From: an uncultured virus (IMG/VR IMGVR_UViG_3300018915_000003)
Lineage: Duplodnaviria > Heunggongvirae > Uroviricota > Caudoviricetes
Virus record (IMG/VR): IMGVR_UViG_3300018915_000003
Direction: 5' to 3' (one strand)
DNA length: 57,928 bases
The notes under the pieces were generated by a model that saw only the letters and a list, made by a program, of their open reading frames with translations, searched no databases and was not told the origin of the DNA. Position numbers and translations under genes: made by a program. Below are positions 1 to 57,928 of this stretch, piece after piece (position 1 is the stretch's first letter; the number at the start of each line of letters is the position of its first letter).

Positions 1-17
1 AGCCTTTGATAATGATA

Positions 18-50
18 AAAAGAGAAAAGAGTGAGGGAAATAACTCCCTT
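18..50 (-). terminator. Hairpin plus pyrimidine/T tract after the major capsid gene
   Basis: Minus strand reads AAGGGAGTTATTTCCCTC followed by ACTCTTTTCTCTTTT, just past the stop at 69. Confidence 0.55.
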
Positions 51-68
51 GGGTTTTGTTTCTTATGC

Positions 69-1379
69 TTATGGGTTGATTCCGGTTAGGTTATAGACTC
101 GGCTTGGGTCTGCGATGATGCAACGATTCCAATCTCTGGTGATGTATCCGTCAGCGCCACGACCTTCTTGTCTATATGTTCCAGTTCTTACTGGGCCTTG
201 TCCAAAGATAACCGCCCTTCTGTCGAAGACAGTCACAACGTCGTCGCTCTTGAGGTTGTCAAGTGCCCATGTCATGCCTGGCATTGTTGGGGGGTTCTGG
301 ATGAGTTTGGTTCCAGTTGTGACGTTAGCTGCTGGAGCGGTCAATCCTGCTATCTTGCCGTTCGATAGGAACTTGCGGAAGACAGATGAGTGACTTGCTA
401 CAACGTCAGCTTCGCCCTGGTTCTCGTTGATGAGGTCTATAAGGACACCTAGTTCAGCGCTTGGGTCAGTTGCATAGTGGAATCCACCAGTGTCAATTGC
501 ACCCCAGTCAGAACCTGGTTCCTGTGGAGCTGCTTCGAGAGCGATTGCGATCTTTAGGTTGTGCGTTCTGCGGAACTCATTTTGTGCGTGCTGAATGTGC
601 TCAGCCATCAAATCTCTATCCGAGCGGTAAATTGCCTCGTCCGTGATAAGCACGTGTGCGACGTCTTTGCCCATCAAGTACTCTTGTCTGACATAGCGAC
701 CTTTCTGTGGGAGTGGCTCAACGCCTTCAGGGACGTCTCTGCTGATTCCGAATCCTGACCAGCTATCGATAGATAGTGATAGTCCCGGAGTCTGAGCACG
801 AGATACGACCTGCTCTAGTGAGTAGACACGTGTGTCTCTTCCCATTGTCTCGGCCAATATTTGGACAAGGTGGATTGTTGGGTTGTCGTCTGAGGTGATT
901 GTACCTGCTGCGGCTGTCTTGATGTTGCTTCCAATGAAGTCGCCCTCTCTGCTGACCTTAAGGATGCGTTCTGCTTCCTTTCTGTATTCAGGCATCCAGG
1001 GGTCTCTGTGCATTGCCAAAGCGTCGGTTGTCGAGCCAGTCTTGAGAGCTTGTTTTTGCTTTCTGTAGATGCTGACATCGTATACCTTGTTTGCTCTGAT
1101 GAATGCTGGAGGTCTGTTTATTCCGCGTTCGTTGGTGTAGATGCCATCAGTCTCTGGGTCATACCACACACCGCTGCCATAGAAGTTGTTGTACCTTCTG
1201 ACCTTGTCTTCAACAAGGGCATCGAGGTTACCTTCGAAGGTAGCGTATGGGTTTACACCCTGAGCTATGCCCCCAACGTATGATCTCTGGGGGTTGGCCA
1301 TCATGTGTTGCTGTGCGCTCGCTGTGAAAAACCGCATATTCGCATATGGGTTGTCGTTAGTGATATTGTTCTGCGACAT
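69..1379 (-). CDS. Probable major capsid protein (HK97-fold)
   Basis: 436 aa; last gene of a protease-decoration-capsid trio; segments such as 'RDVPEGVEP..QKGRY', 'DLMAEHIQHAQNEFRRTHNLKIAIAL' and the C-terminal 'YITRDWNRCIIADP' fit the HK97 layout. Confidence 0.7.
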   Translation of the reverse strand: MSQNNITNDNPYANMRFFTASAQQHMMANPQRSYVGGIAQGVNPYATFEGNLDALVEDKVRRYNNFYGSGVWYDPETDGIYTNERGINRPPAFIRANKVYDVSIYRKQKQALKTGSTTDALAMHRDPWMPEYRKEAERILKVSREGDFIGSNIKTAAAGTITSDDNPTIHLVQILAETMGRDTRVYSLEQVVSRAQTPGLSLSIDSWSGFGISRDVPEGVEPLPQKGRYVRQEYLMGKDVAHVLITDEAIYRSDRDLMAEHIQHAQNEFRRTHNLKIAIALEAAPQEPGSDWGAIDTGGFHYATDPSAELGVLIDLINENQGEADVVASHSSVFRKFLSNGKIAGLTAPAANVTTGTKLIQNPPTMPGMTWALDNLKSDDVVTVFDRRAVIFGQGPVRTGTYRQEGRGADGYITRDWNRCIIADPSRVYNLTGINP

Positions 1380-1380
1380 C

Positions 1381-1848
1381 TTATGAACTCACTCCGAATC
1401 CCAAGTCCATGATAACTACGGTGCCTATTGGTACTGTAACCGGTGCACCTGTGCCATCTCTTGTGTTTGACAGTCCTACACCCATGTAGTTGCCTATTGA
1501 ACCTGCTGCGTCTGGGTCGCCTTCTGCTACCTGTCCCGCTACTGTTGCGGAAGGTATGACTTTCCTGTTGCGCCTCATGACGGTTGAGGATACGACTGTT
1601 ACTGGGCCTTTGACTACAAGTTCGAGGTCTGCTTGGTCATCTGTTGCTGCTTTGACTGTGACTGCGAATTTGCCTGGTACTGCTGCTCCTGCTGGTGCGA
1701 TGACATAGAAGCCTGTGCCATCATCAAACCTTACAAGGCTGCCTTTTGGTATTGCTGTTCCTGGGCCAGTTGCCTTGAATCCTTTTTCGTTCTTGGATTC
1801 TGGGAACCATGTACCCGCGTAATCAGCTGTGTAAACTGGTGCCGGCAT
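1381..1848 (-). CDS. Capsid decoration/cement protein
   Basis: 155 aa, G/A/V/T-rich beta protein ('AIPKGSLVRFD', 'VVKGPVTV'); sits between protease and capsid genes. Confidence 0.6.
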   Translation of the reverse strand: MPAPVYTADYAGTWFPESKNEKGFKATGPGTAIPKGSLVRFDDGTGFYVIAPAGAAVPGKFAVTVKAATDDQADLELVVKGPVTVVSSTVMRRNRKVIPSATVAGQVAEGDPDAAGSIGNYMGVGLSNTRDGTGAPVTVPIGTVVIMDLGFGVSS

Positions 1849-1849
1849 T

Positions 1850-3856
1850 TTATAGCTCTACCCCCTTGTCTCCCAACAGTTCCAGGGCTGCCCGGATACC
1901 GAATGGGATCTTCTCTTCCTCTGAATTGTGTGGAGCTGCGACGCTTGCCTTGACCAATTTGCCGCTCTGGTAGTTGCCAGATCCGCCAAATGGCATGACT
2001 GCGACTTGCTCGTTATCAAATTCAGTGGAGGCTTTCGGAACACTGGTACCTGCTGTGATATTGCCGAACTCATCCACATTTGCAGAGGCTGATCCACCTT
2101 GCTCTTGTGCTGATATTGCGGCTTTGTTAAGAGGCTCAAAGTCTTTCATTATTTGCTGTATTGTTCTGGATGAAGCTGCTAGGTTTCTTGCTTGCTCGTC
2201 CTTTTCTTCTGGTGTCAGACCCTTGAAAACCGGGGCTGATGCAATGAAGTTCGCAATTTGTGTGAATCTTTCTCTGCGCTTCAATTGCTTAGACCAGCTA
2301 TCTAGGCTGGCGAGCTTTTGTGTGTGAACTTTGTCGAGCGCCTCAAGTGATGCGATCCTAGTCTGGCTGTCGCTTAGTTCTTGCTGAACTGATGCCACCT
2401 GTTGTTTGTAGCGGTTCTTTTCAGCAATCAAGCTTGCCAACTTTGATCTTTCAATTGTGACTAAGTTACCATTAGGAGCCACTGGAGCACTTGCGCTTTT
2501 TGCTGGCTTGGTTGTTGTAGTGGTGCTCTTAGTTGTGTTGATTTCTCTTTTCTGTATTGGAATGTTTCTTTCACCACTATTCTGGTTACCGGAGGTCGTA
2601 GCATTGTTGTTATCTGGTGAATTGATCTCGTTGATCTCTTCCACAGATTCGCTGTCGAGCGGTGCTGTGGCGCGTGTGCGCTCAGTTGTGACCTGCTCTA
2701 CAGTTTGCTGTAGACCTTGGTTAGCATGTTGTGGTGCTTCGTTCTGCTGTTGTAGTGTTGCACTACTCAAATTAGTATCTGAACTTGAATTGGATGATTT
2801 TTCTACGTGAGAACTAATGTTCGAAGCATTGTTTATCAGAGGTTTAACGTGGACATGTTCGGGTTTTCCTGGCTCTCCGACCCAGTATTTTGTCGGATTG
2901 GCTATAGTACCATCGAATGCTACTGGGACTTTAACCTCGACCCGCTTAGTTCTCAGTGCATGAGCTGGTGAACCTGGCTCCTTTCCTTCTTTGTCCATCT
3001 GCATCAATGCTTGATAGGTGCAGAAGCCGCATCCCTTCTCTTCGCCTCCAGCTTTCTCTATTGAAGCTTTTCTCAATCTTAGAAGACAGGCTTCTTTATC
3101 GCCTGAGCACTCACCTTTTACGAATGCTTTAGTGGCTCCAAAGGCTGGCTGTGAGACCATGGCAATGTGGACAAATACCCATGAGGACAGGTTTTGAGAT
3201 TGTTGCGGTTGGTCACGTGTCATAATAGCGGGTGAGAGGAAGAATGGAATCTCTGGGTTCTCGTATAATGCCTTCTTTACTCCAGGGTTGGCAACTTCGA
3301 CTATACCCCACCATGCACCTTTGACATCCTTGACTAAGTCGATGATAGTTCCAATTCTAAAGATGTCCTGCATCTCGTAGGTGTGCTCTAGGTTGCTGTC
3401 ATCCATCGGAGGGTGGTCGAATAGTCCTGGCCTCCTATAGGGTGAGTCTCTCTCCAGTCCTGTGTTCTTGTATAGGACTAAGGGCTTGCCTATTGCTGTC
3501 TTGATGTTGTCATCGATGGTTGCAGTGCTTACTCCCCAGTTGTTCTGGTTGATTGATGCGTCAATCAGGAAGACTTTGAGATAAAGATGGTTGCCTGACT
3601 TGCTGCGTCCTAGTATTCTTACTGTATCTTTCTGGGTTGGTATGGCTGCGACCGATATGGGTTCGACGTGAGTGATGAACTGACTTCGCTCGTTGTTGGA
3701 GTTGTTATTGTTGTTTGTATTCGTGGTGGACTTGGAGCCTGGAAGATATCCCTGCTCGAATGCACCGCACACATTGGCAGCAGTTTCCTCATCACCATAC
3801 TGCTCCATCATGGCGGACATACATTCATCCCAGTCTGAAAAAGGGCCTAATGGCAA
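1850..3856 (-). CDS. Prohead protease-scaffold fusion
   Basis: 668 aa, TTG start; N-terminal globular domain ('INQNNWGV', 'IGKPLV', 'LSPAI', 'HIAMVSQPAFG'), then low-complexity linker and coiled coil; upstream of decoration and capsid genes. Confidence 0.7.
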   Translation of the reverse strand: MPLGPFSDWDECMSAMMEQYGDEETAANVCGAFEQGYLPGSKSTTNTNNNNNSNNERSQFITHVEPISVAAIPTQKDTVRILGRSKSGNHLYLKVFLIDASINQNNWGVSTATIDDNIKTAIGKPLVLYKNTGLERDSPYRRPGLFDHPPMDDSNLEHTYEMQDIFRIGTIIDLVKDVKGAWWGIVEVANPGVKKALYENPEIPFFLSPAIMTRDQPQQSQNLSSWVFVHIAMVSQPAFGATKAFVKGECSGDKEACLLRLRKASIEKAGGEEKGCGFCTYQALMQMDKEGKEPGSPAHALRTKRVEVKVPVAFDGTIANPTKYWVGEPGKPEHVHVKPLINNASNISSHVEKSSNSSSDTNLSSATLQQQNEAPQHANQGLQQTVEQVTTERTRATAPLDSESVEEINEINSPDNNNATTSGNQNSGERNIPIQKREINTTKSTTTTTKPAKSASAPVAPNGNLVTIERSKLASLIAEKNRYKQQVASVQQELSDSQTRIASLEALDKVHTQKLASLDSWSKQLKRRERFTQIANFIASAPVFKGLTPEEKDEQARNLAASSRTIQQIMKDFEPLNKAAISAQEQGGSASANVDEFGNITAGTSVPKASTEFDNEQVAVMPFGGSGNYQSGKLVKASVAAPHNSEEEKIPFGIRAALELLGDKGVEL

Positions 3857-3892
3857 ATTATATTATCAAGGACTAACTACTCAAAATCTAAA

Positions 3893-4273
3893 GTGAGAAC
3901 TAACGACAAAACTAAGACGGCTAAACAAAAACAAAAGGAGCAGGGTATGAACTGGATGTTCTTTTGCCCCTTCTGCAAACAGGGACATATGACCAGAGAC
4001 TTATTCGCACGAGAATATGATAGTGTAGGTTATGGTAGAGTGGTATCTATGCGCAACATCGAGATAGAATGCAGATCATGTGGAACTGTATCATTCACGA
4101 GGGTGTTTGTGCCTGCTATGAAGTTCTGGAAGAGCGAACGACACCGACGTGGTGAGTATACTAGAGAGGAGCTAAAGCAATTCTTCGGTTACAGCGATGA
4201 ACAGATAGATAAAAGAGAAGCGGCAATTAAGAAGGAAAGAATGAAAATCAAAAAGAAAAAAGGAAAAAAGTAG
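3893..4273 (+). CDS. Zn-ribbon protein with basic tail (true start probably the ATG near 3947)
   Basis: CPFC...CRSC motifs and K-rich C-terminus. Confidence 0.6.
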   Translation: MRTNDKTKTAKQKQKEQGMNWMFFCPFCKQGHMTRDLFAREYDSVGYGRVVSMRNIEIECRSCGTVSFTRVFVPAMKFWKSERHRRGEYTREELKQFFGYSDEQIDKREAAIKKERMKIKKKKGKK

Positions 4274-4310
4274 TCGTTCGGTTTTTGCTGCTACTATCGC
4301 CGTTAAGCTG

Positions 4311-4484
4311 TTAATGCGCCCTTCTTGCTATGTATAGGATTAACCAGATGATCAAGGCTACTACGATGACAACTATGACTATTTTTATAATCACGTCGAC
4401 AACGAATAGACCTGCTCCAAAGATTATCGCTATTATAGCCAGTGCGACTATTGCTAGTGCGACCAGTATAAGAGTAGAGGTCAT
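4311..4484 (-). CDS. Small two-helix membrane protein (57 aa, not in ORF track)
   Basis: Manual translation: MTSTLILVALAIVALAIIAIIFGAGLFVVDVIIKIVIVVIVVALIIWLILYIARRAH. Confidence 0.7.
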   Translation of the reverse strand: MTSTLILVALAIVALAIIAIIFGAGLFVVDVIIKIVIVVIVVALIIWLILYIARRAH

Positions 4485-4523
4485 TTGTTTGTGTAATCTC
4501 TACCTACATTACCCCTATTACTA

Positions 4524-5165
4524 CTATTCGTTATCGTTGTCGGCGAACTCTCGGCAGGCTTCCCTTGCTGTTGCCCTGTCGACGTCATCCTCTTCCATCA
4601 CTCGCTCTATACACTCGCCCATAGTCTCACCCTGTTGGCGCTGTGCTTGCTTTACTGAAGCTTCCTCTGCAGCGGCTCCACCTGCACATGTTTCTCTTGC
4701 TGTTTCTTCATCTACGTCTTCCTCTTCCATTATACGAGCGATACAATCTTCTGTTGATTCTCCTGGTTGACGCTGTGCTTGCTTGATGACTAGCGAATCT
4801 AGTTCAGTTCTATTTAGTGCCTCTTCTTCCACGGCGTTTATTGAACCAGTCAGGTCGCCTGATACTCGGTCTCTGTCACCCATGTATTCTGAACCCATAT
4901 CAGTCTCTAGGTCTTCAATGACCTCTTCAGCTGATGCGGTTGGGAAATCTATAACCTTCGGACTAACTATCTCAGTTGATACTTCATGCAGTGCAGCTTC
5001 TTCTGCTCCGTCCTCTTCAGCTTCTGCCATCTCTTCGCAGATGCCTCGTGCTGTTTCCTCATCTACATCCTCTTCTTCCATGGTTGTAGCGATACATTCT
5101 TCTAGGGTATCAAAGGGCCCTTGTGCTTGTTTGATGTTGTTCTTTGAACTATTATTACTCTTCAT
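4524..5165 (-). CDS. Acidic protein with three Cys-pair helical repeats
   Basis: Three copies of roughly 'E-C-I-x3-MEE(E/D)DVD-x2-TAR-x2-C'; start taken at MKSNN. Confidence 0.7.
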   Translation of the reverse strand: MKSNNSSKNNIKQAQGPFDTLEECIATTMEEEDVDEETARGICEEMAEAEEDGAEEAALHEVSTEIVSPKVIDFPTASAEEVIEDLETDMGSEYMGDRDRVSGDLTGSINAVEEEALNRTELDSLVIKQAQRQPGESTEDCIARIMEEEDVDEETARETCAGGAAAEEASVKQAQRQQGETMGECIERVMEEDDVDRATAREACREFADNDNE

Positions 5166-5236
5166 TTTATTACTATCTAAGCACATGAGTGCCCAAATAT
5201 TAAATGTAAACTATCACCACTCTACTAGTGGCTATC

Positions 5237-6280
5237 CTAGTATGCTTGTTTGAAGTCTACCCTATGAAGGTGGAAATCGTGGTTGGATGCGTTCCTGTTG
5301 GTGAGCTGAATGACAGGATACATCAACGTTGCAGCTGGTGGTAAGTTGGTTGCATATGTCTGAGGCCCGAAGTGAAGCGTGTTACCTACAGGGTTTCTGA
5401 TTGTAACTGTTACCTGCTGACCTGAGTTTGTGAACTGTATCTCTATCTCTCTGAGAGCGGTACCTCTACCTGCTCCACCTGCTGACTCATAGGTAGGTTG
5501 TGAGCCCACTGATGTGGTGCCAGCGTTGCGGAATACCATAAAGCTTGTGTCGGGGGTATGTCTATAACCCACCATGACGGCAGACTGAGATGATAATATG
5601 ACCTCCTGGTCTGGTGTGATGCTCTCGTCTGAGGAGAAGCCTACCAGGAGCTGATGGTTGCCGCCTGTGGTAGGAGTTCGGAACTTGACCCTCATCCATG
5701 GGTCGAAGCTTGGTCTCACAAAGGCTGTGCCAGTTGGGTACCTTATACCCACGTTGGTGTTGACTGTTGTGCTAGTGGAATAAATCCAGTGATGACCATA
5801 AGGGGCGTCAGCTATGTTGGATGATGGCGGCCCTGCTGGATTCATGTCGATAAAGCCAGCTAAGACGCCTTCTGCTGCGAAGCCACCCTTTGCTGCTCTT
5901 GGGGCTTGTATCCTGCCCGATACACCGCCGCCTTCAATATCTAGGAAGGTGTTCTCGGTTCCAGAGAATGTCTTGCCCTTTACCCTTTGAGGCGCATCTC
6001 TTAGTAGTACCTCATCAGTAGTGTTCTGAGGCGGGAATGTGTAGAGAACGCTTGCGGTTATTGCACCCGCTGCCAAGTTGACGGATGCATTATTGGCTTG
6101 ATTCATCAACCATAGACGTCTGTATCCGAAGGCTGTGTCACAATTAATCTTGGGGGTAGCAACATTAGGCACGCCGTTGATAATGTCTGCTATACGGTCG
6201 TAGTCGTCTCCGCCTACTTCCTTAGCTCCTCCCCCATCCTGATTACGGACGGTCTTTAACGGCGATGTGTTAACGCTCAT
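5237..6280 (-). CDS. Virion fibre/receptor-binding-like protein, paralog of 9156..10346
   Basis: G/T/N-rich; N-terminal 'DDYDRIADIING...AITASVLYTFP' aligns with 'DDFDMVNGLLTG...AITADRNVTLP'; C-terminal beta-sandwich-like region. Confidence 0.55.
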   Translation of the reverse strand: MSVNTSPLKTVRNQDGGGAKEVGGDDYDRIADIINGVPNVATPKINCDTAFGYRRLWLMNQANNASVNLAAGAITASVLYTFPPQNTTDEVLLRDAPQRVKGKTFSGTENTFLDIEGGGVSGRIQAPRAAKGGFAAEGVLAGFIDMNPAGPPSSNIADAPYGHHWIYSTSTTVNTNVGIRYPTGTAFVRPSFDPWMRVKFRTPTTGGNHQLLVGFSSDESITPDQEVILSSQSAVMVGYRHTPDTSFMVFRNAGTTSVGSQPTYESAGGAGRGTALREIEIQFTNSGQQVTVTIRNPVGNTLHFGPQTYATNLPPAATLMYPVIQLTNRNASNHDFHLHRVDFKQAY

Positions 6281-6285
6281 TTAGC

Positions 6286-6810
6286 TTAACTCGTCTCGCC
6301 TCTAACTCTAACGCCATACTGATTCGTGTCGTATGCTGCAGCACCTGATTGCAATATCTTCCTGACCCAGAAAGCCTTTCTATGTCCTGGAGCTATAGTT
6401 CCCAACGCCAGTCCTGTCTCGTACGATGTGGGGTGTGAGAATGCAACACCGTGGTTCTGTGGGTTTCCAGTCGGATGCAGGTCGGTTGAGTAGAATGTTT
6501 CCGAACCTGTACCCGCTGCAGTAGTTCCCAGCCCGATGTCTACCTCATCATGAGGTGAGAGAGTGGGGAGACTAATCCAGATAATTGCATTTGATAATGT
6601 GATGGTGGCATGGGCATTAAGCACATACAGACATCTGTAGCGTGTCGAGCCGTCCCTTGACTCCAGACCCGGCACGTTTGGCCAGACGTTGTTTAAGATG
6701 CCGCCAGGTACCTCGTAGTTCGACATACCCCCGCCAGTTGATAGGCTGGGATTGTTGTTGGTAGTTCCGCCAGAATAGCGGTATATAATATCGTTTTCTG
6801 TAATTGGTAT
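6286..6810 (-). CDS. Virion structural protein, paralog of the C-terminal domain of 6896..9121; ATA start inferred
   Basis: 'YRCLYVLN', 'LALGTIAPG..KAFWVRK' match 'YRCFYAVN', 'IKLGNLPPNG.RAVWIER'; homology continues 28 codons upstream of the listed ATG. Confidence 0.7.
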   Translation of the reverse strand: MPITENDIIYRYSGGTTNNNPSLSTGGGMSNYEVPGGILNNVWPNVPGLESRDGSTRYRCLYVLNAHATITLSNAIIWISLPTLSPHDEVDIGLGTTAAGTGSETFYSTDLHPTGNPQNHGVAFSHPTSYETGLALGTIAPGHRKAFWVRKILQSGAAAYDTNQYGVRVRGETS

Positions 6811-6895
6811 AGTTCAATTCACCTATTTTTTAAGTGACTGTGATTGCCCTTGTCTGATAAATAGAAACTAAGAAAAATCTCAGGGCTTAATTAAA

Positions 6896-9121
6896 TTAGT
6901 CGTGGTCGCTGTAGAAGGCCGACCTTAACCTGTATTTGTTTCCGATATATTCGCCTACTTTTGGAGGTACCCTTCTCTCTATCCAGACAGCCCTGTATCC
7001 TCCATTAGGTGGTAGGTTGCCGAGTTTGATTCCTGTGTCGAAGTTTGACGGCTCTAAGAATGTGACTCCTGAGGGCGCTGTATACTCATCCGCTATGGCA
7101 GATTCTGCCGTGTTGACACCCACTGCACCCACGCCTATTCTGATGTGGTCGGGGCCTGGGGTATTCTGTTCTATCCATATCCTGACATCGTTCATGGATT
7201 TCGCTGTGTTATTGTTGACTGCATAGAAGCATCTGTAGTTATACACTGTGACAGAGCCAGAAGTCTCGGCGAATGTTACATCATCGAATAATCTCTTGTA
7301 AACGGTAGAGTTTCCGCCCGGTACCCACTCAGCCCCATACCAATCAGAGTTTGGTGCAAAGTCATCAGGGTGGAAGTCGCCAGGGGTGGTTGTACCACTA
7401 TCTACTACCTCACTTTTAGGCCCTCCAAGGGACAGGTTCGGGTCTGAATTCGAGGTACCTCCAGAGAATTTATAGAGTAAGTCAGCGGGAGATATCAGTC
7501 TGGAGTTGGCCACGGTGGCATAGACCGACTCGGTGATGCCTACAGTATCGACGTCGGTCGGCACCAACATCTGGGTGTTTATGAGTACGCTTACCGACTC
7601 GGTGATGCCGACGCTCTCAGCTACTGAATGGCCTATTCCCCTCTGCGCTGTTACGGTCTCCCTGATGCCTACAGGTTCCGTGGCTACAGTATGCTGGACT
7701 GTCTTGCCTACATAGACCGACTCGGTGATGCCTACAGGCTCAGGTACAGAGAATCTAACGTCTCTCCTGTTTGCTACGGTCTCAGTGATGTCTACAGTAT
7801 CGGTTGGGGGAGTGACCTGATGAAGTGAGCCCAGATTATCTCCTGCGGTGACATAGAGGAGTTGTCTGGCAGTAGCATCGATTAATGTCCAGTTGAGTGT
7901 GAAGCCTGAGTTGGTATTGAATGATGCGACGTCGGCTTCTGATGATATTACCACGGCCGCGGAGTTTCCCTGTGCAGTCCTCATGAGTTGGGTTGTGGAG
8001 CGGCCTCTGTATGAGTTGTTTATTGTGTTGGCGTCATCATCTCTGCCGAAGGTAGACCATTCCGATGTTGCAGAGTCAGCTGCTCCAAATGTGTAGTGCT
8101 GGCTGTTGACTACGTTGGTTGAAGCATTACTGCCGTGACCAAAGGCCAGAATGCCTCTGGGTGTGTGTGCTGTCGGAGTGGTATAAGCCTGGGTAAATGG
8201 GGTTGTTCCTGTTGTTGGTTGGGTGAGTGAGGAGACGTTCCAGGAACCGCCCTTAATAGCAAGATAGAATACTGGGTTGGATGTCGTTGGGGCGTTGATA
8301 ACGTTGATTGTAAAGCCACCTGTGCCTGCTGTAGTCGTGCCTACATACTCAGCCTCTGCATCCAGTGATGCGAGTGAGCCAGAGGTTATTGCTGCGCCTG
8401 GGGTAAAGAATGCGATACATCTGTTTGTGACTTGGTATCTGCCAGAATCGACTGCGTCAATCTTGGCATCAACTGAGGAGTGAGCCATAACCGCCTCATT
8501 GTTTGCGTCCTTTGCTGCTCCAAAGAACCAGCTCATATGATCAGCAGATGAACCTACAGCTGTGGGGGCAGGCGTGTTGGCTCCCATAAAGAATACGATA
8601 TCAGGGACAAAGCCCACATCTGTGACTGACTGGTTGCCTGTGGTGGTGTTGAGGTTAAAGGAGCCAGCCTTTACGTTGGTTATGTCTGTGCCACCTATGG
8701 CCATATAATAGACGTCATAGGTCGAGGAATCGTTGTTATCGTAGGTGAATGTGACTCCACCCGTTGAGCCATTCCAGTCGTATGAGGCGACCTTCATGAA
8801 TGGTGGGGTAGCAGTAGAAGCGGAACCTCCACATAATACATAGTCATTTCTGGCACGTCGGAATGTATTGGTGGCATTGACAGAGCTTATGGTTGTGGTC
8901 TTGTTGTCTGCACCCCATCCTATCGAGACGTTCTGACCTATTGCTCCAGCGAAGCCTATAGATGGACGCTGGATTGTAGTTGGTGAGGAGTTAGAACCTA
9001 TAGCTGTGACTATGAGTGCTTTAGGTTGAAAATTGAGGCCAGTGATGTGTTGAAGGGTGAAAGGAAACCCAGTTGTAGCTGTGCTCCTAGCAAATGTTCC
9101 GGCCTTGACTCCAGTTGGCAT
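6896..9121 (-). CDS. Tail/fibre-like structural protein with VGITE repeats
   Basis: 741 aa; repeated 'TGLNFQPKALI'/'DVGFVPDIVFF'/'AHTPRGIL' beta modules, about 5 V(G/D)ITE repeats and a C-terminal domain shared with 6286..6810. Confidence 0.6.
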   Translation of the reverse strand: MPTGVKAGTFARSTATTGFPFTLQHITGLNFQPKALIVTAIGSNSSPTTIQRPSIGFAGAIGQNVSIGWGADNKTTTISSVNATNTFRRARNDYVLCGGSASTATPPFMKVASYDWNGSTGGVTFTYDNNDSSTYDVYYMAIGGTDITNVKAGSFNLNTTTGNQSVTDVGFVPDIVFFMGANTPAPTAVGSSADHMSWFFGAAKDANNEAVMAHSSVDAKIDAVDSGRYQVTNRCIAFFTPGAAITSGSLASLDAEAEYVGTTTAGTGGFTINVINAPTTSNPVFYLAIKGGSWNVSSLTQPTTGTTPFTQAYTTPTAHTPRGILAFGHGSNASTNVVNSQHYTFGAADSATSEWSTFGRDDDANTINNSYRGRSTTQLMRTAQGNSAAVVISSEADVASFNTNSGFTLNWTLIDATARQLLYVTAGDNLGSLHQVTPPTDTVDITETVANRRDVRFSVPEPVGITESVYVGKTVQHTVATEPVGIRETVTAQRGIGHSVAESVGITESVSVLINTQMLVPTDVDTVGITESVYATVANSRLISPADLLYKFSGGTSNSDPNLSLGGPKSEVVDSGTTTPGDFHPDDFAPNSDWYGAEWVPGGNSTVYKRLFDDVTFAETSGSVTVYNYRCFYAVNNNTAKSMNDVRIWIEQNTPGPDHIRIGVGAVGVNTAESAIADEYTAPSGVTFLEPSNFDTGIKLGNLPPNGGYRAVWIERRVPPKVGEYIGNKYRLRSAFYSDHD

Positions 9122-9155
9122 TGGTCAATACTACCTTCTCTACTACCTAGTACTC

Positions 9156-10346
9156 CTACTCGCCGGTGCCTTGTTCTACATACCAGTAGTATCCGTCTAT
9201 GGTCTTGCTTACGGCCTCAGTCGGATCTATCTGCATGAATGGCATGAGCGCAGTAGTAGACGCTGGGACATCTGCCGTTATAGTTGAACTCCAAGCCCCT
9301 GCATTGAGTGCCCATTGGAAGCCTGTATCGCCTGCTGGTGCTCTAAACTGTATTAGAGTTATGGTGTTGGCTGCTACTGCAACACCCGTATCAACGAATA
9401 CAGTAGAACCCGCGTTGTCGTTGTGTGCTATCTGCCAGTTGGTATCGGTTCCAGCCCTGTAGGTCAGGGCGATACCCTGATTACTACTAAGAAAGTCATC
9501 GCTTCCTGTTATGAGTCCAGTAGTGTTGTTTATGAATCCAACGAATGTGCGTTGTGCCGTCAGGGTGCTGACCTTGAACCTACAAACGAAATAGTTCTGC
9601 AAGGCTCTTACTGTACCGGCCCCAGAGTTGCCCCTATTACCCGCTGCTGTACCGACCACTGCGGATACAAAGGGCAAATACTTACCTGTTGACGTATATG
9701 TCAGGGAGCCTGCGCCTACGGCCGAGGTAAGTCCTGAGTTCATACCAGTTCCAGAAGTACCACCTCCAGGCATCCAGAGCGCCCATATCTTCTTGGTGGT
9801 GAATGGGTTAGTCGTTGAAGTTGCTCCTCCTCCACCTGTGGGGAAGTTGGTGAATGTGTTAGTGTTATAGTCCATAGACTTGCCCGTCAGGGTTGCGGGG
9901 TGAGCCTCAAACACGATGGTATCGGTAGCTGTGAGTGATGGGATGTTTAAGCCCCTGTCTGCTGTAATAGGGAATTGTCTGAACCTACCATAGTTTCCTG
10001 CGCCATCATTTGACCTGATTCTAATGTTATCGTTGTAGAACCACTTGACGCCGGTGAAAGTCTGATTCTCTGCTAAAACTGCGAGGGTATCATTAGCCGT
10101 TAATAATGGGAGGGTGACGTTTCTGTCTGCCGTGATTGCACTACCAAGAACGGAATACCTGAAAGTGTTGGCGGGGTTGGCTATTCCAAACTTACCTGAG
10201 CGAAACTTTGTTGTTGTAGCAATATCTACGGGGTCGGTTGCTGATTGGTCTAAGCCTGTAAGTAGGCCGTTAACCATGTCAAAGTCATCGGTGGTTACAG
10301 AGCCCGCAATCGCGCCTCTGCCTTTGTTAAACATTCTTCGAACCAT
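9156..10346 (-). CDS. Virion fibre/receptor-binding-like protein
   Basis: 396 aa; internal repeat 'ITADRNVTLPLLTANDTL'/'ITADRGLNIPSLTATDTI', Gly hinge, beta-rich C-terminal domain. Confidence 0.55.
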   Translation of the reverse strand: MVRRMFNKGRGAIAGSVTTDDFDMVNGLLTGLDQSATDPVDIATTTKFRSGKFGIANPANTFRYSVLGSAITADRNVTLPLLTANDTLAVLAENQTFTGVKWFYNDNIRIRSNDGAGNYGRFRQFPITADRGLNIPSLTATDTIVFEAHPATLTGKSMDYNTNTFTNFPTGGGGATSTTNPFTTKKIWALWMPGGGTSGTGMNSGLTSAVGAGSLTYTSTGKYLPFVSAVVGTAAGNRGNSGAGTVRALQNYFVCRFKVSTLTAQRTFVGFINNTTGLITGSDDFLSSNQGIALTYRAGTDTNWQIAHNDNAGSTVFVDTGVAVAANTITLIQFRAPAGDTGFQWALNAGAWSSTITADVPASTTALMPFMQIDPTEAVSKTIDGYYWYVEQGTGE

Positions 10347-10424
10347 TTTATACTATAATCTCTCAAGGACTTTAGTGCGGATTGCATAAAACTGAACTAA
10401 GAATGGATTAGTAGAATAACAGGA

Positions 10425-10462
10425 TAAAATGAAAAGAAAAGGGAAAGGGGTATTTAGCCCCT
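10425..10462 (-). terminator. Hairpin/T-tract terminator
   Basis: Minus strand AGGGGCTAAATACCCCT followed by TTCCCTTTTCTTTTCATTTT, after the stop at 10492. Confidence 0.5.
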
Positions 10463-10491
10463 AATGGGTTGGACTTTTAGTTTAGTTTAGT

Positions 10492-11979
10492 TTAGTTTAG
10501 CTGTTGAGTAACTGTGGTTTTAAGTAACTCTAGGCGTTCCTGTATGTCTTGAATCTGTGCTAATATGTCTTGTGGGTTTACTTCTTGAGCTGCTTCTTCA
10601 ACTTCTTCTACTGTTGGCTCAACCTGTTCTGCGATTGCTTCAGCTTCTTCAACTATCGCTTCTCCTGCTTCTTCAGCTGTTGTTTCACCAGCGAAGAGTT
10701 CGGCTGCAAGTTGGTTGAGGAATTCTTCAAATTCTGCGTCGAGGTCGTTTTCTTCGAGAAGTGTCTCGGTTACATCGACGGTGACTAATTGCTCAGTTGT
10801 GACATTGGTTGCCTGTTCTACTTCTTCTACTGCTTCAGTTGCGCCTTCTTCAGCTTCGACTGCTTCTTGGACTTCTTCTTCAGCTACCTGTTGGCTTTCC
10901 TGTGTTAGGGCTTGTCCTGCTTGGGAGTCTGCCTCTATCACTGCGTTGCCTATGAGGATAAGGCCGAATGTCTTAAAGTCTTCAAGAGTTTGAGCTGCGA
11001 ATGGTGCGAATTGAATTGGGTCAGTGAATGCGTTGCCTAGAATGGTTGGTGTTCCGCCTGCTGTTGGTAATTGCTCACAAACACATGCCTCACCTTCTGC
11101 TGTTGTTGTAGTTGTTGTTGTTGCTTCTGCTGATGTGAATGTTTCACCTGCTGCTTCTTCAGCTTCACCAGTTACTTCTTCCTCTTCTTCTTCTACAGCT
11201 ACTTCTTCACCTTTAGCTTCTTTTCCACTGTCAGCTGATGCCTCTTGCACTGTTAGCAAGTTAATGGCTGCCGTTACGTGGGCAGCTGCTTGTGCCATGA
11301 TTGAGTCATCTTGTGTTGTTGTTGGTTGTGGTTGTACTGCTGGAGTGGCTTCTTCGCCTTGTGCTCCTGCGCCTGGAAGTGGGGTTTCTAATGTTGCATT
11401 CTGTGCTTGTTGGACTGTTGTTGCATTGCTTGTTGCTGCATTATTTGCTGTTGCTTCACCTGTTGGTGCTGCTGTTGTTGTTGCTGCTGGTTGTTGTTCA
11501 GGATTAAGGTCGCATCCATAGCCGTCTTTGTCTCTGTCCAATTTATGTGGATCTGGTGAGAGTGTTGTAAAGTGTCGGGCGAAGCCAACATCTGCACCAC
11601 AGTTAAGGTCTGGCGGTGAAGGTGGAAGGCATAAAGTTGGATAAGATGGATCACAAACTGCTGCTGTGACTACTGTTTCGCCTTCTGCTTCTGTTGTTAC
11701 GGCTGCCTCTTCAGCTGCTTCAACGACTGCTACTGCTTCTTCTTCTGCTGCTTGTAATACTTCTGGTTGTCCTTGTCCTAATTGCGGTTCTTGTAGTTGC
11801 TCACTCGTTATTGTTCCGAATGCGCTGGTTCCTGCATTGATCTGTCCTAGTAGGTATTCTTCGCTAGCTTCTTGTGCCATTGCTGGCCTCAAGCCTGATA
11901 TAGATGCTCCAAGTAAGAGCATCGACATCACTGCTATGGCCGCGAATATGCCTAGTGCATTATTCGTTTTTGAATTCAT
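10492..11979 (-). CDS. Secreted acidic protein with Excalibur-like Ca-binding domain
   Basis: Signal peptide; 'CDPSYPTLCLPPSPPDLNC...DPHKLDRDKDGYGC' motif; E/A/T/Q-rich remainder. Confidence 0.75.
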   Translation of the reverse strand: MNSKTNNALGIFAAIAVMSMLLLGASISGLRPAMAQEASEEYLLGQINAGTSAFGTITSEQLQEPQLGQGQPEVLQAAEEEAVAVVEAAEEAAVTTEAEGETVVTAAVCDPSYPTLCLPPSPPDLNCGADVGFARHFTTLSPDPHKLDRDKDGYGCDLNPEQQPAATTTAAPTGEATANNAATSNATTVQQAQNATLETPLPGAGAQGEEATPAVQPQPTTTQDDSIMAQAAAHVTAAINLLTVQEASADSGKEAKGEEVAVEEEEEEVTGEAEEAAGETFTSAEATTTTTTTAEGEACVCEQLPTAGGTPTILGNAFTDPIQFAPFAAQTLEDFKTFGLILIGNAVIEADSQAGQALTQESQQVAEEEVQEAVEAEEGATEAVEEVEQATNVTTEQLVTVDVTETLLEENDLDAEFEEFLNQLAAELFAGETTAEEAGEAIVEEAEAIAEQVEPTVEEVEEAAQEVNPQDILAQIQDIQERLELLKTTVTQQLN

Positions 11980-12058
11980 TGTATTGGGGTAACATGCTAT
12001 TAACTTTAAACTTTGCTATTGTAAAAAATAAGATGGTAGCTTTCGATTAATTGTTCGG

Positions 12059-12187
12059 TTAAGCGATTCCTGTTGTCAGTACAAGTCTGCTCCCACATCG
12101 GACACAATTCTCCTTATTCGTACGAAAATCATAAGAGACGTGTCTGCACATAGGGCAACTCTTCAGGCGTGTGATAACTCCGGTCAT
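12059..12187 (-). CDS. Micro Zn-ribbon protein (42 aa, not in ORF track)
   Basis: MTGVITRLKSCPMCRHVSYDFRTNKENCVRCGSRLVLTTGIA; TTTTTTATAT TATA-like box upstream. Confidence 0.55.
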   Translation of the reverse strand: MTGVITRLKSCPMCRHVSYDFRTNKENCVRCGSRLVLTTGIA

Positions 12188-12278
12188 GATGTAATTATTG
12201 CAACCTCCTTTGTAATTATTACAGAATATTATCGGCATGGATATAAAAAATGTGTTATGGTTTGATGGTTACTGGTCA

Positions 12279-12905
12279 TCAATCAACCGGTTCGGATGGA
12301 GGGGGTATATAATGGGGGATATCACATCCATACTTATTCGCTGTCATATACTTGTCTATGATACGCCTGATCTTAGTCTCGTATAGCCTTCTGCCCTCTT
12401 CAGTTTCCAAGAGTTTGACCATCGAGTCTCTGATCCATCTGCCCTCTCCTCGCTTGAGCACGTAGTCGTCGGGTATGTCCTTGCGCCCCAGCGCGCGCAA
12501 TAGGTCTACGTTATGCCTCCTGAACATCTCGCTGAATCTAGCCCTCTCGTATTCCTTCTCGTCTATCTCTGCCAAGAGTTTGCCTTTTTCATCTACGTCA
12601 ATAATCTTGCCTATATCGGGGCCGTTGACACCGAACTTAACAGGCTTACCTATTGCAGTCCTCAGTCCCTTTCCGATTGAGTCGGGGTGTACCTTCCAGA
12701 ACTCATCTCCAATGGTCGAGAGTCCGGGGTCTATCTTCCAGTAGAATACCGCTTTGGGTTGAAAGCCTATCTTTGTCATGTCTACGCCTTCCCAGCTTTT
12801 TTTGTCCGCAGCACGCTTTCGGGCAAGTGCCACACGAACAAGGGTATAAGCGACACCTGCACCAATGACAGGGGCAAACAGTGCGAGCCATGATATTAAT
12901 CCCAT
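12279..12905 (-). CDS. Hypothetical protein with N-terminal membrane anchor
   Basis: Hydrophobic N-terminus; 'TAIGKPV...IGKIIDV' resembles part of the protease at 1850..3856. Confidence 0.6.
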   Translation of the reverse strand: MGLISWLALFAPVIGAGVAYTLVRVALARKRAADKKSWEGVDMTKIGFQPKAVFYWKIDPGLSTIGDEFWKVHPDSIGKGLRTAIGKPVKFGVNGPDIGKIIDVDEKGKLLAEIDEKEYERARFSEMFRRHNVDLLRALGRKDIPDDYVLKRGEGRWIRDSMVKLLETEEGRRLYETKIRRIIDKYMTANKYGCDIPHYIPPPSEPVD

Positions 12906-12909
12906 TCTC

Positions 12910-14628
12910 TTATTTTAGCACCCCGAACATATCAATCGGTAGGTATTGCTCACGACAGAAGTCTGGGTTCTTATCACAGATTAGTATCGGCAATCTTAAC
13001 CTCTTGCGCTCCTTGTATTCCTCTATTGGCACATTCTCCATCATAATATGATATCCATTGATAACATTCACCACCGTCTGCTTCTTGAACTCTTCCTTTG
13101 ACATGGGTATGTGGTGACAGTGGATAGTCATGAGGACGTGGGTATCAGGTTTCTTTTTTATTGTTCCTATTGAAAAATATGATATTAACTTGGTGGTAGG
13201 TTTGGCGTCCTCGCCGGTAAAAGTCGTATTCTTGATTATCGAATCGCCAAAGATGTCGCTGTTAAAGTCATCACTGCTCATTGTCATGGCTCTAGTTTGG
13301 TGACCACTATGTTATAACTTGAGCGGTATTCCCCGAACCTTATGCCGAGATGTTCCTGTATCAGGTGGTCAAGGCGCCAATACATTGTCTCCACTAAACC
13401 ATCTCCAGGATAATCCTTGTGTGGGTTCATCCTAGCGCATTGGTCTTCTGTGGCATCATGCACCCTGATGATGTAGGTGACTGTTAGCCTGCGTACAGGG
13501 TCGTTAATGGAGTTGGTGATGTTTGCATTGTATTCCGTGGTGAACCCTTCTGGCCCGTATATGAGGTTGTCGAGACGGTGCTGTACCAGCCTATCAAGTT
13601 CATCCGTGATGAGAGGGCCAAAGTATTCGTTGCTCGAGCGGGGTCTCCATGAGGTCATCTTCCACAGTTGGTCTCGTGTGGGGTTATTTATGTAGAGGGT
13701 ATAGGTAACCTCTAAGTCCTGTTTGGTTTCCTGTTGTTTTTGTTGTTCTTTGTGGATGATTGGCATCTATGCTATTATTACTCCTCCTCTATCTCCTTCT
13801 CTTCCACATAAGCGAATAGCCCCTCATCAATCTGGTTCTGGTTCTCTACCAACAGGTGTTTGTATCTCTTGCATATTTCGGCAGTCCTCCGATCCCCCTC
13901 TCTCCAGACCGCCTCCCTGTCCTCTATATTGAAATATGACCTTTCGTTAATCTCTTTCCACGCAGCGTCAATCTCTTCACTACACTTGTTGAGCTCTGTT
14001 ACGTGGGCATCTGCCGGCTCCTTATCTTTGTAGACCCTCGTTATCTGGAAGTGTGTGTCTGAGTAGCGGCCTGTGACTGCGACGCAAATGAATACTTTCA
14101 TTTTATTATTATTATTTTTATTATTATTCTGGGAACCCCAAGTCTCTCTTAACATCCGCTTCCGCTTTAACTCTTGCTTCTGCCTGCTTCGCTAGGGCGC
14201 ACTCATCGCATAGATACTCATAGTAGAATCTGCCGCCGTTCCACTTGTTCGGCTTGGAAAAAGCCCTGTACTCATGCGTTGGCGGTCTATTCGCGCATAT
14301 GTCGCAGAGCAGTTCGCCATACATTTCCCCGTTCTCGTTAACGTCTAGGTTTATTACCATGTCATAGCCTCGTCACTATTACCTCGGGTCGTCCTGCTTT
14401 CTTCCAATTGCTAATCAGCGTCTGAATGCTGCTGATGCAGGTATTGCAGTACGTCCTTATGTCATCCTCTGTACCTTCGGGGGTGGTGCTACATATCTCG
14501 AACCAGCCGAAGTTATTGTGTTGCATACTCTTGCCGCAGTCACACGTCGGATTCTTCACTACCTGCATCTCCCTTCCTATCTCTTCCAACGACTGCGATT
14601 CTCCAACCTCTCGCTTTCTTCTAACCAT
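12910..14628 (-). CDS. Run of five small hypothetical ORFs (12910-13287, 13284-13766, 13778-14101, 14124-14360, 14362-14628)
   Basis: Tightly packed and co-oriented; two carry CxxC-type pairs. Confidence 0.6.
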
Positions 14629-14672
14629 GTTATTATCTCTCTAGTCCTAATTACTCATTGATAAACTTAGTT

Positions 14673-14768
14673 ATGAGTTTAAATCTCGAAAGCATGGGAC
14701 TTATCATCGGCCTGTTGATCGTTATCCTAGTTCTGGAAGCCCTAGATCTAGCCGGTCTTGGAGCATAA
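14673..14768 (+). CDS. Single-helix membrane micropeptide (31 aa)
   Basis: MSLNLESMGLIIGLLIVILVLEALDLAGLGA fills the intergenic gap. Confidence 0.4.
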   Translation: MSLNLESMGLIIGLLIVILVLEALDLAGLGA

Positions 14769-14785
14769 ACTGTTGTTGCTACCTA

Positions 14786-17495
14786 CTACTGACCAGGGCC
14801 GTACATCTTCTCTTTTTCTTTGAGTCTAACATCCAGCCAAGAGTTATCTTTCCATGACTCCCTACTGAGTATCTTTATCGTGGTGTTCGCATTTGATATA
14901 GGGACAACGCGCACCTGTGCAATGTCAGGGGGTTGGTTGGGGTGCTCATGGCTGTAAAGATATCTTGTAAAACGATACATGCGGAACTCGTAATCTTTGC
15001 CTCTGAAGGTTATTGTGAGGGTGTCGTGGATATCTACCATCCTCCCTACTAACGCGTTGACTATCCTCTCAGGAGTTAATTCAGATTCAAAGAAGGTGGG
15101 GGTTAGTGACATCAGCTCCATCTCGAAGCCGATGTTGTAGCTATCAATCTTAACCTTGGTGATTATGGGCATCTTGCTATTGTTATTACACTCCACCTAT
15201 CTCGAAGGTGATTTTGTGACCACAACGCCAGCACTTGAACACATGGATGTTATGCGGGTATCCAGGGGCTTCCTCCAATACCTGTTTGTGTAGGATATGA
15301 TTATCATGATAGCCACATAGAGGACACCAGACCAAGACACCTGTCTCTATCTGGTCGAGTCTGTCACCCATGCGGATGGGTTTGCCTACTCTTGGCTTGT
15401 GTGGGACATAGTCATCATCACTACTGGGCATTCTTCTTCTTCCAATCCCAATAACACGGCTTGCCGCCGCTCAGGTCGCTGGAGTGGAACCAGGCTAGTA
15501 CCTTGTTCTGGTCTTTATTGTCTAGAAGCATGACAGAATCCTGACAGTTATAGATAGGGTTGCCGCATGCGACGCACGTCCCCTTGACTTTCATGGCCCA
15601 CCTGTGGTATTTCTTTGGGTCTTCTTCTAGTTGGTCGGGGTCGAAGAATATACCCTTTAGCTTCCCGTTTCCTACTTGTTTATCCATTTCTGAGCACACT
15701 CATGATTATGGAAGTTGCGTGCATTACTATATGTATATTCCTCTGCAAAGTCCTTGTCTATCTCTCTGATGGGCTTGGCACACCCACCGCATATGTTGTA
15801 TTCTGATATCTTGCCAGTGCCCCTACACATAGGACAGGTGAGAAGGTTTTCTACTGTTGAGTCCTCACTCATGATATAGCCGACACATCCTTTTCTGCAC
15901 CACAACATTTACAGATAACTCGCTTCAGACCGTTTAACTTACGATAGCAGTCACCACAGTAGTTGTGACCATAGGAATCGTTTATTATCTCATCGGCTAC
16001 AGCATGGCCAAAGCTGTTGACCAGGTCTATATGGCAGTTGTCGCAGTCGTAGGCGAGGCCGCCTTTGTCTAATGTATTGTTATTATTGTGGGTCATTGTT
16101 GTTAAGCTACGGCCCCCCTCTGGTAGGATAAAAATGTATAATATCGATACACTCCTTGCAGAAGTAGTGAACGCCAACGGCCATGTAAGGATGTTGTTTT
16201 AGCACTTCATCAGACACGGCCTTTATCTCATATTTGTGGATGGCAGTCCTCTCCTGACAGCGTTCGCATGCCCTTACTGTTCCGGTTAGTATGGGAGTCA
16301 TTTGTTATTGTTCTTGCTCCTCTTGTTCCCGCTTCTCCTTCCTTTCCTTGAGGGCGTGTGTTGTTGCTGTGGTAAAGTCATCGGTCTTGACGGGTATCTG
16401 TAGTCGTTTGACTTCTGTTATTGCTGCTATCTGGTCTGGGCTCATGCGCTCCTCCATCTCTTTGTAGGCTTCTGTATTGGTGTGGTGTATGCCCGTCTTG
16501 AACCATTGGAAGGAGGTGCTGCTGCAATCGAAGTATCTGACCTCAAATATGTAGAGGGCACCTGTAGGCTTGTATTGGTCTTGTGGACGTGTTATGTGTT
16601 CCTTGTTCTTGATTGCAGCCGATATCACCATACTCTCAAACAGGAATGACTTCCACTTCTTCCACTTCTCTGTTCTAAAGACTTGATCCCAGAAGCTGGG
16701 TATGTCTACCTTATCCTCTTTCATTCTATCCGCCATCGCACCGCTAATAATGCCTCTCTCTGTAAAAGTCATACTGGGGTTGGGTAGAACGTCATCTCTT
16801 TTATTATTGCTACTCATTCTAAATAATATCCGTCCAGTATTCCAGTTTGGTCAGGCTTTTATTTATATCATCTCTCTGTGCGTTGGTCACTCTGGAATAC
16901 CTCAGCTCGGTGAGTCGATTCTTTACAAAAGCCATATCCCTCTCGAACTGTTGCCGTTCTGCATATGAGAGTTCGACTCTGTTGCTTCGATGAGTTCTGG
17001 CAAAGTTGAGGTCTTGCTGCAAGTAATGGGCTGCCCTCTTACCGAAGGCGTCTGCAAGTGCGCCCTCTACACTTGTGGGGTCTTTTGCTTTTCTCATCTC
17101 TTTTTATTACTATTCTCCACAGAAAGGCGCAGACATATCTTATCTTTGCCCGTTGTGTCATCTCTGACATTGAATTTATCCATGATGTTGGTGAGTCTCT
17201 GCCACTCATCAAGTGTGTCTAATGTGTAGCCTATTTTCTCATAACCATGCTTGCCCACATATTTGACAAAGATCGGCCCTTGTGGTGTATCTCTCCACAC
17301 CTCCAGGATGTCAGGTGGTATGAATGGTTTGTCATCGTAGTCAATCTCTATCTCTCGTATGGTCTTATCCGTTAAGTCTTGCAATACCTTCTCAGTCTCT
17401 AATAGACGGGTGTTAATTGACTCTATCCATTGGGCTAGAGTGCCTGGATTAAAAGGAAAAAGGGGATTGATTCCGTCCCCAGCGGTTGTTGTCAT
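14786..17495 (-). CDS. Run of nine small hypothetical ORFs, many Zn-finger type (14786-15172, 15186-15431, 15421-15699, 15672-15872, 15869-16097, 16107-16301, 16305-16817, 16819-17097, 17094-17495)
   Basis: Abutting or overlapping co-oriented ORFs with multiple CxxC pairs. Confidence 0.6.
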
Positions 17496-17770
17496 TCTAT
17501 CGGTGCAACACCCACCTTATGATATTTTCTGGCGTGCACTTCTCTTGATTGCTCTTCGAAGTATATTCCACAGAGAAGACACAACCACTTGCCGGGATAA
17601 TATGGGCTCTTATGAAATAGATAACCCCCTATCCAAGCATCGCTAGGTAGATTCTCCCCCGCTGCTGTCAAGTTGGGTTTGTTGCGTTGTTGCTGTCTGT
17701 TGTTGTTGTCCCTGTAGTTGTTGCTTGTTGTTGCTGTTGTGCTTTTGCTGCCTCTTGACTTGCTACCCAT
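17492..17770 (-). CDS. Small C2H2-type Zn-finger protein
   Basis: 'WLCLLCGIYF...EVHARKYH'; overlaps the 3' end of the upstream gene, so the start is uncertain. Confidence 0.5.
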   Translation of the reverse strand: MGSKSRGSKSTTATTSNNYRDNNNRQQQRNKPNLTAAGENLPSDAWIGGYLFHKSPYYPGKWLCLLCGIYFEEQSREVHARKYHKVGVAPIE

Positions 17771-20016
17771 TCCTGATACCTCTTTATGATTAAGTGTATT
17801 CTTTCCCTATCTTTCTCACAGAAGACATGAGTATCCGCTAATACCTCGTTGTCCTTGTCACCGCATATCTCACAGATTAGCTCCTGGATTGCTGGGGTTG
17901 GTTCTGGTACTGGTAATGGTTCAGGTGCTGGTTCTGGTATTGATACTGATGGTATGACTTCTAATGGAGGCGCTGGTGTTGGTTCTACTGGCTCAACGAC
18001 TATCTCTGGCTCTGCGACTGGTGATGGGGGTGTAGGTATAGATGATGGTTCTGGTACTGGGCTAGGTGTTGGTGTTGGTGTTGGTGTTGGTGTTGGTGTT
18101 GGTGTTGGTGGTGTAGGTACTGGGGTTGGTTCTGGGGTTGTTGTTGATGTTGATGTGCTCACGAGTGTGGGAGTTATCGTTCTGACCGAGAAGAATTTGA
18201 TTTTTGTCCTTACTCCATCCGTGCGGTATGTGATGATGTTCCCATTGTTTGTTCCTACAGGCATGTTGTAGATCTCATCCGTCTTTCTCTTGCCTGTGTT
18301 GTTGCCAAGCTCTATGGCGTTACAATTGCTTACAGCTGTGACATCGCCTGCACCCCATCCGCCTTTGTCTATATACTCGGCCATCTTTACCCACTTCTGT
18401 CTGTCTGCGTTAAAGACACCGTTCTTGTCCATACCTTCCTCATCACACCATACTTGTAGCATGACTGGAGTCCTGCCTGTCTTTGCTTCTACTGGTAGGT
18501 TGAACGTGACCAGTTTAACGCCTATATAGTTGTCCTTGGGCTCTTTGGTTAACTTTCTGATGCCGCCTGTATTGGAGGAATAATTGGGGTGTGTGACTTC
18601 TTTGACTAATACAACACTCTTGTCCTGTCTAATCCTGGCTTTGTATGAGTAGCCTGTACATCCGTTGTTAGATGTGGAGTGGTCGCCTATTCCTTTGTAG
18701 AGTTGGAAGGCATAAGCGCCTGCTGTCTGTCCCTCTACTGCTGTTGATATGAATTGAGCGTAGACAGTTGCTTCTATGTTGACCTGTGGAGGATTCATCC
18801 ATAATCCCAACCTTACTTGGTATTTGCCTGTGTTAGCTCCATCTAATGACCATCCGCCGTCTGCTTCCTTCTTCATGTTGGCATTCTCTTCCTTGTGTAG
18901 GAATGGATCTTTCGTTGGATTGGCCATATCCATGTAGCGTTGGAATGATGCCTGGTTGTTGCTTTCGTAGAGGAATTGGACGCCGTGGTTGTCTCGCTTT
19001 GACCCTCCTGTGACTATTGCAGGTCTTGGGGGTGATTGCGTTGTTTCTGGTTCTGGTATTGGTGTTGGTGGTACTGGTGCTGGGGTTGTTGTTGTTCCCG
19101 CGGTCGTTTCAAACGTGAACTTTTCTACCTTCTTGTTATTCCTCTCCTCAATAGCAATAGGCTCCATTGTCCCACCCTTTGCTGTTCTGAGGATTGTGTT
19201 CTGGCAGTTCTTGAACTCATTGCCCTCTACTATGACCTTGTTGGTCTGTGCATAGATGGCATGGCTTGAACCTTCCTTCCCTGATGGTGTGCTTGGGTTG
19301 GTATAGTTAGGGTCTTTGCTCTGGTTGCCGTATCTTAGGATGATAGGGCCCCATTGTTCTGAACCCTGGAAGTCCTGGAAGCAGTTGTATCCCACATAAT
19401 GGCCATAGCCGTGGACTCGTATGCCTCCAGACTTGATGAATAGATTGTGTCTTACTGTGTCATAGCCACCGTGTCGCATGGTGACGTTGGCTTCGTTGTT
19501 TATGAAGAAGTTGTCCTCAACTGTGAGGTATGAGGCTTTGAGAGAGATGGCTTCTGGGTCTGATCTCAGGTTGCGGAATATGTTGTTCCTGGCAATGCAC
19601 TCGAACTTTATGCCTGAGTGCTGTGAGTTGCCCATACGCATAGGCTCGCCACCATTTGATTCAGTATAGCTAAAGTTCTCGAACATACAATATTCGACAG
19701 TAACTCGCTTGGTTGCTGCACCAGTGATATTGATGCCCAATCCTAGCGTGGTCTTGTCTCTAAACTTACAAAAACGGATGGTAATATCTTGACAGTTTGA
19801 TATGTTGAGCTGTTTCTCGCCCTCTTTGTTTGAGGTGAAGTCCAGCCCTTCTATAACGACATTCTTCTGGCTACTGTAACTCTTGGCTCCGCCTGCTGGC
19901 TTTACCTTGGAGTTAATCAGTTTCTCCAGTTCGGGCACTGTATAGTTGCCCTGTGTGTCTTTCTTTACGGTATACCCATTCCTGGGCCCCGCAATTAACT
20001 TAGTCGATTGGCTCAT
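17668..20016 (-). CDS. Multidomain polysaccharide lyase family 6-like (parallel beta-helix) protein
   Basis: 'NGGEPMRMGNS...PEAISLKAS...VTMRHG...GGIRVHGYGH' matches the PL6 chondroitinase B/alginate lyase pattern; PT linkers, a second beta domain and a C-terminal Cys module follow. Confidence 0.75.
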   Translation of the reverse strand: MSQSTKLIAGPRNGYTVKKDTQGNYTVPELEKLINSKVKPAGGAKSYSSQKNVVIEGLDFTSNKEGEKQLNISNCQDITIRFCKFRDKTTLGLGINITGAATKRVTVEYCMFENFSYTESNGGEPMRMGNSQHSGIKFECIARNNIFRNLRSDPEAISLKASYLTVEDNFFINNEANVTMRHGGYDTVRHNLFIKSGGIRVHGYGHYVGYNCFQDFQGSEQWGPIILRYGNQSKDPNYTNPSTPSGKEGSSHAIYAQTNKVIVEGNEFKNCQNTILRTAKGGTMEPIAIEERNNKKVEKFTFETTAGTTTTPAPVPPTPIPEPETTQSPPRPAIVTGGSKRDNHGVQFLYESNNQASFQRYMDMANPTKDPFLHKEENANMKKEADGGWSLDGANTGKYQVRLGLWMNPPQVNIEATVYAQFISTAVEGQTAGAYAFQLYKGIGDHSTSNNGCTGYSYKARIRQDKSVVLVKEVTHPNYSSNTGGIRKLTKEPKDNYIGVKLVTFNLPVEAKTGRTPVMLQVWCDEEGMDKNGVFNADRQKWVKMAEYIDKGGWGAGDVTAVSNCNAIELGNNTGKRKTDEIYNMPVGTNNGNIITYRTDGVRTKIKFFSVRTITPTLVSTSTSTTTPEPTPVPTPPTPTPTPTPTPTPTPSPVPEPSSIPTPPSPVAEPEIVVEPVEPTPAPPLEVIPSVSIPEPAPEPLPVPEPTPAIQELICEICGDKDNEVLADTHVFCEKDRERIHLIIKRYQEWVASQEAAKAQQQQQATTTGTTTTDSNNATNPT

Positions 20017-20059
20017 TAGATAGTGGTGCTATGACGTGGAGACACTTAAGTTTTTGTGT

Positions 20060-21538
20060 TTAGGACACTATCTCCTCCTCTTCTTCTTCCTCCTTCACTG
20101 CAGAGAAGAAGGCGTCTAGTTTCACAATGCTCTTGACCCCGTGGTTCCTGCCCCCACATCCACAGACACACTCGACTTTGCTGGCGTGCTGGCATGCGGC
20201 TGTGCAGTGTGCGCCTTTGACTTCTTCCACTTCATCAAAGTCCTCAGTCCAATCCTTATCATCCTCAACATGGCCGTAGAAGGGGTCTTCCGCATCCCTC
20301 TCGTATTGTTCTGGGAGGTGGTATCGCATGTTTATTATGCCCATCCTCCAGTTCCAGCCTTTGCGTGTGCCCTTACACCATTCAGCCAGTCCTCGCCCAT
20401 GTCTTGGTATCTCAGTATGTAGCTTTCGACTTCTTCGATTGCCTTCACGTAGTCGGCTGGTGTCATGTCGCCACTCATGGCGATGCTGAACATCTTTCTC
20501 ACTTGGTTGGCTGATGTGCCTTCCCTGAGTAACTTGCAGACTACTTCGACGGTTTCAATTGCTGACATTTGAGTTATCTGATTCATACCTATACTCTATC
20601 CTCTACCATATATATACGTATGCAAGTATATACCTAGTTATGTAGTAGTCAAGGAGAGAGTGGGGTCATTCCATCGCTTGACGTTTAACTCACAGCACTC
20701 GCTCACTATCTCTGGGCTCATGTCGTTCACACAGTCAACACATAAGATATTGCTTGCAAGTTTATCGTTCTCGGCAAGAAAAACATAGCCGCACGAGTAG
20801 CACTGACGGTATTTGGAAGTCTTGAGGTTTTGCATATCTCAGACCTCATACTCCAAGCCGTGTCTCATCGTGTATTCTTCATCGTCAGCTGCACAGAGCT
20901 CTCTGTAGGTCATACCTGCTATCTGTTGCCATCTCCTCTGTTTTATTATCTGCTCCCTAACTAGTTGGTTTCTATAGTCACGGTCAGCAGTGTCAAAGTA
21001 AATCGTGTTTGTTGTAAAGTCTACGAATACCGTTACTCCATGCTGCTGAAAATCTTCCTTTCTTGTTTCTAGGTTAAGGTGCAGTTCAGCAGAATCATTA
21101 CATTGGATCTTGCTGTACCACCTGCCGTTTATTTGAGTGCGTTTTATCCTGCTCATGGTGCTTATCTCAACCTCTCTCCTTCGTAATCAGTCTCAGCAAG
21201 GGAGATACCTCGCTCCATTGTTGCAAGGCTGGCATCCTCACCCGTGCAGTGTCCACAGACAAAATCACGGCCGAACCCTTTCGCCCTCATGTCTGCGCAG
21301 TAGCAACCCTTCATTTGGCTACTACCTCCTCGATGCCGTTTCTGTTGCCCCAGTGGCAGATGTCAAAGTCTTGGCACCATTCTTCTGCTTCTGCCAATGT
21401 GTTGAATCTTACAACCCACTCGCCAGTGTAGTGTTTTGTATTTCTGGAATACACCTTCCCGTTCAAACATTCGGCTATTTCCTTTGCTTCTTCTGCTGAA
21501 CCATCGGCCAGGTATGTTACTTTAAACTGTTTTTTCAT
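20060..21538 (-). CDS. Cluster of six small ORFs (20060-20344, 20335-20586, 20638-20835, 20839-21156, 21162-21314, 21311-21538)
   Basis: Co-oriented short ORFs, several Cys-rich ('CVCGCGGRNHG'); 21162-21314 translated manually. Confidence 0.55.
20584..20631 (-). promoter_or_regulatory. Repeated TATA promoter, copy 1
   Basis: Minus strand ATATACTTGCATAC-GTA-TATATATGGT...ATAGGTATG. Confidence 0.65.
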
Positions 21539-21583
21539 ACCTATCCTATAATCTACACCATATATAAGTGTATGCAAGTATAT
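21536..21583 (-). promoter_or_regulatory. Repeated TATA promoter, copy 2
   Basis: Minus strand ATATACTTGCATAC-ACT-TATATATGGT...ATAGGTATG; same spacing to the ATG as copy 1. Confidence 0.65.
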
Positions 21584-21629
21584 GCATGTATGTATATGGT
21601 ATGATAGATAGATAGATAGGAGGGATTAG

Positions 21630-24600
21630 TTACTCGTCCTTTAGCATATCCTGGTCTGCGTCTGCTATATCCATGGCATAGGTATAGGAGGGGAGTGTGT
21701 TATTCATGGTGCGCTTGTTGATGGCTGCTGTGAGGAAGGGGTTTATCTCTGGGGTGGTGGTGGGGGCTTCTGCTTCTTCTTGTGTGTTTAGGAAGTCCTC
21801 GTCCTCTGTTCCCTCTGTTGCTGCGTCAAGGGTTATCTCGTCCACCTCATCATCGTCAGTCTCATCCTCATCCATCATGCCCAGGTAAGCAAGGAACTCT
21901 TGCCATCGTGACTTCTTGATACGTTTCTGCTTTTCTTCTTCTGTTTCTTCTGCCTTAGGTGCAGGAGGCTTTTCGATGGGGATAAATACAGGTTGGAGTA
22001 TTGTCCTCTCGATATGCGATTTGACTTCTTTAATCGATTCGACAAGTCTGATATGTTCTCGTTCGGACTGTTCTTTGGTGCGCTGGCCCAGTACCTGTAT
22101 GTCCTGCTCATCAAGTTCTTGAACGGGGGTTAACTGGTCTTGCGCATCACTTGGGACTTCTTGCGTGGCTACATCTTTGGGTTGTGTGCGGCGAGTGCGA
22201 CGTGGACTATCTTCGTGTTCTTGAGTAGAGGGGGCTAGGATGACGTCCTCGCTCGTGATAGCGCCCTCTTCCAAGACTGGTCGTATCCTTTCAGTCTCAA
22301 TTAGGCTCACTTCCTGAGCACGTTTTTGGGTGGCCTGTTTCACATCTGAGGCTATTTGTGATACTTCTGCATCAACTGCTTCAACAATACTCTCTGCACC
22401 CTCGATATTGTATACCGCAATGAGCTCTTTTTCTACGAATTGCTTGACTTTCGCAGATTCTAGTTCTACAACCTTGGGCCTCTCTACATAAGTCTCCACT
22501 ACCTTAGGCGGTGGGGCTAATAGGATGGGTATCTCCTTGTATTGGAGTTGCTGTTCCTTTCTCCATCTCTTGGCGAATCGGTTGTATCTGTCCAAGTCCA
22601 TCCTTATTTGTGGCTTGAGTTTGGATGGTCTTGTAGGGCCAGGACTCCATATTATACCACCTGCTCCTCCTGCTCCTATGCCTATGGGTGCTCCTATGGG
22701 TGGGGGTGGACTTGGTGGTGGGCCTGGAGGAGGAGCTGGGCCTATGATTGTGATGTCTCTGTATATCTTGGTGTGGACTGTCTCGTTGATGGCTATGTGT
22801 TCATCTATGGAGGTGTCAGTCTCAGAGACAACAAGGGTGTATACTGCTTCAGATATGGTGATGTTGTCAGTGTGGGGTGTTGGGGTGACTAGTTTCTCCA
22901 TTGCCACCTGCACATTCTCTGATATGGCTATAGGGTCGGTGGGTGGCCTTGCGGTTATGCCCATAGAGACGGTGATGTCTTCTTCTATGGTGATGGGGTT
23001 GGTTATGGAGGCGCCTCTGTTGATTAGGGTCTGGATGTCTTCTTCTATGGTTATATTGTCAGTATCAGGGGCTGTGCGTAGTTGCATCTTTGTGGTGGTT
23101 TGTTCTGTGATGGTTAGCTGTTCCATTGGTGGGGTTACGCGTAACTGCATTGCCGAGGCTGTGGTTTCAGTTATGGTGATGGGGTCAGTGGGTGGCCTGA
23201 TGTTGATACCCATAGCCACGGATACTGATTCAGTGATTGAGGTCTGGTCTGTTGTGGGGGCTGAGGCTAGCCTCATTATGGTATGGACGTCCTCAGTGAC
23301 GTAGACTTCCTCTACTTCTGGCTCATTACCAAGATGCATGACGGTGAGGACTTGCTCTGCTATTGCTATCTGGCTGTCAATCTCTGGGTCTGTGGTTGTG
23401 TTCAGTCCCATGGCCACAGCTACGGCTTCTTCTATGCCTACTTCTTCAGTGATTTCGGCGTTGGCAGGAGAGACTTCTTCTTCTGGGGTTATGGAGACGT
23501 GGACTGCCTCAGTTATGGCTATCTCGTCTGTTGGTGGGGCGAATGTGTGAGCAATAACAGAATAGACTTCCTCTGTGATACTGACGGTCTCTACTTCTGG
23601 CTCATTGGCTAGGTGTAGGGCTACATGGGTGTCCTCAGAAATGTTCACCACATCGGTTACTGGAGTGACCTGCATTGCTACCCTGGAGGTTATGTTCTCA
23701 GATATGCCGACGTTGTCTGTGGTGGGAGGAGTAACCCGCATGTCCATGGCTACCGAGACGTTTTCCGATATCGGGATGTCGTCCCAGTATTTCATGTATT
23801 GCCAGTCTTCGGGTGGGTCGTAGTCTCCCTCTGGTTCGAAGTCGACTATCAGGGTGTTAGGGGGGGCTACTTTTATGTCGAGCTTTGTGTGGACGTCCTC
23901 GGTGATGTTGAGCGGGTCTGTGGTGGGGACTGTGCCGATATCTAGTTTTGTCTGGATGTCTTCGGTTATGTTTATGGGCTCGGCCTCGGCCTCAACATAC
24001 CGATGCATTACTGCGTGGGTATCTTCCGATATGCCTACCGTGTCGGAAGGTGCCTCGTTGTTTATGCCCATGGCCACGGATACAGACTCGAGGATGCCCA
24101 CGTCATCTGTGTCAGTAGGTGCTCCAAGGTGTATCCTGGAGGCTGTTGTTTCAGTGATGCCTATGGGGTCGGTTGCTACTTCGTTGGCCAAGCCCATGGA
24201 GACAGAGACGGCTTCTGTGATGCCTACGGGCTCAGTTACCTCATACTCGACCATGATGGAGGCGTAGGCTGTTTCGGTTATACCCACGCTGTCGGTGGTG
24301 GGGGCTACCCTTGCTATAATGGCGCTGTGGGTGTCCTCTGTTATGCCTACAGGTTCGGGGACGCTGACCCTGGTGTGCACCATAGAGGATGTTGTTTCTG
24401 TGATGCCTACGGCCTCGGTCTGTTCATTGCGCAGGCTGACGCTTGAGGTTACTGATTCGGTTATGCCTACGGGCTCAGTCAGGTCTGAGCGTGTAGTCAT
24501 GGCCGTGCTTGTTGTTTCTGTGATGCCTACAGCGTCGGTGGTGGGGGTTACGCGTTGAATAAGGGCGGAAGTAACGGATTCAGTAATGTTAACGGGGTCG

Positions 24601-26255
24601 GTGGTGGGGGTGAACCAAATAGTCATTGCTGTAGTGACTGACTCGGTTATGCCCACAGCGTCGGTGGTGGGGGTTACACGCTGGATTAAGGCCGACTCTG
24701 CGGTCTCAGTGATGCCTACAGTTGAGAGTGAATCGGAGGTGACCGCTCCGCCTGCCGCAGCGGCTAATTCCATGGTAACGGCGAATGCAAACTTTGCTCT
24801 AGCACCCTTACCTGCAACGGCAGAGTTTACAACGGCGTCCAGCTTCACTGTATGGGCTGCGGCACCACTAAGATTCTCAATCGTCTGAATGTTAAACGCC
24901 GGCTCATCAGTTGAGTCCCTAGTCGTATGATGGGAATAGTTGTCCGACGTCTGAGTGGGGGGTTGATCTACATCATCGACTCTCATCCTCGCACGCCAGA
25001 CAGAGCCCAAGGCGTTCTGGTCTGATGTCAGGAATGTCCAACACCAGACATCGCCTGTGATATCTGGGGTTATGGTTATAGTTCGAATGTTGGTTGGAGT
25101 TCCAGTCCAAGCGGTACCGGTTATGTCTTGAACTGAGGTATCGTCGTAAGAGTCGGCCGAGTTTCTCAGCTTCGATAGGTTGAGTATGAAGATACCAGAG
25201 TGCGAGCGACTTCCGCCAGCGGTACCTACACCGTTGTACGATCTTTGCTCGAATGTATTGGAGGCCGCGCCCAATGTATAGACTCGTGGTAATACAACGA
25301 GATGACTCTCCAGTGTTGCATGACCACCCTCACGCTGGGAGAATGGGCCTGTAGATGCAGCTTCACCGCTTCTAACTATTCTGGCGTTATAGGAGTTGTT
25401 GACAGCGTTGGGTATCATCCTAGCCCTAGCCAGACATAGCCATTTCTCATTGGCGATCGTGGGTACGATGTTAACCGATGCGTTATGCTGGGTACTATCT
25501 GTTGCTGCTAGGTTAACGGATGTGGTAGTCTCTGCAAACTTCCAATCGGTATTCTCTACTAAGTCATCGGATAGCTTGATTGCTACCAGATTGAATTGAT
25601 CGATACCGGTGGTAGTACCGGATGTGCTATTGGATATCTGACATTTGACTAGCTCGGCACCGCCAACGGGTTGGGTAAAGACTGTAAACCATGAGTAGAT
25701 TTCCCTACTGGTTACAGTTTGGGGAACCCATGCACAGACAGACTCGGGAAATACCGTAGTACCGCGTACCATCTGAGCCCTACAAGCGGTAGTGGTGGCG
25801 GATGAACGCAACTGAGCTGTAGCGACCAGAAGATATTTCTTGCCAGCGGTAAAAGAGGACGCAGGAATGGAGTTGCCGGTGAAGTCGACATAGGTGGCGC
25901 TCGTGGTTGTTTGTTCTACATCGTTCTTCTCCTGATGGATGTGTTGCAGTTCGGCGGCGTGGAAGCTCTGCACCATCTTGTAGTCATGGCCCCTGTGTAT
26001 CCTCTGGTGCTCTCGTACTACCTTGGCGAATTGCTTAACGTTCTCGTATCCGCCTACCCTATTTCGAACACCGCATGTTTTACAATCTAGTTTGAAACCA
26101 TGACGTTTACCTAACGAGGGTGGTAGCGAGGAAATCAGACGGGATAAATCAGAAGGGGAGGGTTGTTGGGAAGAAGTTAAGAGAAAAGGGCTATCGCTTG
26201 GAGAGGAACTAGGCGCCCCACTATTTTGCCTCCTTCTCTGGTTCTCATCCAACAT
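21630..26255 (-). CDS. Large repeat-rich virion protein (fibre/spike-like)
   Basis: 1541 aa: N-terminal CxxC/HxxH, ~400-aa beta-rich domain, >20 repeats of ~20-30 aa centred on (V/I)x(I)TE, a poly-Pro/Gly hinge and an acidic C-terminus. Confidence 0.6.
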   Translation of the reverse strand: MLDENQRRRQNSGAPSSSPSDSPFLLTSSQQPSPSDLSRLISSLPPSLGKRHGFKLDCKTCGVRNRVGGYENVKQFAKVVREHQRIHRGHDYKMVQSFHAAELQHIHQEKNDVEQTTTSATYVDFTGNSIPASSFTAGKKYLLVATAQLRSSATTTACRAQMVRGTTVFPESVCAWVPQTVTSREIYSWFTVFTQPVGGAELVKCQISNSTSGTTTGIDQFNLVAIKLSDDLVENTDWKFAETTTSVNLAATDSTQHNASVNIVPTIANEKWLCLARARMIPNAVNNSYNARIVRSGEAASTGPFSQREGGHATLESHLVVLPRVYTLGAASNTFEQRSYNGVGTAGGSRSHSGIFILNLSKLRNSADSYDDTSVQDITGTAWTGTPTNIRTITITPDITGDVWCWTFLTSDQNALGSVWRARMRVDDVDQPPTQTSDNYSHHTTRDSTDEPAFNIQTIENLSGAAAHTVKLDAVVNSAVAGKGARAKFAFAVTMELAAAAGGAVTSDSLSTVGITETAESALIQRVTPTTDAVGITESVTTAMTIWFTPTTDPVNITESVTSALIQRVTPTTDAVGITETTSTAMTTRSDLTEPVGITESVTSSVSLRNEQTEAVGITETTSSMVHTRVSVPEPVGITEDTHSAIIARVAPTTDSVGITETAYASIMVEYEVTEPVGITEAVSVSMGLANEVATDPIGITETTASRIHLGAPTDTDDVGILESVSVAMGINNEAPSDTVGISEDTHAVMHRYVEAEAEPINITEDIQTKLDIGTVPTTDPLNITEDVHTKLDIKVAPPNTLIVDFEPEGDYDPPEDWQYMKYWDDIPISENVSVAMDMRVTPPTTDNVGISENITSRVAMQVTPVTDVVNISEDTHVALHLANEPEVETVSITEEVYSVIAHTFAPPTDEIAITEAVHVSITPEEEVSPANAEITEEVGIEEAVAVAMGLNTTTDPEIDSQIAIAEQVLTVMHLGNEPEVEEVYVTEDVHTIMRLASAPTTDQTSITESVSVAMGINIRPPTDPITITETTASAMQLRVTPPMEQLTITEQTTTKMQLRTAPDTDNITIEEDIQTLINRGASITNPITIEEDITVSMGITARPPTDPIAISENVQVAMEKLVTPTPHTDNITISEAVYTLVVSETDTSIDEHIAINETVHTKIYRDITIIGPAPPPGPPPSPPPPIGAPIGIGAGGAGGIIWSPGPTRPSKLKPQIRMDLDRYNRFAKRWRKEQQLQYKEIPILLAPPPKVVETYVERPKVVELESAKVKQFVEKELIAVYNIEGAESIVEAVDAEVSQIASDVKQATQKRAQEVSLIETERIRPVLEEGAITSEDVILAPSTQEHEDSPRRTRRTQPKDVATQEVPSDAQDQLTPVQELDEQDIQVLGQRTKEQSEREHIRLVESIKEVKSHIERTILQPVFIPIEKPPAPKAEETEEEKQKRIKKSRWQEFLAYLGMMDEDETDDDEVDEITLDAATEGTEDEDFLNTQEEAEAPTTTPEINPFLTAAINKRTMNNTLPSYTYAMDIADADQDMLKDE

Positions 26256-26457
26256 CTAAATCATAAACTACCTAGTACTACTAACACAGCTGTGTATACA
26301 GATAGTTCTTAGCACAATTCTAAAACGGAACTATACCCCCTTTCTTCCTCTTCTTACAATTCACCCCTCGATAGACACACGTATCTGTATATCCCCATAT
26401 GTCTGTATGTATACGTATATATAGCATAGTATGATAGGGATAGGTAGACAAAAAAAG

Positions 26458-27538
26458 ATGATGGCAGCAAATTTAAGGGAAACGATACAACAGGAGAGAG
26501 TTCCGTTGAATGAAGAGATAGCAGAAAAGGTATACAAGCGTGCGCTAGAGTTGTGCCTGGAGAAAGGATATAGGCTAGAGCTTTCTTTGACAAAGTTGGC
26601 TATGATGTACACAAGTAAGGAATACAGAGATGTAGCCGAGAAGTTGCTTGAGGACTTGATAAGAGACAACCTTGACAGAGAGGCGGGAGAGGTGTTCTGA
26701 TAGTGGTCGACATATTCTTCCACTACGGCACATATCACAGACTGACCCTGCGAAGCACGATGGAACCGGGGAAGCATTATTTCGACTTCCCAGAATATCT
26801 GTTCAAGGGCGGTATGGATAAGGAGCAGATTAAGAAAATCGTAGTACTCGACAAGGAAAATATCTATCATGTCATCGTTTCCAATCATGCCGAGAGTCCG
26901 ATATTCGAGTTGGTAGTGCCGAAGGATGACTTCACGGTGGAGGCTTGGATAAGGTAGACATGACAGACAAATGGTGGGACACAATTATCCCACGCAGGCC
27001 CATCAGGCTCGCATGTGGTATCGAGAACTGTGGGTTTGCAGTGATACGGGATGAGTCTGATGAGATGGTGCAGATGGCATTGACGCTTGAGTGTCCCAGG
27101 TGCGGCTGGTGCGCTACAAAAGACGGCTGGTTGTACTTCGGCAAGCAAGTGGAGGGAGAGGTGAGCCTGTGAGTTATGTCAGAGTCTTCCGAGAGTTATA
27201 ACAACGGCTATCACGACATTGCTCTGGATATCAAGGCCGACATTCTGAACTTGGAGAAATGTATAGCCGAGATATATGAGACGGGATTAAGGGCTAGGGA
27301 ACATATCGAGATCGTTAAGTTGCGCGAGGTCATTGGGTATCTAACAGAGGCCAAATATATCCTGGACAAACTGCACGATGCCCACACTACAGGCACCAGG
27401 AAGTTCAGTGAGGAGACCAAGGAGTTCAGGCGAATCCACAGAAGGAAGCCCATGAAGAAGAAGGAGAGCTGGCTCGATGAGCAAGCAGAACGGAATAAGG
27501 ATTGGGCGAAGTTTGAGCGGGAGAATAAAGAGAGATGA
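26458..27538 (+). CDS. Four small plus-strand ORFs (26458-26700, 26703-26957, 26960-27172, 27176-27538)
   Basis: Abutting operon downstream of TATATATA at ~26417; the third has a Zn ribbon. Confidence 0.6.
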
Positions 27539-28899
27539 CAGAAGATCAACTTAGACACGGCCCCCACGATTCCGATGTTCAGGCGTTCACCTGCCAGGGT
27601 TGTGGTGAGGTGGGTCGATTCCATACAACTGTGTTGCTTATGAAGGATATGGAAGACCACGGCCGGCCATTGATATCGATGAAGTGTGTAAAGTGCAAGC
27701 ACAATGAATCCTTCCAACTACTTGATGATGTGCCAATAGTCGAGTGTTTGAAGATAGCCAGGATAAACAGGGAGATGTACGACAGCGCAGAAAAAATGAA
27801 GAAGGATAATAAGAAGTGGGACGCCATGCCGTCACAGTGGGTCGATTATTGGAAATATGCCCACTTACCAGAAGACCAGGTTCCTAAATGTGGGGCCTGT
27901 GGTCGGGTGGGCGAGACCTTCCAGATGGACGTGTTCAATTATTGCCAGATGTGCATGCACAACCACATCCAAGTTGTGATATCCGAACACAGAAGACAAG
28001 CGCAGGAGAAACGCAAGAAGGAAGAGGATGAGAAGAGGGCCAAACTTGAGGCAGAAGTAAAACACGGCGAGAGGTATCCAGGTGAAACACTACCAGAGTT
28101 CAATGAAAGGAGGAAGAGGCACATAAACGCTAACGACACATGTCAGTGCAAGATGTGCTATGAATACATGCGTGACCATAGCTTCTGGCACTATGGTCGC
28201 AGGAGCATGACAAGAGATGGAGAAGACCGTCGCCAGTACAAGGAGATGTCTAGAGCCTACGCCGGGATAGGGCCAGCAGGGGCGGATTTCATACGTGACC
28301 ACTGGCATAGAATGACGGAGGTTGAGATGAAACAGCGCCAAGACCTGACTGATGCATTCATGAGGGACTCCTTGAGCTATGAGGATTACTTTGAAGACCA
28401 CATGCATATAGCAAACAGGGATTATGATAAGGTGAGTGAGGCGGGCAAGAAGGTGTTGGGCCTGACACAAGAAGGGGCTCCAATAATTGCCGAAGCAGTG
28501 AAGAAGACAGACCCAAACAACTTGGCATTAGGCATTGGGGCATGGGAGATGTCTACGGAAAAAGAAGAAGTCCCACACCTACCAGATGACAGGGAGACGC
28601 GGGAGCAATACCACGACGGCATGTTTGATGAAGAATATAGGAAACTCAATGAATACTCAGAAAAGAAGGAGAAGGAGAAAAAACAACAGAGACAGAAGAT
28701 AGAATTCCACTATAACGACCTGGCGCCGATTGCTCTCCTACTGATTGTCGTCTCGATTGTGTCGATGATAGCAATAGGGATAATATGGGGCCTCTCAGGT
28801 CAGGAGATAAATCACACACTGGGTTATCTGACTCTAATGTTCATGATAATCTGTATCTGTTCGGGTGTGATGTATATAGCGACGGCTCCGGCATTCTAG
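27535..28899 (+). CDS. Multi-Zn-finger protein with two C-terminal TM helices
   Basis: Several CxxC pairs, charged coil, two terminal hydrophobic segments. Confidence 0.65.
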   Translation: MTEDQLRHGPHDSDVQAFTCQGCGEVGRFHTTVLLMKDMEDHGRPLISMKCVKCKHNESFQLLDDVPIVECLKIARINREMYDSAEKMKKDNKKWDAMPSQWVDYWKYAHLPEDQVPKCGACGRVGETFQMDVFNYCQMCMHNHIQVVISEHRRQAQEKRKKEEDEKRAKLEAEVKHGERYPGETLPEFNERRKRHINANDTCQCKMCYEYMRDHSFWHYGRRSMTRDGEDRRQYKEMSRAYAGIGPAGADFIRDHWHRMTEVEMKQRQDLTDAFMRDSLSYEDYFEDHMHIANRDYDKVSEAGKKVLGLTQEGAPIIAEAVKKTDPNNLALGIGAWEMSTEKEEVPHLPDDRETREQYHDGMFDEEYRKLNEYSEKKEKEKKQQRQKIEFHYNDLAPIALLLIVVSIVSMIAIGIIWGLSGQEINHTLGYLTLMFMIICICSGVMYIATAPAF

Positions 28900-29223
28900 G
28901 GCTGAATTGTCGAAACAACTGCTATGAGTGCTTTACAACGGGAGCACTCTAGTCTTCTTTTATTATCTTCTATGGGTATGACGTTCAACACGAGACTCGA
29001 ATAAACTTCCATTCCATCGGGGCACGTGTGAATCTTTTGCATTAAACTATTATCTTCCAAAATTGGGGTGAGTATTGCGCCCATCATCCCACTGGCCTAT
29101 CTCTTCGCCGCATAATGAGCAGGCTAAGATTGTTCGAGTGGCAGAGACTTTCCTGGTGTCCAAGACTATTGAGTTCCTTACACCCGTTCTCTCTTTGTGG
29201 GGACAAACCCAGTATTCTGCCAT
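28896..29223 (-). CDS. Two micro Zn-ribbon ORFs (28896-29042, 29050-29223)
   Basis: MQKIHTCPDG...CSRC and manually translated MAEYWVCPHK...CSLCGEEIG. Confidence 0.5.
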
Positions 29224-29259
29224 TTTTCTCTGATCTTCTTCTTTCTTCTTGTTTGACTA

Positions 29260-29880
29260 CTACGCGCCTAAGAAGCTATGATTTACCCATACGGTCATGG
29301 TGTCAGTTGCAGCTTTGTCCTTGTTAGGGTTAATCTGGAACAATGCGACTAACTTGGTAGCTCCTACTGGTGAAGCGTTATCGTGGATTGCTCCGTTCTT
29401 GATAGCAGTAGCGTTGAAATCTGCTCCAGCCCATGTTTTTCGGTACGATGTTACCTTAGTGCCGCGTCCAGGATTATTCGTGTCATCATCGTTAGGCTTT
29501 GGATAAGTATTGTCAAATGTTGACCTTGATGTGGTGATGGCGGAAGTAAGGCTGGTATAGGTGTTAGTCTTGGCTGGTGTGATCATAGTTCCAGGGTTGG
29601 CTAGTTCAATTCTAGATGCGCCTTCATTGGCCGCCGGTGTTGCTCCTGCTCCACGAATTGCGTAGTATATGTCACCGTCGTTTGTCACTAGGTTGTGTGA
29701 ATAGTCCCATGTGCGGAGCATGTAAGGCCCCTCTGGTCTGTCCATCATAACTACAACATTATTCTTCACGGGGTCTGGGTTCTCTGTGCGTCTGCTAACG
29801 TATCTAGGCTGGTGATTGGCCCAGCTGAGCAGTCGTTCTAATCTTTGTTCATAACTGTCGGCTTCGATAACTACTGACAT
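29260..29880 (-). CDS. Probable tail/baseplate-associated structural protein
   Basis: 'HNLVTNDG', 'NKDKAATDTMTVWVNHSF' resemble phage fibre-attachment proteins. Confidence 0.55.
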   Translation of the reverse strand: MSVVIEADSYEQRLERLLSWANHQPRYVSRRTENPDPVKNNVVVMMDRPEGPYMLRTWDYSHNLVTNDGDIYYAIRGAGATPAANEGASRIELANPGTMITPAKTNTYTSLTSAITTSRSTFDNTYPKPNDDDTNNPGRGTKVTSYRKTWAGADFNATAIKNGAIHDNASPVGATKLVALFQINPNKDKAATDTMTVWVNHSFLGA

Positions 29881-29943
29881 TTTTTATTTTAACTAACGTT
29901 AATTCTCGCCAAATTAGCAAGAGAACTAACGACAGTTATGCCT

Positions 29944-30483
29944 TTATTGTAGTTTTTTGCGCTCGCTGTTGGACAGATGGCCTATCCTGTTGGGGAAGTC
30001 GAAGCCTGTTATGTGCTCGAGTATCTTCATCATGTTCTTGACCTCTGCCTCCCACTCTGCTTTGACCTCTATGCTGGACATAGGATTGCCGTCCTCGTTG
30101 GTCAGTTGGAGGCCGTCATATCTCTGTTCCTTGATTGCCTTGAGACGGAGCTTTATCTCATCCTCTAACAGTTCGGCGCGTTGTTGATGGGCTGCCTTGA
30201 CGCTATTCTTGTATGTCTGTGAGTCTTTGCCCAGTAGAAGGGGGTCTCGTTTGTGTGTCTTGGCTAAGGTGCTGATGTAATTCTCGATATGTGTCCTTAC
30301 CTCTAACTGGTGGCCATCACATAGCCAGAGCACGTCATCTGAGAAGGATTCCGAATTGTTATACCAATGAGCCCACTGGTACTCAAAGAGGCTGCCAAGT
30401 TTGCCACAGATGGCGCATGGTCGATCTTCGGGTGGTAGCCCGTCGGCGTCAGAAATGAAAAAGTTATTGTTTGGGTCGCTCAA
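29944..30483 (-). CDS. Hypothetical protein with Cys/His motif
   Basis: CAIC...LCDGH; directly downstream of the portal gene. Confidence 0.55.
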   Translation of the reverse strand: MSDPNNNFFISDADGLPPEDRPCAICGKLGSLFEYQWAHWYNNSESFSDDVLWLCDGHQLEVRTHIENYISTLAKTHKRDPLLLGKDSQTYKNSVKAAHQQRAELLEDEIKLRLKAIKEQRYDGLQLTNEDGNPMSSIEVKAEWEAEVKNMMKILEHITGFDFPNRIGHLSNSERKKLQ

Positions 30484-32372
30484 CTAGATTCAATTTTCTG
30501 TTGGATGGCCTTATATGTTGCTATTCTGGTTCGATACATTTCTTCCTTGAGTTGGTCAAGTTTGCTTTGAGTTGATGATTGGACTATTCGCTGTTGTTGT
30601 TGGGGGTTGACACCTTGTTGTTTTGTAAGGAGTTGATTCCTCAGGTTTGGTACACCTCTGTTTTGAGCCCATGCCATACCAGCCTTTGCAGCTGCAAGCA
30701 TCTCCTGTTGGGTCTGTTTGGACATATTGAGCTGAGCGCTCTGTGCATTCTTCTGTAGTTCGATGCCTCCCCTGATTTTCTCCTTTTCTAGCTCTATCTT
30801 GGACTGCTCCACTGTTTCCTTCATTATCTTGTCTCTCTCTTCATTCTTCTGGAGCTCTTCCTTGATGTCGTTGAAGCCCATCAATTCCGCAGCTTTGCCA
30901 ATGGTTATGAGTTTGTTTGTGAACAGTGGAACTATTGCCTTTGCAAGCTCATCCAGTGTCTCGAAGGTGATATTCTCGAACTCTAGCTTAATCTTCACAG
31001 GTAGCAATGAACTGAAGCCCTTACGTCCTACCATATCCTCAGCCTTGAAGCCCTTGAGGCCGGCGAATTTGATTGCAAGCAGTTTGTTCAACCACTGAGG
31101 CTCTAGTGTATCCTGGAGCATTGTCCTGTCGTTTGCAAGGTCTGAGTCCTGCCATGCCTGGAGGATTGAGTTGAGGGTTGCTCTGTTTGTTATGGCTTCG
31201 AAGCCTATCAAGGGTGAGGGTACGTTGAGAACTCTGGCAATGTATCTATCGTTTGCGTCTCTAGCGTTGATGAGTGCAATAAAGTCGCCCAACATGTTGA
31301 ACTGTTGTAGTTCTACCTCGTGGGTTGTGGCGTTCATAGTTCCTGGCTGGAATTTCCTAACAAATCTGCGGGCATCATCTGCTGATATGTCGCTCTTGAA
31401 TCTGAGCAATCCAGCGGGGGCCCATCTACTGCGAGCCATCTCTTTGATGTCTATCTCATTGAGCATCCTATTGGTCTCGGAGGTGTGTATAACACCCTCT
31501 AGGTCAGAGAGGCCGTAGTATAAGGAGTCGGGTGAGATGTGATAGTCGTGGTTAACGAAGTAAATGAGACGCTCCATAGGGAATGGGTCATTGTCTTTGC
31601 GGTCGGCATATCCTACTCCGAGCATCTTCCAGGTCTTTCTGTCGATGTAGACAGTGCCCAGCTTCTTCCAGTTGAGTATCTTGACCTCTGTGGGGATGCC
31701 TGTCTTTTTGTCTGTCTCTACTAACAAAGCGGCCCTTCCACCTACCTTGGCCTGTATCATTGCGGCCTGGGTTGCGTGGTGCATGTTGACCTTGCGGTTG
31801 ATGGAGTCGATGAATGTGAGAATGGCGTTTGATTCCTGGTCGTTGAGGTATTCGTTGATTGCTGCTACCTTATCCTCTGCAGCTGCTGGAGCAAACTCTT
31901 CGGTGATGTCTATAATGGTCTTAGTTCTACGACCTAGTGCATACTTTACAATGAGGTTGATGCACCTGCGAACTATACCATCAGCACGGTATGAGTCCTC
32001 AAACCTGAACTTATCAGCTGGCAGGTATGGGTCTGTGAGTGCGAATACTTCTCGCCCGTCTACCCATTTATCATATTCGACTACTGCTGCATTTTTGAAT
32101 TTAGCAAAAGGGTCTTGAGAATAGGCACCCTGTATCGATGCGGTGAGAAATTGCTCGCCGTATCCTCCTGTGGTATCATCGGCCTGTCTGCCCCAATATC
32201 CCTGCATGAGCATGAGGTTATAGAGGGAAGTGGGCATCTTTGGCTCTTGGTTGAGTGGAGTGATTATCTCTTCAGTTCGGTCTTTGCCGCCGTCTGACAT
32301 TACAATGGGCGGTCTATGTCTTGAGCTGGCTCTAGGAGTGGGAGCGGGAAGTTGAGGAGTATTAGAGGACAT
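30480..32372 (-). CDS. Portal protein
   Basis: 630 aa; 'IVRRCINLIV', 'VGGRAALL', 'YYGLSDLEG', 'IARVLNVPSPLIG', 'QDTLE' follow the portal motif order; near terminase. Confidence 0.85.
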   Translation of the reverse strand: MSSNTPQLPAPTPRASSRHRPPIVMSDGGKDRTEEIITPLNQEPKMPTSLYNLMLMQGYWGRQADDTTGGYGEQFLTASIQGAYSQDPFAKFKNAAVVEYDKWVDGREVFALTDPYLPADKFRFEDSYRADGIVRRCINLIVKYALGRRTKTIIDITEEFAPAAAEDKVAAINEYLNDQESNAILTFIDSINRKVNMHHATQAAMIQAKVGGRAALLVETDKKTGIPTEVKILNWKKLGTVYIDRKTWKMLGVGYADRKDNDPFPMERLIYFVNHDYHISPDSLYYGLSDLEGVIHTSETNRMLNEIDIKEMARSRWAPAGLLRFKSDISADDARRFVRKFQPGTMNATTHEVELQQFNMLGDFIALINARDANDRYIARVLNVPSPLIGFEAITNRATLNSILQAWQDSDLANDRTMLQDTLEPQWLNKLLAIKFAGLKGFKAEDMVGRKGFSSLLPVKIKLEFENITFETLDELAKAIVPLFTNKLITIGKAAELMGFNDIKEELQKNEERDKIMKETVEQSKIELEKEKIRGGIELQKNAQSAQLNMSKQTQQEMLAAAKAGMAWAQNRGVPNLRNQLLTKQQGVNPQQQQRIVQSSTQSKLDQLKEEMYRTRIATYKAIQQKIESS

Positions 32373-32475
32373 TTTTGGAATTAACTACCTAACAATAGAA
32401 AGGTAGTGAGAAACTAAACATGATAACTACCCTAACCTTTTTATCGGCTAGGATAGTTAACCATATTGTTGAGAC

Positions 32476-32871
32476 ATGGTTGCAGAGACTATTCTAGAAG
32501 AGACTAAAAAGGTTTGTTATGGTTGTGGAAGTGACCAAACATACTATATAATCAGAAAGACTGGTTCCCGAAATTATCACTGGTATAGTAACGCACCGAC
32601 TGGTTTATGGTTATGTGAGATCTGTAATAATCAAATTATTAAGAATCCAAAATGGACATCAATAAACAACAAATTAAGGATGAATTATAAAGGGAAATTA
32701 GTCTATCTAAAAAAGAATCCAAGGATAGGTGTTTGTAATTTGTGTAGAGCGGTATATCCTTTCGATTGTGGAAAGACTGATATCCATCATGTGGAATATC
32801 ACGATGATGATATCCTAAAAGATACGTTAGAAGTCTGTCCTAGATGTCATAGAATTGAGGTTGATAGATAA
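32476..32871 (+). CDS. Zn-finger plus His-Cys HNH-like endonuclease
   Basis: CYGC...CEIC, then CNLC...'TDIHHVEY...LEVCPRCH'; AT-rich and antisense to its neighbours. Confidence 0.7.
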   Translation: MVAETILEETKKVCYGCGSDQTYYIIRKTGSRNYHWYSNAPTGLWLCEICNNQIIKNPKWTSINNKLRMNYKGKLVYLKKNPRIGVCNLCRAVYPFDCGKTDIHHVEYHDDDILKDTLEVCPRCHRIEVDR

Positions 32872-32880
32872 CGCGTTTAA

Positions 32881-33537
32881 CTATTGTTGTCCTATAGCTT
32901 TCTGAGCTCTTTCACGGCTTAATCTGCGCCTGAGGGCTTCCAAAGTCTGCTGTGTGTCCACGACGTTCTGGGTTCCAGTGACCTCAGACCTGGACTTGAT
33001 GGTGTAGCCCTTCCTAATCATGTTCTGCTCATCAGCGTCGAGTGCTGTCTCTCCTACTCTGGACACGTATGCAGCTGGTGGGTCTTGGGGTGATTGTCTG
33101 AGCCCCATCCTCTGGGATAGAACTGGACGCAATTCCATTGCGGAACCAGAATCCTCTTCATCGCTTAGGAGGTTCTTGGCCACTGAGGTGTAGCGTTCGC
33201 CTGTTGCTATTCTGCCCCTTCTGGTGCGGATGCGCTTGTGGTTGTCTGCGCCATGTAGTTTTTCAGCTAGTTCATCGGCTTCCAGTTCTTGTTTTGCTGC
33301 TTCTATTCGTGGGTCTGGTGGGATATATCCACAATCGAGACACTCAAAACTAAACTTTGCACCATTCCAGAAGAGTTTACGCTTGTCTATGGGACAGTAT
33401 AACGTGACGCCTTCAAATGAGCCTTCTATAATGTTAATGTAAGGGTTCTCACCTGGGCTGTAGCCTAATTCCTCAAGGACTCTGCGGTCTTTGATATTAT
33501 ATTCGCCGTTAGTAAAATCGATTTCAATCTCAACCAT
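32881..33537 (-). CDS. Zn-ribbon hypothetical protein
   Basis: CPID...CLDC; lies between terminase and portal. Confidence 0.6.
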   Translation of the reverse strand: MVEIEIDFTNGEYNIKDRRVLEELGYSPGENPYINIIEGSFEGVTLYCPIDKRKLFWNGAKFSFECLDCGYIPPDPRIEAAKQELEADELAEKLHGADNHKRIRTRRGRIATGERYTSVAKNLLSDEEDSGSAMELRPVLSQRMGLRQSPQDPPAAYVSRVGETALDADEQNMIRKGYTIKSRSEVTGTQNVVDTQQTLEALRRRLSRERAQKAIGQQ

Positions 33538-33727
33538 TTTTCTCTAAAACCTCCTTGAATGCCTTAGCAAATGCTCCTGTGGATTTATTTTTAGGACGCT
33601 CCCAGTATATGATGTAGCCCTCAGGAGTCTCCTCTCGGACAGTTTCATAATCTTCACTCATAAGACCGGACAAGTAACTATATGCACAGCTATATATTGA
33701 ACCTATCTGTATACTAGTCTGCATATA

Positions 33728-34156
33728 ATGTCATCAGATGCACAAGGGTTTGATACCCATCAGCAACAGATAGAACAAGAAAAACTAGACAAAGCAACAG
33801 CAAGCAGTACAACAACAGATCCGTTCGCACGTATAGAGAAAAGTTTGAACGCACCAACGAATTCGCCATTCCTCAAAATAGCGGCTAACACGTCTGTGGT
33901 GTTAAAGTTCGACGCCAATAAGATAAGGGAAGTCGAGCGCACCTTCGAGAATGACGGCGAAGAGAGGACAGTCAGGCGTATGGAATGCACCGTTCAGACA
34001 GAGGATGGCCAAGAGAAAACCATTGATTTTGCCTTTGGTTGGGTGAGGCAATTATTGCCACTGCTCAAAGAAGGCTTCACATGGTTCCGGGTCGAGCGTA
34101 AAGGAGAAAGGATGGAGACAAACTATACGTTTGTGCCACTTGTAAACAGAAGCTAA
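33728..34156 (+). CDS. Possible OB-fold ssDNA-binding protein
   Basis: 'PFLKI', 'FRVERKGERMETNYTF' resemble viral SSB-like proteins; judged by eye. Confidence 0.4.
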   Translation: MSSDAQGFDTHQQQIEQEKLDKATASSTTTDPFARIEKSLNAPTNSPFLKIAANTSVVLKFDANKIREVERTFENDGEERTVRRMECTVQTEDGQEKTIDFAFGWVRQLLPLLKEGFTWFRVERKGERMETNYTFVPLVNRS

Positions 34157-34632
34157 GGAACTTTTCTTCTTTCTTTTTTTGTCTTCCCTCTAAATTTTGC
34201 AGCACACCGATGACATCGATGTCCACCTTTACCATCAGAATACCAGTCGAAATATTTACCCTTCCTGAGCCTGGTGTCTTTACTGCCACAATTAGAACAA
34301 AAACGTCCACTCATATCCTTCTTCATATGCATGCTTAGATGGTCAGCATGACTGGCGAATAGCTCAAGATTCTCAATTCGGTTATCATTGGTTATGTGAT
34401 TCTTGTGGTGCACGACTTCCTGCGGCGTTAAGAACCTGCCCAGGTACTGCTCCATGACTAGGATATGCTCAAGTATATAGCCATCCATATTGGTTCGTGG
34501 ATGACCAAATGGGGCTCTCACAAGGATATAGCCACGTTTGTGTGTTTTCCTACCACCATGCCAGTTGGGATTCCTCTCGCCAGCTAGAATTGTCTCGGGT
34601 CTCCTCTTCCACCGATGACCAGTTGGAGCCAT
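34153..34632 (-). CDS. HNH homing endonuclease with C-terminal Zn finger
   Basis: 'EHILVME...VVHHKNHITNDNRIENLEL', then CSNC...CHRC. Confidence 0.85.
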   Translation of the reverse strand: MAPTGHRWKRRPETILAGERNPNWHGGRKTHKRGYILVRAPFGHPRTNMDGYILEHILVMEQYLGRFLTPQEVVHHKNHITNDNRIENLELFASHADHLSMHMKKDMSGRFCSNCGSKDTRLRKGKYFDWYSDGKGGHRCHRCAAKFRGKTKKERRKVP

Positions 34633-34673
34633 TTAACATCTGATGATACGCCAGGCTATATTTATAGTGGAGG

Positions 34674-36413
34674 TTAGCGCATGGAGGGGGCGACAGCAGA
34701 TGGGGCGACATAGTCCCAGCATGCGAGACGAAGTGCATCAATTAGGTCAAGTGAGTCACGAGACTTGTCCAGATTACCATTGACTTCCTGGGCACTTCGG
34801 AGTTGCATGAGTAGATTGTTGAAGTGGTCAGAGGATACAGCGAAAGAACCTCTATGCATCCAATACTGAAGATTTTGAAGCATTTCCCTGCCATGTTGCC
34901 GGAAGTTTACCGGTACCACACGCATGACCTTCGCAGGATCTATATTGTCTTTTCTACATTCTGCTAGACGCCTTTCATAATTGACATCCTCTCCGAACAT
35001 ACGCTTTAGATCACGGATATAACCGGCTCCGGAATCATCGATATACACATTCCCCACACCATACTGGTTCGCTAATTCATAGGCATTTTCCAATTGAGCC
35101 AGTGGGGAGGCTGCAGATGTCTGGTTCGCGTAGACTACTTGGATATAGTCATCCTGGCTGAATTTGTTGGTAGGGTCAGGTGTTAACTCGGTGATAAGGA
35201 TAGCGAATCCACCTGTGAAACTGTAGGCAGGGTCTATTCCCATGGAGCGGGGGCTGTTGCGTCTGCGAAAATCTTCAATATTGTCTGGATAGACACCGTG
35301 GGATGCCAACACCTTAGCATTGTTGATCGCCTTTTCAATCTCGGTTAGACCAAAAGCATTGCCGCCAGTTGTGATAAATTCTGCTTCAAAATATGCAGGA
35401 AATTGGTTGCCCAATGTGGCCCTCATCCCTTCAATTTCTTCCTCTGTCACAATACCAGCTGCAATCGCTTCTCGGACATGGATACGCTTGACCTTGAACT
35501 GTCCCTCTCCTGACCCTGCTGCATTGGCATCTGCAGCTTCAATTGATTGCCTGTATATCTCGTAGACCTTGCCTCTGGGGCCTCTTGGAGGTGTTTCGAT
35601 TATCATGGTTCCGCGGGTGTTGACCAACCTGGTCAGGGCTGCGTTAATGGTAGGGTCATAATCGATGTTGGCTGCTGCAATGTCGGAGATGTGGATGTGT
35701 TTGACATTCTTCCATGACCAGACCGCACCCTCGTTTGACCCTAATCCTCTGATGATTGTGGGTCTGTTGGGGTTCTCTGGGTTGTGCAGGTAGATGGTGG
35801 TAACCTTGGAGACCTCATCTCTGCGGAGGTATGAGGCTGGCCTATCAATAAGGAAGGGTGCGTATTTCTTGGAGGCGTGTATCATCTGCCTCAGTGTTCC
35901 AAGGTGGTCTTTGGCTTTGCCGTAGTCCTGAGCCAGGATGATAATCTCCTTACCTCTGCAGGAGCGAGGATGGGAAGTAGGTAGAAAAGCAAACTGTAGA
36001 TCGGCCATTAAGACGGATGTGGTGAGACCGATCTTCTGTGATTTTATGACAAGGAGGAAACGATAAAGCATCATGGCACGCCATACATCAATCTGGTATG
36101 CGGTCAGGTTAGCGACTGCCTTGCGTGTGAATGGGTGCTCGATTAAACCTAAATCATGATAAAAGGCGTTTGGTTCTAGGGGCACAGTAAGGTTGGCCCT
36201 GACCTTCATTGCTTGCAGGTCTTGGAATCTTTCCGCTTCATACTTGCGGAGATTAGCCTCTTTTCTACGGGCTTCTGCCAGGTCATCTGGCGAAACAAGC
36301 ACACTTGTTTGATTGCGTGTGAGGCCCTGGATTCCCTGGGTTATCTTAAGACCGCCGCTAGTTGTCCATAATGCTTTGGAGAAATTGTATTGCTTTTGGG
36401 AGTCAAAGGTCAT
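34674..36413 (-). CDS. terL: Terminase large subunit
   Basis: Q motif 'LTAYQ', Walker A-like 'KSQKIGLTT', 'ETPPRG', 'YFEAEF', RNase H-like 'MGIDPA', 'YIDDSG', 'DLIDAL'. Confidence 0.85.
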   Translation of the reverse strand: MTFDSQKQYNFSKALWTTSGGLKITQGIQGLTRNQTSVLVSPDDLAEARRKEANLRKYEAERFQDLQAMKVRANLTVPLEPNAFYHDLGLIEHPFTRKAVANLTAYQIDVWRAMMLYRFLLVIKSQKIGLTTSVLMADLQFAFLPTSHPRSCRGKEIIILAQDYGKAKDHLGTLRQMIHASKKYAPFLIDRPASYLRRDEVSKVTTIYLHNPENPNRPTIIRGLGSNEGAVWSWKNVKHIHISDIAAANIDYDPTINAALTRLVNTRGTMIIETPPRGPRGKVYEIYRQSIEAADANAAGSGEGQFKVKRIHVREAIAAGIVTEEEIEGMRATLGNQFPAYFEAEFITTGGNAFGLTEIEKAINNAKVLASHGVYPDNIEDFRRRNSPRSMGIDPAYSFTGGFAILITELTPDPTNKFSQDDYIQVVYANQTSAASPLAQLENAYELANQYGVGNVYIDDSGAGYIRDLKRMFGEDVNYERRLAECRKDNIDPAKVMRVVPVNFRQHGREMLQNLQYWMHRGSFAVSSDHFNNLLMQLRSAQEVNGNLDKSRDSLDLIDALRLACWDYVAPSAVAPSMR

Positions 36414-36415
36414 TG

Positions 36416-37111
36416 TTATTGTTGCTGAAGTCGCCGCTTCCGCTTCTCCTGTTGTTCTTGCCAGGCTTTAGTGAATGACGGGTCTGGGTCTGGGTCATTG
36501 GTGGGGTCGAATGGATCTCCTTCTTCATCTTGGTCTTCTTCTTGTTGTTGCTCTCCCCAGTCGCTTAGAGGTGGTTTCGGAATTGGTGGCAGAGGTCTTG
36601 CTGGATACCTGTTATCCTCATTGAGGACGTAGGTCTCGTTATTGTTATTGTTATTGTTGTCTTGCTGACCTGAAACTCCATCATTGAGTGCCTTTATCTC
36701 GTCATCTGTTATAGGCGGTTTGTGTTTACCATAAGCAATATCCTGCACTGACCTGGACATCCTTGTGATGATGGTTGGCCCTTCTCCCTGCAACACTGCT
36801 CCAGCCCAGCTGGCCTCGAGTTTGATACGGGCAGCTTGCATCCTTACAAAATCAGTCTTGTTTTTATCCCGTTCAATCTGGGACATGGCAAAGACTGTCT
36901 GGCCTATCCTGTCCTGGAAGGTCTGGATGGTACTAATCATTTTATTCTGTGAGTCCTTGAGCATCATATCCTTGTCCTGTTTGTGGATGCGCCTCATGTA
37001 TCTGAAGTAGGTAGCACGTGATATCTTCATGACCTGACAAATTTCGTGGGGTGGTAGACCTAACACAAGATACTTGCGCAGTCTGTTTAATTCATATTCT
37101 TTGATAACCAT
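36416..37111 (-). CDS. Terminase small subunit (putative)
   Basis: N-terminal HTH 'GLPPHEICQVMKISRATYFRY'; immediately upstream of terL. Confidence 0.7.
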   Translation of the reverse strand: MVIKEYELNRLRKYLVLGLPPHEICQVMKISRATYFRYMRRIHKQDKDMMLKDSQNKMISTIQTFQDRIGQTVFAMSQIERDKNKTDFVRMQAARIKLEASWAGAVLQGEGPTIITRMSRSVQDIAYGKHKPPITDDEIKALNDGVSGQQDNNNNNNNETYVLNEDNRYPARPLPPIPKPPLSDWGEQQQEEDQDEEGDPFDPTNDPDPDPSFTKAWQEQQEKRKRRLQQQ

Positions 37112-37427
37112 GATAAATTGAGACTTAACTGATACTAGGTCTCACATCATGGGAGAGAACTATCCACCTAAAACTATTAGAATGAGAGGGGGAATGGTGC
37201 TCAGAGAGAGATCTTTTTTTGGATGGCAGAGAAAGAGAGAGGCTGGCAGTAAGTAGACAGACTTTATTTGGTTACTCATTGGGATGGTGAGTCACGGAGT
37301 ACGCCAACTTAAGCCGTCTTTAGCCCTATTCCTCTTTCTTTTTCAGAGAAGATCGGTCGAGCACCTTTTCCCCAAGGTATTATACGCATCATTATGTTTA
37401 TATGTTTATCTGATATTCAAGACCGTG

Positions 37428-37700
37428 ATGGCAGTAGAGGAGAAAGAAAAGGGTAGAGGGAAGGAGCCACACTGGGCTGCATTATGTCAGACTAAGAAGT
37501 GCGACTACATCAGTGAAGCAAAATTTAAAACGGCTGGAGATGCATACGACTTTGGCGTGGAGAATCACATAGTCAAGGACAATGAGCCTGACCATACAAT
37601 TGAGCCTGTGATAGTGAAGGATAGCGGACTCATAAAACACGTAGAATGGGATCTTATTAATACCAGTATAGGGGAGCAAGAGAGAGAGGATTATTATTAA
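37428..37700 (+). CDS. Hypothetical protein
   Basis: ATG 37428 after a TTTATAT box; stop overlaps the pth2 start. Confidence 0.55.
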   Translation: MAVEEKEKGRGKEPHWAALCQTKKCDYISEAKFKTAGDAYDFGVENHIVKDNEPDHTIEPVIVKDSGLIKHVEWDLINTSIGEQEREDYY

Positions 37701-38083
37701 TGAGTGATGAATTTGTCGAAGGGATGCACAATCTCAAACAGGTCATAATAGTGCGTACAGACCTAGAGATGACCAAAGGCAAGATTGCGGCTCAGGTGGC
37801 CCACGCGTCTCTGCGTTCGGCCATGTTTACGATGGAGAGACATCCAATGCATTTCTGGAATTGGTTCAGAGATGGCAATTCGTTCAAGATTGTGCTTAAA
37901 GTGAAAACCATGTGGGAGATAATGGATATTGCAAGGAGGGCGGAGGCGGCTGGGATGCCTCACTCAGTTATGGTGGACAGAGGGTATACACAAGTCCCAG
38001 CAGATACAACGACCTGTATCGCATTGGGGCCAGCACCTGCAAAGGAGATTGATGCAATCACGGGGGCGCTCAAACTGTTATGA
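37700..38083 (+). CDS. pth2: Peptidyl-tRNA hydrolase, archaeal/eukaryotic type
   Basis: 'KQVIIVRTDLEMTKGKIAAQVAHAS', 'KIVLKV', 'DRGYTQV', 'TCIALGP', 'IDAITGALKLL'. Confidence 0.95.
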   Translation: MSDEFVEGMHNLKQVIIVRTDLEMTKGKIAAQVAHASLRSAMFTMERHPMHFWNWFRDGNSFKIVLKVKTMWEIMDIARRAEAAGMPHSVMVDRGYTQVPADTTTCIALGPAPAKEIDAITGALKLL

Positions 38084-39151
38084 TAACAGTTGAGTTCGAT
38101 GATTGGTTTGACTTGACAGGTGTATTCTTTGGTCTCTTTATGATGGGTATGGCTATTGGGAGATTGATATCGGGACTATGATATTGTTCAAGCCAGTGAA
38201 GATTAAGGATCACTTGGACAAGCCTGACCACATGCGGGCGCGTCTCTGTGACCTGTGTGATAATTACGGGAGATATGTTTTGCTCATCAACACCACGGAC
38301 AATGAAGATACAGATGAGGCAGAGTTTGGCTACAATTATCGGAGAGTGATGTGTCCCTCTTGTGCTCAGGAGAAATACAACCAGATAAGGGAGTTGTTCG
38401 GTGAGGAGCCTGAGGAGTTAGAGCCTGAGGAAGAAGAGAAGCCTGCCCGGAGTAATGCGATAGACATCATCAACATACTAGCCGAGACGTTGGGAAGAGA
38501 GATGACAGACGAGGAGAGGCGGGCGAGAATTAGGGAGATGTCTTTGGGGCACAAACTCGATTTACAGCGTAGGCGAGAGTTAGAGTGTGAAGTGTGTTAC
38601 AAGTCGAAGGCCACGCTAGTAGGCTATTCACCTTGTTTAGGCTATTGTAATGATTGCGCAAGAAAGTCAGGATATGTCGTTGGCCCTTGGTGATAATAAA
38701 ATGAGTTGTCCTTACTGTGATGCTCCAACGGCTGTAACAATGAGAGTTCGGTTAATAGAAGAGATGATGAATAATAATAGTGAGATGTTATGGTTAAGGA
38801 CTTGTAACAATTGCAACAAAGATTTTCATGAATTAGTATCGGAGACTTTGTGACAAGATGCCGATCATCTACAAAGAACAACAACAACCAAAGTCCACCG
38901 AGTTTGATGGCTCCGACTGGAATATGATTGGAAAATATCTAGGTATGGGAAACTCACAGAAGGAGATTGTATCTATGGACATTGAATTCGGCCCTGATGG
39001 GAGAGGGACAGTAAATTATGAATACACACCTCACAGAACGATTGAATTTCATGGTGATGAGAATAGTTTCTCGTTCACGGTCAGCAACAATCTAGATCCT
39101 GACATCATAAGATATTTACAAAATAAAGAAAGGGAAAGAGGAAAAAGTTAA
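38080..39151 (+). CDS. Four small ORFs (38080-38181 membrane micropeptide, 38178-38693 Zn fingers, 38701-38853 Zn ribbon, 38858-39151)
   Basis: ATGA overlaps and CxxC pairs; the first was translated manually (MITVEFDDWFDLTGVFFGLFMMGMAIGRLISGL). Confidence 0.55.
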
Positions 39152-40503
39152 GCGCTGTCTGATAGTGTGTCGTGTAGGTTCTCTTTTCTTTCTCCTATAG
39201 CTTTCTCCGCAGTGTTTGCATACCATGCGTGGAATGCTTTCCACCTTGGATATTGGGCTATGACTCTTAGAGCTAGCCTATGCTGTCTTTCTCTCTTGTC
39301 TCCAACCTGTTCCCTTGTGACCTCGGCTTCTATGCCTGCGTCGAGGATTGTTGGGTTCTCAGATGCAGCTGCGTGTTTACCATAGGCTGCCTCATCTATC
39401 ATGATCTTGAACCAGCTTAGATGGTCTTTCCTCCACTTTTCATCGAGGTAAGGCTCTAGCAGTTCAATCTCAAGCTTGATGAGTTCAAGCAATTGCCTGT
39501 CCAATGCTTCAGGTGGTTTGTATTTCTCTGCCTTCTCTGCGAGGTGTAATATCTCGCCTGCCCATACCCTCAATGCTTCTGAGAAGTAGGAGGGGCCTGA
39601 TAGCTTGCTCTTTGCAGAGATGGTCGGCAGTCTGATTTTACCTTCAAGCTCTGGGTCGATGGCTACATGCTTATCCTTGGCTATGTCCAGCACATACTCG
39701 GCCCTGCGCCTTTTCTCTCTGCTTTGCTCACTTGCTTCCTTGGATTCTCTGAGGCATTGTTCTGTGTAGGCTCTCAGCTCCTCCTTGTTCATCTCATCGA
39801 CGGACTTGCGAGGTGCTTCCTGCTGACGCTTCAGAAGACTCTCAGGGATAATTTCAGGAACATATGCAGAGGGGGCTGGGGTTGGAGTTGTGTTGCTGCT
39901 GCCATAGTTGTCTGCAGAAGTGTATGACCATGTTTCAGAAGGTTGTGCACCTGGGCCAGCTTCTCTATATTCTGATTGTGGTTGTTGTTGTTGTGGTTGG
40001 TTGGGGGCTTCCATTTCGGTTGGCGTTGTTGTTGTCTCGGTTTCTTGAAGATGTTTATGTGGGGTAAAAGTTGATTGTTTGTATTTTGCATCACAAACCA
40101 CATGTATCCAGGAGGGGCTGGCGCGTATCCTGTATTTTGGGTCTTCACTCTTTGCCAGGTTGCAGACATGGGCGCATATTGTATCTATCGGCTTTTGATA
40201 GACGCCTAAATAATACAGTCGTTCAAAATTAGAGCAGATTATGTTGATATAGTCGATCTTACGCTCAGTATTTTTTGTTTCCTCACGTTCGATCTCTTGA
40301 ATCTCATGCCAGACTTTATCATTCTCTGTGGTAATCTGCCAGATCTTGCGTTCACGTTCTGCGTTGGTTAACTTTGATGCCTGTTGCTGATATTCGCTAA
40401 CCTGTTGTTGCTGCTGTTGCTGTTGTTTCTTGCTGTTGTTGTTATTGCTATTATTTTCGTTAGAATTGCTTTCGCTATTCTCATTTGAAGATGACGTTGA
40501 CGT
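39148..40503 (-). CDS. Hypothetical protein of ~451 aa; ACG start inferred
   Basis: Frame is open 134 codons upstream of the listed GTG, and the extension is homologous to the C-terminal half of 40704..41258. Confidence 0.7.
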   Translation of the reverse strand, partial: TSTSSSNENSESNSNENNSNNNNSKKQQQQQQQQVSEYQQQASKLTNAERERKIWQITTENDKVWHEIQEIEREETKNTERKIDYINIICSNFERLYYLGVYQKPIDTICAHVCNLAKSEDPKYRIRASPSWIHVVCDAKYKQSTFTPHKHLQETETTTTPTEMEAPNQPQQQQPQSEYREAGPGAQPSETWSYTSADNYGSSNTTPTPAPSAYVPEIIPESLLKRQQEAPRKSVDEMNKEELRAYTEQCLRESKEASEQSREKRRRAEYVLDIAKDKHVAIDPELEGKIRLPTISAKSKLSGPSYFSEALRVWAGEILHLAEKAEKYKPPEALDRQLLELIKLEIELLEPYLDEKWRKDHLSWFKIMIDEAAYGKHAAASENPTILDAGIEAEVTREQVGDKRERQHRLALRVIAQYPRWKAFHAWYANTAEKAIGERKENLHDTLSDSA

Positions 40504-40703
40504 ACTCCGTGCTCACCAAAGTAAAAACTGTAGTCAGTATATATTAACCTCATTCACAAAACTTATATACAAATACGAAACTCGTAGACAATTGTATAGT
40601 TCTTAGCGTGCTTATGAACAGCAATAACAAAAGAGGTTTATGGAAAATAAAGAGACATGGCAACTTTTTTAAAGCACCATGCCCCTTTGTCATTTGTTAG
40701 CGA

Positions 40704-41258
40704 ATGACAGAAGAGAGTAGAAGGTACGGCAATAAATACATTGAACGCTCAGCGGTGGTTACATCCGACACCTACACAGGCGTCTGTAATAACTGCAGGG
40801 CTGTTGTACCGTTTGACTGTGATTCAACTCACAGACACCACGAGGAATACCATCAAGAGGATGCACTCAAGGACACCATTGAGTTATGCCCAATATGTCA
40901 TACACTGTTTGATCGAGAACGACGTAAAAGAATCGGTAAGAACGTTAGTGAGATGCTTCTTATCGATGAAATTAAACAGATGGCAAAACACTACGAACGA
41001 TTATACTATACTGGTGAATACAAATATCCGATAAACACAATCTGCGCGACAATCTGTTCTGATTTACGTAGGGCGGAAAGATATTCGGCTATAAGTTCAG
41101 TACATTTAGCATTGGAACCAAAATATAAACAGATAGTGTTTCGACCTAAAAGAAAATTAGGGAACAGAAATACGAATGGCCTATCTTCAAGTCGTATGGA
41201 TCATAAGGCTATGGTTGATTTACTGGTTGATTGGATAGAGGTATCAATCAAAAGGTAG
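40704..41258 (+). CDS. HNH-like domain fused to an 'ERLYY' domain
   Basis: 'GVCNNCRAVVPFDCDSTHRHHEEYH...KDTIELCPICH' closely matches 32476..32871. Confidence 0.7.
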   Translation: MTEESRRYGNKYIERSAVVTSDTYTGVCNNCRAVVPFDCDSTHRHHEEYHQEDALKDTIELCPICHTLFDRERRKRIGKNVSEMLLIDEIKQMAKHYERLYYTGEYKYPINTICATICSDLRRAERYSAISSVHLALEPKYKQIVFRPKRKLGNRNTNGLSSSRMDHKAMVDLLVDWIEVSIKR

Positions 41259-41261
41259 TCT

Positions 41262-42581
41262 CTATAGAATTCTTTGCTGTAAGATATAAGGCTCTAATCT
41301 CTTCTTTGCTATCTTGATATATTCTTCATTGAGTTCAATCCCTAGAAAGCGGCGACCTAACTTGAGTGCCGCCAGCCCTGTGGTACCTGCACCAAAAAAT
41401 GGGTCTAATACTATACCAGAGTCGAAGCCTGTACCACAACCGCAGTCAGTCATTGCTACCATCTTTTTTTCTGTGAACATTGATTTTAGGATTGAACGTT
41501 TGGCATCTGATGGATTCTGGGCTTTGGCAGAATCATAATCCTTAGTGGCCTGTCCTGTGTATTCTGGACTTGAGTATCCACCTATTATCTTTGGTACTCT
41601 GATTATCTGCTGTCTGAATTTTGATAAGTCTGAGGTATGTAATGATGAATTAGGGTCGAGTTCTGTGCCACTCTTACCACTACCAACATCTAATCCTGGG
41701 CGAGTGTTGATTCGAATCTCCTCATAAATTATCCGTCTCCCTGTCCCACACTTCCTGCATACAAACTTAGGACAGCCTGCTTTAATGGGAGTCTCACAGA
41801 GTTTTTCGGGGTAAACTGCAAAGTGGGCTTCCTTTAGTGGTTGGGTGTTAATAGTCCAGACAGAGCGTTTTATTCTACCTAACGTCTGATTGAATAATCT
41901 ACCTGGTTCTCTGTTATCTATTCCCCTTCTTTCATTTGGTGAGTGAGTCCTTTGTTTTGAGTTCCAGATATACTTGTTGCGCTGTATACTTTCCTCTTGT
42001 ATTGGTTCATACTGAGTCTCAAAATAATACTTCTGCGACTTACTGAAAAAATACAAAAATTCATAGTCCACCGTGAACCTATCTTTTGCACTAGAGGGCA
42101 TACAGTTTCTTTTGTGCCATATTATTTTATTTCGTAGAATCCAACCATGATCTATCATAGCAATGGCAAAGCGTTCGGGAATCATGCAGAGAGACTTTTC
42201 TGGGACTGTTGTCTGTTTTTCTTTAACGAAGCCGAATTGGTTGATACCTTCCTTCTGTTTGACGGTTCCCTTCCCGGTGCCGTTGGTATTGCCCCTTTTC
42301 ATTCCGCTGTAGGTATCGGATATCACAACCCAACAGGAACCTTCCTTCTTCAGGACTCTTTTCACCTCGGAGAAAATTGCTACGAGCTTCTCAATATATT
42401 GTTGAAAGGTGGGTTCAAGTCCTAGTTGGTCAGGGTGGCCGTAGTCTCTCAGAGCCCAGTAGGGAGGCGAGCAAAGAACCATATCAATACATTCATTAGG
42501 GATTTTCCTTAACTCGGTTAATGCATCCCCCTGAAGTATTTTATTTACAATTTCTTGAACATTATACATATCGGCTACCAT
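41262..42581 (-). CDS. N4-cytosine/N6-adenine DNA methyltransferase (beta class)
   Basis: SPPY motif, 'HFAVYPEKL', 'VLDPFFGAGTT', 'GIELN'; a Cys-flanked insertion (CRKC...CGC). Confidence 0.92.
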   Translation of the reverse strand: MVADMYNVQEIVNKILQGDALTELRKIPNECIDMVLCSPPYWALRDYGHPDQLGLEPTFQQYIEKLVAIFSEVKRVLKKEGSCWVVISDTYSGMKRGNTNGTGKGTVKQKEGINQFGFVKEKQTTVPEKSLCMIPERFAIAMIDHGWILRNKIIWHKRNCMPSSAKDRFTVDYEFLYFFSKSQKYYFETQYEPIQEESIQRNKYIWNSKQRTHSPNERRGIDNREPGRLFNQTLGRIKRSVWTINTQPLKEAHFAVYPEKLCETPIKAGCPKFVCRKCGTGRRIIYEEIRINTRPGLDVGSGKSGTELDPNSSLHTSDLSKFRQQIIRVPKIIGGYSSPEYTGQATKDYDSAKAQNPSDAKRSILKSMFTEKKMVAMTDCGCGTGFDSGIVLDPFFGAGTTGLAALKLGRRFLGIELNEEYIKIAKKRLEPYILQQRIL

Positions 42582-43056
42582 TCAGATTTTTTACTTTAAG
42601 CCAGTTTTCAGAAAGTTTAGTGATAAGTTCTTGTGAATATGGTTGCCCATAGAAATGTCCATCACTCAATCTTTTCATATGTTGTTTTTTGAGTTCTGGA
42701 ATTTGTAAAGCTAGTTTTGCTTGCTCCGCTTTTACAATCATGTATGGTAACAATGCCGTAAGTATTTTTACAGCCACTTTATGCTCGGCTGCATAAACAA
42801 ACAATGTTTTGTAATTTGATTTGTAACCAGAAATAGAATGATACATCTTGCTTTCGGTTAAACTTCCTCCAAACGTCTCTTTGAACAATTTTAACGGACG
42901 TTGATCTGTCATCTTAATTTGTACTCTAGGAACATATGACGGATTCTTACAATCTCCGTATTTGGTGTTAGTCATACGATATGTAGAACGTCTTATCATA
43001 ACTGAGCCCTCACCATCTAAAATCCCCGCTAAATATCCAAATATTGCGTCACTCAT
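42562..43056 (-). CDS. LAGLIDADG homing endonuclease (single motif)
   Basis: 'YLAGILDGEGSV', 'LFKETFGG', 'LLPYMIVKAEQA'; AT-rich. Confidence 0.9.
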   Translation of the reverse strand: MSDAIFGYLAGILDGEGSVMIRRSTYRMTNTKYGDCKNPSYVPRVQIKMTDQRPLKLFKETFGGSLTESKMYHSISGYKSNYKTLFVYAAEHKVAVKILTALLPYMIVKAEQAKLALQIPELKKQHMKRLSDGHFYGQPYSQELITKLSENWLKVKNLNGSRYV

Positions 43057-43081
43057 ACCATTATTAGCGGTATCAGTAACA

Positions 43082-43207
43082 TTAATACTTATTGTGGGGG
43101 GGTGAGGTCATGCACATATCCACAGTTTCAGATGGTAGAGTTTGCAGGACTTTCAGTGAGTCGCCTTGTAATATTGTGTTTATAGGTAGGTCTACTATGT
43201 CCGCCAA
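43082..43207 (-). pseudogene. Orphaned 5' fragment of the DNA methyltransferase
   Basis: Manual translation from TTG: MADIVDLPINTILQGDSLKVLQTLPSETVDMCMTSPPHNKY*, homologous to 'NKILQGDALTELRKIPNECIDMVLCSPPY'. Confidence 0.8.
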
Positions 43208-43974
43208 ATTTCAACCAGTTCCAGGATAGCCTTGTTCATACTCTTGGGATTTATTTGTTGCAGTATATCCACGACTCTAGTGAACTCGGACAATTTCTCG
43301 AACTCGAAGGTCAAGACGTAGGCTTGCTTATCATGTTGTTTCTGTTGTTGTTGTTGCTTCTTCTCCTGTGGGCTACGTGGAGGATAATCATTTCCTTCTT
43401 CTGGGTTGTCCTCTATCCGTGGGAATACCTGGTCAATCTCTGCTGTTTCCTCCTCAGTTAACTCTGTGAGGTCGTTACCTTTCTCCTCGTTGTCCTCTTC
43501 CACATCTGTGGGGACTTCCATCAACTTCTCAAGCTCCGGGGTGTCTATGGCTATAAGGTCAGAAAGGTCGTTTAGCAGACCCACATCTCTCAACTCATTA
43601 AGCTCAAATGCATCCTTTTCTCTGTCTGCATAGCCTTTCAGTTTGTTCAAAGTCTGACGCATTAATTTCCTCTCAGCATCACTGGCTAGGTGCACACGGA
43701 TGGCAGGAATCTCTTTGAGTCCTAACTTATCTCGATAGACTGTGACTCTATGCTCTCCATCTACAATCATGTTATTCTGGTCAATTATCACGGGTACAAC
43801 ATTGCCAAAATCTGTGATAGACTTGGCTAATGCTTTCATTTGTTGAGGAGTCATCTGGTTCGGGTTCTTGGGGTCGAACTTGATTTTTTCGATGGCTATC
43901 TTTTCGGCTCGTGGCTCCTTGATGCCTGCTTTATCGGCTGTTGTGTTAAATCGTGGGTCTCTTTCTGGCGTTAT
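43195..43974 (-). CDS. ParB/Srx-like domain protein; ATA start inferred
   Basis: 'SITDFGNVVPVII...IVDGEHR', plus upstream in-frame 'IAIEKIKFDPKNPNQM'. Confidence 0.85.
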   Translation of the reverse strand: MTPERDPRFNTTADKAGIKEPRAEKIAIEKIKFDPKNPNQMTPQQMKALAKSITDFGNVVPVIIDQNNMIVDGEHRVTVYRDKLGLKEIPAIRVHLASDAERKLMRQTLNKLKGYADREKDAFELNELRDVGLLNDLSDLIAIDTPELEKLMEVPTDVEEDNEEKGNDLTELTEEETAEIDQVFPRIEDNPEEGNDYPPRSPQEKKQQQQQKQHDKQAYVLTFEFEKLSEFTRVVDILQQINPKSMNKAILELVEIWRT

Positions 43975-43988
43975 GTTTCACCTTATTG

Positions 43989-46172
43989 TTAGATATCGAC
44001 GTTGATTAAAACAAAGCGGTCTCTTAGTTGTTGCTCAGTCAAGCCCTTGGGATTCTCGTCTGTGTGGAAGTTCCTGATATGTTCGGTTATCGCATTGCGC
44101 ACGAATTGTTTATCCTTCTTGGTTTCCTCCTCTGTTTCATTGTTGCGTAGGCTGAAGAAGCTGACCCGCATGTTGCACCTGTTGCAGATTGCGGCCTGTG
44201 CCTTGTTTGTGCCGAACTTTGGCCCCTTGTTCTTGGGGGGGTTTACTTTGATGCTGTGGAACTTGAGGTTGTCCAGTGAGTCGCCCTGCTCATACATCGC
44301 CCGGTCAATCATTGCTTTGATGGCGGGGTGGATGCCTTCTTTCGGTAATGGTTTAATCATGTTAATTTACTTCCCATTGCACTCGATAGGCTATGAAGTT
44401 TTTTATCGATCTCCTTGTTCTCGTCTGATACCCACTTTCTATTATTTGGAAGGTGATTAATTTTACCCGGCATGAATCCATGTATTAGGACGTCCTTGTG
44501 TTGATTCCACTGTTCGACTAGCAACGGATTCTTTCTCATCATGAGTTTATTGATAACAGCCCAATCCATGTATTCATCGACAGCAACATTAGACGGTAGC
44601 ATGTAATCCTGTGGGTTGAGATGATCGATTTCCTCTAATTTCATACTGTTAATGATATTTGACTCGGTAAAGAAGTCCTCCTCGCAAGACCTACAGAGTA
44701 AAACATACGGGGCATTATTTGAATCGTAGCAACCCATTTCTTCCATCTTATCATCTAGCTCATCCGATTCGGGTGTGTCGTACCATTGCTCTAACAGCAT
44801 TCCCTTCGTTGTACCGCACACGTCACAATGTTTAGTTGGGCCTTTGTACAACGTTTCTGTTGGAATCTGGGCGTAAAGGTCACGCGAGCCAACCTGCCTG
44901 TATTGTATCTCTCCCTCGGTGTTTTTTCTCTTTGTCTGGTTGCTTATGACAGCGTCCCAGTCTGCGAAGAAAGTGCCTCTCTTTTCCTCCTTGTGCTTCT
45001 GCTGCTGCGCTTCCATTGCCCTGATTAATCTGTCCTCTTCTGTCTCCAGTTCATCTTTGTATTCCTCCCTCAGGTCGGGCAGGCTCAGGAGTTTCTTAGC
45101 CTTCTTACAGGTAGGACAGTCCTCAAACTTTCCGATCTTTGTGCCGCAATCTTTGCACCTAAAACGCTTCTTCCGATCTCTAAGATAATCGTGTCCAGAG
45201 ATGCAGTACCACATCAAGAAAATTAGACTGGCTATAAAGACACAGAAGAAGATACCAAAGTGGAGGGGTTCGAGAGCCATATCTAATCACTCACTCAGAT
45301 TTGTGCGTCCTCCAAGAACCTAGTCGGCGTCCACTTTCGCTCGAACACATGCCAGACGTAATCTTCCGAGCGAGCCTTTTTAGTTAGAATATTTTTCACA
45401 GTACCCAAATATGCAAGACCGCGCCAGAAGGAGGCTTCTATGTCCCAGCCTGTACCAACGACTACAAATTCCCTTTTCTCCTTCTTCGCATCCTCGGCGG
45501 GGTTCACTAGAGCCCAGAATACAATCTCATCGCATTGACTATCGACCTTCATTATCCATGCACTTTCGGGCATCTCTAACTCCGTTGTTTTCTGTAGCGG
45601 AATTGTGTACTTCTGTATCGCCAGAGAGCCTTGCTCCTCTACTTCGTTTTCATCCTCGATGGCTATGGATGCGGCATCGAGTTGTAAGTCGATGGTGTTG
45701 GCCTGTACCTCCCTCTCGACAATCATGTCGTTGTCTCCTCCCGTATCGGTGATATGCACGACTTCCCTTCTGCCGTCATCATCTTTCTCCTCCTTCTCAG
45801 GTATGGCGAGCTCTCTCATACCATGCCAATCATGCAGGTCATGTTTGTAGTGACAGATGGGGCATATGCTGCCCGGTTCTTGTCCTTCATCTTGATCTGA
45901 TACCATTATTTTATTCTCACTCAGCGCCTCTGTTCTAACCATCGGAACTTGTAGGACATAAGTCTTGCCTCTTCCGCTTTCTCGTACTCTTTTACATGAT
46001 TCAGGACTGATGCTACCATATTGTTGAAGTCTCGTGTCGGCATTGTGAGGAAGCCGAAGAAGGCTCTCTCAAAGAAGGCAGCTGCGGGGTTGGCTATGGC
46101 CATCCTCTTACGCGTGAGCATGTCGTAGTCAATAGGTGGCTCTTTATTTTCTGCTGTCATTATTATCACCAC
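43989..46172 (-). CDS. Four hypothetical ORFs (43989-44360, 44357-45280, 45295-45942, 45921-46172)
   Basis: Co-oriented and abutting; the second has a TM helix and Zn fingers; the third has a 'KYTIPL...FWALVNP...VVGTG' domain. Confidence 0.6.
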
Positions 46173-46764
46173 CCAAAAAATACGAGGTTACGGATGTAGG
46201 TAATTCGGCCGGAGCCTCTAGTCCCCACACATCCCATCCAGGCACTCTACGCCTTGCAAAGAGTTCGATCTTTGGATTCAGGTCGCGGGTAACGGATTCG
46301 ATTAGTCTCCTAAAACCTTCCGGCTTTTCGCTGTGTTTGCCGACATGAAAGGACTGGATATTTGGCTCTAAACTACGAAATGATTTAATGTCTCCCCTTA
46401 CGCCCAGAGCGAGGTGTTCGGTAAATCCCCGAAACCAGTAGCCGACGTTTTTACTCCCATCTTTTTTCCAAGTAAGCAGAGTCTTGTATTCGAATCCCCA
46501 CGCTTTGATTATCGGAAGTTGCAGGTCGAGTAAAGGATTTGTTACCCACATGAACAGAACGCAGTTTCTATCAGCAAATTTTTCCTTTACGGGTAACTTG
46601 GCAATATCTTCGAAGGACATAGTATCGTAATAATGTGCGGCGCTTATCCTGCGCTTCCCATACATGTCACTGCGCTCGCGGGATAGAGGGGGTTGATCCG
46701 ACCTGTACCGCCAAGGAGGGTCGGCGTAGATGACTTGGTACCTCTTCTCTTCCTCTTCTACCAT
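46144..46764 (-). CDS. MT-A70 family adenine methyltransferase
   Basis: 'YQVIYADPPW', 'LFMWVT', 'AWGFEYKT', 'HSEKP', 'IELFARR..PGWDVWG'. Confidence 0.92.
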   Translation of the reverse strand: MVEEEEKRYQVIYADPPWRYRSDQPPLSRERSDMYGKRRISAAHYYDTMSFEDIAKLPVKEKFADRNCVLFMWVTNPLLDLQLPIIKAWGFEYKTLLTWKKDGSKNVGYWFRGFTEHLALGVRGDIKSFRSLEPNIQSFHVGKHSEKPEGFRRLIESVTRDLNPKIELFARRRVPGWDVWGLEAPAELPTSVTSYFLGGDNNDSRK

Positions 46765-48857
46765 TCCAGTGTCTCCGCCCACCTGTATCGTTCGCCTTTT
46801 GTTTCCACTTTACCAGCACCTACACCTTCCTCCAACCACTTTGATATCTTTTCCGTTGAACCCCAGTTGTGTTTGGGTATCTCTTGCAGCTTCATCTTTA
46901 GCAACTCCTTGGTGAAGAATTTGTCAGCGTCCTCAGTCATTTTCATGGCTTCCTTGCAGGCCCAAATAAACTGTTCCTTCTGTGATTTCTCTGACACCTC
47001 TAACATCTTTTGCTCCTGTATTGTCCTCTGTGCGGGGGCGCCTTCTATCATGCCGACATCATACTGTTGTGTCTTGGGGTCGAATGCTGCTAGTGCCATG
47101 TGCTCGGTCAGCATGTTGAAGATAAACATGACATGCTCCTTTGTTGGTTGGGACTTGCCGAAGAGTCTTGCCCAGACCTGTGCAATGGAGACACAGTGCT
47201 CGACAAAGCGGGGAGTCATGACCATGCGATGTTGTTGGTTGTAGTCTCGTTTGTTGGCCAGGTAGTATTTGATAAAGTCTTCTTTGAAGTCTGGAGGCAT
47301 TGGGTCAACTGGTATCTCCTCGATGATGAACTTGATTAGCTTGCGCAGTGTTGTAACACCAAAGTATTCAACCTCAACCTCCTCGCCTGACTCTGTCTTT
47401 ATTTTCTTTGTCCAGTCGTTCTTGTAGTACTCCATAATATCGACCTGGCTGTGGTCGTAAATCCTGCCTGCAATTTCGGCTTCTTCTGCATCACTCTTCT
47501 TATCCACAACTTTGAGTATCATAGAAAACCTGCTGAGTAGTGCAGCTCTACCTTCCTTGATGAATCCCACTAACTCATGGATGTTCTGTTCGAGACCGAT
47601 GTATCCTCCTCTGGGGTTGCATAACGCCATGACAGCAGCCCTGGCGTCAAGATAGCCAACATTGCCGCCTGCTAGGGCGTAGGATATCCTTCCATCCTGG
47701 AGCACTTCCAGAAGGGCTGTAATATCTTTGGGGTCTCTTGCTTCCTGAAGGTCATCGAGCCATACTGCTGAGCCGTCGGCCATTGCAAAGATACCAGGGT
47801 GAACCATCCAGGCGTCGGAGTCGGGGTCTTTTGCTGATGTGGTTGTGAGTCCTGTAGCTCTGGCCTGTGCCATGTTGACATACCAGGAGTCTCTTAACAG
47901 AAGGGAGCCAAACTTTGCCACCTGTGACTTGCCTGTTCCTGGGTCTCCAATGATGAAGACCTTGATGGGGTGTATCAGTCCGATTGATGCTAACACCAAC
48001 AGGACGGCGTCCTTTATGATGTCGTTGCCTGCTATGTGGGGAGCTATGGAGCCTCTGAGTTTTTCGGGATATTGTGGTTGCTCCATTTCGTAGCGGAAGC
48101 GTGTTCTATCCTCGTCTGTTAACTCAAAGTCTCGCTCTGCGTCCTTCACTCTGCGGATACCAAAGACTTCGAACCAGAAGGTGAAATATCTCCGCTTGTT
48201 CTTGTCCATCATCATTTGTGAACGCACGGCACCAATAGGTCGGACTCGTTCTTTGAACTGAACAGACCACAGGTTGCCATGTCCTTGTATCCTGGCTGGT
48301 ATTGAGATAGGCACGCGTGAGATTGTTGTGTCCCTTCTGACTTCTTCTAAGCGAATCCATTGTGTGTCAATCATGTCTTCAGGTAGGACGTTCTCGACAT
48401 GTGTCGGCTCACTACATTCACATTGCCACTTTGGAGCCTTCAGTGTGACCATTCCAGGCTCTATGGGGAATTTTTTGTCCTGCCCACAGGTAAGACAGAC
48501 GGATGTGGCCTGGTATGCTTCTGGCCTGTTTGTTGAGATGCCTGTGACAACACACTCTTCTAATTCAACGGCGTGCCCCACATCCTTGACATACATATCC
48601 TTCAGGCTTACCCGAGGGAGTCCTTCGATTGGCGGTGCCCCTGCACGCTTCAGGACTTCCAAGAGGTAGACATCATCATCGCAGTTGACAAAGGTGTCCC
48701 ACTGTTCTGGGATGATGTTTTTGTGTGTGAAGTTTCTTAACGTTTCACGCGTCGGTTGCGGATGTTCTTTGAGATAGACTTCGACCTGTTGAACGTCAAA
48801 GCCTATGTCCCGCATTCGACTGCGCTTATTGGTTGTCTTTTCGTAATTCCAACTCAT
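46758..48857 (-). CDS. mcm: MCM replicative helicase
   Basis: Zn finger CLTC...CEC, 'SIAPHIAG', Walker A GDPGTGKS, 'GLTT', 'CNPRGG', arginine finger 'ALLSRF'. Confidence 0.92.
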   Translation of the reverse strand: MSWNYEKTTNKRSRMRDIGFDVQQVEVYLKEHPQPTRETLRNFTHKNIIPEQWDTFVNCDDDVYLLEVLKRAGAPPIEGLPRVSLKDMYVKDVGHAVELEECVVTGISTNRPEAYQATSVCLTCGQDKKFPIEPGMVTLKAPKWQCECSEPTHVENVLPEDMIDTQWIRLEEVRRDTTISRVPISIPARIQGHGNLWSVQFKERVRPIGAVRSQMMMDKNKRRYFTFWFEVFGIRRVKDAERDFELTDEDRTRFRYEMEQPQYPEKLRGSIAPHIAGNDIIKDAVLLVLASIGLIHPIKVFIIGDPGTGKSQVAKFGSLLLRDSWYVNMAQARATGLTTTSAKDPDSDAWMVHPGIFAMADGSAVWLDDLQEARDPKDITALLEVLQDGRISYALAGGNVGYLDARAAVMALCNPRGGYIGLEQNIHELVGFIKEGRAALLSRFSMILKVVDKKSDAEEAEIAGRIYDHSQVDIMEYYKNDWTKKIKTESGEEVEVEYFGVTTLRKLIKFIIEEIPVDPMPPDFKEDFIKYYLANKRDYNQQHRMVMTPRFVEHCVSIAQVWARLFGKSQPTKEHVMFIFNMLTEHMALAAFDPKTQQYDVGMIEGAPAQRTIQEQKMLEVSEKSQKEQFIWACKEAMKMTEDADKFFTKELLKMKLQEIPKHNWGSTEKISKWLEEGVGAGKVETKGERYRWAETLEW

Positions 48858-48889
48858 TTCTTATTTTCACCATCTAAGACAAGAGTAGA

Positions 48890-49297
48890 CTATCTGTGGG
48901 GGACTTTGTCAGGATCTCCGATTGAGTTCCGAGTCATATGATGGTCGCCCTCTTCAATTGCCTTCTCTGCGAATAACTTGATCATGATACCGATAGAGCG
49001 GATCTGTGCTAGCTCCCTGGAGCTATACATCCTCCTGGCCTCATGGGGTGTGAGCTCGTTCATCTTGTTGAATATGAGCATGTATTCCTGAAGGAGTCCC
49101 ATTGGTTTACTTTCACCTTTATCATCGACATAGTCTGTCATTTTAGCCCCTCTCTTTTCTTCATGCCATTTGGCGAGTAGAGTCCTGCATATCCAGTCGG
49201 ATTTATCTCTTGTACGACTTTTTGCATCCAAAGCATCAAATAGCTCGGAGTATTTCTCTCCAATAGTAAAGTGGTCAGAACCGCCTTTTTTTCGCAT
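48890..49297 (-). CDS. Hypothetical protein, possible N-terminal RHH
   Basis: 'HFTIGEKYSELFDALD...DKSDWICRTL'; upstream of mcm. Confidence 0.5.
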   Translation of the reverse strand: MRKKGGSDHFTIGEKYSELFDALDAKSRTRDKSDWICRTLLAKWHEEKRGAKMTDYVDDKGESKPMGLLQEYMLIFNKMNELTPHEARRMYSSRELAQIRSIGIMIKLFAEKAIEEGDHHMTRNSIGDPDKVPHR

Positions 49298-49372
49298 CTT
49301 AACATTTTTTCCTCCCTTCTGTGTTTCGATTCATTTTAATTGTATGTACATAACTGGCTTGCTATTTATATC

Positions 49373-49396
49373 TTGTCTATTTGTCGATTTGTCGAT
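49373..49396. repeat. Three tandem 8-mers (TTGTCTAT TTGTCGAT TTGTCGAT), candidate operator
   Basis: Read directly; lies between divergent TATA-like boxes. Confidence 0.6.
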
Positions 49397-49438
49397 TAAA
49401 CGTTTTTATATGTTTTTAAATTATATACATGTGTATAA

Positions 49439-49612
49439 ATGAGCACCACCCAATTGGTAAACCAAGGGAGCGATAAACTCACAAAGGTAACATTCTATCT
49501 AGAGAAAGACCTTGCGAAGCTTGTGAAGCATGCAGCTGTTGAGAAGGATATGACAATTAGCGAATTTGGTTCATCTGTTCTTTCGAAAGCTGTCAATTTT
49601 AAGACTGACTAA
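49439..49612 (+). CDS. Ribbon-helix-helix protein (57 aa, not in ORF track)
   Basis: MSTTQLVNQGSDKLTKVTFYLEKDLAKLVKHAAVEKDMTISEFGSSVLSKAVNFKTD. Confidence 0.75.
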   Translation: MSTTQLVNQGSDKLTKVTFYLEKDLAKLVKHAAVEKDMTISEFGSSVLSKAVNFKTD

Positions 49613-49638
49613 ATAACTGCCTCTATTTTTGTTTTGGA

Positions 49639-49780
49639 TATATATGTACATATTATGTACATATATAATTTCTCGTGTGTACTAGGGTTGTGTAAGTAAG
49701 TAAGTAAGTAAGTACAAAGTACGTACTCTATCTCTATCTATCTATCTAAAACTAAATTAAAAACAAAACAAAAAGAAAAA
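49639..49780. other. AT-rich palindrome and microsatellites, candidate replication origin
   Basis: Perfect 14-bp inverted repeat, (TAAG)5, TCTA repeats and A tracts near mcm. Confidence 0.45.
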
Positions 49781-49804
49781 ACAGGAGAGACTCTTCGTAC
49801 TAAC

Positions 49805-50329
49805 TCAGGATGTGGGAGTAGTCACCACTATCGTTTGAGGAGTCGCTGCCACCGGGGCTGCCGTCGTGGTTGTGGTCGTTGTGGTTGTCGTTGTCGTTGG
49901 GCTCACTGCTTGCTGCCCTGGTTGTATCACTATGACTATAACGGTGGGCGGGGCTGCCGTCGTTGTTACTGGTTGCGTCGCTATGACTGGAACCGTGATG
50001 GTGTTCCCTTGCACCTCACCATATGATTCCTCCATTGCTGTCGCGTTCTCGGTCTCGCCATAGGTCTCGTTAGTTGTTGTACCTTCAAGGGCGGATTCTT
50101 GCTCCTCCTCTTCATTCTCGCCGTTGTCGACGCTAATCCTATTGCCCTCATCTACAATGTTGGATTCTCTGTTATCGTTATTGTCTTCATCATTCTCCTC
50201 ATTGTCGTGGTCATCATCCTCTTCGGCTGCGTAAACTGGGATTGCTGTTATCGGTGTTGCTGCTGCTGTTGCTATCAATATCAGAGATAGCACAGTGAAT
50301 AACGTAGCGGTTAAAAATTTGGTTGACAT
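49805..50329 (-). CDS. Secreted acidic/Thr-rich protein
   Basis: Signal peptide, D/E/N tract, poly-Thr. Confidence 0.6.
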   Translation of the reverse strand: MSTKFLTATLFTVLSLILIATAAATPITAIPVYAAEEDDDHDNEENDEDNNDNRESNIVDEGNRISVDNGENEEEEQESALEGTTTNETYGETENATAMEESYGEVQGNTITVPVIATQPVTTTAAPPTVIVIVIQPGQQAVSPTTTTTTTTTTTTAAPVAATPQTIVVTTPTS

Positions 50330-50382
50330 ATGTCTGTAATCAAAAATAAAAAAGGGGAGGGTGTTACTTAACCCTATCTATC

Positions 50383-51300
50383 TTAAGTCTTGCTCTGGAT
50401 GTATTCAATCAGTGCTGTGTATCCGTCTGCACCAGTGTTGTCGTAGAATGTTCCACCGTACCAGACTGAAACACCGTCAACATCGCCGTCAAGTGTTGCA
50501 TCAATACAGTCCTTCATTGTGTCATAGACTGTCTTGCCTGCTGCTGCTGGTATCTGTGAGGATACTTGGAATGTTAGTTTGCCTTCCATTGTTGACCTCC
50601 ATGTCTCGAATTGTGCGACTCTGCCATCTACGAATGTGCTCATGGTGTTGCATGTGCTGTCATCATCTTGTAGTGCTTGGCTTTGAATGTGGAATCTGCT
50701 CACATCTTGTATGATGCTTTGCATGTAGGTGTTGCTTGCTGTGATTGCCCTTTCAGGTGCTCCGTGTGCGTATAAGACCGGAGTTGTTGGACTGATTACA
50801 ATTTGCTTAAAGTCTTCGAATGCTTGAACTGGGTCTTGTTGTTCTGCGTCAGGTGATGGGCCGTTTCCGATTGAGCCTTCCAAGTCATAAACTAGGAATC
50901 CAAAGCCTCTTTCACGTGCAATTTCTTCATAGTAGTCTGCCTCTGCTTTTGAGAATACTTCGATTCCCTTTCTTGAATCGCCTAAGTTGATGGAGTCAAG
51001 TGCATCAAGTTGTGTAGTAGTTAGGATTTGGTTTACACCAACGTGGAAGATTACTTGGTCATCGCTGTTTACTGCTGCGTTAATTTTGCTTACCATGTCG
51101 GCACATGATGTCGTGTTTGAACATTTGCTGCTCTGCATTATGAATCTCTGGTATTTGGTGCTGTCTTGTGTTAGTTGTGCTTCTGCTGCCATCATATTCG
51201 CGGATAACCCGAAGGATGCCACGAGGATCATGCCAGTCAATAAGGCTAACGTTTTTGCCGCTGCCTGCGTCTTCTTGTTGTTGCTATTGTCTTTTTTCAT
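50383..51300 (-). CDS. Secreted protein, possible glycoside-hydrolase-like barrel
   Basis: Signal peptide from MKKDN; 'GFLVYDLEG', 'VDGVSVWY' suggest a TIM barrel. Confidence 0.5.
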   Translation of the reverse strand: MKKDNSNNKKTQAAAKTLALLTGMILVASFGLSANMMAAEAQLTQDSTKYQRFIMQSSKCSNTTSCADMVSKINAAVNSDDQVIFHVGVNQILTTTQLDALDSINLGDSRKGIEVFSKAEADYYEEIARERGFGFLVYDLEGSIGNGPSPDAEQQDPVQAFEDFKQIVISPTTPVLYAHGAPERAITASNTYMQSIIQDVSRFHIQSQALQDDDSTCNTMSTFVDGRVAQFETWRSTMEGKLTFQVSSQIPAAAGKTVYDTMKDCIDATLDGDVDGVSVWYGGTFYDNTGADGYTALIEYIQSKT

Positions 51301-51511
51301 TAAGTGAGAGTCTATAGAGCAGGCTCCTATTATAGTTGCGCTTTGATGGTTACTTCCCTTTTCTTTATGTGGGGATGGAGTTTTGCAATCAACGTTTCCG
51401 TCCACTTTATTTTTTTGAAAGCTCCCCCCTGCTAGTTATTCAATCCAGTTAATATATTACTAAAGCTTATATATCTCCTGTATCTTCTCCTCAGCTAGTG
51501 ATAAATGGCAA

Positions 51512-52265
51512 GTGCCAAAAGTAACAATTGAAGGATTGAAGTGTGCCAGATGTGATCATGTCTGGTGTAAGATGGAAGAGACCAAGGGAGAGCCCAAGGT
51601 CTGTCCAAAGTGCAAGTCACCATACTGGGATGTCCCCAGAAAGCTGCGGACGGGATTGGGAGAGGAGAGAACGAAGATATGAGCGCGAAAACTTACGCAT
51701 TGAGGGACATCGTCCTATTATTAGATGAGGCGATTCAATCATTTGGGAAGACTCTCACCATAATGAATCAGAACGTAGAGAAGCATGGCGACCTGGCAAA
51801 GTTCGGAGGGACGTACAAGGAGATGGTCGACGGATACAGGGATGCAATTGTCCAGATGCAGCTTGGTATATTCAGGCTAGGCGTCGGATATGAGAAATTG
51901 GTGAAGGGCGCCAAGCTAGAGGAAGAGAAGGCAGCAGCTCAGAAGAAAAGCGAGGAGCATTAGAGAGGAGGAGAGGAGGAGAGAAAGGAATGAGAAGAAA
52001 CGAGAGTGAGATAGTAGAAGAGAAGGGTCTTGAGTTCAGATCTTTCTTCCGCAAGTCAACCGGCCCGGAGATATTCCAGGATAGCAAGTTCGAGCACCCC
52101 GTCCTATGTGCAAAACATCAAACCCCGGTCTACGATGCCCTTATACAACACAATCACTTCTACTGTAGTCAGGGCGGTCACTACATCACACTGGATAAAA
52201 TGCGGATTATAATCTACACCTTGCCCGCGAAAGACCCTCAGGATGAGGGGATAATGGTGACCTAA
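51512..52265 (+). CDS. Three small ORFs (51512-51682 Zn ribbon, 51679-51963, 51990-52265)
   Basis: The first, translated manually from GTG, has CARC...CPKCKSPYW; ATGA overlap with the second. Confidence 0.6.
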
Positions 52266-52576
52266 GAGGAGGAATTTTCTTGAATGTAGCCATCGGGGAT
52301 GTAGGTCGTGGACTTTTCTTTATTTTTCCCCACTATATCTATGTCTTCGATAGGTGCTAATTCTTCTCCTCGTTGTCCGCACCGTCTACACATCTGACAC
52401 TGACAGGGACAGTGGATACACCCTCTATATTTGGGACGGGCTCCATGCTTCGCCAGTTCAACAAATATTGGATAGGGCAATAGATTAAAGATTGTTTGCA
52501 AGTCAGCTTCTTCTTTTTCTGTTGTTGGTCGATACTCAACTCCGAGCTCCTCCAACATGAATGACACATCAACCAT
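52262..52576 (-). CDS. Cys-rich hypothetical protein
   Basis: 'CIHCPCQCQMCRRC'. Confidence 0.55.
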   Translation of the reverse strand: MVDVSFMLEELGVEYRPTTEKEEADLQTIFNLLPYPIFVELAKHGARPKYRGCIHCPCQCQMCRRCGQRGEELAPIEDIDIVGKNKEKSTTYIPDGYIQENSSS

Positions 52577-52581
52577 CTTTA

Positions 52582-52959
52582 TTATCTCTCCTTCTCCTCT
52601 TCTTGTAACATGTTGGCAATCTTCTTTCTCTTTGATATAAGATCATCCTCGATGACAGTATATTGATGATATCGTTCCAGGAATTGCCCTCCTTTTGTTG
52701 TTAGATGGTATGCCTTTGACCGATGATCGTAAAACAAGAGTGCGCATTTTATAATTTGATGTAGGTATTTTTCCAACAGTTCATAGCTCATGTAGCACCT
52801 ACGCATGATTCGAGTCTTTGTCGCTGGGCTATACTGTTTTGCAACTTTCAGGATATTCGCTATAATCTCCTCTTTGGTGCGTTTCTTCCTCTTGGGGTTA
52901 ACCTCTACTCGATTTTCAGAAGCATAGTAAATCTTAGCACCTTCATTATATGCGCTCAT
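52582..52959 (-). CDS. Archaeal winged-helix transcription regulator
   Basis: 'RTKEEIIANILK...ATKTRIM...MSYELLEKYL...YHLTTKG..FL' is typical of the archaeal wHTH family expanded in Nitrososphaera. Confidence 0.85.
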   Translation of the reverse strand: MSAYNEGAKIYYASENRVEVNPKRKKRTKEEIIANILKVAKQYSPATKTRIMRRCYMSYELLEKYLHQIIKCALLFYDHRSKAYHLTTKGGQFLERYHQYTVIEDDLISKRKKIANMLQEEEKER

Positions 52960-53408
52960 TTCTTCCTCTTTACCTCCTTCTTCTGTTGTTCTCTCTGCAC
53001 ATCCTCTATCAGACTGTGATTGTATTCCTTGTAGCGCCAGCCGTCCTCTCTATGCTCCTCCGTTCTATTGGGGCCAAACATCGGCCTGTGCTTCCAGTGA
53101 CCGGGATATGATTCATCGAATGAGGACTTGCTCTGCTTCTTGGGTTTATATCTTGTTATCTTGAGCTCTGAGAAGTTAGCAGGAAACTGACCAATCACAG
53201 ATTCGAGAATAGCTTCCATCATCTGCTCCTGTGTCTCGTAAGCTGTATAACAATTCCTCATATAGAATTCAACCTTATACCAAGCGTCGTCGTGCTCAGG
53301 ATTGTCCTTGGGCCATGTGGTCGGGCAGAGTGACGGCTGCACCATGAAGACATCTTTGGTTAGGTCTTCCTGTTCCTGTGGGACGTAAGCCCATCCTTTT
53401 ACTACCAT
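52956..53408 (-). CDS. Hypothetical protein
   Basis: 150-aa ORF whose stop overlaps the wHTH start. Confidence 0.55.
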   Translation of the reverse strand: MVVKGWAYVPQEQEDLTKDVFMVQPSLCPTTWPKDNPEHDDAWYKVEFYMRNCYTAYETQEQMMEAILESVIGQFPANFSELKITRYKPKKQSKSSFDESYPGHWKHRPMFGPNRTEEHREDGWRYKEYNHSLIEDVQREQQKKEVKRKK

Positions 53409-53472
53409 TTTAATTACCTGAGGTACCGCAGGCTTTTTAAGTTTCTGCGGTATCTCATGTCATTGGGTTAGA

Positions 53473-54033
53473 ATGACAGAAGAGACTAAGATATCAGAAG
53501 GTTTTAAGCGTTGTGAATGTGGATGCGGACAGGAAGTTAAAGGATATAATCATGAAACTCATCAACCTACACGGTTCAAAAAGGGACATTATTTACGGCT
53601 TCATAGTAACTCACTACATCACAATTGGAAAGGCGGAACAAGAATAACATTAGCAGGTTATAGAGTTGTATTACAAAGAGGACATCCTAGAGCAAATAGA
53701 GACGGGTATGTTTTTGAGCACATCCTAGTTAAGGAAAAAGAGATAGGACGACATATAGCAAAAAATGAAGACGTCCATCATATTAACGGCAATAAGTTAG
53801 ATAATCGCCCTGAGAATCTAGAATTGATGACAAAATCGCAACATGCTATCACTACACTTACAATAGATATGTCGAATCGTAGGTGTTCAGATTGCGGTAG
53901 CTCCGAAACCTATAGACGTGATTGGCAGAAAGACCCAATTGATAAAAATAAAATCAGATGCCATAAATGCTATATGAAATTTTACAAGTTACGACGCAAG
54001 TCTATTATTATTTCCTCGCCAGATTCTGCGTAA
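53473..54033 (+). CDS. HNH homing endonuclease, paralog of 34153..34632
   Basis: CECGCG N-terminus; 'EHILV...VHHINGNKLDNRPENLEL'; CSDC...CHKC. Confidence 0.85.
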   Translation: MTEETKISEGFKRCECGCGQEVKGYNHETHQPTRFKKGHYLRLHSNSLHHNWKGGTRITLAGYRVVLQRGHPRANRDGYVFEHILVKEKEIGRHIAKNEDVHHINGNKLDNRPENLELMTKSQHAITTLTIDMSNRRCSDCGSSETYRRDWQKDPIDKNKIRCHKCYMKFYKLRRKSIIISSPDSA

Positions 54034-54673
54034 CAACGACTTTAGTACCAACAATGTATGCGCCTAAGCCTTCTCTGTCATAACTTGCGCTTAATAGATT
54101 CTCCTTATGTCCCTTCTGGGATAACCACCAGCCCTTCTCACCATACATTATTTTGTTTGCTATCTCTTGTTTTGACATCCTTGATAATGAGGTACTCGAA
54201 TACCAAGCGATATTCTCTCCATACGCACGGTAGGAATATCCTGCTTCTCTAGCTCGAGCAAACGAGTTTTTCCCATCTGGGTTCATGTGAGCAAAGAAGT
54301 TTCTCACCTGCATATCGACTGAGTGCTTCTCGGCTATGTTTGCAAGCTCGTGGTCATACTGTAGCTGTACTCTGTGAATCTTGGCCCTCTCTATGTTCAC
54401 CAGCTTGTGTATCTCGAGTTCGATCGTTGTTTCGTTTGTTATTGGTATTGGCGTTGGTTGCTGCTCCATCACTTCGGGCGGGACTTCTGGGGGTTGCATC
54501 TCCATATTATACTCGTTAATCTCTTTGTTCAGGAATTGATTAAAATCGGCAAGGATTCTATCAGCGTGTTCTTTATCGACAAAGATTGAGAGCTTGCTGG
54601 TTACTGGTTGCTTGTTGCATATCTGGCACTTCGTGGGGAGTGAGGTTGTCGGGGTAGTTGAAGTTGTGCTCAT
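54008..54673 (-). CDS. CAP/SCP-domain protein
   Basis: 'LVNIERAK', 'HSVDM..NFFAH', 'GENIA', 'WWLSQKGHKENLL', 'TQNL'. Confidence 0.88.
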   Translation of the reverse strand: MSTTSTTPTTSLPTKCQICNKQPVTSKLSIFVDKEHADRILADFNQFLNKEINEYNMEMQPPEVPPEVMEQQPTPIPITNETTIELEIHKLVNIERAKIHRVQLQYDHELANIAEKHSVDMQVRNFFAHMNPDGKNSFARAREAGYSYRAYGENIAWYSSTSLSRMSKQEIANKIMYGEKGWWLSQKGHKENLLSASYDREGLGAYIVGTKVVVTQNLARK

Positions 54674-54736
54674 ATTATTTTTACTTCCGAGGGTGTTGTA
54701 GGACTAGCTCTTTGTTAACTGTTTCGGCCTTCCTTT

Positions 54737-55060
54737 CTATTGCTCGGGCACCCTGAGCTCGCTGACCCTGTTGTCCCAGAACTTGATGCGTGATGCAAGA
54801 TAATCATCAATATTCTCGGTGCCAGGATAGTTTTTGAGGTATGCCTTTGCCATCTTGAGCTCACGCATGAACAGCTTGATGTCGGCCATGTGTTGCTGCA
54901 CCGCATAGCGATGATCCTCCCGCCGCACTTGCGCTCTGTCCATTGTTGTTGGGACTTCCGACGTAGTTGCTGCATCGGGGATTATCGTGCCTGTTGTTCC
55001 CGTTGATGGTGTTGTCGTTGCTGTCGCATCATTATTTTCATTATTGTTACTGTCTGACAT
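54737..55060 (-). CDS. Hypothetical protein
   Basis: N/T-rich N-terminus and helical C-terminus; divergent from the RHH-Tas operon. Confidence 0.55.
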   Translation of the reverse strand: MSDSNNNENNDATATTTPSTGTTGTIIPDAATTSEVPTTMDRAQVRREDHRYAVQQHMADIKLFMRELKMAKAYLKNYPGTENIDDYLASRIKFWDNRVSELRVPEQ

Positions 55061-55090
55061 TCTGTATCTACTCTCTGTATATCAGACAAA

Positions 55091-55126
55091 GTATATATGC
55101 TTGTGGTATGTTTAACATGTTTAACA
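55091..55126 (+). promoter_or_regulatory. TATA box plus tandem TGTTTAACA x2 operator-like site
   Basis: GTATATAT at 55091-55098; TGTTTAACA at 55109-55117 and 55118-55126, just before ATG 55130. Confidence 0.55.
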
Positions 55127-55129
55127 GAA

Positions 55130-55408
55130 ATGCAACCTAAATCAAAAAGCAAGTCGAAAAGAATTAGGGGAAGCGATAGCAGCACTAACGCTTTCAAAAC
55201 AAGAAAGGGAAGACACATGATCCAAGACAACAGGGACACGAAAAGGGTGTTCTCTGTGTCTATGCCGAACTGGCTGGTGGACAAAATAGACGAGGAAAGG
55301 GATGACATACCGAGAAGCACCTTCATCTCAAAGATGCTCTCCACACACTTGGAGGAGAAAGAGATGTTGGAGAATGCAGTACCTGTCGGGAGGAGACAAT
55401 CAATATGA
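55130..55408 (+). CDS. Ribbon-helix-helix (CopG-like) regulator
   Basis: 'VFSVSMPNWLVDKIDEERDDIPRSTFISKML'; ATGA overlap with the next gene; alternative start at 55217. Confidence 0.8.
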   Translation: MQPKSKSKSKRIRGSDSSTNAFKTRKGRHMIQDNRDTKRVFSVSMPNWLVDKIDEERDDIPRSTFISKMLSTHLEEKEMLENAVPVGRRQSI

Positions 55409-57051
55409 CAAACGAAGAGATACGGACACTCGGCAAAGCCTATCTACAATGTCAGAGGGCCAGGGTAGGCTGTGAGTTACAGATGCAGAAGCTGATGGAG
55501 CACAGACTCATCCATGCAGGTGTAGCAACCAGGGAAATAGTAGCTGATGATGATGACGCAGGAAGGGCAGCTAACAAGTTCAAGAAGACAAAGATCATCA
55601 TACTGGATGAAAAGAAGGCAGAGAAGATCAGAGAACAGGTTCAGGAATCAAGAGAGTACAAGAACCTGGTGAAATACAAGGCATCGCTCAAGAGAGAGGA
55701 GCAGGACTTCCTATACACTGCGACACAGGTAACAGCTGATTCACCCATCTGGGAGTTTGCGAAACGTGTGAAGGGCTTCGGTGATGTGGCGGTCATGACA
55801 TCCTACACGATAATCGACACGGAACGCATTGCAGACAGCCAGAGAGTGGTCACAGCAGGCAGGGTCTGGAAATACTTGGGGCTTGTGCCAGGTCAAAGAC
55901 TAAAGTCAGGAGAGCTCGGTGGATTCAACACAACATTGAAGGGCAGGTGGTACATGATTCGCAAGAACTTGGTGATGGCCAAAGACCCATACTATGGCGA
56001 GATATACCGGGTGATGAAAGCCCTCTACAAACAAAGACCTGATCTAGTAGCAGTAAACGGCTCAACCGTAAAGGGAGGATGCGAGCACTACATTGCAGTC
56101 CCATTGGTTCCGAAGGCAAAGCCAGGCGAGCCACAAAAGCTCAACCCACAGGTGATGTCAAAGGATATGGCTAAACTAGGCCCAGCGCACTTTGTTGCAA
56201 AGTTCAGACTGGAGGCAGAACGCACAAAGATTGAGGACGAGATAGGCGACAAGATCAAGGCATTCAAGATCGACAATAAGGGCGCAAGCAAGAAGGAGAT
56301 CAAGGGAGGCGTGGATGAATTGAAGGCTGAACTTGAGCGCAGAGTCGAGGCGAAGGAGAGAGAGATCGAGGCTAACCTGCTAGACCTATTCAGACACTCA
56401 CCCAAAGACGTAGAGAAGGCAGCAGAAGAAATCAAGATACAACTTGGATACGTCGTTCACTGCCCGAAATGCAAGGACAACGTCAGCGTCGCAACAATAG
56501 AGAACGTCATGAAGAGACCAGGCTGGAACAAGTGGATTGATGAAATGTCTGGCAGATGGATGGGCAAGTTGCTCCTGTCACACGTGACAGAGATTATTGC
56601 CACAGGAGAAGGATACAGGTTCTCAAGACATGCAGACTATATCCCACCAAAGCCAGAGGATGACTACACAGCCAGGGAAGTCATAGAGAGATTCCGAGAG
56701 TCAAGGGCAAACATACTCATGCGATATATTGATGACTTTGCAGAGACAGGCAGCGCACAATCAGCAAAAGACAACCTACAGTCATGGTGGGAGACCAAGA
56801 CACATGGCATCTCAAGCGCGTCAAGAACACATCACGGACAGCAACAGCAGCAACAACACAGAGGAATTGGATACACCGGCCCAGAACTGCCATCCGACTT
56901 TGAACTTGTAGCAAGAAGGAAGCGCACAATGCAGGCACCAGAAGACAACGCACACATGAGCGAGATGGTCAACGATGACCTAGCACGGGAGGGGCTCAGA
57001 GAAGCACAACAGCACAGCCACGATGATGAAGAGGAGGAGGACTACACCTAG
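55405..57051 (+). CDS. Tas-like Nop-domain RNA-binding protein (TasA-like, related to the IS110 C-terminal domain)
   Basis: N-terminal coiled coil, 'PIWEFAKRVKGFG', 'AGRVWKYLGLVP', 'FNTTLKG', 'YYGEIY', 'RWMGKLLLSHV'; no N-terminal DEDD/RuvC domain; adjacent dual-repeat array. Confidence 0.8.
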   Translation: MTNEEIRTLGKAYLQCQRARVGCELQMQKLMEHRLIHAGVATREIVADDDDAGRAANKFKKTKIIILDEKKAEKIREQVQESREYKNLVKYKASLKREEQDFLYTATQVTADSPIWEFAKRVKGFGDVAVMTSYTIIDTERIADSQRVVTAGRVWKYLGLVPGQRLKSGELGGFNTTLKGRWYMIRKNLVMAKDPYYGEIYRVMKALYKQRPDLVAVNGSTVKGGCEHYIAVPLVPKAKPGEPQKLNPQVMSKDMAKLGPAHFVAKFRLEAERTKIEDEIGDKIKAFKIDNKGASKKEIKGGVDELKAELERRVEAKEREIEANLLDLFRHSPKDVEKAAEEIKIQLGYVVHCPKCKDNVSVATIENVMKRPGWNKWIDEMSGRWMGKLLLSHVTEIIATGEGYRFSRHADYIPPKPEDDYTAREVIERFRESRANILMRYIDDFAETGSAQSAKDNLQSWWETKTHGISSASRTHHGQQQQQQHRGIGYTGPELPSDFELVARRKRTMQAPEDNAHMSEMVNDDLAREGLREAQQHSHDDEEEEDYT

Positions 57052-57095
57052 TAGGACTCCACTCACTCTATTCCCATTTTTTTATTTTGATTTGA

Positions 57096-57928
57096 GTTGA
57101 GTCTTATTAAATCGAGAACCAAAAATAAAAAGCGAATCTGAAGAAAGTGAGAACCTGTTGGTGTCAATAATACCAGTAAGCCTATTTAATGTGTGAACCG
57201 AAAAATTAAGCGAATCGTGTAATACCGAGAACCTTGGGGGCATTTGAGCCTGTTATGTGTGAGAACCATATTAAGATGCGAGTCACAGAGAATAGAGAAC
57301 CTCTGAAAGAACACGAGCCATAATGAGGAGAGAACCTAAAACTCGAGCGAGCCTTCAATATTAGAGATCCTCCTTCAAAAGCTAGCCTATATTTATTGAG
57401 AACCCAGCTTCTTAGCGAACCAATGATCTGCGAGAGCCGTAGATGCTAGTGAGCCTTTCATGAATGAGAACCACACGGTCGTGCGAACCAAATAATTACT
57501 ATCGAGAACCTTAATGTTTAGCGAGTCACATTAAAAAGAGAGCCTTGGAAACCTACAAGCCGAAATTGATACGAGAACCCAGATGTTACGCGAGCTTGTT
57601 CAAACAAGCGAGCCTATACAAGATGCGAGCCGTATACCGTTGAGAACCGTATTAAGAAGCGAGCCATACGCCGCAGAGAACCGACCCCTTGAGCGAGCCT
57701 GACCCTACAGCGAACCGTGACCCCTAGCAAGCCTCCTCTAGTTGAGAGCCATACTTTTGAGCAAACAAGCCTAATCAAAGAGAGAATCCCATGCTAGTGC
57801 GAGCCTGGAGCCTTAGCGAACCGCTCACAAAAGCGAGCCTTGCTTGTCTGCGAACCTCCGACCAAAGCGAGCCATACGCCGCAGAGAACCGACACCCTGA
57901 GCAAGCCTAGCCCCTCTGAGAACCTTTT
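57096..57928 (+). ncRNA. TIGR-like dual-repeat guide RNA array (truncated by window end)
   Basis: Alternating 8-nt repeats NGAGAACC and AGCGAGCC (degenerate) separated by mostly 9-nt variable spacers; 17-nt half period, 34-nt unit, ~24 units; no long ORF. Confidence 0.85.

What the first reader, a model, noticed from the sequence alone, without database searches (positions are those of the whole stretch)
56040..57051. Tas-like protein has an unfamiliar ~150-aa Zn-clamped coiled-coil insertion and a C-terminal extension instead of a nuclease
Seen: between the Nop-like blocks 'YYGEIY...YKQRPD' and 'WIDEMSGRWMGKLLLSHV' lies a long insert. It is bounded by 'GCEH' and 'HCPKC', which could form one Zn site, and encloses a K/E-rich helical stretch. 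About 120 extra residues follow the fold. No RuvC (DEDD) or HNH signature is recognisable. Established: described Tas classes are Nop-only, RuvC-fused or HNH-containing. Inference: this may be a new Tas subtype whose insert recruits a partner, such as a nuclease, methylase or transcription machinery, or bridges DNA. It could act as an RNA-guided regulator rather than a cutter.
Basis: partly seen in the sequence, partly recalled or inferred. Interest (0 to 1): 0.8.

Follow-up and report, generated by a model that had tools for sequence, protein, structure and literature searches.

The report
Nuclease-free TasA with a long helical arm
This viral gene encodes a nuclease-free RNA-guided DNA-binding protein of the recently described TIGR-Tas family, unusual because a long helical arm has grown out of a small zinc-binding loop in its core.

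Summary
ORF 55405-57051 (548 aa) is a Tas protein. Its AlphaFold model matches solved TasH (Z 15.6) and TasR (Z 15.1), and a broad family profile hits TasR at E 3.5e-20. A dual-repeat TIGR array of 34-nt units starts 60 nt downstream and runs off the window.

The protein has no N-terminal nuclease domain, so it belongs to the already described Nop-only class, TasA. It is not a new subtype.

The insert is real. Between P212 and W374 there are 161 residues, against 52-54 in the three closest insert-less homologues. It sits at the published 'insertion 2' site, which is the beta-hairpin of SpTasH.

The Cys/His ligands (C226, H228, C353, C356) are not part of the novelty. They form a zinc-ribbon-like sheet shared by the 7-member clade. 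What is new is about 115 residues grafted into that loop, including an 88-residue helical arm. Only two protein clusters carry it.

The arm matches only generic helical hairpins, is about charge-neutral, and diverges twice as fast as the core. The guide unit is the same with and without the arm.

The 'C-terminal extension' is two clade-conserved helices plus an 80-residue disordered tail.

Most likely function: an RNA-guided DNA binder or roadblock. The role of the arm is unresolved.

The parts
55097..55408 (+). Small ORF (103 aa from the first ATG; a likelier start is M41 at 55217). Its stop overlaps the tas ATG by 4 nt. Possible ribbon-helix-helix protein.
   Evidence: ORF list. Similar ORFs sit in the same position in L002 (5819-6004; BLASTP E 1e-10) and L003 (978-1163). 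The nearest named ESM Atlas clusters are RHH_1-type at 0.92-0.93, which is a lead only. Pfam gave nothing.
55405..57051 (+). tasA gene: a 548-aa Nop-domain TIGR-associated protein without a nuclease domain.
   Evidence: NCBIfam NF052498 TIGR_Tas_endo, E 8.5e-17 and 61.8 bits, below its cut-off of 100. Profile A2 against PDB: TasR 9mty E 3.5e-20, TasH E 4.9e-13. Model against TasH Z 15.6 and TasR Z 15.1.
55414..55731 (+). N-terminal coiled-coil hairpin (helices aa 4-37 and 69-109) with a tip insertion of about 30 aa (aa 38-68).
   Evidence: DSSP on the AF2 model, block pLDDT 89-98 except at the tip. Aligns with the coiled coil of TasH and TasR.
55744..56055 (+). Nop core, first part (aa 114-217), including the wedge-loop region at about aa 158-175.
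   Evidence: (HMM alignments to TasH 141-226 and TasR).
56062..56100 (+). First beta-hairpin or knuckle (aa 220-232), carrying C226 and H228.
   Evidence: Strands 220-224 and 229-232. H228 is invariant and C226 is present in 5 of 7 clade members.
56101..56181 (+). Low-confidence linker (aa 233-259).
   Evidence: Block pLDDT 57-74. 29% identity to P0002.
56182..56445 (+). Helical arm (aa 260-347): helices 260-290, 296-331 and 333-347.
   Evidence: and for the insert folded alone. 20 basic against 21 acidic residues. 33% identity to P0002, against 68-69% in the core. Only generic helical hairpins match it.
56452..56508 (+). Second beta-hairpin or knuckle (aa 350-368), carrying C353 and C356.
   Evidence: Strands 350-353 and 358-368. 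C353 and C356 are invariant in A1.
56524..56655 (+). Nop core, second part: helix aa 374-401 plus the loop with H409 and Y412 (the 'RHADYIPPKP' motif), which is the candidate pre-tigRNA processing loop.
   Evidence: H409 is conserved in at least 90% of A2. It aligns with H296 of SpTasH. H296 and Y289 are given as the catalytic residues in PMC13421893 (passages seen).
56662..56802 (+). Two C-terminal helices (aa 420-448 and 451-466), conserved in the 6-member alignment.
   Evidence: They lie beyond the range aligned to TasH and TasR, which ends at residue 419-420.
56809..57048 (+). Disordered Q-rich and acidic tail (aa 469-548, net charge -9).
   Evidence: pLDDT below 50, composition, 16% identity to P0002.
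57114..57928 (+). Dual-repeat TIGR array: alternating GAGAACC and GCGAGCC cores 17 nt apart, giving 34-nt units with 10-nt spacers. The first units are degenerate, and the array runs off the window end.
   Evidence: The same architecture lies directly downstream of tas in L001 and L002.

Best explanation
ORF 55405-57051 encodes a TasA-type (nuclease-less) effector of a dual-repeat TIGR-Tas system. It is carried by a tailed virus that has an MCM helicase.

Shown:
- The fold is that of solved Tas proteins, and a 34-nt-unit TIGR array abuts the gene.
- There is no N-terminal RuvC or HNH domain.
This site is V267-S269 in TaTasR and the beta-hairpin in SpTasH.
- In this 7-member clade the site is built as two beta-hairpins carrying C226/H228 and C353/C356.
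- In two clusters only, about 115 residues have been grafted into the connecting loop, including an 88-residue three-helix arm.

Inferred:
- The four ligands bind one Zn and stiffen the hairpin. In SpTasH that hairpin sits at the DNA-unwinding junction beside the displaced strand.
- The protein dimerises through its N-terminal coiled coil.
- It cuts its own array transcript with the H409/Y412 loop and binds 10+10-nt targets on opposite DNA strands.
- Lacking a nuclease, it acts as a roadblock: a repressor, or a competitor against other mobile elements.
- The arm is a fast-evolving, charge-neutral, lineage-specific outgrowth projecting from that junction. It most likely enlarges the steric footprint or shields the junction. 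It does not carry catalysis and is not an adaptation to a different guide.
For: Family and fold:
- VIA-align on the model (pLDDT 83.3): TasH 9w04_A Z 15.6, 221 residues aligned. TasR 9mty_B Z 15.1, rmsd 2.7, 194 aligned. IS110-type recombinases score Z about 12 and Nop5/Nop56/Prp31 only 5.5-6.2.
- Foldseek's top 10 hits are all TasH or TasR.
- Profile A2 against PDB: TasR E 3.5e-20, TasH E 4.9e-13.
- NCBIfam TIGR_Tas_endo E 8.5e-17.

Array:
-.

TasA class:
- The model aligns from residue 2-4 to TasH 63 and TasR 111.
- 115 residues precede W116, against a family median of 117.
- No Pfam nuclease was found.

Site of the insert:
- In one search the gap falls between TasR P265 and E268. Xu et al. 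define insertion 2 as V267-S269 (methods passage).
- SpTasH fills the same gap with the stretch that contains T240/Q241, its beta-hairpin.

Processing loop:
- H409 aligns with SpTasH H296 (PMC13421893).

Arm is not a known domain:
- The best hits are generic hairpins. For the insert alone the best Z is 8.2 in a flat list and Foldseek E is 1 or more. ESM Atlas gave at most 0.76 by features and TM at most 0.35.

Arm is not tied to the guide:
- The window (161 aa at the site), L001 (54 aa) and L002 (72 aa) all have 34-nt units with the same repeat cores.

Arm is weakly constrained:
- 33% identity to P0002 against 68-69% in the core. Net charge is -1 here and -5 in P0002.

Published function of TasA:
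- RNA-guided DNA binding and reversible repression (10.64898/2026.09.09.750476, section 4 part 3 read).
- TasA-VPR activation (10.64898/2026.08.11.744272, passages).
Against: - The NCBIfam match is below the curated cut-off (61.8 against 100 bits) and stops at profile position 169 of 215, where the insert begins.
- No function was measured. The published repression data are for stem-loop TasA proteins, not for a dual-repeat TasA.
- Zn binding is inferred from sequence and strand topology only. I had no coordinates, so ligand distances were not checked. Two of the 7 clade members (P0005, P0007) lack the first Cys.
- The equivalent of the catalytic Tyr (SpTasH Y289) is not established. Y412 lies after the His, and Y404 is not conserved.
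- The high pLDDT of the arm rests on only two sequences that contain it.
- No target of the spacers was found in the 57 kb available, so what the system binds is unknown.
- Nothing shows that the arm has any function at all.
Confidence: 0.6

Rival explanations
1. The arm is a docking platform. It recruits a separately encoded effector, such as a nuclease, a methyltransferase, or host transcription or replication proteins, to the guide-bound site. The system would then be a split effector, not a plain roadblock.
For: In SpTasH the hairpin at this very site, together with the wedge loop, forms the docking interface for the HNH domain (PMC13421893, passages). Exposed helical hairpins are common protein-binding modules. 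A full-length homologous HNH_3 endonuclease lies within about 2 kb of the tas-array module in the window (53473-54033) and in L002 (9001-9564), at 38% identity and E 5e-39.
Against: L002's Tas lacks the long arm yet keeps the HNH_3 neighbour. The window has a second HNH_3 paralogue far away, at 34153-34632, as expected of multi-copy homing endonucleases. The HNH_3 gene lies upstream of tas in one locus and downstream in the other. The arm sequence is poorly conserved, at 33%. No partner was tested.
Confidence: 0.15
2. The arm has no specific function. It is a tolerated expansion of a surface loop by K/E-rich helix-forming sequence.
For: An intermediate exists: P0005 and P0007 carry a low-complexity K-rich expansion of about 20 aa in the same loop. 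The arm diverges about twice as fast as the core. It occurs in only 2 clusters. An unrelated K/E-rich expansion of about 100 aa occurs near the same site in P0153. Disordered, variable tails in the same proteins show a generally permissive periphery.
Against: The arm has been kept at full length, with the same helix pattern, in two proteins whose overall identity is only 56-58%. It adds about 350 nt to a virus genome.
Confidence: 0.2
3. The arms self-associate, either within the dimer to form a clamp over the DNA or between RNPs to bridge two DNA sites.
For: Antiparallel helical hairpins often pair into four-helix bundles. In TasH the hairpin of one protomer approaches the wedge loop of the other to close the DNA groove (PMC13421893).
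Against: No positive evidence from any call. The composition is charge-neutral to acidic, which does not favour contact with the DNA backbone.
Confidence: 0.05
4. The Cys/His-framed insert is a cryptic HNH-like or other nuclease.
For: A beta-hairpin with an invariant His, followed by helices and a CxxC, superficially recalls beta-beta-alpha-metal nucleases.
Against: Pfam gave no HNH or other nuclease for the insert at E up to 1. None appears among the listed fold matches of the whole model or of the insert alone. The short insert-less homologues keep the same His and Cys residues only about 15-20 residues apart, with no room for a catalytic helix.
Confidence: 0.03

Closest known systems
TasA (Nop-only TIGR-associated proteins; Faure et al. 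2025, PMC12045711; Xu et al. 2026, bioRxiv 10.64898/2026.09.09.750476)
   Same: Coiled coil plus Nop domain, no nuclease domain, and a TIGR array beside the gene. Dual-repeat TasA loci are described (PMC12045711, passage on tasParB).
   Different: It carries a segment of about 160 residues at insertion 2, where TaTasR has 3 residues, with a Cys/His zinc-ribbon-like base and a long helical arm. Xu et al. state that dual-repeat Tas proteins keep a compact Nop core (section 4 part 1). 'Zinc' does not occur in the text of that preprint, of the Science paper or of PMC13421893. The array unit here is 34 nt, against the published 36-nt guides.
SpTasH (Salicola phage CGphi29; PDB 9w04, 9w03, 21kl)
   Same: Best structural match (Z 15.6). 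It is a dual-repeat system. It has a beta-hairpin at the same insertion site. Its catalytic His (H296) aligns with H409.
   Different: SpTasH has an N-terminal HNH domain and a hairpin of about 24 residues without Cys ligands or a helical arm.
TaTasR (PDB 9mty)
   Same: Z 15.1 with rmsd 2.7 over 194 residues. Profile E 3.5e-20.
   Different: It has an N-terminal RuvC domain. It has practically nothing at insertion 2 and a 3-residue coiled-coil tip, against about 30 residues here.
Clade-specific Nop insertions of stem-loop TasR (PateTasR, CsTasR; Xu et al. 2026)
   Same: [quoted passage not shown]
   Different: Those insertions co-vary with extended tigRNA stems. Here the guide unit is unchanged between relatives with and without the arm, and the array is of the dual-repeat type.
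Archaeal Nop5 / eukaryotic Nop56/58, and IS110-family recombinases
   Same: Shared coiled-coil and Nop fold (Z 5.5-6.2 and about 12).
   Different: There is no fibrillarin-binding or DEDD domain. The scores are far weaker than for Tas proteins. The gene is associated with a TIGR array.

Membership tests
TIGR-Tas (Tas protein) | Nop-domain fold like that of solved Tas proteins | tested here: met
   TasH Z 15.6 (221 residues aligned). TasR Z 15.1 (rmsd 2.7, 194 aligned). The next families score Z about 12 (IS110) and about 6 (Nop5). Foldseek's top 10 hits are all TasH or TasR.
TIGR-Tas (Tas protein) | Sequence homology to characterised Tas proteins | tested here: met
   Profile A2 against PDB: TasR 9mty E 3.5e-20, TasH E 4.9e-13.
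TIGR-Tas (Tas protein) | Passes the NCBIfam NF052498 (TIGR_Tas_endo equivalog) curated cut-off | tested here: not met
   61.8 bits against a cut-off of 100. The match covers aa 7-212 and profile positions 2-169 of 215, and breaks at the insert. The model is named for an endonuclease, which this protein is unlikely to be.
TIGR-Tas (Tas protein) | Adjacent TIGR array with two alternating short repeats and paired spacers | tested here: met
   57114-57928: GAGAACC and GCGAGCC cores 17 nt apart, 34-nt units. Conserved downstream of tas in L001 and L002.
TasA subtype | No N-terminal RuvC or HNH domain | tested here: met
   The coiled coil starts at residue 4. The model aligns from residue 2-4 to TasH 63 and TasR 111. 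Pfam found no nuclease.
Dual-repeat Tas | Y/H processing loop in the last Nop segment (CTD5) | tested here: inconclusive
   H409 aligns with the catalytic H296 of SpTasH and is conserved in at least 90% of A2. Y412 is conserved in the clade, but its equivalence to SpTasH Y289 was not established.
TIGR-Tas (Tas protein) | Coiled-coil homodimer; guide-dependent binding of double-stranded DNA | not testable with these tools
   The helices are predicted. Dimerisation and DNA binding need experiments.
Zinc ribbon | Two beta-hairpin knuckles contributing four Cys/His ligands to one Zn | tested here: inconclusive
   Strands 220-224 and 229-232 carry C226 and H228. Strands 350-353 and 358-368 carry C353 and C356. 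H228, C353 and C356 are invariant. No coordinates were available and no metal was measured. The first Cys is missing in P0005 and P0007.
HNH / beta-beta-alpha-metal nuclease (for the insert) | HNH profile match or beta-beta-alpha-metal fold match | tested here: inconclusive
   No Pfam HNH for the insert at E up to 1. No nuclease appears among the listed matches. The fold lists are dominated by the helical part, so the small beta part is barely tested.

The most novel reading that the evidence does not exclude
The helical arm on the junction-capping Zn hairpin is a recruitment handle. It brings a trans-acting effector to the guide-bound site, for example the neighbouring HNH_3 endonuclease or a host polymerase or replisome component. 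That would make this a fourth, 'split' architecture of TIGR-Tas beside TasA, TasH and TasR, and a natural precedent for effector-tethering designs.
Probability: 0.1. Interest if true: 0.75.

Novelty: new variant of a known kind. Interest (0 to 1): 0.4.

Why it matters
TIGR-Tas proteins are being developed as very small programmable DNA binders. This protein shows that the insertion-2 hairpin sits at the DNA-unwinding junction and docks the nuclease in TasH. In nature that hairpin can carry a rigid Cys/His base and an ordered appendage of about 90 residues without any change in the guide unit. This marks a permissive grafting site and a possible natural recruitment handle.

It is also an exception to the published statement that dual-repeat Tas proteins keep a compact Nop core. 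The arm is rare, occurring in two clusters, and its function is unknown. The finding is a modest addition to a known family, not a new system.

Tried and rejected
- **Close relatives in viral contigs:** none found with P0001 or with alignment A1.
- **Genome contigs:** none with A1. No host clue was obtained.
- **GenBank phages by tblastn:** no match for P0001 or for the portal protein.
- **Own genome:** not held.
- **Rfam on 54900-57928:** no match at E up to 1.
- **ESM Atlas on aa 214-372:** best feature score 0.76, best TM 0.35. No lead.
- **Word-indexed search with the insert alone (aa 229-352):** only the query itself at E up to 0.01.
- **Self-targeting:** adjacent spacer pairs were searched in six arrangements, with gaps of 0-4 nt and up to 3 mismatches, against window 1-57050. 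There were 5 hits, all with 3 mismatches and all in same-strand arrangements, which I take as chance. Exact 10-mers: 3 of 36 spacers had one hit each, against 0.11 expected per spacer.
- **TIGR units embedded in the tas coding sequence:** none found.
- **Complex prediction with two copies of the insert (aa 214-372):** 'no answer', score 0.00, controls not run. This is not evidence either way.
- **Supplement Table S1 of PMC12045711:** the contig names of L001-L003 and five short peptide motifs of this clade were not found. The file is held cut, with 9,182 rows, so this does not show the clade is absent from the published catalogue. The supplements of the two bioRxiv preprints were not looked at, and TIGRSafari is not available here. 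They may already list this clade.
- **HNH_3 neighbour as a functional partner:** considered and down-weighted, because a second paralogue lies elsewhere in the window.
Full report
**What is there**

The finding lies in ORF 55405-57051 on the + strand, 548 aa, stored as P0001.

Pfam finds nothing significant. NCBIfam gives one match, NF052498 'TIGR-Tas system RNA-guided endonuclease', at E 8.5e-17 and 61.8 bits. This is below the curated 100 bits. The match covers aa 7-212 and profile positions 2-169 of 215, so it breaks where the insert begins.

Sixty nucleotides after the stop codon a repeat array starts. Cores GAGAACC and GCGAGCC alternate every 17 nt, giving 34-nt units with two 10-nt spacers. 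The array extends from about 57114 to the window end at 57928 and runs off it. This is the layout of a dual-repeat TIGR array as described by Faure et al. 2025 (PMC12045711, passages seen). Rfam has no match to it.

**Family**

A word-indexed search found five relatives. A profile of these six sequences, scored against 1.84 billion representatives, found 215 proteins at E up to 1e-3, 110 at up to 1e-10 and 49 at up to 1e-30.

I aligned 69 of the 154 stored proteins to make A2. I picked rows by hand. I left out short fragments, the two intein-bearing proteins P0005 and P0038, and most low-scoring rows.

The AlphaFold2 model built on A2 has mean pLDDT 83.3 and pTM 0.73. Foldseek's ten best PDB hits are all TasH or TasR chains. 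VIA-align gives these scores:
- TasH 9w04_A: Z 15.6, 221 residues aligned, model 2-419 against chain 63-308.
- TasR 9mty_B: Z 15.1, rmsd 2.7, 194 aligned, model 4-419 against chain 111-322.
- IS621 and ISCro4 recombinases: Z 11.4-12.1.
- Nop5, Nop56/58 and Prp31: Z 5.5-6.2.

The A2 profile hits TasR at E 3.5e-20 and TasH at E 4.9e-13 in the PDB sequence set. The protein is therefore a Tas protein.

The model starts directly with the coiled coil and aligns to the part of TasH and TasR that follows their N-terminal nucleases. The number of residues before W116 is 115, against a family median of 117. It therefore belongs to the Nop-only class, TasA. PMC13421893 (introduction passage) and PMC12045711 define the classes by the N-terminal architecture, and call TasA the most common class.

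**The insert**

In A1 and by hmmalign, the segment between P212 and W374 has these lengths:
- 161 aa here.
- 144 aa in P0002.
- 71-72 aa in P0005 and P0007.
- 52-54 aa in P0003, P0004 and P0006.
- 9-78 aa in most other family members.

In A2 the K205-to-H409 distance is 203 here, which is the maximum. It is 186 in P0002, 159 in P0153, 124 in P0026 and 114 in P0007. The median is 80.5 over the 68 of 69 rows that have both anchors.

H228, C353 and C356 are invariant in A1. The first Cys is present in 5 of the 7 clade members. P0005 and P0007 lack it but have a His inside their C-H-x-C.

In the model, C226 and H228 sit in the turn between strands 220-224 and 229-232. C353 and C356 sit between strands 350-353 and 358-368. 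This is the two-knuckle layout of a zinc ribbon. It is an inference: I had no coordinates, and no metal is modelled.

Between the two knuckles lie a low-confidence linker (233-259) and three helices, 260-290, 296-331 and 333-347, with block pLDDT 77-97. The same elements appear when the insert is folded alone.

So the Cys/His frame is ancestral to the clade. What is new in P0001 and P0002 is about 115 residues grafted into its loop. The short K-rich expansion in P0005 and P0007 looks like an intermediate.

**Where the insert sits in the Tas fold**

In the HMM alignment, TasR has nothing at this site...RQRP, then K266 V267 E268 S269. Xu et al. 2026 (bioRxiv 10.64898/2026.09.09.750476, methods passage) define 'insertion 2' of the Nop domain as TaTasR V267-S269.

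SpTasH fills the same gap with about 24 residues that include T240/Q241. PMC13421893 calls this the beta-hairpin. Together with the wedge loop it closes the DNA groove and docks the HNH domain. A second preprint (10.64898/2026.08.11.744272, passages) describes the element at this position as capping the displaced strand at the unwinding junction.

The window's insert is therefore an extreme expansion of insertion 2. Xu et al. write that insertion 2 is short and heterogeneous, is longer in dual-repeat Tas proteins, and that dual-repeat Tas proteins otherwise keep a compact Nop core (section 4 part 1). This protein is an outlier to that statement.

The word 'zinc' does not occur in that preprint, in PMC12045711 or in PMC13421893. 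A full-text search for tigRNA plus zinc found 5 papers, of which 4 were listed. Judged by their titles and abstract openings only, none concerns Tas structure.

**Is the insert a hidden nuclease or a known domain?**

Pfam on the insert alone gives only sub-threshold coiled-coil-type noise.

For the insert-only model (pLDDT 72.6):
- The exhaustive VIA-align search of 48,161 chains gives a flat list of helical hairpins. The best Z is 8.2, only 1 chain reaches Z 8 or more, and the matches span only model residues 43-122.
- Foldseek gives no hit below E 1.

The ESM Atlas gives nothing usable. No nuclease appears, but the small beta part is barely tested by these lists. The insert-less homologues keep the same His and Cys residues about 15-20 residues apart, which leaves no room for a catalytic helix.

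**Properties of the arm**

- It has 20 basic and 21 acidic residues in 88. The P0002 arm has 17 basic and 22 acidic. It is therefore not an obvious surface for the DNA backbone.
- Identity between P0001 and P0002 is 68-69% in the two core segments, 33% in the arm, 29% in the linker and 16% in the tail.
- The guide unit does not change with the arm. L001 (Tas of 363 aa, 54 residues at the site) and L002 (387 aa, 72 residues) have the same repeat cores and the same 34-nt period directly downstream of tas.

The arm therefore does not look like the tigRNA co-adaptations described for stem-loop TasR.

**The C-terminus**

The helix 374-401 and the loop with H409 and Y412 ('RHADYIPPKP') follow the insert. 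H409 is conserved in at least 90% of A2. In one search it aligns with H296 of SpTasH, one of the two residues given as catalytic for pre-tigRNA processing (PMC13421893). The Tyr equivalence is not settled.

Residues 420-466 form two confident helices with many invariant positions in A1. They are part of the clade's fold, not an extension. Only residues 469-548 are extra. This stretch is Q-rich and acidic (net charge -9), has pLDDT below 50, and is unconserved.

**Context**

The window carries the following:
- a phage portal protein (30483-32372, - strand)
- an MCM helicase (46761-48857, - strand)
- two DNA methyltransferases
- a winged-helix gene (for this item)
- an HNH_3 endonuclease (53473-54033, + strand)

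There are no tRNAs. The portal protein has no tblastn match in GenBank phages. This fits a tailed virus. The MCM and the DUF7352 and HTH_45 families suggest an archaeal host, but that rests on my own knowledge of those families and was not tested. Faure et al. report TIGR loci in phages and archaeal viruses.

**Mechanism**

Shown: membership of the Tas family, the TasA architecture, the adjacent array, and the site and composition of the insert.

Inferred from the solved TasH and TasR complexes and from published TasA assays:
- The protein forms a coiled-coil dimer.
- It processes its own array transcript via the His/Tyr loop.
- It recognises two 10-nt segments on opposite DNA strands.
- With no nuclease, it acts as a roadblock or repressor.
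- The Zn-ribbon base would stiffen the junction-capping hairpin.
- The arm projects from it, and I favour a steric or shielding role.

The rivals are partner docking (0.15), no specific function (0.2), self-association (0.05) and cryptic nuclease (0.03).

**Verdict**

The interpretation as a new subtype is not. This is a TasA with an unusually elaborated insertion 2, a new variant of a known kind, and of moderate interest.

Noticed in passing
window 55097-55408 (+); L002 5819-6004; L003 978-1163: A small ORF whose stop overlaps the tas start codon by 4 nt is conserved in 3 of the 4 loci: the window, L002 and L003, but not L001. BLASTP against the L002 ORF gives E 1e-10. The nearest named ESM Atlas clusters are ribbon-helix-helix (RHH_1) types at 0.92-0.93 with 150-156 shared features, which is a lead only. 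Pfam gives nothing. It could be an operon regulator or an accessory of this TasA clade.
   Followed up: partly
window 53473-54033 (+) and 34153-34632 (-); L002 9001-9564 (+): An HNH_3 endonuclease with Cys-rich ends lies 1.4 kb upstream of tas in the window. A full-length homologue (38% identity, E 5e-39) lies about 0.5 kb beyond the array in L002. A second paralogue elsewhere in the window suggests these are multi-copy homing endonucleases, not Tas partners.
   Followed up: partly
proteins P0005 (766 aa) and P0038 (713 aa): Two Tas homologues are interrupted by inteins. P0005 has precomputed Pfam intein and LAGLIDADG domains and an insertion of about 380 aa after the IWKY motif. P0038 has 439 aa at the insertion-2 region. 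L003's tas ORF is also over-long and runs off its contig.
   Followed up: no
profile hits, e.g. P0020, P0035, P0040, P0048, P0054, P0059, P0062, P0067, P0068: Many other Tas-family proteins carry a different conserved motif at the same insertion-2 site: C-P-x-Y-x-x-C followed by a basic helix, 35-50 aa in all. This is a second recurrent Cys-containing module at the site.
   Followed up: no
window 57657-57716 and 57865-57924: Two stretches of the array are 85% identical. They include an identical spacer (ATACGCCGCA) and a near-identical next spacer. This points to array growth by segmental duplication.
   Followed up: no
window 57114-57928; L001 1560-2205; L002 7160-8490: The array unit is 34 nt (7+10+7+10) in all three loci. 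The published dual-repeat guides are 36 nt. In L001 both repeats are close to GAGAACC or GTGAACC.
   Followed up: partly
L002 2708-3754 (-) and 4-1008 (-): Two genes with ParB_N domains, one fused to MT-A70, lie 2-5 kb upstream of tas on the opposite strand. Faure et al. describe ParB-like genes in operons with tasA. Here they are not in the operon.
   Followed up: no
window aa 38-68 of the Tas protein (55516-55608): The coiled-coil tip carries an insertion of about 30 aa with two short strands. TaTasR has 3 residues there. Xu et al. associate long tips with stem-loop systems, not dual-repeat ones.
   Followed up: no
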